Shown here: positions 1 to 64,000 of the stretch, one piece after another
How the letters are laid out: the number at the start of each line of letters is the position of its first letter
Numbering within the stretch: the first letter of the stretch is position 1
From: Oopsacas minuta
Taxonomy: Eukaryota > Animalia > Porifera
Assembly: GCA_024704765.1 (NCBI GenBank)
Contig: JAKMXF010000328.1
Span: forward strand, 247,260-311,259
Reading direction: 5' to 3'
DNA length: 64,000 nt
Notes under the pieces: model-generated
The model's database searches: none
What the model was told of the DNA's origin: nothing
What the model saw: the letters and a program-made list of their open reading frames with translations, nothing else
Made by a program: the position numbers and the translations under genes

Positions 1-39
1 CACCATTATCAAATTTGCGTGATTCTTACCCCTCTAAAA

Positions 40-465
40 CTTTGCCTATTACTGGATGGAAATTGCTTATTTTCTTCTAATTCATATTATTGACAGGAAG
101 TGTAGATAATTTCCAAAATTAGGATGATTGTCGTTGAAAATATGGTTGGAAAGTTGAAAGAAGCCTATAATAAGTTCATTCTAAATAAATATCCACAAAC
201 TGTGATTAATTTTAGGAATGTTGATGATTATATTGTCAAATAAAAAATGCGAAATAATTGCAGAAATTAAGATATTTGCATTAGCACTATTGTCGAGAAA
301 AGATATATGGTTTAATAGTAGTGAAATGGGACATAAATGGATGATATTCTCTGGTAGAGGTGTGAGTTTAATTGACGCAATCCAATCACCTCCCGTAAAT
401 ACTGCTGGGTCAATATATTTAAATCATAATTGGGTCCAGTATGAATCGATGTTAAGGACAGATAA
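40..465 (+). pseudogene. OTU-like cysteine protease domain remnant (frameshifted)
   Basis: Manual translation across frameshifts gives PITG-DGNCLFSS..YYLTGS (~45-110), then VDDYIVK.KMRNN, AEIKIFALA and SIYLNHNWVQYESML (ORF 218..481). These match the OTU Cys-loop, helix and His-loop layout. Confidence 0.6.
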
Positions 466-1398
466 GGCTAAAGTGATCTAATTTTGTATTTCAAGTAATG
501 GTTACAATTATATTCCAAATACTGTACATGTATATATTTATATCCTAACCTGTAACAATGTTCCCAGTTGGCTTTAGTCTTCTTGTAAATATAATTATTA
601 GTACTAATCGAGAGTTTATATGTCACGGCCGAAATGAGTACAAGACAAGTTTCAGCCAAGTTAAGTACTCATTTTGGCCTAGGCTAAATTGAGTATGATC
701 GGATCTATCAACTTATTAACTCGTCTACAATATAGACAACCTATCAACTGGTCTAATCAGCTCAAGGTTAATTTCGTTTTGAGAGAAGTAAAACGGTTGC
801 TAAATACATGAAGCAAGGTTGTACTTTCTAAGGACCTCGATGAAAAACCATAGTTATTATACTTCTTACATTCGACTGCTTCGTATGACTCGAGTCTTAT
901 ATTTCAGATTATATAGCTTAAAACATTCAGATGTATTCCCAACTATTACGTATGTTGATAGGTTACGTAAATTTCTTTAAATGTGATTAATTAAATCAAT
1001 AACATTTAACAAAGCATTTATAGATTGAGACAAGAATTATTCATAACAATTGTGAAACTGTTATGACTAAACTGGGACGAAAGACTAAAAGAGTTAGAAC
1101 AAGTAGTCATTTTATCCAAATATAGATTTGGGGTGGCGTAAGTAAACCATTTTGAATACTGCGATAACCTCAGTCACATTGTCCCGTAATAATTGTATTG
1201 AAATACATACGTGGTATGAAGATTGGACTTATGAATATTCAATATATCAAAATAGATGAGTATTTTGCTCTTTCATTATTCATTTGTTGTAACAACATTA
1301 AAATGGAAACCAAGAGAAGAGTTATAACGTGTTACTTTACGCGATAAAAAACAGTCATACTCTTTAGTCTTATGAAATAGTCTAGTATTATACTAGGC

Positions 1399-3713
1399 CA
1401 GTGGTTCTCAAACTGTTTCTCATTGCGTACCCCTCAAGCTGGATCTTGTGTGTGATGTACCCCTTAAAATAGCCTGCATTGTAAATATTAGATTTACTAT
1501 GAAAAATAAAAGTGTGTTTTATTCTAGCAATATAAATAAAGTGCATAATTAATTAGTAGGAAGGATGTGCTTGCATGTTGTATATTAGGCTATCAATTCG
1601 TGGCACCGTTTTTGCAAGGGCCAGACGGAGATCAGCTGCCACAAACAACCGCGCTCGAAATTTGTTTTTAATTAGTAATAGCGCTGAAAATCCTTGTTCA
1701 CAAAGGTAAGTACTGGGAAACATCAACAAGGTTTTTACTACTCTATCTGCCACGTTGGGCTATATCAAGCTCATTTCGCACCAGAACTTTGTGAGTGCGA
1801 GTGTTTCAAATTGATGTCGGGCATTAGAATCATTGACTAATTCAACAAATTCCTCTTGCACTCTATCTGGTATAGAACTTACGTCGCAACAAAAATGGAT
1901 TTCGAATCATTTTCATGTCCAGGTCGCTCAGATCTGGGAAGTAAGTTGGAAATTCATTTTGCAATGCTGAGAGGTGAGCCTCTTACTAGTGCACCTGTAC
2001 TCTAATCTGTAGTACCCTCTTCTCTAAGAGTTGCTGAGAGACTTTCAAAAAATCGAACTTTCCCACGGTTATTTAGCTTCCCAGAGTTCTAACTTCATAA
2101 TAAATTCCCGAATCTTGTCCACACAATCAATCACGGTAGTAAACCGTCCTTGGAGGGACTTGTTGAGCAGGTTGATTCGAGAGAAGATATCATTTAAGTA
2201 GGCGAGTTTTTCAGCCATTCTTTGTCTGAGAGTTTGCCGAAGAATACTTCTGACCTCTCTTCCCCCATCTCTTTCAAAGAATTCAAGCAATTGGTTTTTC
2301 AGTGAATATACTCGAGAGAGCATGTTCCCTCGTGAGAGCCAACGAACTTCAGTATGGAACACTAATTCTGATGGTCAATATCTAATTCTTGGCACAATAG
2401 GCGGAACACACATGTACTCAGAGCACTGGACTTGATAAAATTAACCATGGTGACAACATCATCAAGAACAAGTTTTAGATCGGATGGAAGTGTTTTAGGC
2501 GCAAGAGCGTATCGGTGTAACATACAGTGATTGTGTTTCGAAACGGGATTCACTGTCTTTCCCTGAGCTCGAAATCCCGAATGAATTCCAAGCATAGCAG
2601 GAGCACCATCTGTTGTGCAAGCTGAAACATTCTTTCAGGATAGTCCCATTCTATCAAAGTAATCAGAGACCTGCTGGAAAACATCTCCTTTTGTGGTTGT
2701 TTCCAAGCAATGGCAAAATAGGAACTCTTCCTTGAAGTTCCCGTCTTTGATGACCGTGCAAATACCAGTAGTTGTGCACAACTAGAAATGTCCGTTGACT
2801 CATCAAGTTGAATTGAAAACGTGTTCAACGGGGTTCCCAAAATCTCAGCAATTACCTGCTGCTCAACGTCGTCTGCCATATCTGTAATTCGGTGCTTGAT
2901 CGTGTGGTTCAAGAGAGGCGAGTTTCTTTCGGCGCTATCTCCCAAAATGTAGTGCACGATGTCTTTACAATAGGGGAGTATAAGATTTCTGCAATCGTAT
3001 GTGGTTTCTTTTCTTGAGCGATTCGCAAAGCCATCATGTACGAGGCACGGAGACCTGCTTGAGTCTGTTGACTCAATTGTCTTCTGTGATCTATACGGAT
3101 TCGCTTTACTCCTACCTCATGGTGCTTGAAGAAATCTATATCCTTATCTGCAAGATTTGGGTGGCACCCGCTTAAATGGCGTCTTAGAAAACTTGGTTTC
3201 ATCGAGCCCTCGGATAGCACCTTAAAACATATTACCCATTGTGGCAGTTCCTGTCCCTCTTTAAGTATGGATGTAATCCATATTTGATATAATTTTCATT
3301 ATATTTCCGTTTCTTAGCAGAATCCATGTGAATTTGGCGATAAAGTCAAGGTCTCAAAGTAAATACTCTTCCAATTTCCGTCTTATTCCATTTTATAAGA
3401 ACAATACGATACACAGGTAGGTGTGATATTCAAATCAATATGACTTGATACATATGTACGGACAATGGAATCCTTAATTAGCATAACCTCAAACAATAAA
3501 TATTCTAAGGTGATAATAATTAGTGATGAAACCATTGCAACTGATACATATTAATTATTTGGATGGAATTACTATCTATGTGCTGAGTATGTTGACGTGA
3601 TGGAGTGTAACTCGAAATATTTGTATATGATTATCAGAGAATTGATATGATTAGGGGAAACACCGGCGTACTCCTAGGAAAAGTGCTGGCTTACCCCAGT
3701 TTGAGAACCACTG
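1399..3713 (-). mobile_element. hAT (Buster/Charlie-type) DNA transposon, decayed
   Basis: TIRs CAGTGGTTCTCAAACTG (1399) and CAGTTTGAGAACCACTG (ends 3713). Flanks tacTAggc / aagTAggt are a degenerate nnnTAnnn TSD. Confidence 0.9.
1553..3327 (-). pseudogene. Buster-type hAT transposase (ZBED5/SCAND3-like), frameshifted
   Basis: Fragments MDSAKKRKYNENY, MKPSFLRRHL, FSIQLDESTDISSCAQLLVF, HCMLHRYALA, HTEVRWLSRG and FPSTYLCEQGFSALL, split across several frames. Confidence 0.9.
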
Positions 3714-5867
3714 AAGTAGGTCATGAATTCACACTCTCAACTGTATAATTATAACAATACTATTATTTATTTTCATTTGAAATTTTTTGCTAAAATGCGT
3801 ATTCAGTCGAATAGTATTGTTTCGATAATTCACTGAAATTCATTTGGTGTAATTTTAGTTGGCAGATCCCGTGATTTGAGATTTTTTATGTTATATTTAT
3901 GAATATGTCATTTTTCAAATTGACGATAGACCATTCAAAATATATGCTTTTCCCCGATTATTTAACCTTCTAATAGCCATAGACTTATCTAAACAGATAG
4001 ATGGGGGTAATTCAATACGTTGATTCAGAATTTTTACTTTTAACTTGTTTCGCTCCAATCTCCTTCAGTAATCCAGTATTTAATAAAACTAGAGAGCTTC
4101 GATTGCAAGGTCGCTGCACTGCAGCTCAGTGTTCCAGGTTAGCTTAAGTATCGGACAGCTATATTTTATTGTGCTATTGGTCGCTATGCGACATAATACA
4201 CTCGGCACTATGTACCTCGAACTCACAGAATAGTGAAAAATTTCATATTTTATTATCCATGGTCCATCTAAATTACATTCAATCGCTTCTCTAGTGTCCT
4301 AGAAATGATATGTCACTTTGGGTTAGTAATTACCGCACTTCGTCCCTCGAGTATTCAGAAATTTGGAAATTTTTGATCTTTTGTACAGTCATGGTGACGT
4401 AACAATCCCATGATGAGGTTGCTTTTAGTCAAAATCATGACGTCAGGACATTTGTCACTTTGAGGGACCTGTGATTCAAACAAATGTCCTGACGTCATGA
4501 TTCTGACCAAAAGCTAACTCATCATAGGATTATACGTCATCACTACTGTACAAAAGTCAAAATTGTCGTAATTTCTTTATACCCGAGGCACGAAGTGCCG
4601 TGATTACTAACCGAAAGCGACATATCATCTCTAGTGACGCCACAGGATGTAATTTAGAAGGACCTTGGATAATATAATCTCAAAATTTCTGCTGTGTTAT
4701 AAACTCGAGGTACGAAGTGCTGAGTTTATCCCGTCACGTAGAGACCAAAACCATTAAGAAATATATCAATTCATTACTTAATCTAGCCTGAGGCGCTAAG
4801 CTGTGTTGATTGAAGAAACTGGAGGATCCCAGGGTTGATCTTTTGCATACAAGGGGTATTTTGTGTCAGGCTTGGACAAGTTCGAATCTGAGACAAAAAT
4901 TCACACCTATGACGAAATTATGACGGCATTGTTACCTTTTTGCATTTTCGAAAATCACATTATTAACCACTACTAAGCCAATATACATGATAGAAGTTTG
5001 AAATTACATTGAGGAGTAACTGTAATTTAACTATCATGTATATCGGGTGAGCAGTGATTAATAATGTGATTTTCTGAAATCCAAAGAAATGACAATTACG
5101 TCATAGGTGTGAATTTTCGTCCAAGACTCAAACATTTTCCGAGCCAGGTCCAAAATACCACTTTATGCCAATAATCAGCCCTGAGGGGTTCCAGTTTCTT
5201 CAATCAATTCTGGACATACAAACATATATGTGTGTCCTTATTCTGAGCAATACATACTACATCTATATTATTCAAACGTAATTAATCTGTATAAATATGT
5301 GTTTGTATGTCCAGCATTGATCGAAGAAACTGGAAGCCCCTCAGGGCTGATTTTTGGCACAAGGAGGTATTTTAGACCAGGCTCGAAAAAATTTGAGTCT
5401 TGGACGAAAATTCACATCTATGACGAAATTATGATGTAATTGTCACCTTTTTGGGTTTTCAAAACATCACATTATTAACCACTGCTCAGCCAATATTCAT
5501 GATAGAAGTTTTAAGTTTGAATCACATATAGCCCTCATTTGACAAATGTCCTGACGTTATGATTCTGAGTGCAAACTAATTCATCATGGGATTATTACGT
5601 TATGATGGCTGTCAAAACATTTTCCTAATTTTGAAAAATTTTAGAATTTCTTTATCTGATCCACGAAGTGTCGGGAATACTAACCAAAAGCGACACTGCG
5701 TCTCCAGTAGTGTCACCACAGAAGGCATTTGATTGTAATTTGGATGGACCACGTATAATATGATATTAAAATTTTAACTATTCTGTGAATTCGAGGCACG
5801 GAGTGCCAAATATTTTTATTTCGTGGTGCAACGACCAAAACTCCAAAAGCACTAAGAAATTTATATA

Positions 5868-6926
5868 CAGTCTGTAACATAAATATTGAGAATTTGTCCT
5901 ATTTCTGTTGCTTCAATAATATTCGCTTAATCAAGTTATCAATAGCACAGTGCACTAATAATACAATACTAATCAATATTTAATTGAGAATCCATTCGAT
6001 TCTATGACCATTTTACAACGTCGCGGTAGTGAATCACAGTAGAGCTGAAGAAAATCAGGGCTTATGTCTGCCCACAATAATTCTAGCTCTCTCTTGAGTT
6101 CAAAAATTGTCCTGGGCCTCGTTTCAAAATTTCTCGTTTTACCCAAGCAAACAAATTTTCAATAGGGTTTAAATCTGGACTTTGGTGTGGCCATGGTAGT
6201 TGTTTAGGGATATTTTTTATCAGAAATGCCTTAGCAACTTTAGAAGTGTGTTTGGGATCATTACCCATTGCCAGGCGCCATTGGTCCTGATGAAATATTT
6301 CAGCCTGGGTTAGCAAACGGCCTTCTAAAATGCGTATGAACATCTTAGCATCCATATTGTCAGTGAAGATACATAGTGGAAATGTTCCCATTGAGCTAAA
6401 TGCAGCCCATGCATTAATTTTTGGGACATGTTTCATTGTTGGAACCACACGTGTTTTCCAAGATTTTATCCACATTTTTATCTTTCCTCTACCGAGCCAT
6501 ATAGACATCTCATCGGCAAAAACTGTTGGCGCCCATGATTTCTTAGGATACATGTGCTTTCTGGCCCATTTTACTCGAAAGATTCTGCTTTTTTCACTTA
6601 CTAAGGGTGGATTAGATGGATATTTCTTAGTGTAATCGACCGTTTGTAAGGCACGCCAAACAGTTTCATGAGATGGCCTGCCAGGAATAAGATGGGCTAA
6701 AGACCTTGTAGACAAATATGGCTTACGTCTAATTTGCTGGGCCAGACTTCTTAGAATGGAGAGTCTCATAGTAGGTGGCCTTCCAGACCCTTTCTTGCGC
6801 CCCAAACAAACAATATTTGAATCTCTAGGTTTTACTCTATAGACTGTCGCCAAACTTACACTCAAAGATTTGGAAATGTGGTAGGATAGTAATTTATCAA
6901 TTTATCAATTTTTATGCTACAGACTG
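5868..6926 (-). mobile_element. Tc1/mariner (IS630-Tc1) element, 1059 bp
   Basis: TIRs CAGTCTGTA(A/G)CATAAA with TA on both sides (5866-5867, 6927-6928). Inserted in the 3' end of the Helentron-like element, which resumes after 6928. Confidence 0.9.
6083..6865 (-). pseudogene. Tc1-like transposase, probably inactive
   Basis: VFADEMS, MGNDPKH (the usual QDNDPKH Asp is replaced by Gly) and WPHQSPDLNPIENLF; frameshifted C-terminus. Confidence 0.85.
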
Positions 6927-7384
6927 TACTTAATTCATGATGAGGCATGAAGTGCTTAGTACTGTCATCCAGCGAACTAGCATGCGGTTCGCTCAGTACA
7001 GGATAATTGTGTTTTAATTAGGGCTTAAACGAATATTCGAATATTCGTTCGTTTTGATAACTAAGTATTTCACACCTTCATTGCAATATCTGATGAAGAT
7101 GTAATTGGGGTGAGAATGATATTTTGTTCAGTTACTTAGATGGAAATATATTTTCAATCATCATAACTCATTGAACAGAGCATTAACCGAATAAGAGCGC
7201 AAAATGTGTGATTTTATGACTTCAAAGGTGGTAAAATCTCGATTTGAGTGTGGGAATTGGTTGAAACGAAGTTGTCAAATTTGCTGTTCCTTTGCGTTAC
7301 TAACATAACACTTCGGTAGTAATGGGTAAAGCCATCCTCATATTTCGGAGCGTCCTCCTTTTCATTCTTTTAGATTAACATTAG

Positions 7385-8400
7385 ACGAGCCTTTGGCTCC
7401 TCGCTTCCGATGAACTCAGCATTACGCATCGAGGTATTCATTATTCTCCAAATTGACAGCCCCTTTGAGTATTATAATATAGATAAACAAAGAACAATGT
7501 GATTCACAAATATACATAATATATTATTGAATTATTTTGTTACCCTTTGTAGCCGTTGAGAGCAAGTATCTACGAAAATTTTGAGGTTTGCAAAATTATT
7601 CCTTTATAGTGATAAAAACAGCAATGCATTTACATATCAACGGAAAAACAAACAACCAATGCCATATTCCGTCTCAGCATGCCCGATTATCCCAGAATAG
7701 TCGTTGAAAGTATGATTCAAATTTCAAAATTGAGGTATAATTTTGGAATTTGTTTAATTTATGTACCTAAAAGTAAACAAACTTTCACAATATGTTGTTT
7801 ATAATATCATATTTGGACTCAGCATGCTAGATTACCCTTGTATAGCTTTGAAAGCATGATTCTACATCAATTTTGAAATTTGTTTACTTTATATTCATAA
7901 AAACTACAATAAATTACATATGAGAAACTTGAAAATGCGAATTCGGATTCAGCGCACTTAGTTACCATTGCGTAGCCATTTAGAGCATGGGTGTGCAAAC
8001 TTTTTTCTGCGCGGGCCGCATTCTAATTCCAAATTTTTATGCGGCCCCTATTGATCTACTACTATGTTCCATGTTCTTATTTTTATAGAAAGTCTATTAG
8101 TTAATTGTAATATAAACAATAACGAGCCTTTGGCTCGTCGCTTCGCGATGAACTCGACGCATTGCGCCTCGAGTTATGCATTATTCTCCAAATTGATGGC
8201 CCCTTTGAGTAATATCATATAGATATATATAGAACAATGTAATTCACAAATATACGTATATGACATACATATTTTTGAATTATTTTGTAAGATCAGCCGC
8301 CTTTATTGCCGTTGAGTGCAAGTAACTACGTATATTTTGAGAATTAGCTAATTTGTTTACGTTTTATTCATAAAACCAACAATATATTTACATATGAGAA
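7385..8400 (+). repeat. Two diverged direct copies of a dispersed repeat (~7385-7640 and ~8122-8400)
   Basis: Both start ACGAGCCTTTGGCTC(C/G)TCGCTTC...GATGAACTC and continue CATTATTCTCCAAATTGA..GCCCCTTTGAGTA...TTCACAAATATAC. Confidence 0.7.
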
Positions 8401-9465
8401 ACTTGAATATGCAAAATCAGTAGGATGAAATTGAGTTCTTTCTCTATACTGTAACATTAAATAACTGATATTGACATTATGAAAATTTGACTGGAGATGT
8501 ATTGGGAGCGTGCTCTCAAGACCCTCTATAACTTTAAGCTACAACCTCAACAGTTAAGTGTTAAATTCATTCTTTAATACCCAAATTTTCTACAATTAAG
8601 CTGTTTAATTGATTCTAAGTAAGATATACTTAATTTCTACACGATATTTACAACACAGACTAAACAAAATACGAAACACGAAATACAGACACAGACACAG
8701 ACGCCTCACATAACTTCTTGTTGTTGTTGTTGTCTCCTGCAGCGCCGCTGTAGTTGCCACTGCCTCCTTCTACGGCTCCCATTTTCGCACTAAATTGTAT
8801 TAAGGGTGAACGGGTGATGTATATAGATTGTAATTACAATGTTCTCATAAGTTCGGAGCAAATTGGTTAAAAAAGGGTGGCCATGGCCACCACGCCCAGG
8901 TCTGCGACCCTGTAGTTGTAGGTTGTTGATTAGAATTTATTTGTAAATAGTTACCAAGTTAAGTATTTATATCAGTGACGATCAAAGTATTGATATATCG
9001 GGAAAAATGTAATTAATATATTACCTATTAAGTTACTTCCATTTAGACTTGGAATGCATCATAGAAGTTCATTAATTCATTAATTAAATAATTCAGTAAT
9101 CATTCAGTTTGGCATTAATATTTGTAGCGATAAAAAAAAAGTATTTTGAAATAGTGGGAAAATATATACTTATCATCTTGATCTAAAATGAATCGCAATT
9201 ATTTAGTTCCATGTAGACTTGGAATCTATCATATAAGTTCATTAATTAAAGAATTCAGGAATTTATGTTAATGTTGTTTTAATGGACCATTTGCGACTTA
9301 ATTAACATAAACACCCTGCTAAAATGGTCCAATGTTGGCTGATCTATATCAGATTTATATATCGCTACTCCCTTTAGGTAGTCGAGTTGATAGAAAGATA
9401 TAGTTTATAATTTTTATGATTTATATACACTCCAAGTATATAGATACTATAATAGTACACTCCAA

Positions 9466-9468
<3 letters not shown>

Positions 9469-9500
<32 letters not shown>
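9469..9500. repeat. (CA)16 microsatellite
   Basis: Read directly from the sequence. Confidence 0.95.
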
Positions 9501-9503
<3 letters not shown>

Positions 9504-10219
9504 TTCACTTGTTTTAAGAATCTCAAAAATTTGTCCTACCCCTAACGTAACTGTACTAACTGTTGTTCTAAATAGTCTATCCGTTCAATTTGTTATTTTT
9601 GTTTTGCTATCAATTCAGAGATATATTCCATAAATATAAATATTACTCAACACAACCATTGAATCTAATTACCTGAAATTCAAGTCTTGTAATATTGAAT
9701 TCTTCGGTCTTAAAGAAATTATTGTGTCAATGGGTGTATAATGAGAGGATGAAGGTGTGTTGAATAAGTCAGCAGATGTGAGATCGAATTTGAATTGACA
9801 TGAGTCTGTTCCCCAACGACACAGGAGGTTGTGATATTTGAAGTTGTGTTTGTGTAAGTTCATAATTTGTAATCGTAACACACAATTTGTTAAGCGCCTA
9901 TACAATTTCGATCTAACATACTATTATGGATTAGTATGAAGAGAAACTTAGATCAGCTCGTGGATGTGACAGAATGATAACATTCACCGCCGAAATTGGG
10001 GGGCGCGCAAGGTTCTTATTCAGAACTCTTTAAAAGCAGCGGAGCGGATATTGCGAGAATATCCGATTCTCAAGCTGGTGTGTGTTTTGTTATTGTATAT
10101 TTTGTTGTATTTCGCAATTATGTCGGATGTTGTTTTATAAGTGTAAAATGAATCCATAGTATTGTGTTTGTGGGGTCTGGTAAAATGTTAAAAATTTAAA
10201 AACGTAAGTATTTGTACAC

Positions 10220-12250
10220 AATGTTAAAAGTATATAGAATCAAAATGTTCATTGCCAGCATTTCCGCTAAGATTGTAATATAATATACACAATTTTTGCC
10301 CTTCAAAATCGGATCACACTCCATAGGAGTGTCTAATAGGTGATGTACAAAATTGGGTAAAGTATTCCAATTTACACAATCAGCTACAGATATATCAACT
10401 CCAGCGATAGCACCTAGCATGGTTAATTTAACATTTGTGCCCCACTCATTTGATACAAAGACGGTATTTATATGTTCATTTAATTGTTCATTAAAAAAAC
10501 CAGAGGCTCCTCATAAGGTTGAAGTGATATTGAGGAGAGTTGATAAAATTATTTATCAAACTATGCTTTAGTATCTCAAAATTGTTTTCGGTACCAAAGA
10601 TAAAATGAGATAATGCAAGTATAGACAATTTCCATCAAGCTGTACTTTATATACTGAAGCAGGCTGACCAAAATACCTTACCAATTGTAACTGGAGTGAT
10701 GTATAGTAATTGCCAATTCTAAATAAGTTTGTCACGATTTGGCAAAATTGGTAAATGTAAGTCAATACTATGTTCAAGCCTTTGACGCATTGCGAGTGAA
10801 AATTTATTGACAAAACCATTTAAGAAGTAGTGAAACCATTCAAATCGTTCATGAATTATGCCATCAAATATACATTCCAGGTCAGATCTGGTCACCCTAT
10901 CATGAGCACCCATATCCATGGTATTGTCAATTACTTCCAATGGACTAAATGCCCCTAAAGTTAATTTATGAGGTTGACACCCCATAACTATCAATCCTAA
11001 TGGAATTCTGACCCTGCTTAATACAACTTAAAGCTGTCCACGGCTAAAAATAGCATCAGGGGATGGTAGATATATACCCACAGAATCCAAACTCTGCCCT
11101 TGACCTTTATTAATAGTTATGCAATAGGCTGAGCGGATAGGGAATTGCCTTCTCATGAGAAAATACGGAAGTTCAGACTCAGATGAAGTCAAGAGCATTC
11201 GTGGTATAAACATACGTTTACCTTTGTGTACCCTTGTGGCGATTGCTGCATCAATAACCCGATTTAAAAATGCCCTCACGATTAAGCGAGTACCATTACA
11301 TAGGCCTCATCGGGATCATGATTACGCCATAAAATAATTGAAGCAAATTGTTTCAAAATATGCGATGTGTGGTGGCATACCATTAGGTGTAATGGAATTT
11401 AGAAATTCTGAAGGAAAGTTGATAGCAGTGGATTCTTTCACAGACTCAGCACTCAATAGTGTTACTCCTCCCCCTGGCAGCTGATGAACAACATGGTTAT
11501 TAATTTGATCACATGTTTCATTCTTGGACACATTATTATTCCCCGACTAATAAAATCACAATTAGTGCAGTTTTCAAGAATATTCCATAGACGGAGTTTA
11601 CCAAGTCAGAGATATTACTACCGTATACTACAAATCTCGTTCTCAGGTTCAGTGCCTTCCCCGACCCTAAGTAGAAAATTAGAGAAATTACTCACTTCAA
11701 TGGCATTTTGAGATGACAATTTTTTGAAGCGCATATTTATAGTGAGTTTCATGACTTTTAACATGCCGCTAGAGGACTGACCAGTTTATGCATACTGATA
11801 TAATTTCAGGCCTCGAGCCATGTTTTACTACAGGAGGGATCTGACGGAAGTCACTTCCGAAAACCATAACTAGGCCACCGAATGGGAGATCACATGAACA
11901 AATGTCCCTCAAACTACGATCCACACATTCGGCAACATATTTATTGGACATACACGCTTCGTCCCAAACCAAAAGTTGTGTACGCATAATTAACTTTGCT
12001 AAAGCAGATTGCTTTGTAATGTTACAAACTGATAACTCATGAGTATCGATTGGAACTTTTACCCTAGAGTGTACCGTTCTCCCTCCTTGTATGAGTAGTG
12101 CAGCTATGCCACTACTTGCTATACCAAGGGGAAATTGGCCTGTGATCGAACTTTGGCTAGTAGCGTGTTATAAAGGAATGTTTTGCCTGTATCCCCAGGA
12201 TCATCGACAAAAAATTACTGAATCAAATATACCCAATTTATCTGAATTAA
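10220..12250 (-). mobile_element. Helitron remnant: PIF1 helicase followed by an OTU domain
   Basis: FFVDDPGDTGKTFLYN (~12170-12215), SSGIAALLIQGGRTVHS, LLVWDEACM, PFGGLVMVFGSDFRQIPPVV, RRQFPIRSAYCITINKGQGQSL and GQL*VVLSRV. Downstream come DGNCLY.ALSHFIFGTE, NEWGTNVKL and GNEHFDSI. Confidence 0.85.
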
Positions 12251-13449
12251 GTAATAGGCCAGATCGAGAAAAGTAAACATCGTCGGTTAAACTTCTACAT
12301 AAGGGAAAAGTTGCCTTTACTCTTTTCTAGGAAATGTGAAAGATAAATTTGAAAATATTTCGAGTTGACCCTTGCGGTTTTATATTTTGCTGAGTCACTT
12401 TCGCAAAATTGACCTTAAATTGCCCGAATTTCCTAACTCCTTTGGCATAGCCTCTTTAGATATATTATTTGGTAATAGTAAGTCACATATTTGCTATCGA
12501 ATGGTGTATTAGGCTAATTTCTATGTCCAAGGATACTCAAGTTATCAAGATATTTTTTGCATATTCTATCATACCCTAATAATATTACCCACCCTCCTAT
12601 TTTCCGAAGATTTGAAAATGCATAATTCTTACAAAAATGGCTATATACTCACCAAACTTAGTATAATTCTGTATCTATATCCAAATCCATCAATAGATTA
12701 CCACAAAGAAATTTACCAACTTTCCCTATCTCTTGCTCTTAACTTAGTTACCATTTATCTAGCATGGAATTATGGTCAATTATTGCATCTAAATATATAC
12801 TCAATCAAATCATTCATATTATAGAGTGATTATATTCATTTAATTTATGTATTTTTTTGAATATGGCAGAATACACGCTTAGTATTGTATTATTTCATCC
12901 TGTTTTGGTTATCCTGGACCCATTCCAGAAGATCTACTCCCAATAAAACTGGATCTATACAATCATTATGGCATGCTTAGAAATCATAAACTACTTTAAT
13001 AAAGGACTGTGGGCTGCCAGCTCGGGTCTTGGAACTTGGGTTCATTGTGCATTTATCGAGATCTCGTAAACGGCTATAGTTAGATACCCCAAATGTGTTA
13101 TTGTTGAATAGGAAGTTATACTTTTAGAGCCTATTGGTCATGTTGTCTTACCTGAAAGATTTGTGGAATGTGAGTTATGCGGTTTTCACACCTTTCCACA
13201 TTATGTTAATAATGTCAAAATATCGCTTCCAGGTAGAGTTAGACATGATAAAAGTGTTATTATACAATGGAATTCATGGGTAAGGAGTCATTTAGTCACA
13301 TTTCCTTACCTCAAATATTTGTGGGATGTGAGTTATGCGGTTTCACACCTCCATATAAGGTAAAATCGTGAATATTTCGTAATTGGTACGAGTTAGTTAT
13401 GACAAATGTATAATTATCTTGTAGTCTCTTAGTTTAGCAGAACATTAGC

Positions 13450-15215
13450 ATGCCAAAGCGTTGTGCAGCTTACAATTGTGGGGTGATTACATATGTGAAC
13501 CTCATACTCCAGCTGTAAGTTTTCCTACGGATGATGAACGGAAAAGCTGGATTGAGGTAATGCCAAATGATCGTGGTAGTCTCACTGATTGAAATGAAAT
13601 GTTTGTATGTTCATCACATTTTCAATGCAATGGGTCACTGTTAAAGGTGGAAAGCGGTCGATTGGACCTCCTACCTATTTTAAGGGAGTAGCAAAATCCT
13701 GCCTGAAGCAAACCTTAACATATCCCAGGCCAACAAAGAAGGCTTCGTCTGACGTACTTGAAAATTGCAAAAGAAATATCTAAATAAATTAGATAGGATT
13801 GATAAATTTTCAATTTTTACAAACGAGGCAGCAGCACGTTATACTTCGTTTAGTGTCAGAAGCAAATGCAGGGAATTGACAATGTTTAAGCAGGATGAAC
13901 TCGGAAGAAAGGTTGTTCAATTTATCAATATCAAGGAAATTGAATCACTTTTTGGTTTCTTGCACTTGGTGAAGGCAGAGAAAGATGGCTACGCGATTCC
14001 CAAACGTTATTTCAGTCTACAGAAGAATAACCTTCTTCATAGATGATCTCAAGTTGATGAAATACTTTCTACTGTGGAGAATTATCAAGCGTCTAATTCT
14101 GATCATTTGGCGAATGTTATGTACGAGTTAAAACAAATGACATCGGAAGTGTAAGAATGTCCACAATTTCAGTTCCTAGGGGTGCAACTCGACAACTTCT
14201 TGACACCCTACAATAAAATCTGCTACACAAAGCATCTGCTTATTCTCGCTGGAGAACTTCTATGTATCTCTCCAGCAGCATACAGGATGTTAAGAAATTC
14301 AAGAACTATTATCCTTCCTTGGGAGAGATTACTTCGAGATTAGATGACGCGCAGCTTTCCGAACAACGAATTGCCTCGCATATTTGAAGTTCTCAAACCA
14401 GAGCAGCGTTTTGTCAACATTTTGTTCGATGAAGTAAAGCTAATTACAACAAGTCGCTTCAGTGCAGGTCACATAATTGGCAATGCCAATGATGCGCCTA
14501 GTGAACAAGCCACCTCAGCCCTTTGTACCGAAGTTGTTTGTCATCAAGGCGGGCCACGTTTGGTATTTGGTATCCATCTAAAGAAGAACATAAATTCAAC
14601 GGATCTCCAAAAATAATTTTGTTGGAAATTATGGAAGTCATGAAAGATGGTGGTGTGAGACCAATATCCTTTATCTGTGATAACTGCCCGCTAAATCAAG
14701 GAGTATATAAATTACTTGGTGGTCCAGGGAGAGTGGTGTTGGATGGAATCGAAGTATTTCTTTTATGCACATCATGAAGAATTTGGGAAACAATTGGATA
14801 ACAGATAAACTTCAAGAGTTATCATTTGTGGAGGACGGTACAGAATACCTCGCATGTTGGAAAGATATTCAAGCACTTAATGAAGAGGACAAAAAACCCA
14901 CTACGACTCACAAAGCTTACACATACATCAGTATTTCCTAAACCTCTCCAACGACCGAGCATACCACTCGTCTGTCAAGTTTTTCACGAAAAGACTGTTG
15001 TAGCATTAAAAGCTTTGAAAAATACGGTAAATCTCCAGGAAGGGACTATTAGGTTAATCACAATGGTCACAAATTGGTTTAAAATGATGAATGTGAAGGA
15101 TAAGTTTGGGGCAATCAATCTATGGGATCCATTTGAGCTCCATGGACACTCAACTACGAAAACTTCGACATGCTGTTAGCAATGTGTGATGTGATAGGTT
15201 CCTGTCGCTGGAAGG
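13450..15215 (+). pseudogene. P-element/THAP9-like transposase, decayed (left arm copy)
   Basis: THAP-like MPKRCAAYNC...W...VCSSHF...PPTYF; NILFDEVKL; SFICDNCPLNQ; KLTHTSVFPKPLQR.SIPLVCQVFHEKT; NWFKMMNVK. Many frameshifts and stops; cut off at the central element. Confidence 0.85.
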
Positions 15216-15254
15216 TGACAAATACAGTCAAGGGACAAAAGTATTCGACCACAC

Positions 15255-16222
15255 GGGGGCGCTGCATTAGGTCGAATTTCGGTGTTGGCATTAGGTCGAA
15301 TTCCGTGTGTTGGCATTAGGTCGAATTGAAAATGTATCGAATTTAATATGTATGCATTAGGTCGAAATTTATATGTATGCATTAGGTCGAATTTCGTGTG
15401 TTGGCATTAGGTCGAATTTTATATGTATGCATTAGGTCGAATTTCGCGTGTTGGCATTAGGTCGAATTTTATATGTATGCATTAGGTCGAATTCCGTGTG
15501 TTGGCATTAGATCGAATTAAGACGTTGTGATAGATCGAATTTATTTAGCTATGTTGTCGATAGATCGATATAGAAAATGGATTTATAGAAACGAGAAAGT
15601 GATAGGACATTTTATTGTATTAATTATAAACCCGTACCATTGGGAGGGGATTAGGAATTTTGTTCACTACCTTATTGGTCTGGGAGTTTTCATTTGTACT
15701 CGTTACTCAGCTACCTAGGGGTGGGGATGTGGAGTCCATGCTAATTTTGTGTATGGATGGACTTTTGTTGGATTAATTATTAGAAAAGTTTGCGAAATGG
15801 CGGATCGCTGGATTTTTTGCTTTTAAAAATTTAAGGAAGCTTTCAGTGTTTCTCAAAAAATATGAATTGGCCTTAAAGATGAGATATTCATAGCTAATAT
15901 TCATTCGCTCTATCCTCAACTTCGCTAGAATAGTATTCGACCTAATGCATACATATTTAATCCGACCTAATGCCAACATACGAAATTCGACCCAATGCAC
16001 ACATATAAAATTCGACCTAATGCCAACACACGGATTTCGACCTAATGCATACATATAAAATTCGACCTAATGCCAACACACGAAATTCGACCTAATGCAT
16101 ACATATAAATTTCGACCTAATGCATACATATTAAATTCGATACATTTTCAATTCGACCTAATGCCAACACACGGAATTCGACCTAATGCCAACACCGAAA
16201 TTCGACCTAATGCAGCGCCCCC
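15255..16222. mobile_element. Non-autonomous foldback (MULE-like) element with TIRs made of 25-bp subrepeats
   Basis: Ends GGGGGCGCTGCATTAGGTCGAA / TTCGACCTAATGCAGCGCCCCC, about 10 copies of GCATTAGGTCGAA per side, and a ~410 bp unique core. Similar in architecture to 55437-55891. The exact terminus is uncertain; an alternative is TA|CAGTCAAGGG at ~15228. Confidence 0.6.
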
Positions 16223-16261
16223 GTGTGGTCGAATACTTTTGTCCCTTGACTGTATTTGTCA

Positions 16262-18027
16262 CCTTCCAGCGACAGGAACCTATCACATCACACATTGCTA
16301 ACAGCATGTCGAAGTTTTCGTAGTTGAGTGTCCATGGAGCTCAAATGGATCCCATAGATTGATTGCCCCAAACTTATCCTTCACATTCATCATTTTAAAC
16401 CAATTTGTGACCATTGTGATTAACCTAATAGTCCCTTCCTGGAGATTTACCGTATTTTTCAAAGCTTTTAATGCTACAACAGTCTTTTCGTGAAAAACTT
16501 GACAGACGAGTGGTATGCTCGGTCGTTGGAGAGGTTTAGGAAATACTGATGTATGTGTAAGCTTTGTGAGTCGTAGTGGGTTTTTTGTCCTCTTCATTAA
16601 GTGCTTGAATATCTTTCCAACATGCGAGGTATTCTGTACCGTCCTCCACAAATGATAACTCTTGAAGTTTATCTGTTATCCAATTGTTTCCCAAATTCTT
16701 CATGATGTGCATAAAAGAAATACTTCGATTCCATCCAACACCACTCTCCCTGGACCACCAAGTAATTTATATACTCCTTGATTTAGCGGGCAGTTATCAC
16801 AGATAAAGGATATTGGTCTCACACCACCATCTTTCATGACTTCCATAATTTCCAACAAAATTATTTTTGGAGATCCGTTGAATTTATGTTCTTCTTTAGA
16901 TGGATACCAAATACCAAACGTGGCCCGCCTTGATGACAAACAACTTCGGTACAAAGGGCTGAGGTGGCTTGTTCACTAGGCGCATCATTGGCATTGCCAA
17001 TTATGTGACCTGCACTGAAGCGACTTGTTGTAATTAGCTTTACTTCATCGAACAAAATGTTGACAAAACGCTGCTCTGGTTTGAGAACTTCAAATATGCG
17101 AGGCAATTCGTTGTTCGGAAAGCTGCGCGTCATCTAATCTCGAAGTAATCTCTCCCAAGGAAGGATAATAGTTCTTGAATTTCTTAACATCCTGTATGCT
17201 GCTGGAGAGATACATAGAAGTTCTCCAGCGAGAATAAGCAGATGCTTTGTGTAGCAGATTTTATTGTAGGGTGTCAAGAAGTTGTCGAGTTGCACCCCTA
17301 GGAACTGAAATTGTGGACATTCTTACACTTCCGATGTCATTTGTTTTAACTCGTACATAACATTCGCCAAATGATCAGAATTAGACGCTTGATAATTCTC
17401 CACAGTAGAAAGTATTTCATCAACTTGAGATCATCTATGAAGAAGGTTATTCTTCTGTAGACTGAAATAACGTTTGGGAATCGCGTAGCCATCTTTCTCT
17501 GCCTTCACCAAGTGCAAGAAACCAAAAAGTGATTCAATTTCCTTGATATTGATAAATTGAACAACCTTTCTTCCGAGTTCATCCTGCTTAAACATTGTCA
17601 ATTCCCTGCATTTGCTTCTGACACTAAACGAAGTATAACGTGCTGCTGCCTCGTTTGTAAAAATTGAAAATTTATCAATCCTATCTAATTTATTTAGATA
17701 TTTCTTTTGCAATTTTCAAGTACGTCAGACGAAGCCTTCTTTGTTGGCCTGGGATATGTTAAGGTTTGCTTCAGGCAGGATTTTGCTACTCCCTTAAAAT
17801 AGGTAGGAGGTCCAATCGACCGCTTTCCACCTTTAACAGTGACCCATTGCATTGAAAATGTGATGAACATACAAACATTTCATTTCAATCAGTGAGACTA
17901 CCACGATCATTTGGCATTACCTCAATCCAGCTTTTCCGTTCATCATCCGTAGGAAAACTTACAGCTGGAGTATGAGGTTCACATATGTAATCACCCCACA
18001 ATTGTAAGCTGCACAACGCTTTGGCAT
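16262..18027 (-). pseudogene. P-element/THAP9-like transposase, decayed (right arm mirror copy)
   Basis: Its ORF translations are identical to those of 13450-15215. Confidence 0.85.
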
Positions 18028-19240
18028 GCTAATGTTCTGCTAAACTAAGAGACTACAAGATAATTATACATTTGTCATAACTAACTCGTACCAATTACGA
18101 AATATTCACGATTTTACCTTATATGGAGGTGTGAAACCGCATAACTCACATCCCACAAATATTTGAGGTAAGGAAATGTGACTAAATGACTCCTTACCCA
18201 TGAATTCCATTGTATAATAACACTTTTATCATGTCTAACTCTACCTGGAAGCGATATTTTGACATTATTAACATAATGTGGAAAGGTGTGAAAACCGCAT
18301 AACTCACATTCCACAAATCTTTCAGGTAAGACAACATGACCAATAGGCTCTAAAAGTATAACTTCCTATTCAACAATAACACATTTGGGGTATCTAACTA
18401 TAGCCGTTTACGAGATCTCGATAAATGCACAATGAACCCAAGTTCCAAGACCCGAGCTGGCAGCCCACAGTCCTTTATTAAAGTAGTTTATGATTTCTAA
18501 GCATGCCATAATGATTGTATAGATCCAGTTTTATTGGGAGTAGATCTTCTGGAATGGGTCCAGGATAACCAAAACAGGATGAAATAATACAATACTAAGC
18601 GTGTATTCTGCCATATTCAAAAAAATACATAAATTAAATGAATATAATCACTCTATAATATGAATGATTTGATTGAGTATATATTTAGATGCAATAATTG
18701 ACCATAATTCCATGCTAGATAAATGGTAACTAAGTTAAGAGCAAGAGATAGGGAAAGTTGGTAAATTTCTTTGTGGTAATCTATTGATGGATTTGGATAT
18801 AGATACAGAATTATACTAAGTTTGGTGAGTATATAGCCATTTTTGTAAGAATTATGCATTTTCAAATCTTCGGAAAATAGGAGGGTGGGTAATATTATTA
18901 GGGTATGATAGAATATGCAAAAAATATCTTGATAACTTGAGTATCCTTGGACATAGAAATTAGCCTAATACACCATTCGATAGCAAATATGTGACTTACT
19001 ATTACCAAATAATATATCTAAAGAGGCTATGCCAAAGGAGTTAGGAAATTCGGGCAATTTAAGGTCAATTTTGCGAAAGTGACTCAGCAAAATATAAAAC
19101 CGCAAGGGTCAACTCGAAATATTTTCAAATTTATCTTTCACATTTCCTAGAAAAGAGTAAAGGCAACTTTTCCCTTATGTAGAAGTTTAACCGACGATGT
19201 TTACTTTTCTCGATCCGGCCTATTAGATAGCGATAGTTAA

Positions 19241-19776
19241 GTTGGTATTCACAAATGAAAGTAAAAACTAAGTAAATACTTAGTTTTTCTGAAATCTAAG
19301 TAAAACTGAGTAAATACTTAGTTTCCCTACGGAACTAAGTATTTTTAAGTCTAGTCTTGAGGTCACTTAACTCATCATATTTTTATTATAAGAGCGTACT
19401 TTCCTAGGTTAGAAGATTTATCAAATTTAAGATTCCTTCTTGTCATCTAATTCACTTTTATTAAGTAAATTCGACTGCTGAAGTGCGTAATGATTTTACA
19501 TACTTTCGAAAGTTTATCTACTTGTTCACAAAAAGGTTAATATCTCTGTGCATATTTCAACAAACTATACAATACTTAGTTATACTCGTTGGAAACCAAG
19601 TATTTGAACTTATACTTAACTAATACTTAGTTTTACTTAGTTTTCTTTCAAAACTAAGTATATACTAAGTATTGGTTAAGTATACGTGCATTGATGAGAA
19701 CTTAGCAAAAACTAAGATTTACTTAGTTTCGAGTTAAGTTTAAGTTTAATTCAAGTAGTTTAGTGAATAAGGCCCC
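19241..19776. mobile_element. MITE-like element rich in ACTAAGT/ACTTAGT motifs (PIF/Harbinger-like end)
   Basis: Right end GTGAATAAGGCCCC. The left counterpart GGTATTCACAAA is degenerate. Oppositely oriented ACTAAGTA/TACTTAGT motif clusters lie at both ends. Confidence 0.5.
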
Positions 19777-19777
19777 T

Positions 19778-19935
19778 GATGACGTAATAATTCCATGATG
19801 AGTTATCATAATTTGTACATGTGTGAATTTTTGATCCAAGACTCGAAAAGTCTAAAATACCCCTGTATGCAATATATCAGCCTGGGGAAAATGGAGTTTC
19901 TTCAATCAATCCTGGACATACGCCTACAAACATAC
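19778..19935 (-). repeat. 5' fragment of the Helentron-like family seen at 4808-5500
   Basis: GTGTGAATTTTTGATCCAAGACTC...GTTTCTTCAATCAATCCTGGACATAC matches 5108-5222. Confidence 0.7.
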
Positions 19936-21368
19936 TCTCTCTGAGAGCTTCCAACTCGGTTTCAACTCTATGACCACCTCTAACGTAGTTGTTGTCATAA
20001 GAGAGTTAATAAACATCAAGCAACATCTCAATACATAGTGGTTTACATTTAATTCGCGACACTCCTTTTTGAACATTATTGAATTAGTTTAGGGTTGAAT
20101 TCCTAATTAGACACGTTTCTTGCAAACTTCCAGCAGCACATTTGGTTGTTGATTGAATACTATATAACAAGAATGGGTCTTCGAAGAGTACAAGTGTGTA
20201 CACCAATGGCAGAATATCTTATGGAAGATATTGAAATGTCACTAATACAAGAATTTTCGCTAGTTACTAGTGTTCTGCCTGTGATTATTACTGAAAGTGT
20301 ATTCACTATTGCACTGGAATTTTGAGTTTGTAGTTATTTACTACGTAATTATTTATCAAATAATCTCTTGTTTTAAGGTCCCATTTCTTCCGAGTTCCAG
20401 CCTGTGGAAACTGATTCACATCTTTCTGTAAGCAATACATTAGATATTTCTAACAAAGTAAATTATCATTATACAATAACATACTCTCAACATTCCTTTT
20501 AACGTTAAAAAAAAGGTGGCCGTTTGTCCGGAAGAGACGATTGTCCTTAAATTTCAACAAACACAACCAACTAACATGCCATCTCCTGATCATCGCCTTA
20601 TGGCTTTCGAAACAATAACTAAAAACCCATTGCTCATACATTCACTCAAGAGATGAAAAGACTATTTAGTAGCCAGATTTCGTTCAGGGAATCAACAGTC
20701 ACTGGCTTCAATATTCTAATGCGTCACTTTGAAGATATTACAACAAAATTTGTCATCTATGATAATGCTTATAATCGACACATTTGTTTAATAAGGTAAT
20801 TATTAGTATCATAGGTCATTAACTTTCTAATATTAGAGTGAAAGAAAAATTGTCCCGAAATTCCTAGATAAACCCTTGCCAGAGATAGTTGAATAATCAT
20901 CGAGTTGAAACCAATAAGGATGCTCTCGGAATGAGACTAGTACATAATTCCAACTTCCAAATATATCAAATTACCTTGCGCAAATAGAATACTAATAAAT
21001 GTAAACATTGGCTGATATTCACTACTAATACGGATACCGACATTTCGCTCAATTTTTGATTGGTCAATTTTGTTAATAATTTAACAGGTTTTATATGGCT
21101 AAATAATGGAACTAATTTCTTGTCCTGAATTCGTTTGGTTAATTCTAACTTAAATTTAATTGCTCTACCAGTTGCTTTGCAGAAATTTGCTAAATAGATT
21201 AACTAAGTAGCTTGTATAGATTCATTTAGATTGTGGTCGAAAATATACATAGTTTATTATTAGAGGATGACATATATAATTACGTAGAAGTTATTACAAA
21301 CTGGTATAGCTTTAAGAGCAATGACTAGATCTTATTGCATTTGTTTCAAACAATTTTAGCGTTCTGGC

Positions 21369-23764
21369 TAGGGATTCTAATCTGGCCCTGGGATCCCGGG
21401 ATTAAGTATTCCAATCACGGGATTCTCAAACGAATTGATCACACTTCAAATATTGGGTTCCATTGAATTATATCGCGTTAACTTAATTGGGAAGCTGCAG
21501 AAATTATATGTAACAATGGCAATCTGATGTTCGCAGTACTCATAATATTATATCACCAATTTATACACATAAAGTATACTACATATTACTATAGTACATT
21601 CTTAACTGAACCGATATTGTAATTCTTTGGCTACATGGCAGTGAACCACGTTAGATTTCGAGAATTTAAGGGTGCACCAATTTGGACACATTATAAGCGA
21701 TCATCATGTGGAAACCTGGCAGAATGCAAGATTTGTGAGAAGAATCTAAAGTGTCATGGAGGATCAACCAAAGGTTTGCATGTCCACCTTAAATCTTGTC
21801 ATAATGTCGATTTACTAATACGTACTATTTTAGAGAGTGATATCGAAAACAAAGAACAAGAATCCAACTGAAACACAAAAGAAATTGAAAAGTTTTATAA
21901 ATGATGCCGGCCTTCCAGCAGTGCTGGCCAGAATGACCGCTTATGGCGGCCTTTCTTTTAAAATATATATTACTTCGCAGGACTTACGGAAATTTCTTAC
22001 CGCACTAGGACACTCTGTACCTAAATTTATCACCAGTATAAGAGAATTAGTTATGCAATACGGACAACAAATACGTCAAAAAAACACCCGAAAGTTAGCT
22101 AATCTTAAATCAGAAGGAAACAAATTTGGCCTTACATTGCATGAGTGGACATCACTGGGTAATAGAAGATATAGATACTTGAATATAAATGTATATGGGA
22201 GAGGTTATCTTATAAATCTTGGGTTAGTGAGATTAAAGGGAATTTTCACTGCAGAAATATCTTCGGATGCAATCTCTAATAAGCTAAGTGAATTTGGTTT
22301 AGATTATCGTCCAGATATTGTTGGCATCGCAACAAATGGTTGTGCGATGATGAAAAAACTAGTTAGAATAATACCTCCATTCCAACAATTATGCTACGCA
22401 CATGGACTCCAGCTAGTCTTACAAGACATATTCTATCGAAGCAAGCCTAAATCCAAGAATTAATCATTTCTACTACTGATCCTGATGAAGAGGAAGGATC
22501 ATTGGATAATGATGAAGAAAGTGGTGGTTTAATTGTTTTAAATACCCCTGGTCAGGAGATTTCATTAGAACTATGCGACGATATTATTGACACTGGCCAA
22601 ATACGTGGAAATGTGAAACAATTTAAGCGATCGCCATTGAAATTGAGACATTACAAATATATGTCAGAGAAACCCATCCCAATGGATTAAACTTAATCCT
22701 TGATTGTAAGACTCGATGGAGTTCTCTACTAGATATGTTATCAAAAATTATTCAACTTAAGCTACCAGTTCAAAAGGCTCTATTGGACCTTGGACCAAGT
22801 GCGGATCTAAGCGATCATGATTTCATCAAGATTGAGGCAATCGCTAAAGTTCTCACTCCAATCAATATTGCAGTAGAAGCTCTATGTAGGCGTGATGCTA
22901 CCATAATAACTGCGGAAGTAACAATAAAGTTTCTATTAAATGAGCTCAGTGTGTCTCCTTCACATTAGGCGAATTATTGAAGAGAGATACTCGATGCATT
23001 GGTTGTTATTCAACATCTCCACAATCCTCAAGCTCAAATTGAGAAAAAAGTAACAATTAACAGATTTTGTTGCGAGTTATTCTTAAGAATTAGGGAAAAT
23101 GTGGATGCTGAAGAAAATTTGAATGAAGCACAATCCACAACTACTTCAGGAAATAATTCTGAACATTCGGATCCAGGAAATGTATCCGTCCAAGAGAAAC
23201 TTCAAATTGCAATAAATGCTTCTCTATAAAATCCCCAAAAGAGTTCCCAAAAGAACTTACCACTATCAACTCATCTCAAGTATGAGCTAACAATCGCTGA
23301 ACAGACAGGGAAAAGAGATAATTTTTTGGAAGAAATTTATCAATTGCTATACATCATCCTACCAACTTCAGGCTAAATCATTCTCTTCAGCAGCGTACCT
23401 ATGCAATAGGTTTAGAAGTAGGCTCAGCGATGAAACAATAGATGCTTTGGTGTTTATTAGAAATAACATCACTAATTAGTAATAGTACACGCTTTGGGTA
23501 TCGAATCGTGATACTTTGTCGTATTTCCATTTGTTTCTATGCTACTTTCATTATTATTCTCATTCATTTTCCATTAAATTCAGTACTGAAGAACGTGAAT
23601 ATATACTCAATAATCGCCGTACAACCGAAAGCAAGCAAATTACTTGTAACTATTACAAAGAATAATCCATCAATCATAGTATTAGTATAAGCTATGTACA
23701 TATATAGAAGTAAAAAATTTAATATATTAATTAAGCATGCTCAATCCCGGGATTGGAGTCCCTA
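21369..23764 (+). mobile_element. hAT (Ac/ZBED1-like) transposon, decayed
   Basis: Imperfect TIRs TAGGGATTCTAATC / GATTGGAGTCCCTA with CCCGGGATT subterminal motifs. No TSD was recognised. Confidence 0.8.
21635..23500 (+). pseudogene. BED-finger hAT transposase, frameshifted
   Basis: IWTHY..AECKIC..GGSTKGLHVHLKSCH (BED finger); HEWTSLGNRRY; CYAHGLQLV; DCKTRWSSLLDML; C-terminal RLSDETIDALVFIR. Confidence 0.85.
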
Positions 23765-24769
23765 ATTGCACCAATAATTAACTTCTATGATAAATTTATA
23801 ATGAAGGGTAATAATATGTAAAATAGTAAAATATCAAACTCAAAGGATACCAAAGATCGCTGTAATTCTTATTAATAGCCCAATTTGGACTGTAGTCACA
23901 TTCCCTGACAATTAATGTTCGGGGAAACATAATCACTTGGAACTTGGTGCAATCTATATTCCCTATGTAAAGATGTTCGGGAAACACTATTCATTGTTAC
24001 ACCGGATTCACATAAATATTTCAGTAATACCATTGTAAAAATAATCTAAGTTTTCGGCACAGATAGTAATTTCAGATATTTTTTTCTTTCGAAAGGTGTG
24101 AAATTCATGGTACCTTTCTTTTATAATTTTTGTTAGAGGCAGGACAAAAGTTTGACCAATCTGAGATAGTGGGATTTAGCGTTCAATACTGGCTCATTAT
24201 ACTAGGGTTGGCACAGTAAAAAGGACTAAATTTTCGACCTAGGGGTTTTTATTAATGATTAGCATTATGTTCATGATTAAATCTGTCAATAAAGTCAGAT
24301 TATGATTTTGATTATGAATTCAGGAATTATTTAATCAATTACTATCGATTACTATTGCAGGGCTTGAGAAATATCAAAATCGTGAAAAATTAAGATTTAG
24401 TATTAGTTTTCTATGACAAGAATTCTGCAATTCTGTTGAATTTTTAGACGCTAATTCTTGTGGTACAAGACGAGGTCGTGAAAATTGAGAGCCCTGCTAT
24501 TGTTATCATAATCAGCCACAATTGCACAAGCCTAACCCGAACCACATGGCTCTGAAGATAACACATCGGTTTCTTAATTCTTTGATCTTTCATAATTAGT
24601 TGTTTTTCGTAAACCTTATCATCCGTAACTATGCTATGCCAAAATAATGAGCCACCCTCCCGCAAATATATTGATTCCAAACTATGTATTAAATTGGAGA
24701 GTCGGTATTGAGAATTGGTATTTATTTACCAAAATATTTGGACGGGTGGTCAGAAAAAATTCGTACGAG

Positions 24770-24900
24770 TTGAACTAAAACTATTTTGTGCCTAAAATAG
24801 GCACGAGTTCACTTAAAAGTTCGAGACGAGTTGACCAAATATAAATACGAGCTAACGAAGAATTAGAACGATTTGAATCAGGTGTGAGTTTACGGGTCCG
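24770..24900 (-). repeat. MULE-like terminal fragment with repeated ACGAGTT(G)AC motifs
   Basis: About five degenerate copies of ACGAGTTGA spaced ~25-30 bp apart; no partner end was found. Confidence 0.4.
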
Positions 24901-25011
24901 AATAATACAGTGAGCGAATCAATGATATGATTTTCAAAGATTGAGAAATATAAAGTATATAGGCAATATATACTACTATATTGCAATAGCTTTATAAATC
25001 AAAAGCTAACA

Positions 25012-26952
25012 TTACTTCTCATCTAACAAATCTAATAGCATATTGATACTGTTAGTGAGGGCATCAGTGAATTGTTTCACTTCTCGACCTTCATAAGCTG
25101 TAACATTAGCTTCTATCCGATCTTCTCTGATTCCATAACCGATCCCATAACCGTCATGTACTACAGGAGCAAATCCTCCAACCAATACAGCCTCAGAATC
25201 GAGGGTGCTTGTTGACATAGTAAAGTGATTAATATATTTATGTACTTCATCAGTGAATATTTTGGGAATAGTGCCACCGAGCTCATTAGCTAAGCAAGAC
25301 AACCCAAACAAGTGTCTATCGAATCCCTTCCCCATAACTGCTTGTTTTACCAAAGTTGAGTGCTTTCTTGAGCAAGCTTTCATCAGCTCCAGTAGTTGCG
25401 GTGTAGATAATTTTCCATTAAGAATAGCTTTGGTACATTGTAATGTTTCGAAAGTACAAGGACGTACAGTCTCAGTCCTGCCGTGTTTGAAAGCAGAGGT
25501 GCTTGCCGACTCATAGGTAGCCGCTGTTTTGCCCCCAGAAATTAAAAAATATGCCATTTGTATCGCTAACTGTATAACAGCATCTGAAGATAATTCTACC
25601 TTCTTAAAGTAATGTTTTCCTGCCCGGATTATCTGAAGTTCTTGAACTTTGAGTCCCTTAGTTCGAGTGTAGAACTCAGTTTTGACTTTCTCAATTGTTT
25701 GTATGAGATTATCAGTCAATTCGAATTTAACCTCATTTACTTTTGCATCATTCAACTGTATGTTTTGTGGATCAACACTAGTAATTTTACTCTGTTCATA
25801 AAGTGCGTTAAAGAGTCTCAATAGTGCGACCCCATCTCCCCAAGAGTGTTCGAAGTGAATACTACAGTGACCATTCGGTTGGAATATAAGTTGGAATGAC
25901 TTATCAAACCAGCGATTGATACCATCACCATGCAGCATAGCTTTAGTGTATTCAGATGCACTTACGGATTCTTGAGAATCTAAACACAAAATGTATAAGC
26001 TCTCATCAATTAACTTGATAGATTTTGCATTTAACTCAATTTGTACCAGTTCAGCACGTGCTGAAGTCCAAGTGTCACGGTCTGCAGCTGTAAGAATTGA
26101 TACCGGATGTTTAGGATAATCTCCAGATCCTTGTTTAATCTTCAAGAGGTTATTATATATTTCATCTGTTGACAATACACTCTTATCAGGTAGAAATACA
26201 TCAAAAGTGTAAAAGTTTCCGTTTACAACTACGCAAATATGCCTTGCATTCGTATTACATGTTAATATATCCTTTTCAGGCATTGGAATACGTGTGGAGT
26301 TGAATAGATTAGAAAATTGTACCATATCGAGGGGATACGCTTTGTAGTACAAGTACGAAGTGTATATCTTAAGTCTACCGGGCAACAATTTCATTAATCT
26401 AGCATACGATTCGGTATCGCTCTTGATAGGCTGGGTATGGTATATCATTGGTTTCAACTGACCGTCTAATAGAGAGGCTTTGAACCGAGCAGTAATTGAT
26501 ATCATTTTAGCAGCCCTTTTGAGGGGATCCATAGTTTGAAGGTCTGGCTTTAGTCCTATGAATGCATTGTGAGTGAGAACAACAGAAGACCTATCTCTTA
26601 GATACCTGTCTGTCCATGGCCCGGTTATGTAACTAGTCTGTTTGTTTAATTTATTTCGCGCCACAAGTTCGTATTGTAGATGTCTTCCTTCTGTCTGTAG
26701 CTTATCTACGAGACTAGATATGTGTGAGTACTGCTCAGAATTCAACAAAGGCTTTACAGCTGTCAGATAGAGCTGACAACTATTTTGTAGTGTGGGGATA
26801 GGTAGCTGTGGTAAATATGGTTGGAAGTAGAGGGTAGGGAGAGTACTTTTCTCGAGGTATGCAGAATGAGGAAATATATTGGAGAAATGTGATAAGCATT
26901 TCCGATTCCAAAATATAATATTCACAGTCTGAGTAAGTGGATATTTTAACAT
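25012..26952 (-). CDS. CPT2: Carnitine O-palmitoyltransferase 2, intronless (an in-frame upstream ATG exists at 27069)
   Basis: STLPTLYFQPYLPQLPIP, TSYITGPWTDRYL, YPLDMVQF, DGINRWFDKSF, catalytic FEHSWGDGVA, TYESASTSAFKHGRTET, GFDRHLF, STSTL and GGFAPVVHDGYGIGY, all in one uninterrupted ORF. Confidence 0.95.
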   Translation of the reverse strand: MLKYPLTQTVNIIFWNRKCLSHFSNIFPHSAYLEKSTLPTLYFQPYLPQLPIPTLQNSCQLYLTAVKPLLNSEQYSHISSLVDKLQTEGRHLQYELVARNKLNKQTSYITGPWTDRYLRDRSSVVLTHNAFIGLKPDLQTMDPLKRAAKMISITARFKASLLDGQLKPMIYHTQPIKSDTESYARLMKLLPGRLKIYTSYLYYKAYPLDMVQFSNLFNSTRIPMPEKDILTCNTNARHICVVVNGNFYTFDVFLPDKSVLSTDEIYNNLLKIKQGSGDYPKHPVSILTAADRDTWTSARAELVQIELNAKSIKLIDESLYILCLDSQESVSASEYTKAMLHGDGINRWFDKSFQLIFQPNGHCSIHFEHSWGDGVALLRLFNALYEQSKITSVDPQNIQLNDAKVNEVKFELTDNLIQTIEKVKTEFYTRTKGLKVQELQIIRAGKHYFKKVELSSDAVIQLAIQMAYFLISGGKTAATYESASTSAFKHGRTETVRPCTFETLQCTKAILNGKLSTPQLLELMKACSRKHSTLVKQAVMGKGFDRHLFGLSCLANELGGTIPKIFTDEVHKYINHFTMSTSTLDSEAVLVGGFAPVVHDGYGIGYGIREDRIEANVTAYEGREVKQFTDALTNSINMLLDLLDEK

Positions 26953-27119
26953 TCTATCAGATATTAACAATGAATATACTGAAATTATTAGCAATATAAT
27001 TACGAAAAATAATTCAACTTCCTCTCGTTGGCTAATATACCAGACGGAGAAGGGGAGTACGGATAACATCTCTCCGAACTATTTATACATTTTCATACGA
27101 TATCTTGAAGTACGTAATC

Positions 27120-27330
27120 TTGATAATGACCAAATATGGGCATAATCACAATTGCGTCACACCCGTTGGAGATATCGTATGAAAATGTATTACAAGGGTA
27201 TGGGAAGTTGGGTATATGGTACATATTGGTTGGACTTATTTGATAATAACTCTAGCGACTATCGAGTTATTAAGGGATTTTACCTAATATGTGCCATCCA
27301 TGGTATCTAATATAACTCAGTTACGTGACA
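27120..27330 (+). repeat. Dispersed repeat family (other copies ~39640-39870 -, ~50845-51050 +, 62758-63124 inverted pair)
   Basis: Shared TGTATTACAAGGGTATGGGAAGT...ATCGAGTTATAA...CCATGG motifs. Confidence 0.65.
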
Positions 27331-27841
27331 ATTAATACTAACAAAAATTTTGTATTATATGCATAAACATCCTTAGATCACTTGATATTAATTCTGGAAT
27401 CGAAGTCGCACTAGTGATCGTTTATCAGAGCTTTAAAAATGGTGCATTTTTAACAAATTGCCCTTCTAACCAAACAGATGACATCATTTCAAACTGATAA
27501 TAGTTGGATAATATGACTACTGTAAATTTATAATTATCAATAATATATTTATTCGAGCTTGAATGCACCGATTTTGTTTTATCGATAAAAATAGAATTGT
27601 AAGTCAAATTTAATAGAGTAATCCATGGTTAAATATCGTGAATAGGCTTTAGTTTCGTAGGCTGTGAATCATATACCATGTAAATTCATTGTTAGAAACC
27701 AAACTATTTTACAAGCGATTCTGAATTTAGATCTCGATTTCATTAATAATATAGATTAGATAATTATATAATTTTTGTATTACACTAACTACTAAACATA
27801 TAAGATTCAACAAGAATGAATCAAGAAATCATTGGGATATA

Positions 27842-29191
27842 CAGTGTCAGTCAAAAAGAATTGCTCAGAATAAATTTACCCCAAATTCTTATATCTATGA
27901 CTGATTTAACAATAATGCTTTATTATAATCAAGTAAATTGTTGTTAGTATTTAGTAGAACCTCCGCTTGCTTGAATTAGGGCTTTACGTCTTTGCGGCAT
28001 ACTCTCAATTAGAGTATGGAACCTGTTAATGTCGATGCTATCCCAAGTGCTTAATATGGCATTCCACAACTCTGAGTGGTTGGATGGGCTTTTCTCTTGA
28101 ATTCTGAGGGAAATGTGATCCCAAAGATTCTCAATCGGATTTAGATCAGGTGACTGAGCAGGCCAATTCATAACCTCTATTTTTGCTCACCAAACCATTG
28201 CTTAGTACCCTTTGACCTATGGCATGGGACGTTGTCTTGCTGAAAGGTCCATCCAGAATGTAAAGAATGCAAATCAACGCTTGGGATTAGTGCATTTTCC
28301 AATATATCAATGTAGGAATTTGTCTTGAGGTTCCCAGATACTTTCCGCAAGAGTCCTACGCCACTCCAGCAAAAGCATCCCCAAACTATGATGCCATCTC
28401 CACCAAACTTGCAAGTTTTTTGAAGACACCTCTCTGAGAACTCCTCCCCTTTCATCCTCCTGATGTAGGCTCTCCCGTCATTAGTATACAGAAGGAACCT
28501 AGATTCGTCACTAAACACAACTCTTGCCCATTCTTCAGTATTCCAATTCTTGTGCCATCTTGCGAAGGAAAGTCGGTTTCTTTTGTGCTTGGTAGTAAGG
28601 CGAGGCTTCCTTCGCGGTTTTTGTCCGAACAGTCCAGCCCTCGTAACTTTCTCTGAACTGTTGAAGTGGAAAGTTTTATCGAATATTCTGATAACACTTC
28701 AGCTTTGATCTGAGTAGCAGTCTTAAATCGATCCTTTTTGCATTTTCTGACCAATAATTTGTCTTGCCTTTTGGTTGTGACACGAGGCCTACCCGGAATA
28801 GCGAGGTCTCTTACCGTGCCAGTCAGCCTGTGTTTCTTAAGCATCTCGGCTACACTTTTTTAGCTACACCCAACCATTTTAGCTACCTCCCTCTGAGTAT
28901 GGCCACTTTCTGAAAGTAGTATCAGGTTGGCTCGATTTTCAATGGAAATTCGGGGTTTAAAAGGCATGGAAAATTCGATAAAAACAGATAAATTGGAAAA
29001 AAAAGAATACAACATAAAAACTGTAAGTTGTGCAAATATAATGAATGGATTAGTTGTGTTGGTGTTATTTGTCAAAATACATACGGCTGAGTATGGTTTC
29101 GCAAAAATTCAACAATCTGGTCAGTGTATACAATTTGACATTTACTATACTATATATATTCATCTTGAGCAATTCTTTTTGACCGGCACTG
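27842..29191 (-). mobile_element. Tc1 element, 1350 bp
   Basis: TIRs CAGTG(TCA/CCG)GTCAAAAAGAATTGCTCA with TA on both sides (27840-27841, 29192-29193). Confidence 0.93.
27944..28967 (-). pseudogene. Tc1 DD34E-type transposase with a stop and frameshifts
   Basis: MPFKPRISIENR.., GRPRVTT, FSDESRF, FQQDNVPCH and WPAQSPDLNPIENLW, spread over four ORF pieces. Confidence 0.9.
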
Positions 29192-30100
29192 TATGTGTAA
29201 TGTTTGATGCCAAGTGATATCATGTTATTTGTATAAATTTAGATGAATCAGAGGATTATTCAGGTGTTAGTTGGAAGTGTCCGGCGTGTGAAGATTTGTA
29301 ATTCCATATTTATTATGTATTTTATTCATTTCTGTGAATTCTATATTCATGTATGGTGTATGTAACTAATAGATAAATCAATAAATGAAAAAGAAGGAAA
29401 TTGTGAAGCCCTAGGCTCTAATAGCAAAAGGGTATATCTGATCCGGAGTTACCCGGACAGACACATGTGCTACAGAGTATTGGCAGCGAGAACATATAAT
29501 TTGCCTTATATTTGAGATAACGTTATAATACTTTTGTTATGTATCTGATTGTTATTTATCTTTAAAACTGAACAACGATATATTTGTGTAGATATATTTA
29601 TAATTATAATATCTAACAGCTCTATTCTATATTTCTATAGTAATTTAATTAGAAGATATAATCTCATACAATGTGTTAGAATGTGATTATATATTATAGG
29701 AGCAGAGCATTCTACACCTACATACATCTAGCTTAAATCTATCTCTAAAGATATGTAAATATAGGAATAATCTCTCAGGGAAATTATTAAAGCTCACCGA
29801 TATTGAGCACTGTCTTAAGGATTGTTTAGGCGCCAGATTAGGATAAAGATAAAACGTATCCAGACCCCTAGACAGTCCTGAATTACTCAGTAAGGTATTT
29901 GTATAACATTAAGTGTAGAGGTATTTGACTATATTTCTATGAGTAAGTCTTTTCTCAATACGAATATTCTGCTGAAGGCAGAATATTCGTATTGAAAAGA
30001 GTATTACGTTAATGCTATCTAAAACAATACTTAGCTACCTTAGGCTGATCGTATTTCTTAGAAAATGTTTCGCACTGACGCTGCTTAATGTATTCGGAAA

Positions 30101-31188
30101 ATGAATGTCAGAGATCATAGTTTGGAAATCCGTAATCAAGCAATTGGCATGCTAAGTGCTGGAATGACCCAGAAAGACCTAGCTATAAAGCTCCAAGTTA
30201 GTTTGAGAGCAATCGAACGGTGGTGGTGCAAGCAGAAGGTCGGAAAATCTCAAAGAACTGAAGCTCATCCTGGGAGGAATTCCAGTGTCCAAAATTCCGC
30301 CAAAATTATAATTTCGAAATCTCTCAGCAAAAGATGCAAATCTACTAGGAAATTGGCTGAAATAGTGACCTCAATGGGCTATCCTATATCGCATTCGACC
30401 GTTCATCATTATCTTCGGGATAATATTGGCGCGAAATCTTACAAAAAGCCAAAAGGCTGCGATTGACGGAGAAAATGAAGGAAAAACAACTCAAATTTGC
30501 AGAATCCGCAAAGAATGGTCTGATGAAGCACCTTCTCAATTGTTCAATACGCCAAACCGACAGAATGATCGCGTTGTGCTAAAAATTCAGACAATATTGG
30601 ACCTTGCGTTAAATTCATGTCTGGGGCATGATGTCCCATCGAGCTGTCTCTGAACTCCATGTAGTGCCTCCAAAACAGAAAATAAATGGTTGCTACTATC
30701 GGAACTATATTTTGAATAAACTTGTAAGGATGCTATAGAACGTGACTCAGAAAATGGAACAATTTTACAGCGATCAATGCTCTCAGACATGTCCAGTTTT
30801 GTTTTATGCAGGATGATGCTCGAGCACACACTACAAATTGACTCAGTCCTTTTGTGAAAGAATTTCCCAAAGTTTGGATGAAAGAATAGTGACCAGGAAA
30901 CTCGTCCGACCTCAATCCTATTTACAATCTATGCTCTATTCTGAAAGATAGCGTCAGCCGAATGGAGAATGTGACGAAGCTGGACCATTTAATTTCTCAA
31001 CTAAAAATGGCTTGGGAGGGCTTTGATCCAAAAATTTAGAAAATTTAGTAGCAAGTATGCCTAATGTAGGATTAGATCAGTTATGGAATGCAATAGAGAT
31101 TACATTAATAAATAATTAGCTTAAACGATCCACATTTTTGTGTTTTGAGATATTTTCTAGAACCCTACAACACTTATGATACACCCTG
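30101..31188 (+). mobile_element. Tc1/mariner remnant with right TIR only
   Basis: HTH region MNVRDHSLEIRNQAIGML; FMQDDARAHTT; PGNSSDLNPI. Right end ...CACTTATGATACACCCTG|TA; no left TIR found. Confidence 0.75.
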
Positions 31189-32663
31189 TATGTTATCCCG
31201 ATTTCATTGGTATTAATATGCCTTGTGTGCCTTTAATACTCAACATTGGGCTAGATTCCTAGCCTTGTTTACCTTTGAACCTCCTATACCAAATTTAACA
31301 TAATCTATTAGGACCTCCTCCCATAGAGTTCAATACGAACCCAAAAGTAAATGTTGAAAGTAAAAGATAAAAGTCATGGCGATGAACTCAATTTTCATAG
31401 ATACATAGCACAGTTTAATAGGTTAAATGCTGACGTATACATAAACATATTCATACATCAATCCACACTTGATTATATATAGATATTCAAACAGATTTTT
31501 CGACAATAATTGCCTGATTTCATTATATTTATCTCAACTCCCATAGCAAGTACCGTCGGGACCTATGTCATCCCAATTTCATTGGTTTTAATATGCCTCG
31601 CGTGTCTTTAATTCTGAATTGTTCTAATTTATTCTGATATTCAACTTATTACAGATTCGCCTCAAGGCCAAATAATCGCGAAAGTCTGGCCTGTTCAGAA
31701 GCACTTCTTCACATGTCAGTGTCTCTCTAAGAATCTGGGTATGCTTAATGGCACTTTTTTGTACAGGAATATATTAATTCTGTAAGAATTTAAAAGATCA
31801 GCACTTTGTGTCCTTCATGGCTGACTGAAATAGCACTATAAGTTGTCAGCCATGTACCTAAATACTCCTGTCCTGATATATCCCTGTTAATCTTTTGCAT
31901 TAATAGAAAGAATCCCGAAAGGGGAGCATCTCACCCTTGACCCAGATGTCCGAGCAAAGTTCTAGTTAATGATTCAGACCTAATTTCGGAAGTAGTCTGG
32001 AAAACTTTCGTTTAGAAATGTTACACGTATTCATTTTCTGAGATATAAGTATTCAAGTATTTGTTATTCTTATACAAAATTTGAGCTCAAATATTATGGT
32101 TTACTTAAAAACAATATTTTGTACTCTCAAAGATATAATTTATGCTCTGCTAAAAAACATGAAATATCCAATTCTAAATTGGAAGTCGTATCAAGATTCA
32201 TGCTACTTATAAATGTCTCAATTGACTTGATAAATGTATTTGTGTGGTTTAATACAATTATTATCTAAAGATATACACAATATGCTATAAAAATCATGAC
32301 TAAGTAGGAAATAATGTAGTAAATGCAACTTCTAGAAACTCTATTAGTCTTCAGTGAGTCATCCAGTTGTTTGAGGTGGTTTTGCAAAAGGCTGTTTTTA
32401 CATTATTATATGTTCTCGCATACGCTAGATTGCCTGTGACACCTCGAGTTGCATTTAACCTGCTTCCGTTTGCACTGGCATGAGACGTAACATCCGCCTC
32501 TACAGCTCAATCCAGGATTTTACTTTTGGGGAAAGATATATATCCATGACTATTTTTCGTTTTATTTAGCTCATGCAGATATTTTGTGCAATTAATATAC
32601 TACTTAATTAACAACAGCATTAATTACAATATGAATATTTATGAAAAATCTGTGTTAACTCGC

Positions 32664-33650
<987 letters not shown>

Positions 33651-33659
33651 TAACCTGAG

Positions 33660-35240
33660 AATCTACAGTACTCCTTGCTTTGACAATGAGCGCTTCCATA
33701 GTTTAAGCAGTTAGGTGATCTGGAAATGCAACTAATTTTGAATTATTGATTATTGAAAGGCCATAAGGGTTGGTATGTCCAATACTGTGTAGGGGGGTCT
33801 CCTTCTGGTCAGATGACAATGTTATTGTATCTGTCCAGACAGAAGTCTGCTCATCCAACTTGCATTCCTTCTCCTCTGGTTACTAAGGAGCGGGACTTAT
33901 CTCCTGAGAGAGTAAATACGTGTATACACGGATTTCCATATCTACTCAACACAAATATTTCACTGTTGTAAACTTTACATCAACAGGTGGTTTAATGGTT
34001 TGGTGTCGTAGCGTGTCTTTAAATACCAGATTAGTTGTCAGGATTTGGAATCTGTTGTTGTACTCATCTGGTACATAAAGGTGTTGATTAGGAGAGATGG
34101 CAGGTTGTCTAGTGAATAGAATTCTTCACTATTAGATCCATCCTTACCTACTCGCTTTACCATAGTTAGATCTGACAGCTTGAATTGGAAGATAGCGTTA
34201 TGTCCTACATCTGTGACATAAATGTTGTCCTCATGGACTAGGATATTCCATGGACTCTTCAGGTGTCTATCTCCGAATATATTAAGATGGTGTCCTTCCT
34301 GGGAGGATAGTTGGATACGATTGTTGTTCATATTTGCCACATAAATATGTCCAGATGCAGGTTCAATTATGACGCCTCGTGGGTCGTTAAATGCCCCAGG
34401 AACTGATCCTTCTTTCTCAACAGCAACGATCGGCTGTGTAAATGCAGAGTAGTTAGGGATTACTGGATTAGGAGGGATGGGAGGATTCTCTTGTTGGTTT
34501 ATTTCTCCCAGACGAGAGATGCGTTCCTCGAGGTCTTGTGTGTCACACAAGAACCTCAGTTCTTGAGCTGGTGGTGTATTGAGGCGGAGTTCTGCCAGTT
34601 TATCCTCCATCTCTGCCACAAATCTCTCCAGCATTCACGGGTTGATTATTGCATAGGCCAAATAGGCCATGGCCTAGGGGCTCGCGCATAATTAGATTTC
34701 CTACATTATGCGAAGACGAATTATGTAACCTGTCTTTGTTGTGCATTGAATCGGATTTGACGAAAAACATCGACTTTCAGGATATCATTGATGACTTTGC
34801 AAAAATGAAATCAAGAAAAAGGCTAATTTGACGGATATGGGATGATGCACTTATCTAATTACTAGTTAACTACATATTGAATGTATTTTCATACAACTGT
34901 ATTTAGTGTTAGCAGAATACGTAGGGGCCCCGCAAAGTCTTAGTCCGGCCCTGCCTGCATTGTATGTAGCATGTTATGCTTTATTTGGCCTTCTAATATT
35001 GTCTTGGCTCCAACAAGTTCCTCCTCCATTTCCTGACGAGCCACCAGATTGGCTCTCATCTCTTTGCGTCTGTGCCTTAACGTGATTAAGAGATGGACCC
35101 GTCTCTGGTTGAGGAGGGATATCAACCTGTCGATGGATTGATTTATTTGGACCGTTATGGAATCGATAATTGGCACTCGGGTGGTTCCTGGGAATTGTGC
35201 TGCTATTATGTCGTCGATTATTTGTTGTTTAATTGGTGTG
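33660..35240 (-). pseudogene. Coiled-coil + NHL-repeat (beta-propeller) gene, disrupted
   Basis: Helical N-terminus (SIDRLISLLNQRRVHLL), then FNDPRGV..IYVANMNNNRIQ, LKSPWNILVHEDNIYVTD and F.SPRQLA. Interrupted by a hAT insert at 34636-34953 and frameshifted near 34100; no start ATG found. Confidence 0.8.
34636..34953 (+). mobile_element. 318-bp internally deleted hAT (ZMYM1-type) element
   Basis: TSD CCAGCATT / CCTGCATT (7/8 match). Right TIR ...TAGTCCGGCCCTG. It retains the transposase C-terminus LSLLCIESDLTKNIDFQDIIDDFAKMKSRK. Confidence 0.85.
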
Positions 35241-35516
35241 AAATTGTGTATATTTGTTTGTTCTCCAATATCACAGAATTTATAGTTTCTATTGAATGAA
35301 TATTCTCAATAGAACACTGCTGAACTGACACAATTATTAAAATAGAATTATAATTCTCAGTGGTTTGTGTTGTGTACCAAATTGTCTCTTGTGAATAACA
35401 AAGTACGTCAATGGTGCTATGGTTATTTCTTATAAATTAGGAATGTTTCTTGGTAATACACGTACTTTTGCATAATTAATTGTCTGAGAAATGGTTTATG
35501 GCAATTAATTATTCAA

Positions 35517-35517
<1 letters not shown>

Positions 35518-35549
<32 letters not shown>

Positions 35550-35550
35550 G
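35518..35550. repeat. (TTG)11 microsatellite
   Basis: Read directly from the sequence. Confidence 0.95.
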
Positions 35551-36919
35551 CTCAATTTCTCTTCCTTGGATGTAAAGTATAATCGATGCCACTGTACTGT
35601 GCCACATTAACCCAGCGGTTCCCAACAATATTTACCCATAGACCCCCTATAACAATTTATCACATTCTGTGCACCCCTGTTCATTTTCTTCCACCACCGA
35701 AGGGTTACATGTTGATATGATATCTCCTATTAGTACATATTAATCAATTCAGGATTGAGAATTTTGCGACACCACAAGGTCGTCAAAAAGTTTAGTTGCC
35801 TAAAAATGAATCTTACTGGAATCATTGAGTAGAAATGACTCAGGGTGATCTCAAATTATATTTTAATGTACTCAGGGCTGGCATTACAGTGAGCCTTGGG
35901 GGTGCACAACCTCTAACAATGAGGCGTAAATGATGGCGTAGCTCAGTCTTATCATTACACGCAAGTCATTTCGTGGTACACATATCAACAGAACAGAAAT
36001 TTACGAAGTAACTATCTTTTGTACAGGGGCCACCAAACACCTTGTAACGGCACTCCCTCTGTCGTTGGTCGCGTTCAATTGATAGTCACTTATCACTAGT
36101 TAAATAGTATTGCATAACTATCAGCAAAAGTGGTCGTATAACGGTGTGATTTGCTCATGGCAGGGAATTCTAGACATGTACAATTACACTATGAATATTT
36201 TAGATTAATATAACACGACTGCATTAAAACATAAATGATTTGGCCATCTGTGTGCCTTCGTGCGGGTCTGATTTATGATTGAAAATGATGAGAGTATCAC
36301 GAACACATTTACAATAAAGTAAACGTTCTATACAAGCTCACCTAAAAGGAATTCTTGCTGCTCTAATCAGAAATTGTTATAACATAGTTGAGAAAAATTG
36401 GGAAATACAGTGGAAGTAGCTTAATTGGGATATCAGCTTAAACGAGACAATGTTTTAGGAACAGATTTTTTCATACAAAATCGTCGAATAATTGGGAGAT
36501 CGAATCGGTTAATTAGGATTTCTTAGCCTGATTACCTAATATTCTGAACATTTTTTTCGCTCATATTCTGGACTTCTATCCAGATAAACCGATTGTTTAG
36601 ATAGATAGTTGCTAGTGGATTAATTAGGCGATTATAGTTATGGCGTTATTTAACTCAGTTTTGGTAATTCTCATATTTTAATAATTACTATGATGATTTC
36701 TTTTACAGCTAATGCATTTCAAGGAAGCTCAGCAACAGAGACAAGTATGGAGGCTTACCATGTCGATATCAGTCAGTTTGAAAAGATTCGAAAAACCTCT
36801 GATTGGTCAACTTGGGAGCAGATGTCCTTTTACTCTTTACCAACTAATAATCCTCCTCTCAAGAAGTATATTTCAGGAACATATGGCTATAGATATTGAT
36901 CTCTCTCACGAGATTCATA

Positions 36920-38575
36920 AACTCTATCAGAGCTAGCACTTAAAGAATTAAAAACTCGTCTTTCTCCACTACTATCTCTTTGATATTTTGGCTACCAAAG
37001 AAGAAACTGACAAGATAACAATAGTTAGAGCACTACAACTTGTGTCTAACAGGGTTGTAACAAGAAGGTTCCAATATCTTGCAAGGAAATTATTAGCTCT
37101 GGTACTTTTTCGATTCCCTTGCCTCACATGCCATTGTCTAAATCTGTTTTCTTATTGATCACCTTCAACTTGGTAATCGGAAATACAATGAACTACTTCG
37201 GCTTTGCAAAACAGAAATATTTGTATTCGTTCTTATAATGAGATCTTGGAATATCGTTCACAAATTGTGCTCAGTTTAGTCTAAAATTCATTACAGCTCC
37301 CGCTGATGAATACAATATAGGTATTGCCATCTCATACCAGGTTTATTAGACCACACTTTCACACGTCTATTTGAGTTAATTAATGAAAGCGAAAAGTATA
37401 TCTACCCTTTAACATTAATAATATCAGTTAGTCTGGATGGATCAAGTTCTCATAAGATGTATAATCAGAAGCATGAGAAGTACAAGTTTTCACGCTAAGA
37501 TTATATCTGAACTCCAAATGAAGTATAATTCTCCCACAAAACGTACCAGAAAAATCACTCGCTGATAGTAGTTTAAAAGAAAACAGACCTGTTTCATTGA
37601 TGTGCAAGAAAGAAAATAAAGTGAATGTTAAGTTCATCATAGATACAATTATTAATGCAGAACTTCATTAATTGAAACAGTAGGCATATCCCATTCTAAA
37701 GCACAAATATCAATCAAAAAATATATGGAGACCATGTTTGACGGGAAATGTCTGCAATCTTATCAAGTGCAAGTGCTGCTAGTTATCAGCTATATACTAC
37801 AACACATGAGGAATTAAAAAATTAGATCTCATTCGTCCAGGTTACCCAATTAACGGATCCATATCAGATGCTAATCTCATCCTCACAACAGTTGACAGTG
37901 AAGATTTCGTGTCTTTACCCTCTAAAGAAATTTAGGTTTACTCATGAGCCCATTTCTACTATCGATATAATCTGAGCATCACCTCTACACTCATACACTT
38001 GGTTATCTGATGGTTTATGGTCCTTCATCTAGACGTGTTGTAGACTCAATGAAGTTTGTCAGTGAATTTTAGAGGAAAAAATAGATTTAAGATAGATCAA
38101 GTATCGAGTGCAGGAGGAACAACATCAACTAGCATGTTACTCGATCATGTTTTATGGGTAAGAATAATTTTATTGAATGTATATCAACTTTGTTACCAAC
38201 AGATCATAGAGGACCAATAAGGTTAATTCTTCTTAGTGTTTCAGCTAATTTTGGGTGTTTTTGTGGGCAGAAAATTGACACAGACAGACTGGACAATTTA
38301 TTTAAATATTCATATGAATTTATTGTCGTTAACACCTAATGAGCAAATGTAACTCCTTCTCTCCATAAGCTCTTAGCTCCCAGTGCCGGACTAATCCCCT
38401 GCTGTAATGATGGCGATAGTATGAAACAGTATTCTGAAGAGGCTCTAGAGTCTTGAAACAAATTAGAAATTATCGAGAAAATCTTTCAAGGAAATGCTCA
38501 TTCAATTCCACCATCAGAGCTGTATTTGTCCTCCCTTTGAGGGAAAGTGATCCGATTTTGCTGAATTATCGGTAG
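36920..38575 (+). pseudogene. RAG1-like / Transib-superfamily transposase, heavily frameshifted
   Basis: In order on the + strand: LSELALKELKTRL..DILATKEETD; LQLGNRKYNELLRL; SLDGSSSHKMYNQ (Asp at 37436); RPVSLMCKKE; TMFDGK (Asp at 37740); THEPIS..ASPLHSY; GGTTST; VTPSLHKLLA; YSEEALES*NKL (Glu at 38448); RNYRENLSRK. Confidence 0.85.
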
Positions 38576-38777
38576 GTGCCCCAGTCTAGCTTTAGTGAGG
38601 CCAAAAATTATTTCAGAATTTATTGGTAGAGTCCTTGTGCGATTTGGTTGATTATTGATTATACAACCACAATGTATTCGTTATTCAAAGATATATTATA
38701 TAACCATGACTTCTAGAAAATTGACCACATAATGAATTAGATTGATTCCAATATTCTTAGAACTAATATACATTATA

Positions 38778-38928
38778 AAGGAGAACCTCGTTAATACGTA
38801 CACCAAGGGACCGTCGAGATTTGTACTCCCTATCCGGAGTGAAACATTTGGGTATCCATTGTACTGACTAAAATTGTGTAAAATTGTGTCCGTCTTAACC
38901 GAAAATTCGTATTAACGAGGTTTCACTG
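38778..38928. mobile_element. Tigger/pogo-like MITE
   Basis: AACCTCGTTAATACG / CGTATTAACGAGGTTTCACTG|TA; the left terminus is degenerate. Confidence 0.65.
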
Positions 38929-39281
38929 TATTTCACTAAATTAGATATTTTTACCCACTTCCCGCAAGTGCAATTAGCTATGTTTTCGAATGGTATATTG
39001 ACTGGCCACCATAGAGTCTTTTATTTGTTTTCCTCCCAAAAGATCGTGTTGTTCTTAAAACGTTTCATTCAATAAGTTCTCAATATTGGTCAAATACATT
39101 TGCTTACTACCTATTTTGTACTTAACAAATATTGTTATAAATTCAGTCTTCCCACGCTTGGCCTTTTTTCGCTAAATATATTTTGGTTGAAATTTATGTG
39201 GTCTTGATGTTCTATGACGTGGGCCACCTCACCTGATTAATATATACTACGTCAAGCTCATAGGATTCTAATACACTAAGG

Positions 39282-39397
39282 CATTGGTTCTTAACCTTTT
39301 TCTTCCTCCGACCTCTTTGGTTCATTTATGGGGTCCGCGGACCCCCTCCCAATAAACATAACAAAAACATTTTTAGGCCCCAGGTTGAGAACCACTG
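39282..39397. mobile_element. 116-bp Buster-type hAT MITE
   Basis: TIRs CATTGGTTCTTAACCT / AGGTTGAGAACCACTG and a perfect 8-bp TSD CACTAAGG on both sides. Confidence 0.93.
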
Positions 39398-41077
39398 CAC
39401 TAAGGCAATGCGCTGGCTCTTTTTCAGGACCAGAGATTGGTTAACCGAGTTTGGGATTATTATCCTGGAGCGTATATCTCAGAAACAATGCACTTTTGGC
39501 CGAATTAAGTATTTCACACTTGTAGAAATACAATTATCAAAACTGCTCCACCTTTAACACCATATAAAACGTCAACTATTGATATTTGATTAACATGTTG
39601 AAATATGAAATGTTCTATAATCGTTTCTACACAAAATTAAAAATTTGTCAAGATAATATTTCCTGAGTTATAGTACAAACCATGGATAGCACATGTTTTG
39701 CCAATATCCACTTATAACTCGATAATCATGGATATTGTTGTAAAGTCATGATAGCTATTATAGTATACATCCGATTATCCATACCCTAATAATACATTTT
39801 GATATGATAACTCTTACCAATGTGAAGTAATAGTTAATATGCCCATATATGGTTATTTTCAATTTATCGCAATGATTTTCTTGCTAACTTTATCATGACA
39901 AATATATATTTGGTGTAATAACGATTTATAAGATTTCGTATTTCAACATTTTAGTCAAGTCACTTATTGTTTGTCAATTTGTCATCTATGAACGCTATTC
40001 TAACATCTTGTCTTTCGCGATTTTCTATTCTCGACAATTCTCAGGAATGTTACCCCCACGAATGGCGAAGGCTGCCTGTGTATAGCATTTCAGGGATAAT
40101 TGATTGGATCGAGGAATATGCTCAGCGCAAGAAAGCGAAGAAGCCATCAGATTGGCTAAGGACACAGCTGAGGGACGGAGAGATCCACTCTGGGAAGTTT
40201 AAATGATACGGGGGCCTGGGCGTCGAAGACAAATCGTAACGCCAATGAGTTTGAGGGAGAAGGTGATCAAGAAGATCTATGGACTCATGTGCGTGAGCTA
40301 AGAACACTAGATATGATTAAGCGGAACTACTTCTGGCAAGGTATGAAAGCAGACGTATCCCAGTTTTGTAAGGTGTCATGATTGTAACAGCAAAAAAGGC
40401 GAGTGGTGCTGCCAAACAGATGCTACACCCCAACGAGTTGGGCGGGCATCGCTCCAGATCAGCGGTTGCAATGGACGTTGCGACATTGCCATGGAGCGAC
40501 GACTATTATCGCTATTTTTTATTGGGATAGACATGTTCACAGGCTAGATAGAGCTAATCGCGTTGCAGAATCACACTGCTGCAAGCATTGAGACCGCATT
40601 ACCCCTGGTTGGATACAACGACAAGGCGTACTAAAAGAGATCCTAAGGATCAAGAACGCAACATGGATGGGGAGTTGGTTGATACAGTTTGCAAGAGTTT
40701 GTGAATTGAGAGAAATTCCACGCCTTACCACCCTGTACGGCGAAAAGTTGTGTGGACTATCGAAACAATGCTGGAAAAGTTTACCGATAAAGCCATAGTG
40801 ATTACCGCATTGAGAGACTGAGGTAAGTTCAGGTGGAACTAGGGGAAATAGCAATACAGAAATCTAGGAACGCTAGTGAGCGAATGAAACAAACCTATGA
40901 CATTGATAAGGACTGTAAAGCCACTGAAGGAGTTACGAATCCAGGAATGATTTATTGGACCCACCTTACCTAGGCACATACTTACTACGCAGGAGAAGAT
41001 GTGCCAATGTATTGTTGAGAGACACACTATCCAAAAGGAGAAATGGGTAGACCTAAATAGATTCAAAGTCGTGCCGG

Positions 41078-43383
41078 TGTCACATAGTAATTTTCCCTAC
41101 ACATACCCCGGGAAAAATGCTGTGTAGTAGTTTTCCCCCTGAGAAAATTGTGAAGTATGGTAAAGTTCCCTCTATTCAACAAAGCAATCTAAAACAATTG
41201 AACCCATATAAGCTTTAAGAAGTCAAACAAGTAAATTGCAATATAACCAGGAAATACCGTAAATATATATATTATACATTTGATGATCAAATTTCACTTT
41301 GATTTATGCAACTTTCAACTTATGAAGATATTTACAAATATGTGGAAAGGGGATTCTACACAAAATCTTTTGAAAACCTGGACAAGAAATTATTAAAGGA
41401 TAAACAAAAGATTTTAGAAAGAAATGTCAATCGTTTCAAGTTAAAAATGGCCTTCTCTACCATATTCCGACGAAGTCACGACCTGATAGTTACAGAGAAG
41501 TTCCAAAGGAGATAGACAAAGGAATAATTTTTCGAGCATTGCATTGTTCTAAGGCGGGCGGCTGTCACTTTGGTATTTGTTCTACATTCAATGAGATATC
41601 TGAAAGGTACTGGTGGAAAGGGATGTACAATGATATTCTCTCGAAGGTAAATAGTTGTCATGAATGTCAACAGCAAAATCAATTCAAGAAAGGCCCATCC
41701 GAACTACATCCTGTGAATATACCAGATAGAAGTTTTTCCAAATGGGGAATGGATTTAATTGGTCCTCTCACAGCAACAGTGGAAGGAAATTCTTATATTA
41801 TTGTTTTACTGAATATTTCACTCGTTGGGCAGAGGCCAAGGTAATTCCTAACAAGACTGCCTCTTGTACTTTTGCTGCGATATTGGATCTTATAATAACT
41901 TGATTTGGTGCCCCTAAAATATAATCTCCGAACAGGGAAGAGAATTCGTGAATGAACTCAACCATCTACTCTTTCTAGAACTTGAGATTAAGCATAACAT
42001 ATGCAGTGCATATCATCCGCTGTCTAATGGTCTAACGGTAAGATTTAATCAATCTCTCATCATCCAGTTGCGGAAGGTGGTGAACGACAATATGGACAAT
42101 TGGGATAAGTTAATCTCTTGGATATTAATGTCCTGCAGGTCTAATCGACAAGCATCACAAAATTCTCGCCGTATTTTTCAGTTTATGGAAACAAATGCGA
42201 CTACCAATCGAGCTAGAATCATATAAAGTTAACACAGATATGGAACAAAATGACCAAGATGTCTTGGAATCCAGAATCACGCGGCTAGGAATTCTAAGCT
42301 CGTTCAGGATTACTGCTAAATGTAACCTTACTAACTCTCAGCAAGCACGAAAACCAATACGATTCCAAACACCAATGTCCCAAGTATAAATTGAGTGATC
42401 TTGTGGTATACAAACTGTCGACGCAAAACACGTAAGGGTGGAAAGCTTGAATCTGTATGGATAGGGTAGAGAATTATCATAGAAGTCTTGGAAAAAGGTA
42501 CATATATATTAGATGGTCTCGAAAGAATTTTTAATGCTACTCAACTTAAACCAGTTATTAAGGAGGATGTGGTAACAGAATTACCAGCAAAGAAATCAAA
42601 TTAATCGAAAACAATAACGAAGAAGTAATTTCACTTGAACTAAAACAGGAGGTTCAAAACTATATATTCCACCCACCAGAAGTACAATGGCAGAGGAATA
42701 TATGCGATGCTTCTGGAGGAGTATTGAAGTGTAAGGAGAAGTCGTCACCTATTGGTCAAGTACTAAATGTAAATTTACAACACTTTCGAAACCGACTCGA
42801 ATAAAGCGTATTATCGGTATGGTGATTGTGTTTTTAGAGCTTTATCATTCGTAATTACTGGAGAAGAAGACCAGCAATCTGCAATACCGAAATATGTATC
42901 TGATTTTATGGAATTAAAAGGGAAGGAAATAGGTGGAAAAAATCCCAAAGATTATCTCGAAGATTCGAAAATGAGGAAAGATGGAATGTGGGGACTATGA
43001 TGAAATTTTTTCTGCAGCAGCTTGTTAACAACTACAATTTATACCTGGAAAATATTTGGGAGAAAGACTTTGCTGGAATCGATATGGTCATAATAAAGAA
43101 AATATCAACAATTTCGGGATATATGTTGATAATTCTAGTGGCATCCATTATGATATTGTTCTATCGATTGGTAAAAAATGATAGCATTTCTATTATTCAT
43201 TACTTTTAGCTATTATATTATATTCCTTTCTTCTTAAGTGAGTTTCTCATATTGATACTATTAAAACACAATTAAGTAATCATCTGATTGTTTACTAAGT
43301 AGTAATTTTGCAAGGGGGAAAATCACTACATAGCAAATTTCCCGGGGGAAAAACCATTATAGGGGGATGAATACTATGTGACA
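41078..43383 (+). mobile_element. Ginger1 DNA transposon, 2306 bp
   Basis: Imperfect ~80-bp TIRs starting TGTCACATAGTA and a CCGG TSD at 41074-41077 and 43384-43387. Confidence 0.92.
41306..43140 (+). pseudogene. Ginger1 transposase: gypsy-like integrase with a C-terminal OTU domain
   Basis: H.CH..GGCHFG..RYWWKGMYND..CHECQ; WGMDLIGP; SAYHPLSNGL.VRFN; GPY/F-like region; then DGDCVFRALSFVITGEE, MRKDGMWG and IYVDNSSGIHYDIV. Frameshifted. Confidence 0.85.
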
Positions 43384-44068
43384 CCGGGGGCCACAATCAG
43401 TTGAATATAGTCGTACCAGTAGCTGAAGCTATGGAACGGAGAGTGGAGGACCAAGACCAGTAGTTTATCGATAATACCAGAGAGGCGGACGAAGCCAGTG
43501 AAACTGACCCTCCTTTCGACGAAAATAGAAATGTTAGGAGATCCCAATGATTACCGAAACAAACCGAGTTTTTCGGTGAGCCGATTCCTTAGGAGAGTTT
43601 AAACCCACGGAGATCAGATACTAATGACCCGTTTTTTTTAGGAGAGGGAAGTGATGTAAAAAATAATCGTCTCCCACTTCTTATTCACCCACATTGTTTA
43701 GTATTCTCATAGACTAGATAAAGGAATCTTAGTAATTATTGACTGAGTGTTACTTCTCTGTAATAAATCACTTATTGTATCGTTAGTAATATTACCGTAT
43801 AGCATATTATAACAGCAAGAATATTGAAATTTATGCAGAATGGCGATGAAATTTGTAAAATTTTCGAAATTAATGAATTAAAATTGAACCTGTCATAAGA
43901 GGCGCACAGGTGGCGCATGAATGGGGGCGGTATAGAGCATTAAAAGAGCGCGTTCCTATTCGACGAGCGGGACCTGGAGCGACGCTCCATTTTTGAAGGA
44001 GCTGGCTCCTATTTAATTTAAGATTGAATTCAATCTTATTCCTCTCTATTATGTTAGTTGGTTGTAAA

Positions 44069-45445
44069 ATGAGTGACTTGGAATCTGATGAAGAAGATGA
44101 AAGGCGATTCTTGCTTCGGTTTCTTCGCCTCAGACAACAATCAGAATTTAGTTCACCAGATAATGAAATTCTCCAACATTCCATTTCGGAATATTGTTAC
44201 AGAGTCAGTGAGAATGACATTACCAATTCTACTTTGCAGGGATCTGAATTATTTTTAAGTTGCAGAGGTTGGTCACCTGACAGAACAAGTTTCTACTCGA
44301 AACTACGTCGAAGAGAATTTCAATCTTCCCACCTCAGCCTTAAGTCCATGCAGTCTTATACAGAAAAACGCATCCCTAACACTGTAGGATTTTCCTTTAA
44401 GAACAACTCTCGTATTTATGTATCTCAGTACAGTCAGGATGGTACAATTTTCTATGTTGCTACTCAAGATGGAGACATTACGCTATATAGCGTCCCCACC
44501 TTCACACCAATCAAATACATACAAGCGTGCGAAGTTGGCTGGGCTGTGATCAGCTGTTCGCTTAATATGACAAATAACCTATTGGCTTACAGCACTTGGT
44601 CACCTTGTGTATATCTTTACCATATTGATGACCCTGCCTGTACACCATTCTTGATCAATCTCGGACCCACACATAAGAGTTTCGCAATATTCGATACAAC
44701 ATTTTCGGCAGACAGCTCTGTCATAGCGGCAACTTGCTCAGATGGATGTGTTTATCTTTGTGATGTGGAGAGACGTATCCGTACACATCGTGTGGTAGCT
44801 CATGAGGATCACGCGAATGCATGCGTGTTCCTAGATCAGTCATGTCATTTGCTAATTTCTGGAGGTGAAGATGGTCTCATTAGACTTTGGGACACTCGTC
44901 ATATTGCTGGAATTTTAGACGATCCTGTAGCCACATTTCCTGGCCACATCGACAGCATTACGAGTTTAGATGCGCGCTTTGATGAGAGATACTTTATCTC
45001 CAATTCTAAAGACCAGACAATAAAACTGTGGGATGTACGTAAACCTGGAGATGGACGTACTGTGGAGCGAACGAAAACTGTTGTGTCTAGACAAAACTGG
45101 GATTACAGATGGGAAGATCCTCCCGAATTTCTCGCTCAAATGCGATTGTATGGCGACACCTCAATCTGCTCCTACACAGGACATAGGGTACAAACCACTC
45201 TCATTCGTGCTAGATTCTCTCCTCAGCATACAACTGCCTCCAAATACATATATACAGGATCACACGGAGGTCGTCGTGATAGTAAGGCACACATCTATGA
45301 CATGCTTACTGGGGAGTTGGTTGCTAAAATAGGCTCTCACTCTTCTCTGATAAGAGATGTGTCTTGGCATCCTTACCATTTGTGGCTAAACACTTCTTCT
45401 TGGGATGGTACGTGGTTACAGTGGAAGTATGTCCCCGATGTATAG
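44069..45445 (+). CDS. DCAF11: DDB1- and CUL4-associated factor 11 (WDR23), intronless
   Basis: WD40 repeats with family motifs VGWAVI..YSTWS, HEDHANAC, SGGEDGLIRLWD, GHIDSITSLD.RFDERYFISNSKDQTIKLWD, QNWDYRW, LIRARFSP.HTT and RDVSWHP. Confidence 0.93.
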   Translation: MSDLESDEEDERRFLLRFLRLRQQSEFSSPDNEILQHSISEYCYRVSENDITNSTLQGSELFLSCRGWSPDRTSFYSKLRRREFQSSHLSLKSMQSYTEKRIPNTVGFSFKNNSRIYVSQYSQDGTIFYVATQDGDITLYSVPTFTPIKYIQACEVGWAVISCSLNMTNNLLAYSTWSPCVYLYHIDDPACTPFLINLGPTHKSFAIFDTTFSADSSVIAATCSDGCVYLCDVERRIRTHRVVAHEDHANACVFLDQSCHLLISGGEDGLIRLWDTRHIAGILDDPVATFPGHIDSITSLDARFDERYFISNSKDQTIKLWDVRKPGDGRTVERTKTVVSRQNWDYRWEDPPEFLAQMRLYGDTSICSYTGHRVQTTLIRARFSPQHTTASKYIYTGSHGGRRDSKAHIYDMLTGELVAKIGSHSSLIRDVSWHPYHLWLNTSSWDGTWLQWKYVPDV

Positions 45446-46252
45446 AGTTGTGTATTGATTGTTATTCTAAATCTAATGTTTATTTCCAGCTATTTTATAT
45501 ACCTATTATGATATACATTTTTTCAAGTATCCTCCTTCACCAATCTGTCCTGGGTTCCCAGGTCTCTTTCGTAAATTTCGTAACGTTTGTTTGAAAGTTT
45601 GTCTGTTGTTAAGGAAAGTTATAGCACAAACTTGCGGCGCTTAATGAGGGAAATACGATATTTCTTGTTAATCAATAACATAAAAAGAATTCAACAAAAC
45701 TTGACAACTAAATAGAATATGCTGAATGCGATTAAACACATTTTAGAATTACATCATATGGAAAATTAATCTAATTTTGCTTTATTATTTGTTAATTTAA
45801 TACCTAAAATCAAATATAGCCAGATGCTTGCCATCAACTGCTTTCCAAATCAATCGTGGTGATTCCGAATTTCGCATTTTCAAGCTGCGTACCGAAGGTC
45901 GGGTGGGGGGGTTCCGCCACACCCCGGCGGAATATTACCACTTAAAGGCCGAATCCATTCAATAGTATCTATATAACATACATGCCAACCTGCGATACAT
46001 CAATCCCTTGACACGAGAATTTGTTTTTCGCTCGCTTCCTTATAAAGTTGATTAACAACAGAACTGATTCATCCAATAATCAAATAAAACCAGTCTGAGA
46101 CTGACAGACTTGTGGATTTCATATAAAATCGTTTTCAAATGATTGTTCCATTTGTTGCTACAATAATTTGATTTGATATGAATTGAAATAATACATCGAT
46201 TCCACTAATCTGTTGGCTGAATATCCAATATATTCCAGAGTAGTTAAATAAT

Positions 46253-46290
46253 ACTAGCGAGCTTCGCTTGCTTGCGCTAAGCGGTTGAGA
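46253..46290 (-). repeat. Helitron-like 3' terminus (hairpin + CTAG|T)
   Basis: The minus strand reads GCGCAAGCAAGCGAAGCTCGCTAGTA. The extent of the element was not determined. Confidence 0.45.
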
Positions 46291-46944
46291 ACTTCATGGC
46301 AGCACTCGGTCCTATGGAATTTTAATCCCCAAACCTATTTTTCAGGTAGACTTAAAATTGCAAAATTCGGAATACATCAATTATACCTAAAGGACCTACA
46401 TGAATTTCAACATGATGCATTAGGAGCGAAACGGTATAAATATGTTTTCGCAAATCCTCATCATTTGATATGCCACTTCTTACCATAACATTGATGTGGT
46501 GCTGAGGACTCGTAGCAAATATATTTATTAGGTTGTGCTTTAATACCTCAAAATGGATTCATAATATGGACTAAAGTACCTCTCTGCTCACGGATTGGTA
46601 ATATCGGTACACTCCTATACAATGTAAAAGTTTCTTATTTTAAGAGTCAAGTTAGTAACAAAACCGTTGGAAAACTAATCTTAGAAATCAAAGGGATCAC
46701 GCATTACCTCAGTAAAGATAAGGCTATTACTCGTTGAGAGAGTATCATCATTATCAGCTGTATCCGTTTTATTATCGTAAATGACGTCGAGACGTAATAC
46801 AGTCTCGTCTCACTATTAAAATCGTAATTGCTGGATTGGGTATTTTGAATCGATAGCCACTTGTTGAATGCGATTTCGATCGGACTCGTTAAGAATATTG
46901 CATTTAATTGATGTCGGCCATAATTGACCCGCCACTGAATAATT

Positions 46945-47786
46945 AGATTTGTCCCCACTTGAGTGAAGCTCACTTGAGCGAAATCCATTAAGCCAATTAT
47001 TTGACGGTTTAATAAATGAATTATTTTAATAAGATTCAAAACAAGTACATAAATGAAATATAAGAGTATTAATCATAGAGAAAAAATTGTTGGTTGTGCA
47101 ATATTATGAGCAATTCCGGTTGAATATTCATCAGCACTCTTCTGTCCCGAGTTAAAAGATAAAGTAAGGTTTCTATTATTTTCGTTGATTTGCCTGTATT
47201 TTATATTCTTGGAATAAGCCTTTATATTTCCAATATTTTTTTGAGCTAATAGCGTTTCTGTACATCTTTGCTCTCTAATGAGTTTTGACACGAATTCATA
47301 GATATTCGCGTGTGACTTTCCAATCGCTCTATTTAATCTTAAATGCCAACCTTCCAGATTATTATTTGTTCTTCGTTCTACTCCATACATATTCCAAAGC
47401 TTATGGGAGTTCTAATTTGAATATCACTGTTCCTCTGATCATTCATACTATAGATGCAGCCATTGCAATCTCGAGTGCGACAACGCCATCGTTTCTTAGT
47501 ATTGGCCGACACTAATTTGTCAAAATCTATAAGAAAGACCTTCAAAACTTAACGCAGGACACTTTTTTGTTGTTTCGTAATGAGATGCCATTTGATGAAA
47601 TAATGTTCTTTGACATGGAAAAGGTTCCCATTTATACGAAATTGATCTATGATACCAAAATGTGTATTATTTTAACACCAAAAGCACCCTTTATTTGAGT
47701 CTCATTTTGATAACTTTACACATTGTGATACGGTTTCGCTCAAATGGGCTTCGCTCAAATGAGTTTCACTCAAGTGGGGAAACTCC
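46945..47786 (-). mobile_element. Internally deleted MULE element
   Basis: TIRs TCCCCACTTGAGTGAA(G/A)CTCA.TTGAGCGAA at both ends. The coding remnant (47073-47591) joins KRWRCRTRDCNGCI to WNMYGVERRTNNNLEGWH. Confidence 0.8.
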
Positions 47787-47861
47787 TGATAGTCCATCAC
47801 ATGCCTATTGTCATTTTATAATCCATCTCTGCTCACTAATAGCTTGTATATTGTATCTCTG

Positions 47862-50830
47862 ATGCCCAGTGCCTGTTCTGCCCCGGGTTGCACAAGTAAT
47901 TATTACCCAGATGACAGAGTGTATATATTCAGAATGCCAAAGATTCCACCCGAACTTAAACAAGCCTGGATACGCGCTCTCCACCGTGAAGATATTGATC
48001 GTCTCAAAGTCGTTTATGAATGTATCAAACATTTCCGTGAAGAAGATGTTGACTATTTTCATAAAGTTCCCAATGGTGACGGTACTTTCACTAGTGTACC
48101 TCGCGATAAACTTAAGCTGAAAGAAGGGGCAATTCCCAGTTTACTTCCCAGTTTCCCCTCTTATTATTCATCAACATCGACAAGCAAACGTACTCGTTTG
48201 TTTTATAAATCAAAAGAGAAAGAAATGTTGAATCAAACCATTCAGCTTAGTCTAAAATCTGAGAGTGAGGCCAAACACAAATTCATCATTAGAAATTTAC
48301 AGGATCTGAAAGCTAAGTTGAATTATATTGTGTTACCAGACAATTGGTTAGTATGGCATACTGACAATTCTAGTACACTGTTTATTCTNNNNNNNNNNNN
48401 NNNNNNNNNNNNNNNNNNNNNNNNNNNNNNNNNNNNNNNNNNNNNNNNNNNNNNNNNNNNNNNNNNNNNNNNNNNNNNNNNNNNNNNNNNNNNNNNNNNN
48501 NNNNNNNNNNNNNNNNNNNNNNNNNNNNNNNNNNNNNNNNNNNNNNNNNNNNNNNNNNNNNNNNNNNNNNNNNNNNNNNNNNNNNNNNNNNNNNNNNNNN
48601 NNNNNNNNNNNNNNNNNNNNNNNNNNNNNNNNNNNNNNNNNNNNNNNNNNNNNNNNNNNNNNNNNNNNNNNNNNNNNNNNNNNNNNNNNNNNNNNNNNNN
48701 NNNNNNNNNNNNNNNNNNNNNNNNNNNNNNNNNNNNNNNNNNNNNNNNNNNNNNNNNNNNNNNNNNNNNNNNNNNNNNNNNNNNNNNNNNNNNNNNNNNN
48801 NNNNNNNNNNNNNNNNNNNNNNNNNNNNNNNNNNNNNNNNNNNNNGGATAGCGAAAACTATTCTTCCTCAGTTATAGCTAAGCTCCAATTTATCCTCTGT
48901 CAATTAGACAATATATTTATTCCAAAGAACAGGCGAAGGTACAATATAATTACACAAGTCATGTCAATTAAGACTCATCTCTTTTCTCCAGCATGTTATG
49001 CATATCTCCAGGGTTTAAAGTGTCTTTCTCTACCTATCTCTCCCAAGCTACTTCTTCCTTCAGTTCATTGGAGAGAAATGTTATAGTTCAAATGGACGAA
49101 ATACACATTAAATCTGATATTACTTATAAAGGAGGGAAGATCTTTGCTCCTAATTTGGACCCAGAGGACCCAACCAGAACTGTGTTTGCGGTAATGATAT
49201 CTAGCTTACATGAGAAATGGTCTTGTATTTCACGTTTATTACCATGTGGTTCTATTTCCGCGAAAAGGCATTTCCCATCATCAAAGAGTGTATCATTGAT
49301 ATTGAGAATTGTGGTTTACGTGTACAGGTAATTTCAACTGACAATTATCCTTTGAATGTAAATCTTTTCAAGCTATTTTCTCTGAGTGGCAAATTCGAAA
49401 CTAGGGTACCTCACCCATTTGATCCTACTAGATTTCTGTTCCTCACGTTCGATTTTGTTCATATTTAAAAAGGATACGTAATAATTGGTTGAATCAGAAG
49501 AATTTTGATAAGACAATGTATTACCTCAAGTTGGAAGATTTTGAGATTGATAAATGCCAGTACCCCCTTTGTCTCCATTCAGCATCTTTTCAAGATGTAA
49601 GCCTGCTATACAGCTCTGAAAGAGGAAGTTTAGCGAAACTGGCTCCTCAGTTAACAGTGAAAGCCTGTTTTCCTTCTAGTATAGAAAGACAGGATGTCGA
49701 ATTGGTTCTGAAGGTTTTTAATGGTCTAACACTATCCGCTCTTGAGATTCCATATGAAAAACGTTGTGAAGAATATCGCAATAATACCTCTACGTTTGTT
49801 AGAATCCTTCCTACTCTGTGGAAAATATTCAATGTTAGTACACCCTCCAAAGGCATACGTTGAAATGACAATCTCTCAACACCCTTGATCTTACACGATG
49901 AGCGTTTCATATATTTAGCTCGTATAGTGTATTGGCTAGATGCTTGGCGGTCATCACCTGGAACATCGGGTAAATTGAATAAGCAAACGTATACTAGTTT
50001 AAGACACGCTTGTATTGCTTTAGAACAGATAACAACCTATCTAACTGAGTCATGTAGATTTTCTTATGTTTTGTCTGCATTTCTGCAAACAGACCCATTG
50101 GAACATCATTTTGGACTCTATCGTATGATGGCTGGTTCGAATTATCAAATTTCCTACATTCAAATTCTTGAATCCGAGCGTAGTCTTTAGCTCTCTAACA
50201 TTCTAAAAAATGTTTTCTGACCAACAGGACTCTTGTCAATCTATACATACTTTTGTCAAATCTTTTACTTCACCCTTTACTACTTCTAGTGATGACCAAA
50301 TAGATCTTGAGCCATATCTTGATGGAATTGGTGACGTATTATCAGTTGAATACACTTAGCAGATACTCCAGTCGTTAGCTTTTATCGGAGGATATTCGGT
50401 CTATAAATTCTTGAAAAGGTTTCAAGAGTGTAGATTATGCACTGATACGCTAACTTATGATAAAGAATTAATTCCTGACCCGTGATTCAATTTCTCAATT
50501 CAAGCTCTTGCAATTAACAGATCGATGGTGGCTCAAATATCTATCTGAGCCTTTTCTTAGCTCTGTCATTACTCTGGAAGATTCTGTTTGCTATTGAGGA
50601 CAATGATCATTTGGCGAATCTACTTGTACACGGTCCAGCTAGGAAAATATTAGTTGAGCTCATATTGATATACATGGAAGATGATGCAAGTGTTGATATC
50701 TGGAAATCAAATTGTTCTATCTGTAGTGTTACTAGATGGGATATCTTACGTAAACTTATTTTTACTACTGCTAATTGCTTTCTTGCCAACAAGATTAAGA
50801 ACGATAATTCACTTGTAAATGATATCACGC
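47862..50830 (+). pseudogene. P-element/THAP9-like transposase (second family), spanning an assembly gap
   Basis: THAP MPSACSAPGC..AWIRAL..CIKHF..LKEGAIPSLLP; VQMDEIHIK; STDNYPLNVNLF; FDFVHI*KRIRNNW; FLQTDPLEHHFGLYRMMAGSNY. Confidence 0.88.
48389..48845. other. Assembly gap (457 N)
   Basis: Run of N. Confidence 1.
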
Positions 50831-51566
50831 ATCAATGTGACGATGCTCATATATGGTCATTTTCAAGATTCCGCAATACTCTTCAATTATTTCATATCAA
50901 TTTGTATTACAAGGGTATGGGAAGTCGGGGTATTGAGTATAAATTGACTATTCTGATTTTACAATAATTTTAATGATGGTCGAGTTATAATTGAATATTC
51001 ATGAAATTCGCCATCCATGGTCTCTACCTTAACTCAACAACGAGCCAACTTTTGAATGACAAATTTTTGACATTTTGTATAAAAAGATCTATAGATCATT
51101 TTATTTATTCACTTTGAGTTGATAAATGCAATATTTAACGTTCTTCAAGGCATCAAAGAATGGTATATTTTGCTAAATGAATGCTTACTAGAGACATATT
51201 TTTGCACACTCTTAAAGGTTTTTATCATTTATTTGTGTAAAATTTGATGTCCTACAGAATTGTAGTACATTTATTCAGCAAAATGCATTTTTCTGCAATA
51301 AAGAAACCATGTCTATATATGCTTTCAGCTAATATTGCATCCCTGGTGCCAAAATTCGAATTACTGTTAGGCCTTATATTTTGTAGGCTATGACTGATGA
51401 TTCATGGTGTACACCTGAAAAAGTTGGTGTGTACGTGTATACACGGGATAAATTCAGTTTGTACGCATCACACACATTCTCTAATACACTGCAACATTAT
51501 AATCATACATTTATTGTTCCAAATGTAGAAATATCGCAAATTTAGATTTGCTTCTATGATTACAAT

Positions 51567-52600
51567 CAGGACCGTATTAATCATGAGGCACTAGGGGCTG
51601 GTGTCCCAGGGCCCCTCGACTTTTAGGCCCCCACGATAAATTCGGGGTCCCTGCATAACTATCGGATCACTGAATAATGTACGGCCCCCTCCCTAATAGT
51701 TTAGGAGTATTATAATCTGTTGTTAATTTATATTATGTTAAATTTTGTCTATAGTACGATATCTTTATCAAGAAATTTCCTTAGAACAACATTTATCCAT
51801 AAATCCTTATCTCTAATCTCTAATCCATAAACATTGTATAATATTATATTTGAACTAGTATGATTTATTTTACAGCAAATTTAATGGCTGAAAGATGCTA
51901 CAAAAGTAGAGCTTTCAAACGACGGAAAAAGGATGAGTCAGAAAAAGCATTGTCTCAGTCATTAAAGAGTAATCTAAAGTTAGGAAACTTTCTCGTAACT
52001 ACTTGTACTGAAGAGAATGTTCCTCCTATTCTATGTGCTCCCGACCACGATATTAATAGCAGCTTATCAATAACACAACAAGAATATTCTAGTCAATCTA
52101 GTGGTGAATTCGAATTTGAGCAGGATGATACAATTGCTAATTTATCAAGTGCAAATGAATAAACTACATTTAGTGATAACCCTTCTACTTGGTCCCATGT
52201 TACTGAAGCAATGCAGCCATGCTGGTAGAGATATTTGCCAACATATTGACGATGACTTTATGGCTTCACTACATAAGTATGCCAATGAAGATTTCTATAG
52301 ACACTGTACGAAAGATATGTTTTGCCGTAGACATTTAAAGAGTGGAGAGCTGGTACTCCGTAAATGGTTGATATACTCGCCTTTATTCGATGACCTCTTT
52401 TGTTTACTTGTAAACTGTTTGATTCAGATATAAACCATTGCTCCTTTGAAAAGGAAGGTTTTAGAGATTGGAAGCATGTTGATAGGGCATTAACTAGGCA
52501 TGAGAACAGTGAGATGCATAGACAGTCTTTGTTAAAATATCTGCAAAGTAAGAATGTTGAAGGTGGAATCGATACAAATGCAGTTAAACCTCCATAGAAA
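51567..52600 (+). mobile_element. 5' part of a ZMYM1-type hAT element (TTF zinc finger)
   Basis: Terminus CAGGACCGTATT with GGGCCCC motifs; RKWLIYS..LFCFTCKLF, GFRDWKH..LTRHENSEMH. Confidence 0.75.
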
Positions 52601-52869
52601 ATTGCATTTTCTTTGTGTTAGATTTATTTGAAATTTGCCGTTGATATTTGTCACTGAAACTGGGCTTATTGATAGATTCCATTTTCAAAAACTGGGAAAA
52701 TAGGTCTTTTACCAGTTTTAGCAGGGGCGGCGCTAGCGCAGCAGCCTCAGAGGATCGGGCTGATGTGTTGGGGAGGCGAACCTCATAATTGTAAATATGT
52801 AATTACAATTTCAGTACCAAAGTATATAATTTTACTAACAAGATATAGTCAAATACTCGGTTCTTTTGC

Positions 52870-53500
52870 TTGTACTATGGTCCTATCGCAGTATGCGGTG
52901 CGGTATCTCTGCGAAACGGTTGATAATGGTCTACCTATCCACCTATGCGTATAGGATCTGCGCATAGACATTAAGGACTCCGATATCAGACAAGCGAGTG
53001 TCACCCATCGTTAAGCGATGGAAGTTCTTTATCCTCTACATCGCATTTGTGGGGCTCGATAAAGTTGAGTATTCCCATCAAGTCTGAGGGGAGGTCGTGG
53101 CTTCCATTCTCGAACGTAATGCGTAGTAGGTCGATCTCTGTCTGCACGATGTTCCGTTTCTTCGTCACGTCATTAAAGTTACACATCGACCAAATCTGCT
53201 CAATGTCAATGCGCATATGCCGCCGCGGACAGCCAGATTCTCCTTCGATAGAATTCTCATCTGCAGTTCTGCCAAAGTCTTGTTACACATGGGCATAAAT
53301 ACCTCTCTTCGATAGCCATCAGACTACCTCAATCCAACAGGACAACCATGAACTGCGCGAACCACTGCCTGTACAATATCCGCCGCCGCTTGTAGATATC
53401 CTCCATACTTCGTCCGCCAATGGAATCTGAGGCCTCTCCAGCCATAAGCAGACTGTTTTGATGACTTATATGGCCTTCTCTACGCATTCGATTTCCCCAA
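52870..53500 (-). pseudogene. hAT transposase C-terminal remnant
   Basis: YRREVFMPMCNKTLAELQMR and TMGDTRLSDIGVL...IINRFA. Confidence 0.6.
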
Positions 53501-55436
53501 TCTTATAACGCGGCAATTATATGAATTCTCAATTCTTAGAGATTACATTCACGAATTCAGCCAACGGTGCTATAGCATAAACAAATTTCCTAAATTGCGG
53601 GCTGGGGAGAATAAATAAACGGACCGCGGGCTTTACGGGTCGCACCCCAGAGTATAATAGTACTGTACATGTACGTATATATTTTTCGGAATAATATGAC
53701 CCAAAGCTGAAGGGGTGTGCCCGCCCGCCCCGTTGTATTCTCAGTCTATGGCAGCGCCAATAGCATTGAATTGTAATGGAAGAACAATTTCAGTAGTTTA
53801 CGGCTTCTAGCCCCCCTCACACCGTCACTGCTAACTAGGATTTTACGTCAAAAATCTAAAAAAGTGTTAGCAAAATGGGTGAAATTCCATGAACATTTTT
53901 CGAATTATTAGCTATAAGTAGAATTTACTTTTTGAATAGATTTAAGTTTTATACGGCCTAAATGACTGCTTCATGGCACAGCAATATTCAAATATACTCT
54001 ACTATAACCGATTACGGTCAAAGTGTTACGTTCATAAAGGAAAGGAACACTAACATTTTACTATATCGCGTAACCCAATTTCTGCACCCAAATCGAGATT
54101 TTAAGGCCTTTTTGACGTCATAAAATTGCACATTTTCCCGGCTGTATTCGGTTAATAGAAAATCGAATTAATCGCACACGTTTAGCATGAATAGTAGTGG
54201 AATGAAACTCGATTTTGTATGAGTCGGTCAAATATCTTTCGAGTTATGACGTCACTAATATTTGATTTTTTTTGCACTCCGAGATGAAATATCCCCAAAA
54301 TAGAAAAGTCTCTATCTTACTTTAAATGTCGGAAATGGAAGTTTGGCTATGATTACGCTAAAAATTCCCAATAATGTGAATTGGTGTGTGAGAAAATCAT
54401 AAAGTTGGTGAAATTGTATTTCGAGTTGATCTAATATACGTGAAAACTGGAAATGAAACTGATGGCACAATTCAAACCAGAACTATGACGGAGCACTCGG
54501 GGATATTTTAGCGCTTAACTTTTTGTTGTTGTGCCTTTCCTTGTAATCAATTCTTAGAATTGGACATATTAAGGACTCCAAATTTCCCTGTGAGTAATGC
54601 ATAAATCCACTAGTAACCGGTTAAAGGGCTCAATTTGAAAATCAAAAAAATCAGCAACTTACAACAGAGATAGACGTACACAACGTATTATCAGTGTATA
54701 GAAAATCGGCCCTAAGGAACATAACAGTTATCCAGCATTCTGATAAAATTCATATTGTTGCTTTGAGAACCACTCGTAATTCATTTTTCATACTTTTTGG
54801 ATTAACGATGATTGCTGATTGGAGAGCGTAGATATTTACTTTCATTGTTTAAGTTAGATATGAGCGAAGCGAGCCCCAAAATATACTGTTTGTAATTTAG
54901 GTTCAATAACACAACAATTGAATAACACGTTTATCCCCTACGGAATCCGCCACTGGTGGGGGCCCTAAGCCATGGCTTAGTTGGCTTATAGGTTAATCTT
55001 CTGAGCCTGAAGCTAATATATGGAGAGATATGTGAAACAGTTGTGGTACACTAATGTGGGATATATTAGCCAAATTATTGGCCTCTACTTCAAACTGTAT
55101 CTTATGCAATAACATTAAAAAATATGAATGCTTTGCTACCCTTCAAGTCCAATCTGGAAAACACACGAAATTTAAGAAGATGAAACCCCAATAGTTGCTT
55201 ATATATTTTATCTCTAAAAGCAACTAATATTTCACTGATGTGTGACTTATCTTATTGTATACTTGTATCAAACCAATCTACCTTTACTTCTTAGACTGTA
55301 TTATTCTGTAATCTTTTATCTACGTATAACATTATATTGTTACATAACCAATAGACTTCAACAATATCCATGGTCCTTAAAATCGCACAAGAACAATTTC
55401 TAAGTTCACAATTTGGATGAATTCCATTTAATTCAA

Positions 55437-55891
55437 GGGCGGGTCGTTAGTACAAATGTCAAAATCTGCATTAGTCCAAATTTTTGGTGATGTTTGCGTG
55501 AGTTGGATCTGTAGCAGGCTGTGAGCATGTGAGTTGCTGAGAGTAATTAGAACTCACGTTGGAAGGTGGTAGAATTGGATTTTGACAGGATTATCTAGCT
55601 AGATTGGCTTGAGCTGAGAAGATGAGCATTTCAGTCGACTATTTGGATAACTAGTGTTGTTTTGATTGGATTATCGTTGGATCTGGAGCAGGCTGTGAGT
55701 TGCTGAGAGTATTTAGATTCAAAACAACAAAAGGAAATGACAATATTTCCTCGCGACGAAATTTCACCGTGAATGCATGCATTCGATCACCAAAAATTTT
55801 GACTATTACCGATTTCATATTTTGACTAACGTGAACATCTGAAATTTGGACTATTGCATACATACGAATTTGGACTAATGTATGCGCCCCC
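55437..55891. mobile_element. MULE-like MITE with subrepeated TIRs
   Basis: Ends GGGCG../..CGCCCCC with repeated ATTAGTCCAAATT / AATTTGGACTAAT units, plus an internal duplicated GCAGGCTGTGAG..GTTGCTGAGAGTA block. Confidence 0.6.
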
Positions 55892-56612
55892 AAGTTTCTT
55901 GTAAGATTTATCCATAACATAACAGATTGTCAAGTTATTGATGAGTACCCCATTGAATAAGTTATGCAATCGTAAATGTATTGATTGACTCTTGACAGAG
56001 TTTTACAAACCTTATAAATATAGTCAATTAAAGGAGCATTTTGTTGACATTTGCTAAGTAAGCAATCAGATGACGTCATATCGACTTGGAAATAATTTGT
56101 AGAGATAGAATATGTGTATTGTTAAATATCAATAACCTATTTTCGGTCCAAAGGAAATTTTTTAAGATTGTTGCTACTTCCCATTCAACGATACCAATAA
56201 ACTAACGGTTTACGAGATATGTTAACCCACTGGCCTAACTTGGTCATAGAGTTAGCCTGAGTTGAATACGAGGTGACTGTCCAGGTAGTTTAGAAGTCCA
56301 TAATCCTATTTATTTACTATTTACCAAATAAAAGCTTCAATTACAATTACTATAAATACGTAAAATACAATTCTATAACGACAGGCCTGCTGTATGTGGA
56401 GATTAGTACTTCTATAAATAGATATCAATATTTGACATTTAAGAAAACTAGATCCCTGTTATCTCAGGCTTTTGTGAGTGAATACACAGTAAGCTATGTT
56501 GTTACTAATTAACCGAGAATTATCCCTTAATCAATATATGGTGGATACATTAAGTCACCAGTAATTTATCTTAATACAAGAATATAGCTTAATAATGTAC
56601 ATCAAATCTTGA

Positions 56613-58861
56613 TTAACTAATGCAATCCTGAGAAGGGAATTGTATAAATTCTGAAAATTCTGAATAAACTTTCTGTAGATTAACATTTCGAGCAATCAGT
56701 TCTAATAAATTAGATATAAATACAAGGTTATGTGAAACTAATGCTTGTATTGGTGTGAGAGCAATTATTTCAGATATATTTAGTAACGGTTGTAGTAATT
56801 CTGAAAATAATTCTCTCAGTTGAGATTCTAAATCATGGTCAGATAGAAATTGAACATAACGAAATAGCCATCGTTGAAGATCAGTCCGAGAGTTCATAGC
56901 TAGTGAACTATTGAGTTGAGATTCGAGAAAAAACTGATTTCTAGCAAAAGAACTCGCTCCTGCAATATGTAGGGAAGAATATGGATGTGCCATCCCTTCA
57001 ACTTGTGGATCAAGTGAACTTGTAAGTTGAATACTTTGCCAGCAATTGAACTTCTTATTGTAGAGGAAGGACGTGTCGTTAGAGAGTGTCAGGATAGGCC
57101 CAGGGTCTTTGACTGTTAGATTAATTATATCAACCTTCTTGTTAATTAGTAGAGGAGATACAGGTTGGGCTGTAATTACACATTTTAATTGTGGAAATTC
57201 CCACATGTACATATCATATTTAGAAGTTACCACAAGGAGAGAGCTACAACCAATAACCATTTTAACTAATTGAGCTGGTAATAGTAGTGGAGCAACTAAT
57301 CTACGGCCACAGCTTGTAAAAATGTGTAGGCTACAATCTACACATGAAGTCACTACGTAACTGGATGAACAACAATAAGAAATGACTTTACTAGAAATAA
57401 TAACATCCCAAAATTTGGAAGTAACAGAATTAGGTTCTGCGCTAGTAACTTTAAGCAGAGCGCCATAGGACCGTATATTGTCTATATGCAGAGAGTAGAA
57501 TGGTGTTTCATGTGAAAATGAACGAGAAATAGACCGAAAATCTAATTCAACAGATGATTCCTTTACATCAGAAGGGATTTCCACTACTTTATTAGGAGCA
57601 GAATCAATTGGAATCATTGGAGAATTAGGGTGAAAACATTTAGATGTGACGACAGAAATATTTTCAATATTATTAGATGCAGGAACAACGCTAAGAGGAG
57701 AGGTTATTGCCAAAGAGTTAGCGTTAATCGCGTCTTGAATAGTAGAGCCAATTGAATCAACTATAGGAGATGGGTTATGTTGGGTTATTAAATCATCAGA
57801 AGACACATGATAGTTCATGCTTGGGGCCGAATTTGATCTTGAATTTAATCGTACTGATGAACTAGTTGTTAAATGAGGGACAAATGCATGATCTGGTTGT
57901 AGAGGGGGAGATATGAACAAAGGTGTTATTCTCCGTTTTCCATCTTTAGTTCGTATTTCAACTTGTTCTGTATTCACATTTTGAGCTAGTGTTGAAGATT
58001 GTATAGACTTATGTTGGGGATCTCGGTTCGCAAGAGTGATTGTAGGAGTAGAGTTCTGCAAGGCAAGTAGTTTTGGAGTCTCAAAAACAAAGTTAGTTGA
58101 AATTTTGTCAAGTGATGAAGGAAGAGCCGTACATCCATATATTTCCATGTGAAGTCTCAGAAGGAGTGAGGATTCGAGAACATAGCCCAGTTCAGCTTCA
58201 GAAAATTTGAGTAGGGCAATTGAGCTATCCCAAGAGCAGGCTAGGAGTCGATATCCGTCAGAAGACCAAGAAAGATCAAGTATGGAACTTGAAAAAACTT
58301 GCTCAACAAGTAATATTGGCTTGGTTTTCGCAGTGTTCCAAATTGAAATTGAACTGTCCTTAGATCCAAGTGCCACAATAGTATGGCTCTGAGAAGATTT
58401 TAGATCGTAAGAGAAGAGATTGGAATTAAATGCTGCAACTTCAATTGCTTTTTGATGACCCACAAATGACTTATCATATTGCCAGTTGTTTCGATCAACT
58501 ATGTGGGAAACAGGAAATGTATTGTTGAGTGCATGTGCTGTCACAATATTGCGTCCATCAGGAGACCAAGATAATCTCAAAAGATGAGTTGTACCAGAAC
58601 AGTGGTTGAATGGCTGTGAAATTTTAGTCTCCATGGACCAATCTTCAGTCCGCCAAACTCGAAGGGTACGGTCATCAGATTGAGAAGCTAGATATTTACC
58701 AATTGGGTCCCAACATAACCCTTTGACCATTCCGGAGTGTTGTTTAATTATGTGATGTTTCGCAGGTAATTGAACACCGTTCCATATTATGATGGTGTTA
58801 TCAACACTACAAGAGGCTAGGTATTCATCAGAGAGTGACCAACTGAGGTCAAGAACTTCAC
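56613..58861 (-). CDS. HIRA: Histone chaperone HIRA, large 3' exon (5' exons not found in the window)
   Basis: EVLDLSWS..YLASCSVDNTIIIWN, HSGMVKGLCWDPIGKYLASQSDDR, TTHLLRLSWSPDG, B-domain IRTKDGKRRITP and a C-terminal Hira domain. The acceptor TCTTTATAG|GT lies at 58862/58861. Confidence 0.93.
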
Positions 58862-58894
58862 CTATAAAGATATCACAATGTGAATTAGTGTAAA

Positions 58895-59435
58895 TATAGG
58901 TTTGTATATCCAGAATTGATTGAAGAAAATGGAAGACCCTTGGGGCTGACTTTTGGCATACAGGGGTTTATGAGGCCTGGTTCGGACAATTTCGAATCTA
59001 GGAAGAAATTATGACGTAATTGTCAACTTTTTGGAACTTAAAAATCACATTACTAACCACTGCTCAGCCAAATACATGATGGTTTGAAATTTGAGCCACA
59101 GGTACCCCTCAATGGGACAAATGCAAACTCATCATGGCTATACAAAATATTCTAAATTGTCCAAATTTCGGAAAATTCTAAAGGGCCCAGATTACTAACT
59201 AAAAGCCACGTAGCAGCTCCAGTATTACGACAGAAGGCCATTAAATGGAATTTGGATAGACTAAGGATAATAAAAAATACAAATACCCGCAAAAATTATC
59301 CTCGGGGAACATAGTGCCCAGTGTAATACCCAGTCGAGTAGTGACCAAACTATCAAGAAATTTAGCTATTTAATACTTAAGCTAACCTGAGGTACTAAGC
59401 TGTCGCGGAGCGACCTAGCAAGCGAACCGCGCTAG
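58895..59435 (+). mobile_element. Near-complete Helentron-like non-autonomous element in the HIRA intron
   Basis: Colinear with 5295-5865 plus 6929-7000; ends AGCAAGCGAACCGCGCTAG. Confidence 0.7.
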
Positions 59436-59819
59436 ATAGCAAATATACTGTGCCATAACAGTCTATGCACTAAAGCAGAGGTGCTCAAACTTTTAAACCT
59501 ACGGGCCACTTTAAAAATTAGGCTCGGCCTTACGGGCCACAAATCATAGATTGCTCTCATATAGCATTAACAATGGATTCTACTTGTAAATTCAGGTTAT
59601 TGACTTAAATTATAATCTTTTAAATAGATTCGAATCATTTGATGTCTCTTTTGAACTCAGCTTGTTTTCTAGCAAGTGGAGAATAGTACTAAACCTAGAT
59701 TTTGGGGTATACTATGTACTGTTCATACTAGAATAACATTGCAGAAAAATCTCGCCATTTCAATTTAGGTTCTGCCTCCTATGTTATACTTGTGAAGCTC
59801 TAATAATTGATAGAATTCT

Positions 59820-60830
59820 AAATGCAAACTATAGTTACCAATAGTGGGTATTGGCAAGTTGATACGAGAACGGAACCTAATTGTATACCGTTAGACCCCG
59901 GTGCTCGTATAAGTCCGCGTTTTCACCAGGACCAGGATTAGGTTTATTCGACTTCAATGTTATGCCATATGGGTTGACAAATGCGCCGGGAACCTTTCAA
60001 ATGTTAATGAACCAAGTAATGCAAGGTAAATATTCACATAACTTGAAAATGGGATCCAAATTCATTTAACCATGGAGAATTCGCAGACCTGCCATTGAGG
60101 GGTTATAAACAAATTTGACAACGAATTGAAACGCAAGATGAAATTCTATAACGTTTGTATAAGTCCCATGTTTATAGTAAGCTAATTCGTCGCACTTGTA
60201 CCTTACACACTTAGGTCTAAGTTTATATACCAGTGTCATGATATAAACAATGGATCGGCTGAAGGATGAGGGATATTCGCTAGGAACGTATAAAGACCTT
60301 AATGAATACTTAAACTTGCAATCTGTCAACAAACTAAGTCGTTGCCTAAGGAACAAACACAGTGTCTACCATTTGGGAGACCAATGGAATATTTTCAGTA
60401 GATGTGTTAGAAGTACCCTGCTCATTTAGTAGAAATCGTTATCTTCTGTTTTGTATAGATAGTTTTATCAGATGGATCGAGTGGATTCAAAGCCTTTGTT
60501 GAAACTAAATATGACTAGGGAGCGACATTTACCTCTTGCATTGTATGTTTACAGAACTTCCATAATAATGCTTCAACGGACGTGTCTCTATATTTATTAA
60601 TGTATGGAAGGGAACCAACTGAATTGTGACGTTTTGATTTCCCTGTGGAATATATCAATACACAAATTATTATGACCAAGTTAGGGAAAGACGCAGAAAT
60701 TAAAGAAATTGTAGAAGCCAAAGGAGGGATTAGAATGCAAGAGTATAAAGCTAAGAATATATCTGAGAATTAGTAAAACGTCCTCAAAGATTTCTTACAG
60801 TGAGTAAGCTCAAGGCCGAGTTTAAAAGAT
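59820..60830 (+). mobile_element. Gypsy pol remnant (RT and integrase fragments)
   Basis: SGYWQV; FNVMPYGLTNAPGTFQMLMN; VDVLEVP..RNRYL; LMYGREP. Confidence 0.75.
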
Positions 60831-61039
60831 AATGGGGAGAATTGTCATGCTTCCGGGCAATTATGAAATTCAGATTTTCTAATTATCTTGTCATTCATTC
60901 ACTAGTTATAAAAATTCGACTTAATTGGCATTCGATTGAACCGGTATCAATCTTGTTCATTTGATCATATATTGTACTTTTAAATGTTTAAACCAGACAG
61001 GAATCATTTCCCTATACACCAAAAGATATTGAACAATTC

Positions 61040-61210
61040 GGTTGCAACTAGACCCAAGTGTCGTGTTCAAATTTCGCATCAACAAGACACGAAGGACAAA
61101 AGTAAACACGAACAGGACACAAGACGAAGCACGAAACACTAAATATCCCGTTCAATACGATCGAACACGGTTCGCCTTCGTACTGTGATCGTTCAGCTCT
61201 AGTTGCAACC
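61040..61210. mobile_element. 171-bp MITE-like element
   Basis: Perfect 13-bp inverted ends GGTTGCAACTAGA / TCTAGTTGCAACC with internal ACACGAA motifs; the TSD is unclear. Confidence 0.55.
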
Positions 61211-62757
61211 TCGATTAATAACCAAAGATAAATTCGGATCTCTTATTTTTATGAAAACATATTTAATTAGTTGGCAACTAATCAAAGAATTTAATTATGG
61301 TGGCAAACCAAAAATAGAACTCAGATAAGAAGTACCCCTCGGGAAAGTAAATTAGTGTAGTAACCGAAGTAGGTCTTATCCGAATCTTCTTCTTATATAC
61401 AATTAGTACAAAAATATAAGGCGTTTTGGAGATAAGTAGGAGATATCGGAATTTGTTATACCTACTTTAGGTATTAGTCCTAAACCAAAATGTGAGTTTG
61501 TCTTAAAGAAATTCAGAGTTTGGAATTTGTCCTAGATTGAAATTCTGAATTTCCCCATAATCTATCATATAATTCTCTTCACATACTTGTAAAATACAGT
61601 ATATAATGAATAGAGTGATAACGCTGGAGGCACAGATTTTTGGGCCAAAAATATCACTAAAACCAATATATATATCACGATATCCACTAATTTTGTATGG
61701 GTATTGTGTATTCGGTACAAGAATGAAGGAATAAACATATCACTATATCCATTATGTACTGTAGCTCGGTGCACCGAGTTTTAAATCCGGGTTAGGGGCG
61801 TAGCTAGAGTTTATTGTTTAGGTAGGCCTGAGTCTAGCAGGGCTACTGTATATTCTTACAACACCTAGTGACGAGGCCCAGGCCTCAGTAGACATCTGCA
61901 AAGCACGCGACTGATTCAGGGAATTCCCTAATAGATGTTTCTAAGCCGCGATCCACAAGCCATTAGGGCAAATAAAATAGTTTGCGAGCAACAAGATTCC
62001 CCACAAAGACAACTGAGACGGAGTGTTTTGATTTGTCATGAGATAACAATTAAAGGAATAATTCGGAAAAGGAAATAGTTAGTGCAGTTTCTAATGCAAG
62101 TTTACATATTCGCGTTTGGTAGAAACCCACTCACAGGTTCACAAAGTTCGGGCGGGTACAACTCTAAGATGTTTAACAGACTTTTATACGCAATTAAATA
62201 GCCTGCCTGGGCTGTTACTAGTTAAAGTAGAGTAATTTTTGATATTGCTGAGTCATTGTCGCTTCATTTTGGTTCCAATTAGGCTGCATTCTACGACGTT
62301 GCCATAGCAAAGAGAGGCTCTTTTCAAACTAAGAGAGCACTACCCCCTCAGTTTTGTGGAAATCAGTTCCCTAATAAAATAAAAAAAGTCACAAAAATGG
62401 TGAATTACGTGATATAAGGACTGGATATTACAAGTATTTTCTGGGATAGGGATAAATAAGAAGTCATTGTAGTATATTTGAAGTATAACTATCTCATGAT
62501 ATTGGCAAATATACTGCAGCTTTAATAAAGTTTAACAAATGTGATGTAATGAATTAAATCACACATCTAGAAAATATTTTCAGGTCCAAAAGATGTCACG
62601 TGTTCGCCTAATAGGTTGATATGTTGGAAAATGCTCCAAGTTTGAAACGCTATTAAACGATAACTGTCGACAATATATTTCAAATTTAAATTATGAAACA
62701 TTCTAAAAGATTTTAATACAAAATATCAAAATTTTCCATGATCAAATTGGCTAGTTC

Positions 62758-63124
62758 TTGAGTTAAATATGAAACCATGGATTGCACTTCCATGTCAATA
62801 TTCACCCATAACTTGATAATCGTTACAGTTAGAGTCAAGATAGCCAAATTATATTACATGCTCAAATTCCCATACCCTGATAATACAGTTTGATATGATA
62901 TCTTGTACCATTGTAACTTAATCCTGAATATGCCCAATTATGGCCATTTTCAAGATTTCGGAAAAATATTCTGAGGTATCACATCAAATTGTATAATCAG
63001 GGTATGGGGAATATGGGTATGTAATGTAATTTGGCTATTTTGATAAGACTATAACTGCAACGATTATCGAGTTATAAGTGAATATTGACATAGTAGTACA
63101 ATCAATGATTCAGCTGTAACTCAA
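62758..63124. repeat. Imperfect inverted pair of the dispersed GGGTATGGG family
   Basis: 62758-62900 is a diverged reverse complement of 62975-63124 (e.g. ATGTCAATATTCAC.. / ..GTGAATATTGACAT). Confidence 0.75.
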
Positions 63125-64000
63125 GAACATTACCATGACAATTATAGATATTTTTACAAAAATAATTTTCGACTAATTCATAATTGAACTATGAATCCTA
63201 GATCAATTATTAGTTTAATAGCGTTAGCATTTCCAATATATCAGCCTATAGGCGATAACATGACATCTTTTCGACCTGAAAATATTTCCTAGATGCGAAA
63301 TGGGTGATTTAACACATCATATTTGTTAAACTTGGTGATAGCTTCAAAATATTTGCTAATCTATGGTATTTTTAGGTATTTAAATTATGTTGTACAGATA
63401 TGTATACGTATTAGCTGAGCTAGACCCTCACTTGTTAATCCAGGGAATTTTTGCAATATTTACAAACTCTCTTCTCTATATATTTCTTATAATAAAGTCG
63501 AGCATCCATAATCTGACACCTGTGTAATCAGGAATTTCCCTAAACTGAGATTATTTTTGTTCGCGGATCGTTTTTGTAATGAAGACAACCCCAATATTCC
63601 GGAACCTCGCTATCCGACAATTTAACGATAATCGAGTAATGTAAATTCGACTTATTTCGTCTATCAAAAAACGTCAAATTATGGAGGTTATTTACCTACA
63701 TAATCTGACAATATAGTTTTCTAGGTATGTTGAATCTAGTATATTCCTAGCATAACATAACACAACCATAAGGCTTGCATTGACTTTTAAACCTCTATAA
63801 TCAGACAGTTTCTTTCCTTTTCAAATAATATTATGGCTCTTCGAAGGGGTATGGGAAAAGGTCCGTGAAATTTTGAATTGAATGGATTTGTTTGTTGTAG
63901 TGTAATCGGGATGTTAATTGGTTTACCTTTGTCAAACAATTTTAATTGTTTCTTCGATATGATAATAGTTATACACTTATACTACAGTTCAATATAATGA

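What the first reader, a model, noticed from the sequence alone, without database searches (positions are those of the whole stretch)
12252..19225. ~7 kb palindrome with ~3.2 kb arms carrying identical copies of an already dead transposase
Seen: the arms mirror each other with a constant coordinate sum (31477), no indels, and one mismatch noticed near the outer end. Both arms carry the same frameshifts and stops in the P-like transposase, so the duplication (or homogenisation) came after its decay. The left flank is a Helitron helicase cut just upstream of motif I, and the right flank does not continue it. No direct TSD was found beyond a palindromic TA, so this is not a simple insertion. Established: short inverted repeats next to a double-strand break can seed large palindromes, and alternative transposition can create flanking inverted duplications. 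Inference: the central foldback element seeded a very recent palindrome, or arm-to-arm conversion maintains it. An assembly or chimeric-read fold-back is equally possible.
Basis: partly seen in the sequence, partly recalled or inferred. Interest (0 to 1): 0.75.

Follow-up and report, generated by a model that had tools for sequence, protein, structure and literature searches.

The report
Mirror-copied nest of sponge transposons
The 7-kb palindrome is real in the assembly: four jumping genes sit one inside another in what is probably a glass sponge genome, and one half was very recently rewritten as a mirror copy of the other, most likely by a DNA-repair slip of a kind known from fly transposons.

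Summary
The arms are 12252-15520 and 15957-19225, with no indels. There are 10 mismatches, not one: one at 12261 and nine in the innermost 79 bp.

- Outer 730 bp of each arm: the ends of an abundant foldback transposon, family A (about 880-bp arms, 8-bp target duplication).
- Next 2.24 kb: the 5' part of a decayed P-superfamily element, B.
- Next 33 bp: the tip of a MITE, E.
- Centre: a 968-bp foldback MITE, C, with 25-bp tandem repeats.

So the outer ends and the axis were already inverted repeats. What is new is a 3,180-bp tract with no mismatches (12262-15441 against 16036-19215) copied in mirror image between them. It overwrote the rest of E, B and A.

Best explanation: break or gap repair that primed on the wrong arm. 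This is the same kind of event as the "TIR extension" described for Galileo in Drosophila. It happened within about the last 0.6% (under 3%) of B's residence time.

The flanks are chimeric: a Helitron on the left and a truncated MITE on the right, with no matching target duplication. That part is unexplained.

An assembly artefact is less likely (about 12%) but cannot be excluded without reads. The scan has already noted many other foldback transposon derivatives in this genome.

The parts
12255..12984 (+). Left arm of foldback transposon A: its first ~733 nt, terminus TAGGCC
   Evidence: More than 40 genomic copies at 85-92% identity, mostly as inverted pairs. Full copies have ~880-bp arms and a ~118-bp loop. 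8-bp target duplications in 6 of 6 copies, one with a mismatch.
18493..19222 (-). Right arm of A, a mirror of 12255-12984, terminus GGCCTA
   Evidence: It differs from the left arm only at 19216, the 7th nt from the terminus.
12985..15224 (+). 5' ~2.24 kb of P-superfamily element B: its 435-bp inverted end plus the N-terminal ~60% of a decayed transposase reading towards the centre
   Evidence: Matches positions 1-2246 of a 3,624-bp family with 435-bp inverted ends and an 8-bp target duplication. Family copies hit Pfam PF21787 (34.9 bits) and PF21788 (34.0 bits), both above their cut-offs. The 3' 1.38 kb of B is missing on both sides.
16253..18492 (-). Mirror copy of the same B fragment
   Evidence: No difference from the left copy in a 2,288-column alignment.
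15222..15254 (+). 33-nt tip of MITE family E (mirror at 16223-16255)
   Evidence: The 31-mer is 100% identical at 12 or more loci, several as inverted pairs ~890 bp apart. An E copy in L022 carries on with unrelated E interior after nt 33. The window holds only these two occurrences.
15255..16222 (.). Foldback MITE C: arms 15255-15520 and 15957-16222 with 25-bp tandem repeats, loop 15521-15956. This is the axis of the palindrome.
   Evidence: At least 40 genomic hits. Family termini fall consistently at 15253-15255 and 16222-16224. Tandem repeats. An 8-bp target duplication was seen in L023.
12262..15441 (+). Freshly copied tract with no mismatch; its partner is 16036-19215
   Evidence: It spans parts of A, B, E and the outer 187 nt of C's arm.
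15442..15520 (+). Inner part of C's arm that was not overwritten: 70 of 79 nt match its partner 15957-16035
   Evidence: The 88.6% identity resembles the 81-83% arm identity of other C copies.
12261..12261 (+). The only outer mismatch: A here, against the family consensus G kept at 19216
   Evidence: It is nt 7 of the element. If placed at random in the tract, p is about 0.002.
10100..12254 (-). Left flank: decayed Helitron helicase, cut at the A terminus
   Evidence: PF05970, E 1.5e-22. GxGKT motif close to the junction. Paralogues on C244 and C296 are continuous across the junction.
19223..19780 (+). Right flank: repeat family D, lacking its first ~45-50 nt at the A terminus
   Evidence: Three D copies on different contigs share ~45 nt upstream of the junction point. 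That upstream piece is nowhere else in the window.

Best explanation
A foldback transposon (A) had taken in a P-like element (B). B had taken in a MITE (E), and E had taken in a foldback MITE (C).

Later a double-strand break or excision gap inside this nest was repaired by copying (synthesis-dependent strand annealing). One 3' end primed on the wrong arm. That was possible because the locus already held two inverted-repeat pairs: A's long ends and C's arms. Synthesis ran between them and made a reverse-complement copy of one side (A 1-733, B 1-2246, E 1-33, outer C arm). This copy replaced about 2.7 kb on the other side: the rest of E, the 3' 1.38 kb of B, and A's inner arms and loop. The result is an A element whose inverted ends grew from ~880 bp to 3.27 kb.

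Shown:
- the nest and its one-sided truncations;
- the sharp tract edges;
- the recency of the copying.

Inferred:
- the repair pathway;
- which side was the template;
- the trigger. A P-type excision leaves 17 nt of each end on the donor flanks, which would explain why nt 7 escaped copying.

The mismatched flanks need a separate event, probably earlier: ectopic exchange between two A copies, or a one-ended (hybrid) insertion.
For: - Composite arms with family boundaries at 12984/12985, ~15222 and 15254/15255.
- A, B and E are each cut on the same side and then mirrored.
- No mismatch in 3,180 nt, bounded inside by 9 mismatches in 79 nt and outside by a mismatch at nt 7.
- Other C copies have arms only 81-83% alike, so the window's perfect outer C arm was overwritten.
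- The window's A has 37 private changes shared by both arms against 1 in a single arm. Four other old A copies total 65 against 87 (Fisher p = 1e-10).
- B's 55 private substitutions and 11 private indel columns are shared by both arms, which puts the copying at about 0.6% of B's residence time, upper bound about 3%.
- No second copy of the A-B junction exists in the genome, so this was a local event and not a mobile family.
- Recruitment of inverted internal sequence into the inverted ends, and copies with unlike target duplications, are described for the P-superfamily foldback Galileo (PMC3573991).
- The 17-nt staggered P cleavage is described in PMC7776569.
Against: - No reads were available, so the structure rests on a hybrid de Bruijn-graph assembly (SPAdes with corrected PacBio reads, then Pilon; PMC10280926). 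Such an assembly could collapse small differences between the arms.
- The flanks are chimeric and the 8-bp flanks match at only 5 of 8 positions. A purely internal repair does not predict this, so a second event must be assumed.
- The superfamily that mobilises A is unknown. An 8-bp target duplication fits P and hAT alike, so the 17-nt argument is only suggestive.
- A single later point mutation could by chance sit at nt 7.
Confidence: 0.58

Rival explanations
1. The mirror duplication is old, and its arms are kept identical by continuing arm-to-arm gene conversion, as in sex-chromosome palindromes. On this reading the lack of mismatches says nothing about age.
For: - Arms of every A copy are closer to each other than to other copies, and two copies have 0-2 differences in ~880 nt.
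- Earlier unchecked notes of this scan report arms evolving together in 2.8-kb MULE palindromes of this genome.
Against: - Four older A copies carry as many single-arm changes as shared ones (65 against 87). Conversion therefore does not keep ~880-bp arms clean here, whereas the window shows 37 against 1.
- Conversion would not be expected to stop sharply 79 nt short of the loop.
- The first duplication still needs the repair event of the main explanation.
Confidence: 0.15
2. Assembly artefact. The graph assembler left C's right arm along the reverse complement of the left flank instead of the true right flank, then rejoined the real right end of A. It skipped about 2.7 kb and produced a false palindrome.
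For: - The assembly is a k<=99 de Bruijn-graph hybrid with scaffolding, Pilon and GapFiller (PMC10280926).
- C's outer arms (over 180 nt identical) would collapse in such a graph.
- A false path gives exactly zero mismatches.
- Contigs made only of transposon sequence could have been dropped by the taxonomic filter.
Against: - The path would have no read support, while corrected PacBio reads and mate pairs were available.
- Six A copies with ~880-bp arms that are 96-100% alike were assembled with matching 8-bp target duplications, five perfect and one with a mismatch.
- An A copy with an unmirrored 2.3-kb insert was assembled correctly.
- No B 3' fragment begins at the breakpoint, and the predicted ancestral C-E junction is absent from all 365 scaffolds.
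- There are no Ns in the region; the only gap is at 48389-48845.
- For C's outer arm to be identical in the graph, it would itself have to be unusually uniform (81-83% in other copies).
Confidence: 0.12
3. One combined chromosomal event. A break next to C, fold-back priming and replication of the whole left side, or an alternative (hybrid-end) transposition using two equivalent A ends, created the palindrome and joined its new end to the D repeat, deleting the Helitron's other half.
For: - Both flanks are repeats cut exactly at A's termini with no shared target duplication.
- The palindrome runs 3 nt beyond the termini (TAA/TTA).
- Palindromes seeded by short inverted repeats next to a break, and rearrangements by alternative transposition, are established (my own knowledge of the yeast, mammalian and maize Ac/Ds literature; not checked here).
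Against: - Fold-back replication has no reason to stop 3 nt past a transposon terminus.
- The 3 nt are equally the first 3 nt of the expected target duplication TTAAGTAA.
- The mismatch at nt 7 argues that the outermost bases of one end are old DNA, not new synthesis.
- The reciprocal products were not found. The Helitron's other half exists only as paralogues.
Confidence: 0.13

Closest known systems
TIR extension in Galileo (P-superfamily foldback-like transposon of Drosophila; PMC3573991)
   Same: - Long inverted ends that make up most of the element.
- Internal sequence duplicated in inverted orientation next to an end, which lengthens it (441 bp and 121 bp cases are described).
- Tandem repeats inside arms.
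- Copies bounded by unlike target duplications.
- Break repair after excision proposed as the cause.
   Different: - About 2.5 kb is recruited here, not 0.1-0.45 kb.
- The recruited DNA is three foreign nested elements, not the element's own interior.
- The inner edge sits in a second, nested foldback element.
- Target duplication is 8 bp, against Galileo's 7 bp.
- The host is a hexactinellid sponge.
- It is a single locus, not a propagated subfamily.
Large palindromes seeded by a short inverted repeat next to a double-strand break (Tetrahymena rDNA, yeast and mammalian gene-amplification models; from my own knowledge)
   Same: - The axis is a pre-existing inverted repeat whose asymmetric spacer survives as the loop.
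- The new arms are exact copies.
   Different: Those palindromes run on to a chromosome end or a second break. This one is capped by a second pre-existing inverted repeat and stays within one transposon.
Mu killer of maize (PMC3440606)
   Same: [quoted passage not shown]
- Transcription through it would give a kilobase-scale hairpin RNA.
   Different: - No transcript or small-RNA data here.
- Every B copy examined is already decayed, so there may be nothing left to silence.
- Mu killer belongs to the Mutator superfamily.
Arm-to-arm gene conversion in primate Y-chromosome palindromes (from my own knowledge)
   Same: Kilobase arms more than 99.9% identical around a unique spacer.
   Different: Those palindromes persist for millions of years and carry functional genes. 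Here the arms hold dead transposons, and the sharp tract edges point to one event.

Membership tests
P-element superfamily (element B) | Transposase with a TNP-like RNase H fold interrupted by a GTP-binding insertion domain | tested here: met
   PF21787 (34.9 bits, cut-off 24.6) and PF21788 (34.0 bits, cut-off 24.8) hit ORF pieces of family copies L005 and L003. The window's own shorter ORF pieces gave no hit.
P-element superfamily (element B) | 8-bp target site duplication and terminal inverted repeats | tested here: met
   L005 ATTAGTAT on both sides; L003 CAACGGAC/CAATGGAC; inverted ends of 435 bp at 99.8% identity.
P-element superfamily (element B) | N-terminal THAP DNA-binding domain | tested here: inconclusive
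   No THAP hit in the ORF pieces scanned. The N-terminal region is fragmented and was not scanned in all frames.
Foldback-type transposons (elements A and C) | Element made almost wholly of long inverted arms around a short loop, present in many copies with target duplications | tested here: met
   A: ~880-bp arms, ~118-bp loop, more than 40 hits, 8-bp duplications in 6 of 6 copies, one with a mismatch. C: ~266-bp arms, 436-bp loop, at least 40 hits.
Foldback-type transposons (elements A and C) | Tandem subrepeats inside the arms | tested here: met
   C has 25-bp and 50-bp tandem units at 15264-15518 and 15935-16214. A's arms were not examined for subrepeats.
Galileo-type TIR extension | Internal sequence present twice in inverted orientation, contiguous with the original inverted end, with the termini kept | tested here: met
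   A's termini are intact at 12255 and 19222. B, E and outer C are mirrored with no mismatch.
Galileo-type TIR extension | Element still flanked by a matching target duplication (a purely internal event) | tested here: not met
   TTAAGTAA against TTAGATAG, 5 of 8. The flanks belong to two unrelated truncated repeats.
Break-induced palindrome at a short inverted repeat | The palindrome continues through unique flanking DNA beyond any repeat | tested here: not met
   Complementarity stops 3 nt outside the transposon termini.
Mu killer-like hairpin silencer | Hairpin transcript and small RNAs that silence an active family | not testable with these tools
   No expression data. All six B copies compared are decayed to a similar degree, with 39-76 private substitutions each.

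The most novel reading that the evidence does not exclude
The locus is a natural hairpin-RNA source. Each arm keeps B's 5' inverted end and the transposase reading towards the centre, so read-through would give a ~2.2-3.2-kb perfect double-stranded RNA. That RNA would target the P-like family B and the abundant foldback family A, as Mu killer does in maize. Together with the many other foldback transposon derivatives noted in this genome, it would mean that repair-made palindromes are a regular route to transposon silencing in an early-branching animal.
Probability: 0.07. Interest if true: 0.7.

Novelty: new member of a known kind. Interest (0 to 1): 0.38.

Why it matters
This is a clean natural record of how a transposon's inverted ends can grow several-fold in one step. 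Both edges of the copied tract are still readable: one lies inside a nested foldback's arm, the other 7 nt from the outer terminus. The lost material can be inferred from sister copies.

It shows that nested inverted repeats can steer repair synthesis into making kilobase palindromes. Such palindromes are fragile, prone to recombination and able to form hairpins.

It adds a hexactinellid sponge to a phenomenon documented mainly in Drosophila and maize. Taken with other notes of this scan, foldback formation may be unusually common in this compact genome. It does not reveal a new kind of system.

Tried and rejected
- **Empty site.** I looked for a paralogue in which the Helitron runs across the insertion point into the window's right flank. 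Two paralogues (C244, C296) cross the point, but what follows them is not in the window. A search with that continuation found only paralogues and unrelated repeats. A simple insertion is rejected.
- **D repeat ending at the junction.** I asked whether D simply ends there, so that two termini abut. Rejected: three D copies share ~45 nt upstream of that point.
- **The '22 unknown bases' between B and C.** They are the 33-nt tip of another MITE family, E.
- **Right arm of A from a second A copy (ectopic exchange or mis-join).** Rejected for the present sequence. Other copies differ by 8% or more, while the arms differ at one base. An older exchange that was later overwritten remains possible.
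- **Orphan remains of the supposedly skipped sequence.** Every B 3' fragment in the genome is continuous across the breakpoint or cut elsewhere. The predicted C-E junction has no match.
- **Pfam on the window's own short ORF pieces.** No P-family hit; longer ORFs of sister copies were needed.
- **Further genomic loci.** E copies and further A copies were therefore judged from hit tables only.
Full report
**1. Observation**

The inverted repeat is there as described. The arms are 12252-15520 and 15957-19225: 3,269 nt, ungapped, 436 nt apart. A base-by-base comparison at coordinate sum 31477 finds 10 mismatches. One is at 12261/19216. Nine lie in 15442-15520, within the 25-bp tandem-repeat zone next to the loop. 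Between them, 3,180 nt pair without a mismatch. The only run of N in the window is far away, at 48389-48845.

**2. Source**

The window is C328:247260-311259 of a 61,460,524-bp, 365-scaffold genome. Earlier scan notes name the glass sponge Oopsacas minuta. The published assembly of that species has 365 scaffolds, about 61 Mb and 36% G+C (PMC10280926), and the window averages about 36% G+C. I take the identification as probable.

That assembly was built with SPAdes (k up to 99) from Illumina reads and Canu-corrected PacBio reads, followed by SSPACE, Pilon and GapFiller.

**3. Anatomy: four nested transposons**

A search of the whole genome with one arm shows that the arm is composite.

- **Family A.**
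  - Arm positions 1-733 belong to an abundant family (more than 40 hits at 85-92% identity) that mostly occurs as inverted pairs.
  - Complete copies are foldback elements with ~880-bp arms and a ~118-bp loop.
  - Their termini are TAGGCC...GGCCTA, and all six copies inspected have an 8-bp target duplication, one with a single mismatch.
  - In the window the termini are at 12255 and 19222. Only A 1-733 is present, on both sides.
- **Family B.**
  - Arm positions 734 to about 2973-2979 match a 3,624-bp family with 435-bp inverted ends and 8-bp duplications.
  - ORF pieces of sister copies hit the P-transposase domains PF21787 and PF21788 above their cut-offs.
  - Only B 1-2246 is present, and the 3' 1.38 kb is missing on both sides.
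- **Family E.**
  - The next 33 nt (15222-15254) are the tip of a MITE family. Its 31-mer is 100% identical at a dozen or more loci, several as inverted pairs ~890 bp apart.
  - An E copy in L022 continues with unrelated interior after nt 33.
- **Family C.**
  - The centre, 15255-16222, is a foldback MITE with at least 40 hits.
  - It has consistent termini and an 8-bp duplication in L023.

So A contains B, B contains E, and E contains C. A, B and E are each truncated on the same side and then mirrored.

**4. What is new in the locus**

The outer ends of the palindrome (A's termini) and its axis (C) were already inverted repeats. The new feature is the mirror copy between them. Three results show that one discrete tract was overwritten.

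- **C's arms.** Their outer 187 nt are 100% alike here, while the inner 79 nt are 88.6% alike. In other C copies the outer arms are only 81-83% alike.
- **A's arms.** The window's A copy is the most diverged of seven compared. It has 37 private substitutions shared by both arms and only 1 in a single arm. Four other old copies total 65 shared against 87 single-arm (Fisher p = 1e-10).
- **B's private changes.** Both arms share all 55 private substitutions and 11 private indel columns.

With one difference in 2 x 3,190 nt, against 55 private substitutions in 2,246 nt, the copying falls within about 0.6% of B's residence time (upper bound about 3%). The A-B junction occurs nowhere else in the genome, so this is a local event and not a mobile composite.

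**5. Mechanism (inferred)**

The tract edges lie inside one pre-existing inverted repeat (C's arm, at 15441/15442) and 7 nt from the end of the other (A's terminus). This is what copy-repair would leave if a 3' end primed on the wrong arm, was extended, and the new strand was then captured by the homologous repeat at the far side.

One concrete version is gap repair after excision of A.
- P-type transposases leave 17 nt of each end on the donor flanks (PMC7776569).
- If both flank ends invaded the same end of the sister template, the two new strands could anneal only at C's arms.
- That gives exactly the observed structure and leaves the outermost bases as old DNA.
- The single mismatch at nt 7 fits this. 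Placed at random in the tract, its position has p of about 0.002.

A break near A's loop, with fold-back priming at C and capture in A's other arm, fits equally well. Whether A is moved by a P-type enzyme is unknown, because an 8-bp duplication also fits hAT.

**6. Flanks (unexplained)**

- **Left flank.** It is a decayed Helitron helicase on the minus strand (PF05970), with its GxGKT motif about 15 codons from the junction. Paralogues on C244 and C296 run straight across the junction point.
- **Right flank.** It is a family-D repeat that lacks its first ~45-50 nt.
- **Missing halves.** Neither is in the window. The Helitron continuation was sought in the whole genome and found only as paralogues.
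- **Target duplication.** The 8-bp flanks match at 5 of 8 positions.

The element therefore bridges two unrelated sequences. Galileo copies bounded by unlike duplications are attributed to exchange between copies (PMC3573991). If that happened here, it came before the overwriting, which would have erased the arm divergence that usually betrays it. A one-ended or hybrid insertion, or one combined event, remains possible.

**7. Artefact question**

A graph assembler could in principle leave C's right arm along the reverse complement of the left flank. Several results argue against this.

- The same assembly resolved six A copies, whose ~880-bp arms are 96-100% alike, with matching 8-bp duplications, five perfect and one with a mismatch.
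- It resolved an A copy with an unmirrored 2.3-kb insert.
- No B 3' fragment starts at the breakpoint.
- The predicted ancestral C-E junction is absent.
- Long reads were available to the assembler.

On the other side, a contig made only of transposon sequence could have been dropped by the project's taxonomic filter, and bubble collapse could hide a few real differences between the arms. I put the artefact at about 12%.

**8. Comparison and novelty**

The closest described case is TIR extension in Galileo, where 121-441 bp of internal sequence is duplicated in inverted orientation next to a long inverted end. This locus is a larger and unusually legible example, in which foreign nested elements are recruited. 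It sits in a sponge.

Its layout also resembles Mu killer: an inverted partial transposase together with its inverted end (PMC3440606). No expression data exist, and every B copy compared is decayed.

Earlier notes of this scan list many foldback derivatives of MULE, Chapaev and P/Galileo-like elements in the same genome. Those notes are unchecked leads, but they suggest that the process recurs here.

**Verdict.** This is a new member of a known kind, of moderate interest.

Noticed in passing
window 15222-15254 and 16223-16255; also C77:148195-149112, C66:247058-247968, C53:30099-31018, C44:109688-110607, C9:108160-109079: MITE family E. Its 31-nt tips are 100% identical at a dozen or more loci and form inverted pairs ~890 bp apart, which suggests a very young or still active family. 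Its tip contains ATTCGACC, the reverse complement of the GGTCGAAT core of family C's 25-bp repeats, so the two families may share one transposase-binding word.
   Followed up: partly
L015 (C122:545391-547275) and L016 (C188:682547-684422): Two family-A copies have arms with 0-2 differences in ~880 nt, although the two copies differ from each other by 3.2%. Either they inserted recently or their arms were re-synchronised.
   Followed up: partly
L057 (C199:354121-358258): An A copy with a 2.3-kb unmirrored insertion about 720 nt from one end, close to where B entered the window's copy (733). This may be an insertion hot spot in A's arm, or chance. The insert was not identified.
   Followed up: no
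window 21635-22463 (+): Two adjacent ORFs. The first has a BED-like zinc-finger pattern (CxxC...HxxxxxH). The second is 208 aa with no Pfam hit. This may be a decayed hAT-type transposase.
   Followed up: no
window 10100-12254 (-): Decayed Helitron helicase with frameshifts.
   Followed up: no
window 48389-48845: A run of 457 N: a scaffold gap or a withheld stretch. It is unrelated to the palindrome.
   Followed up: no
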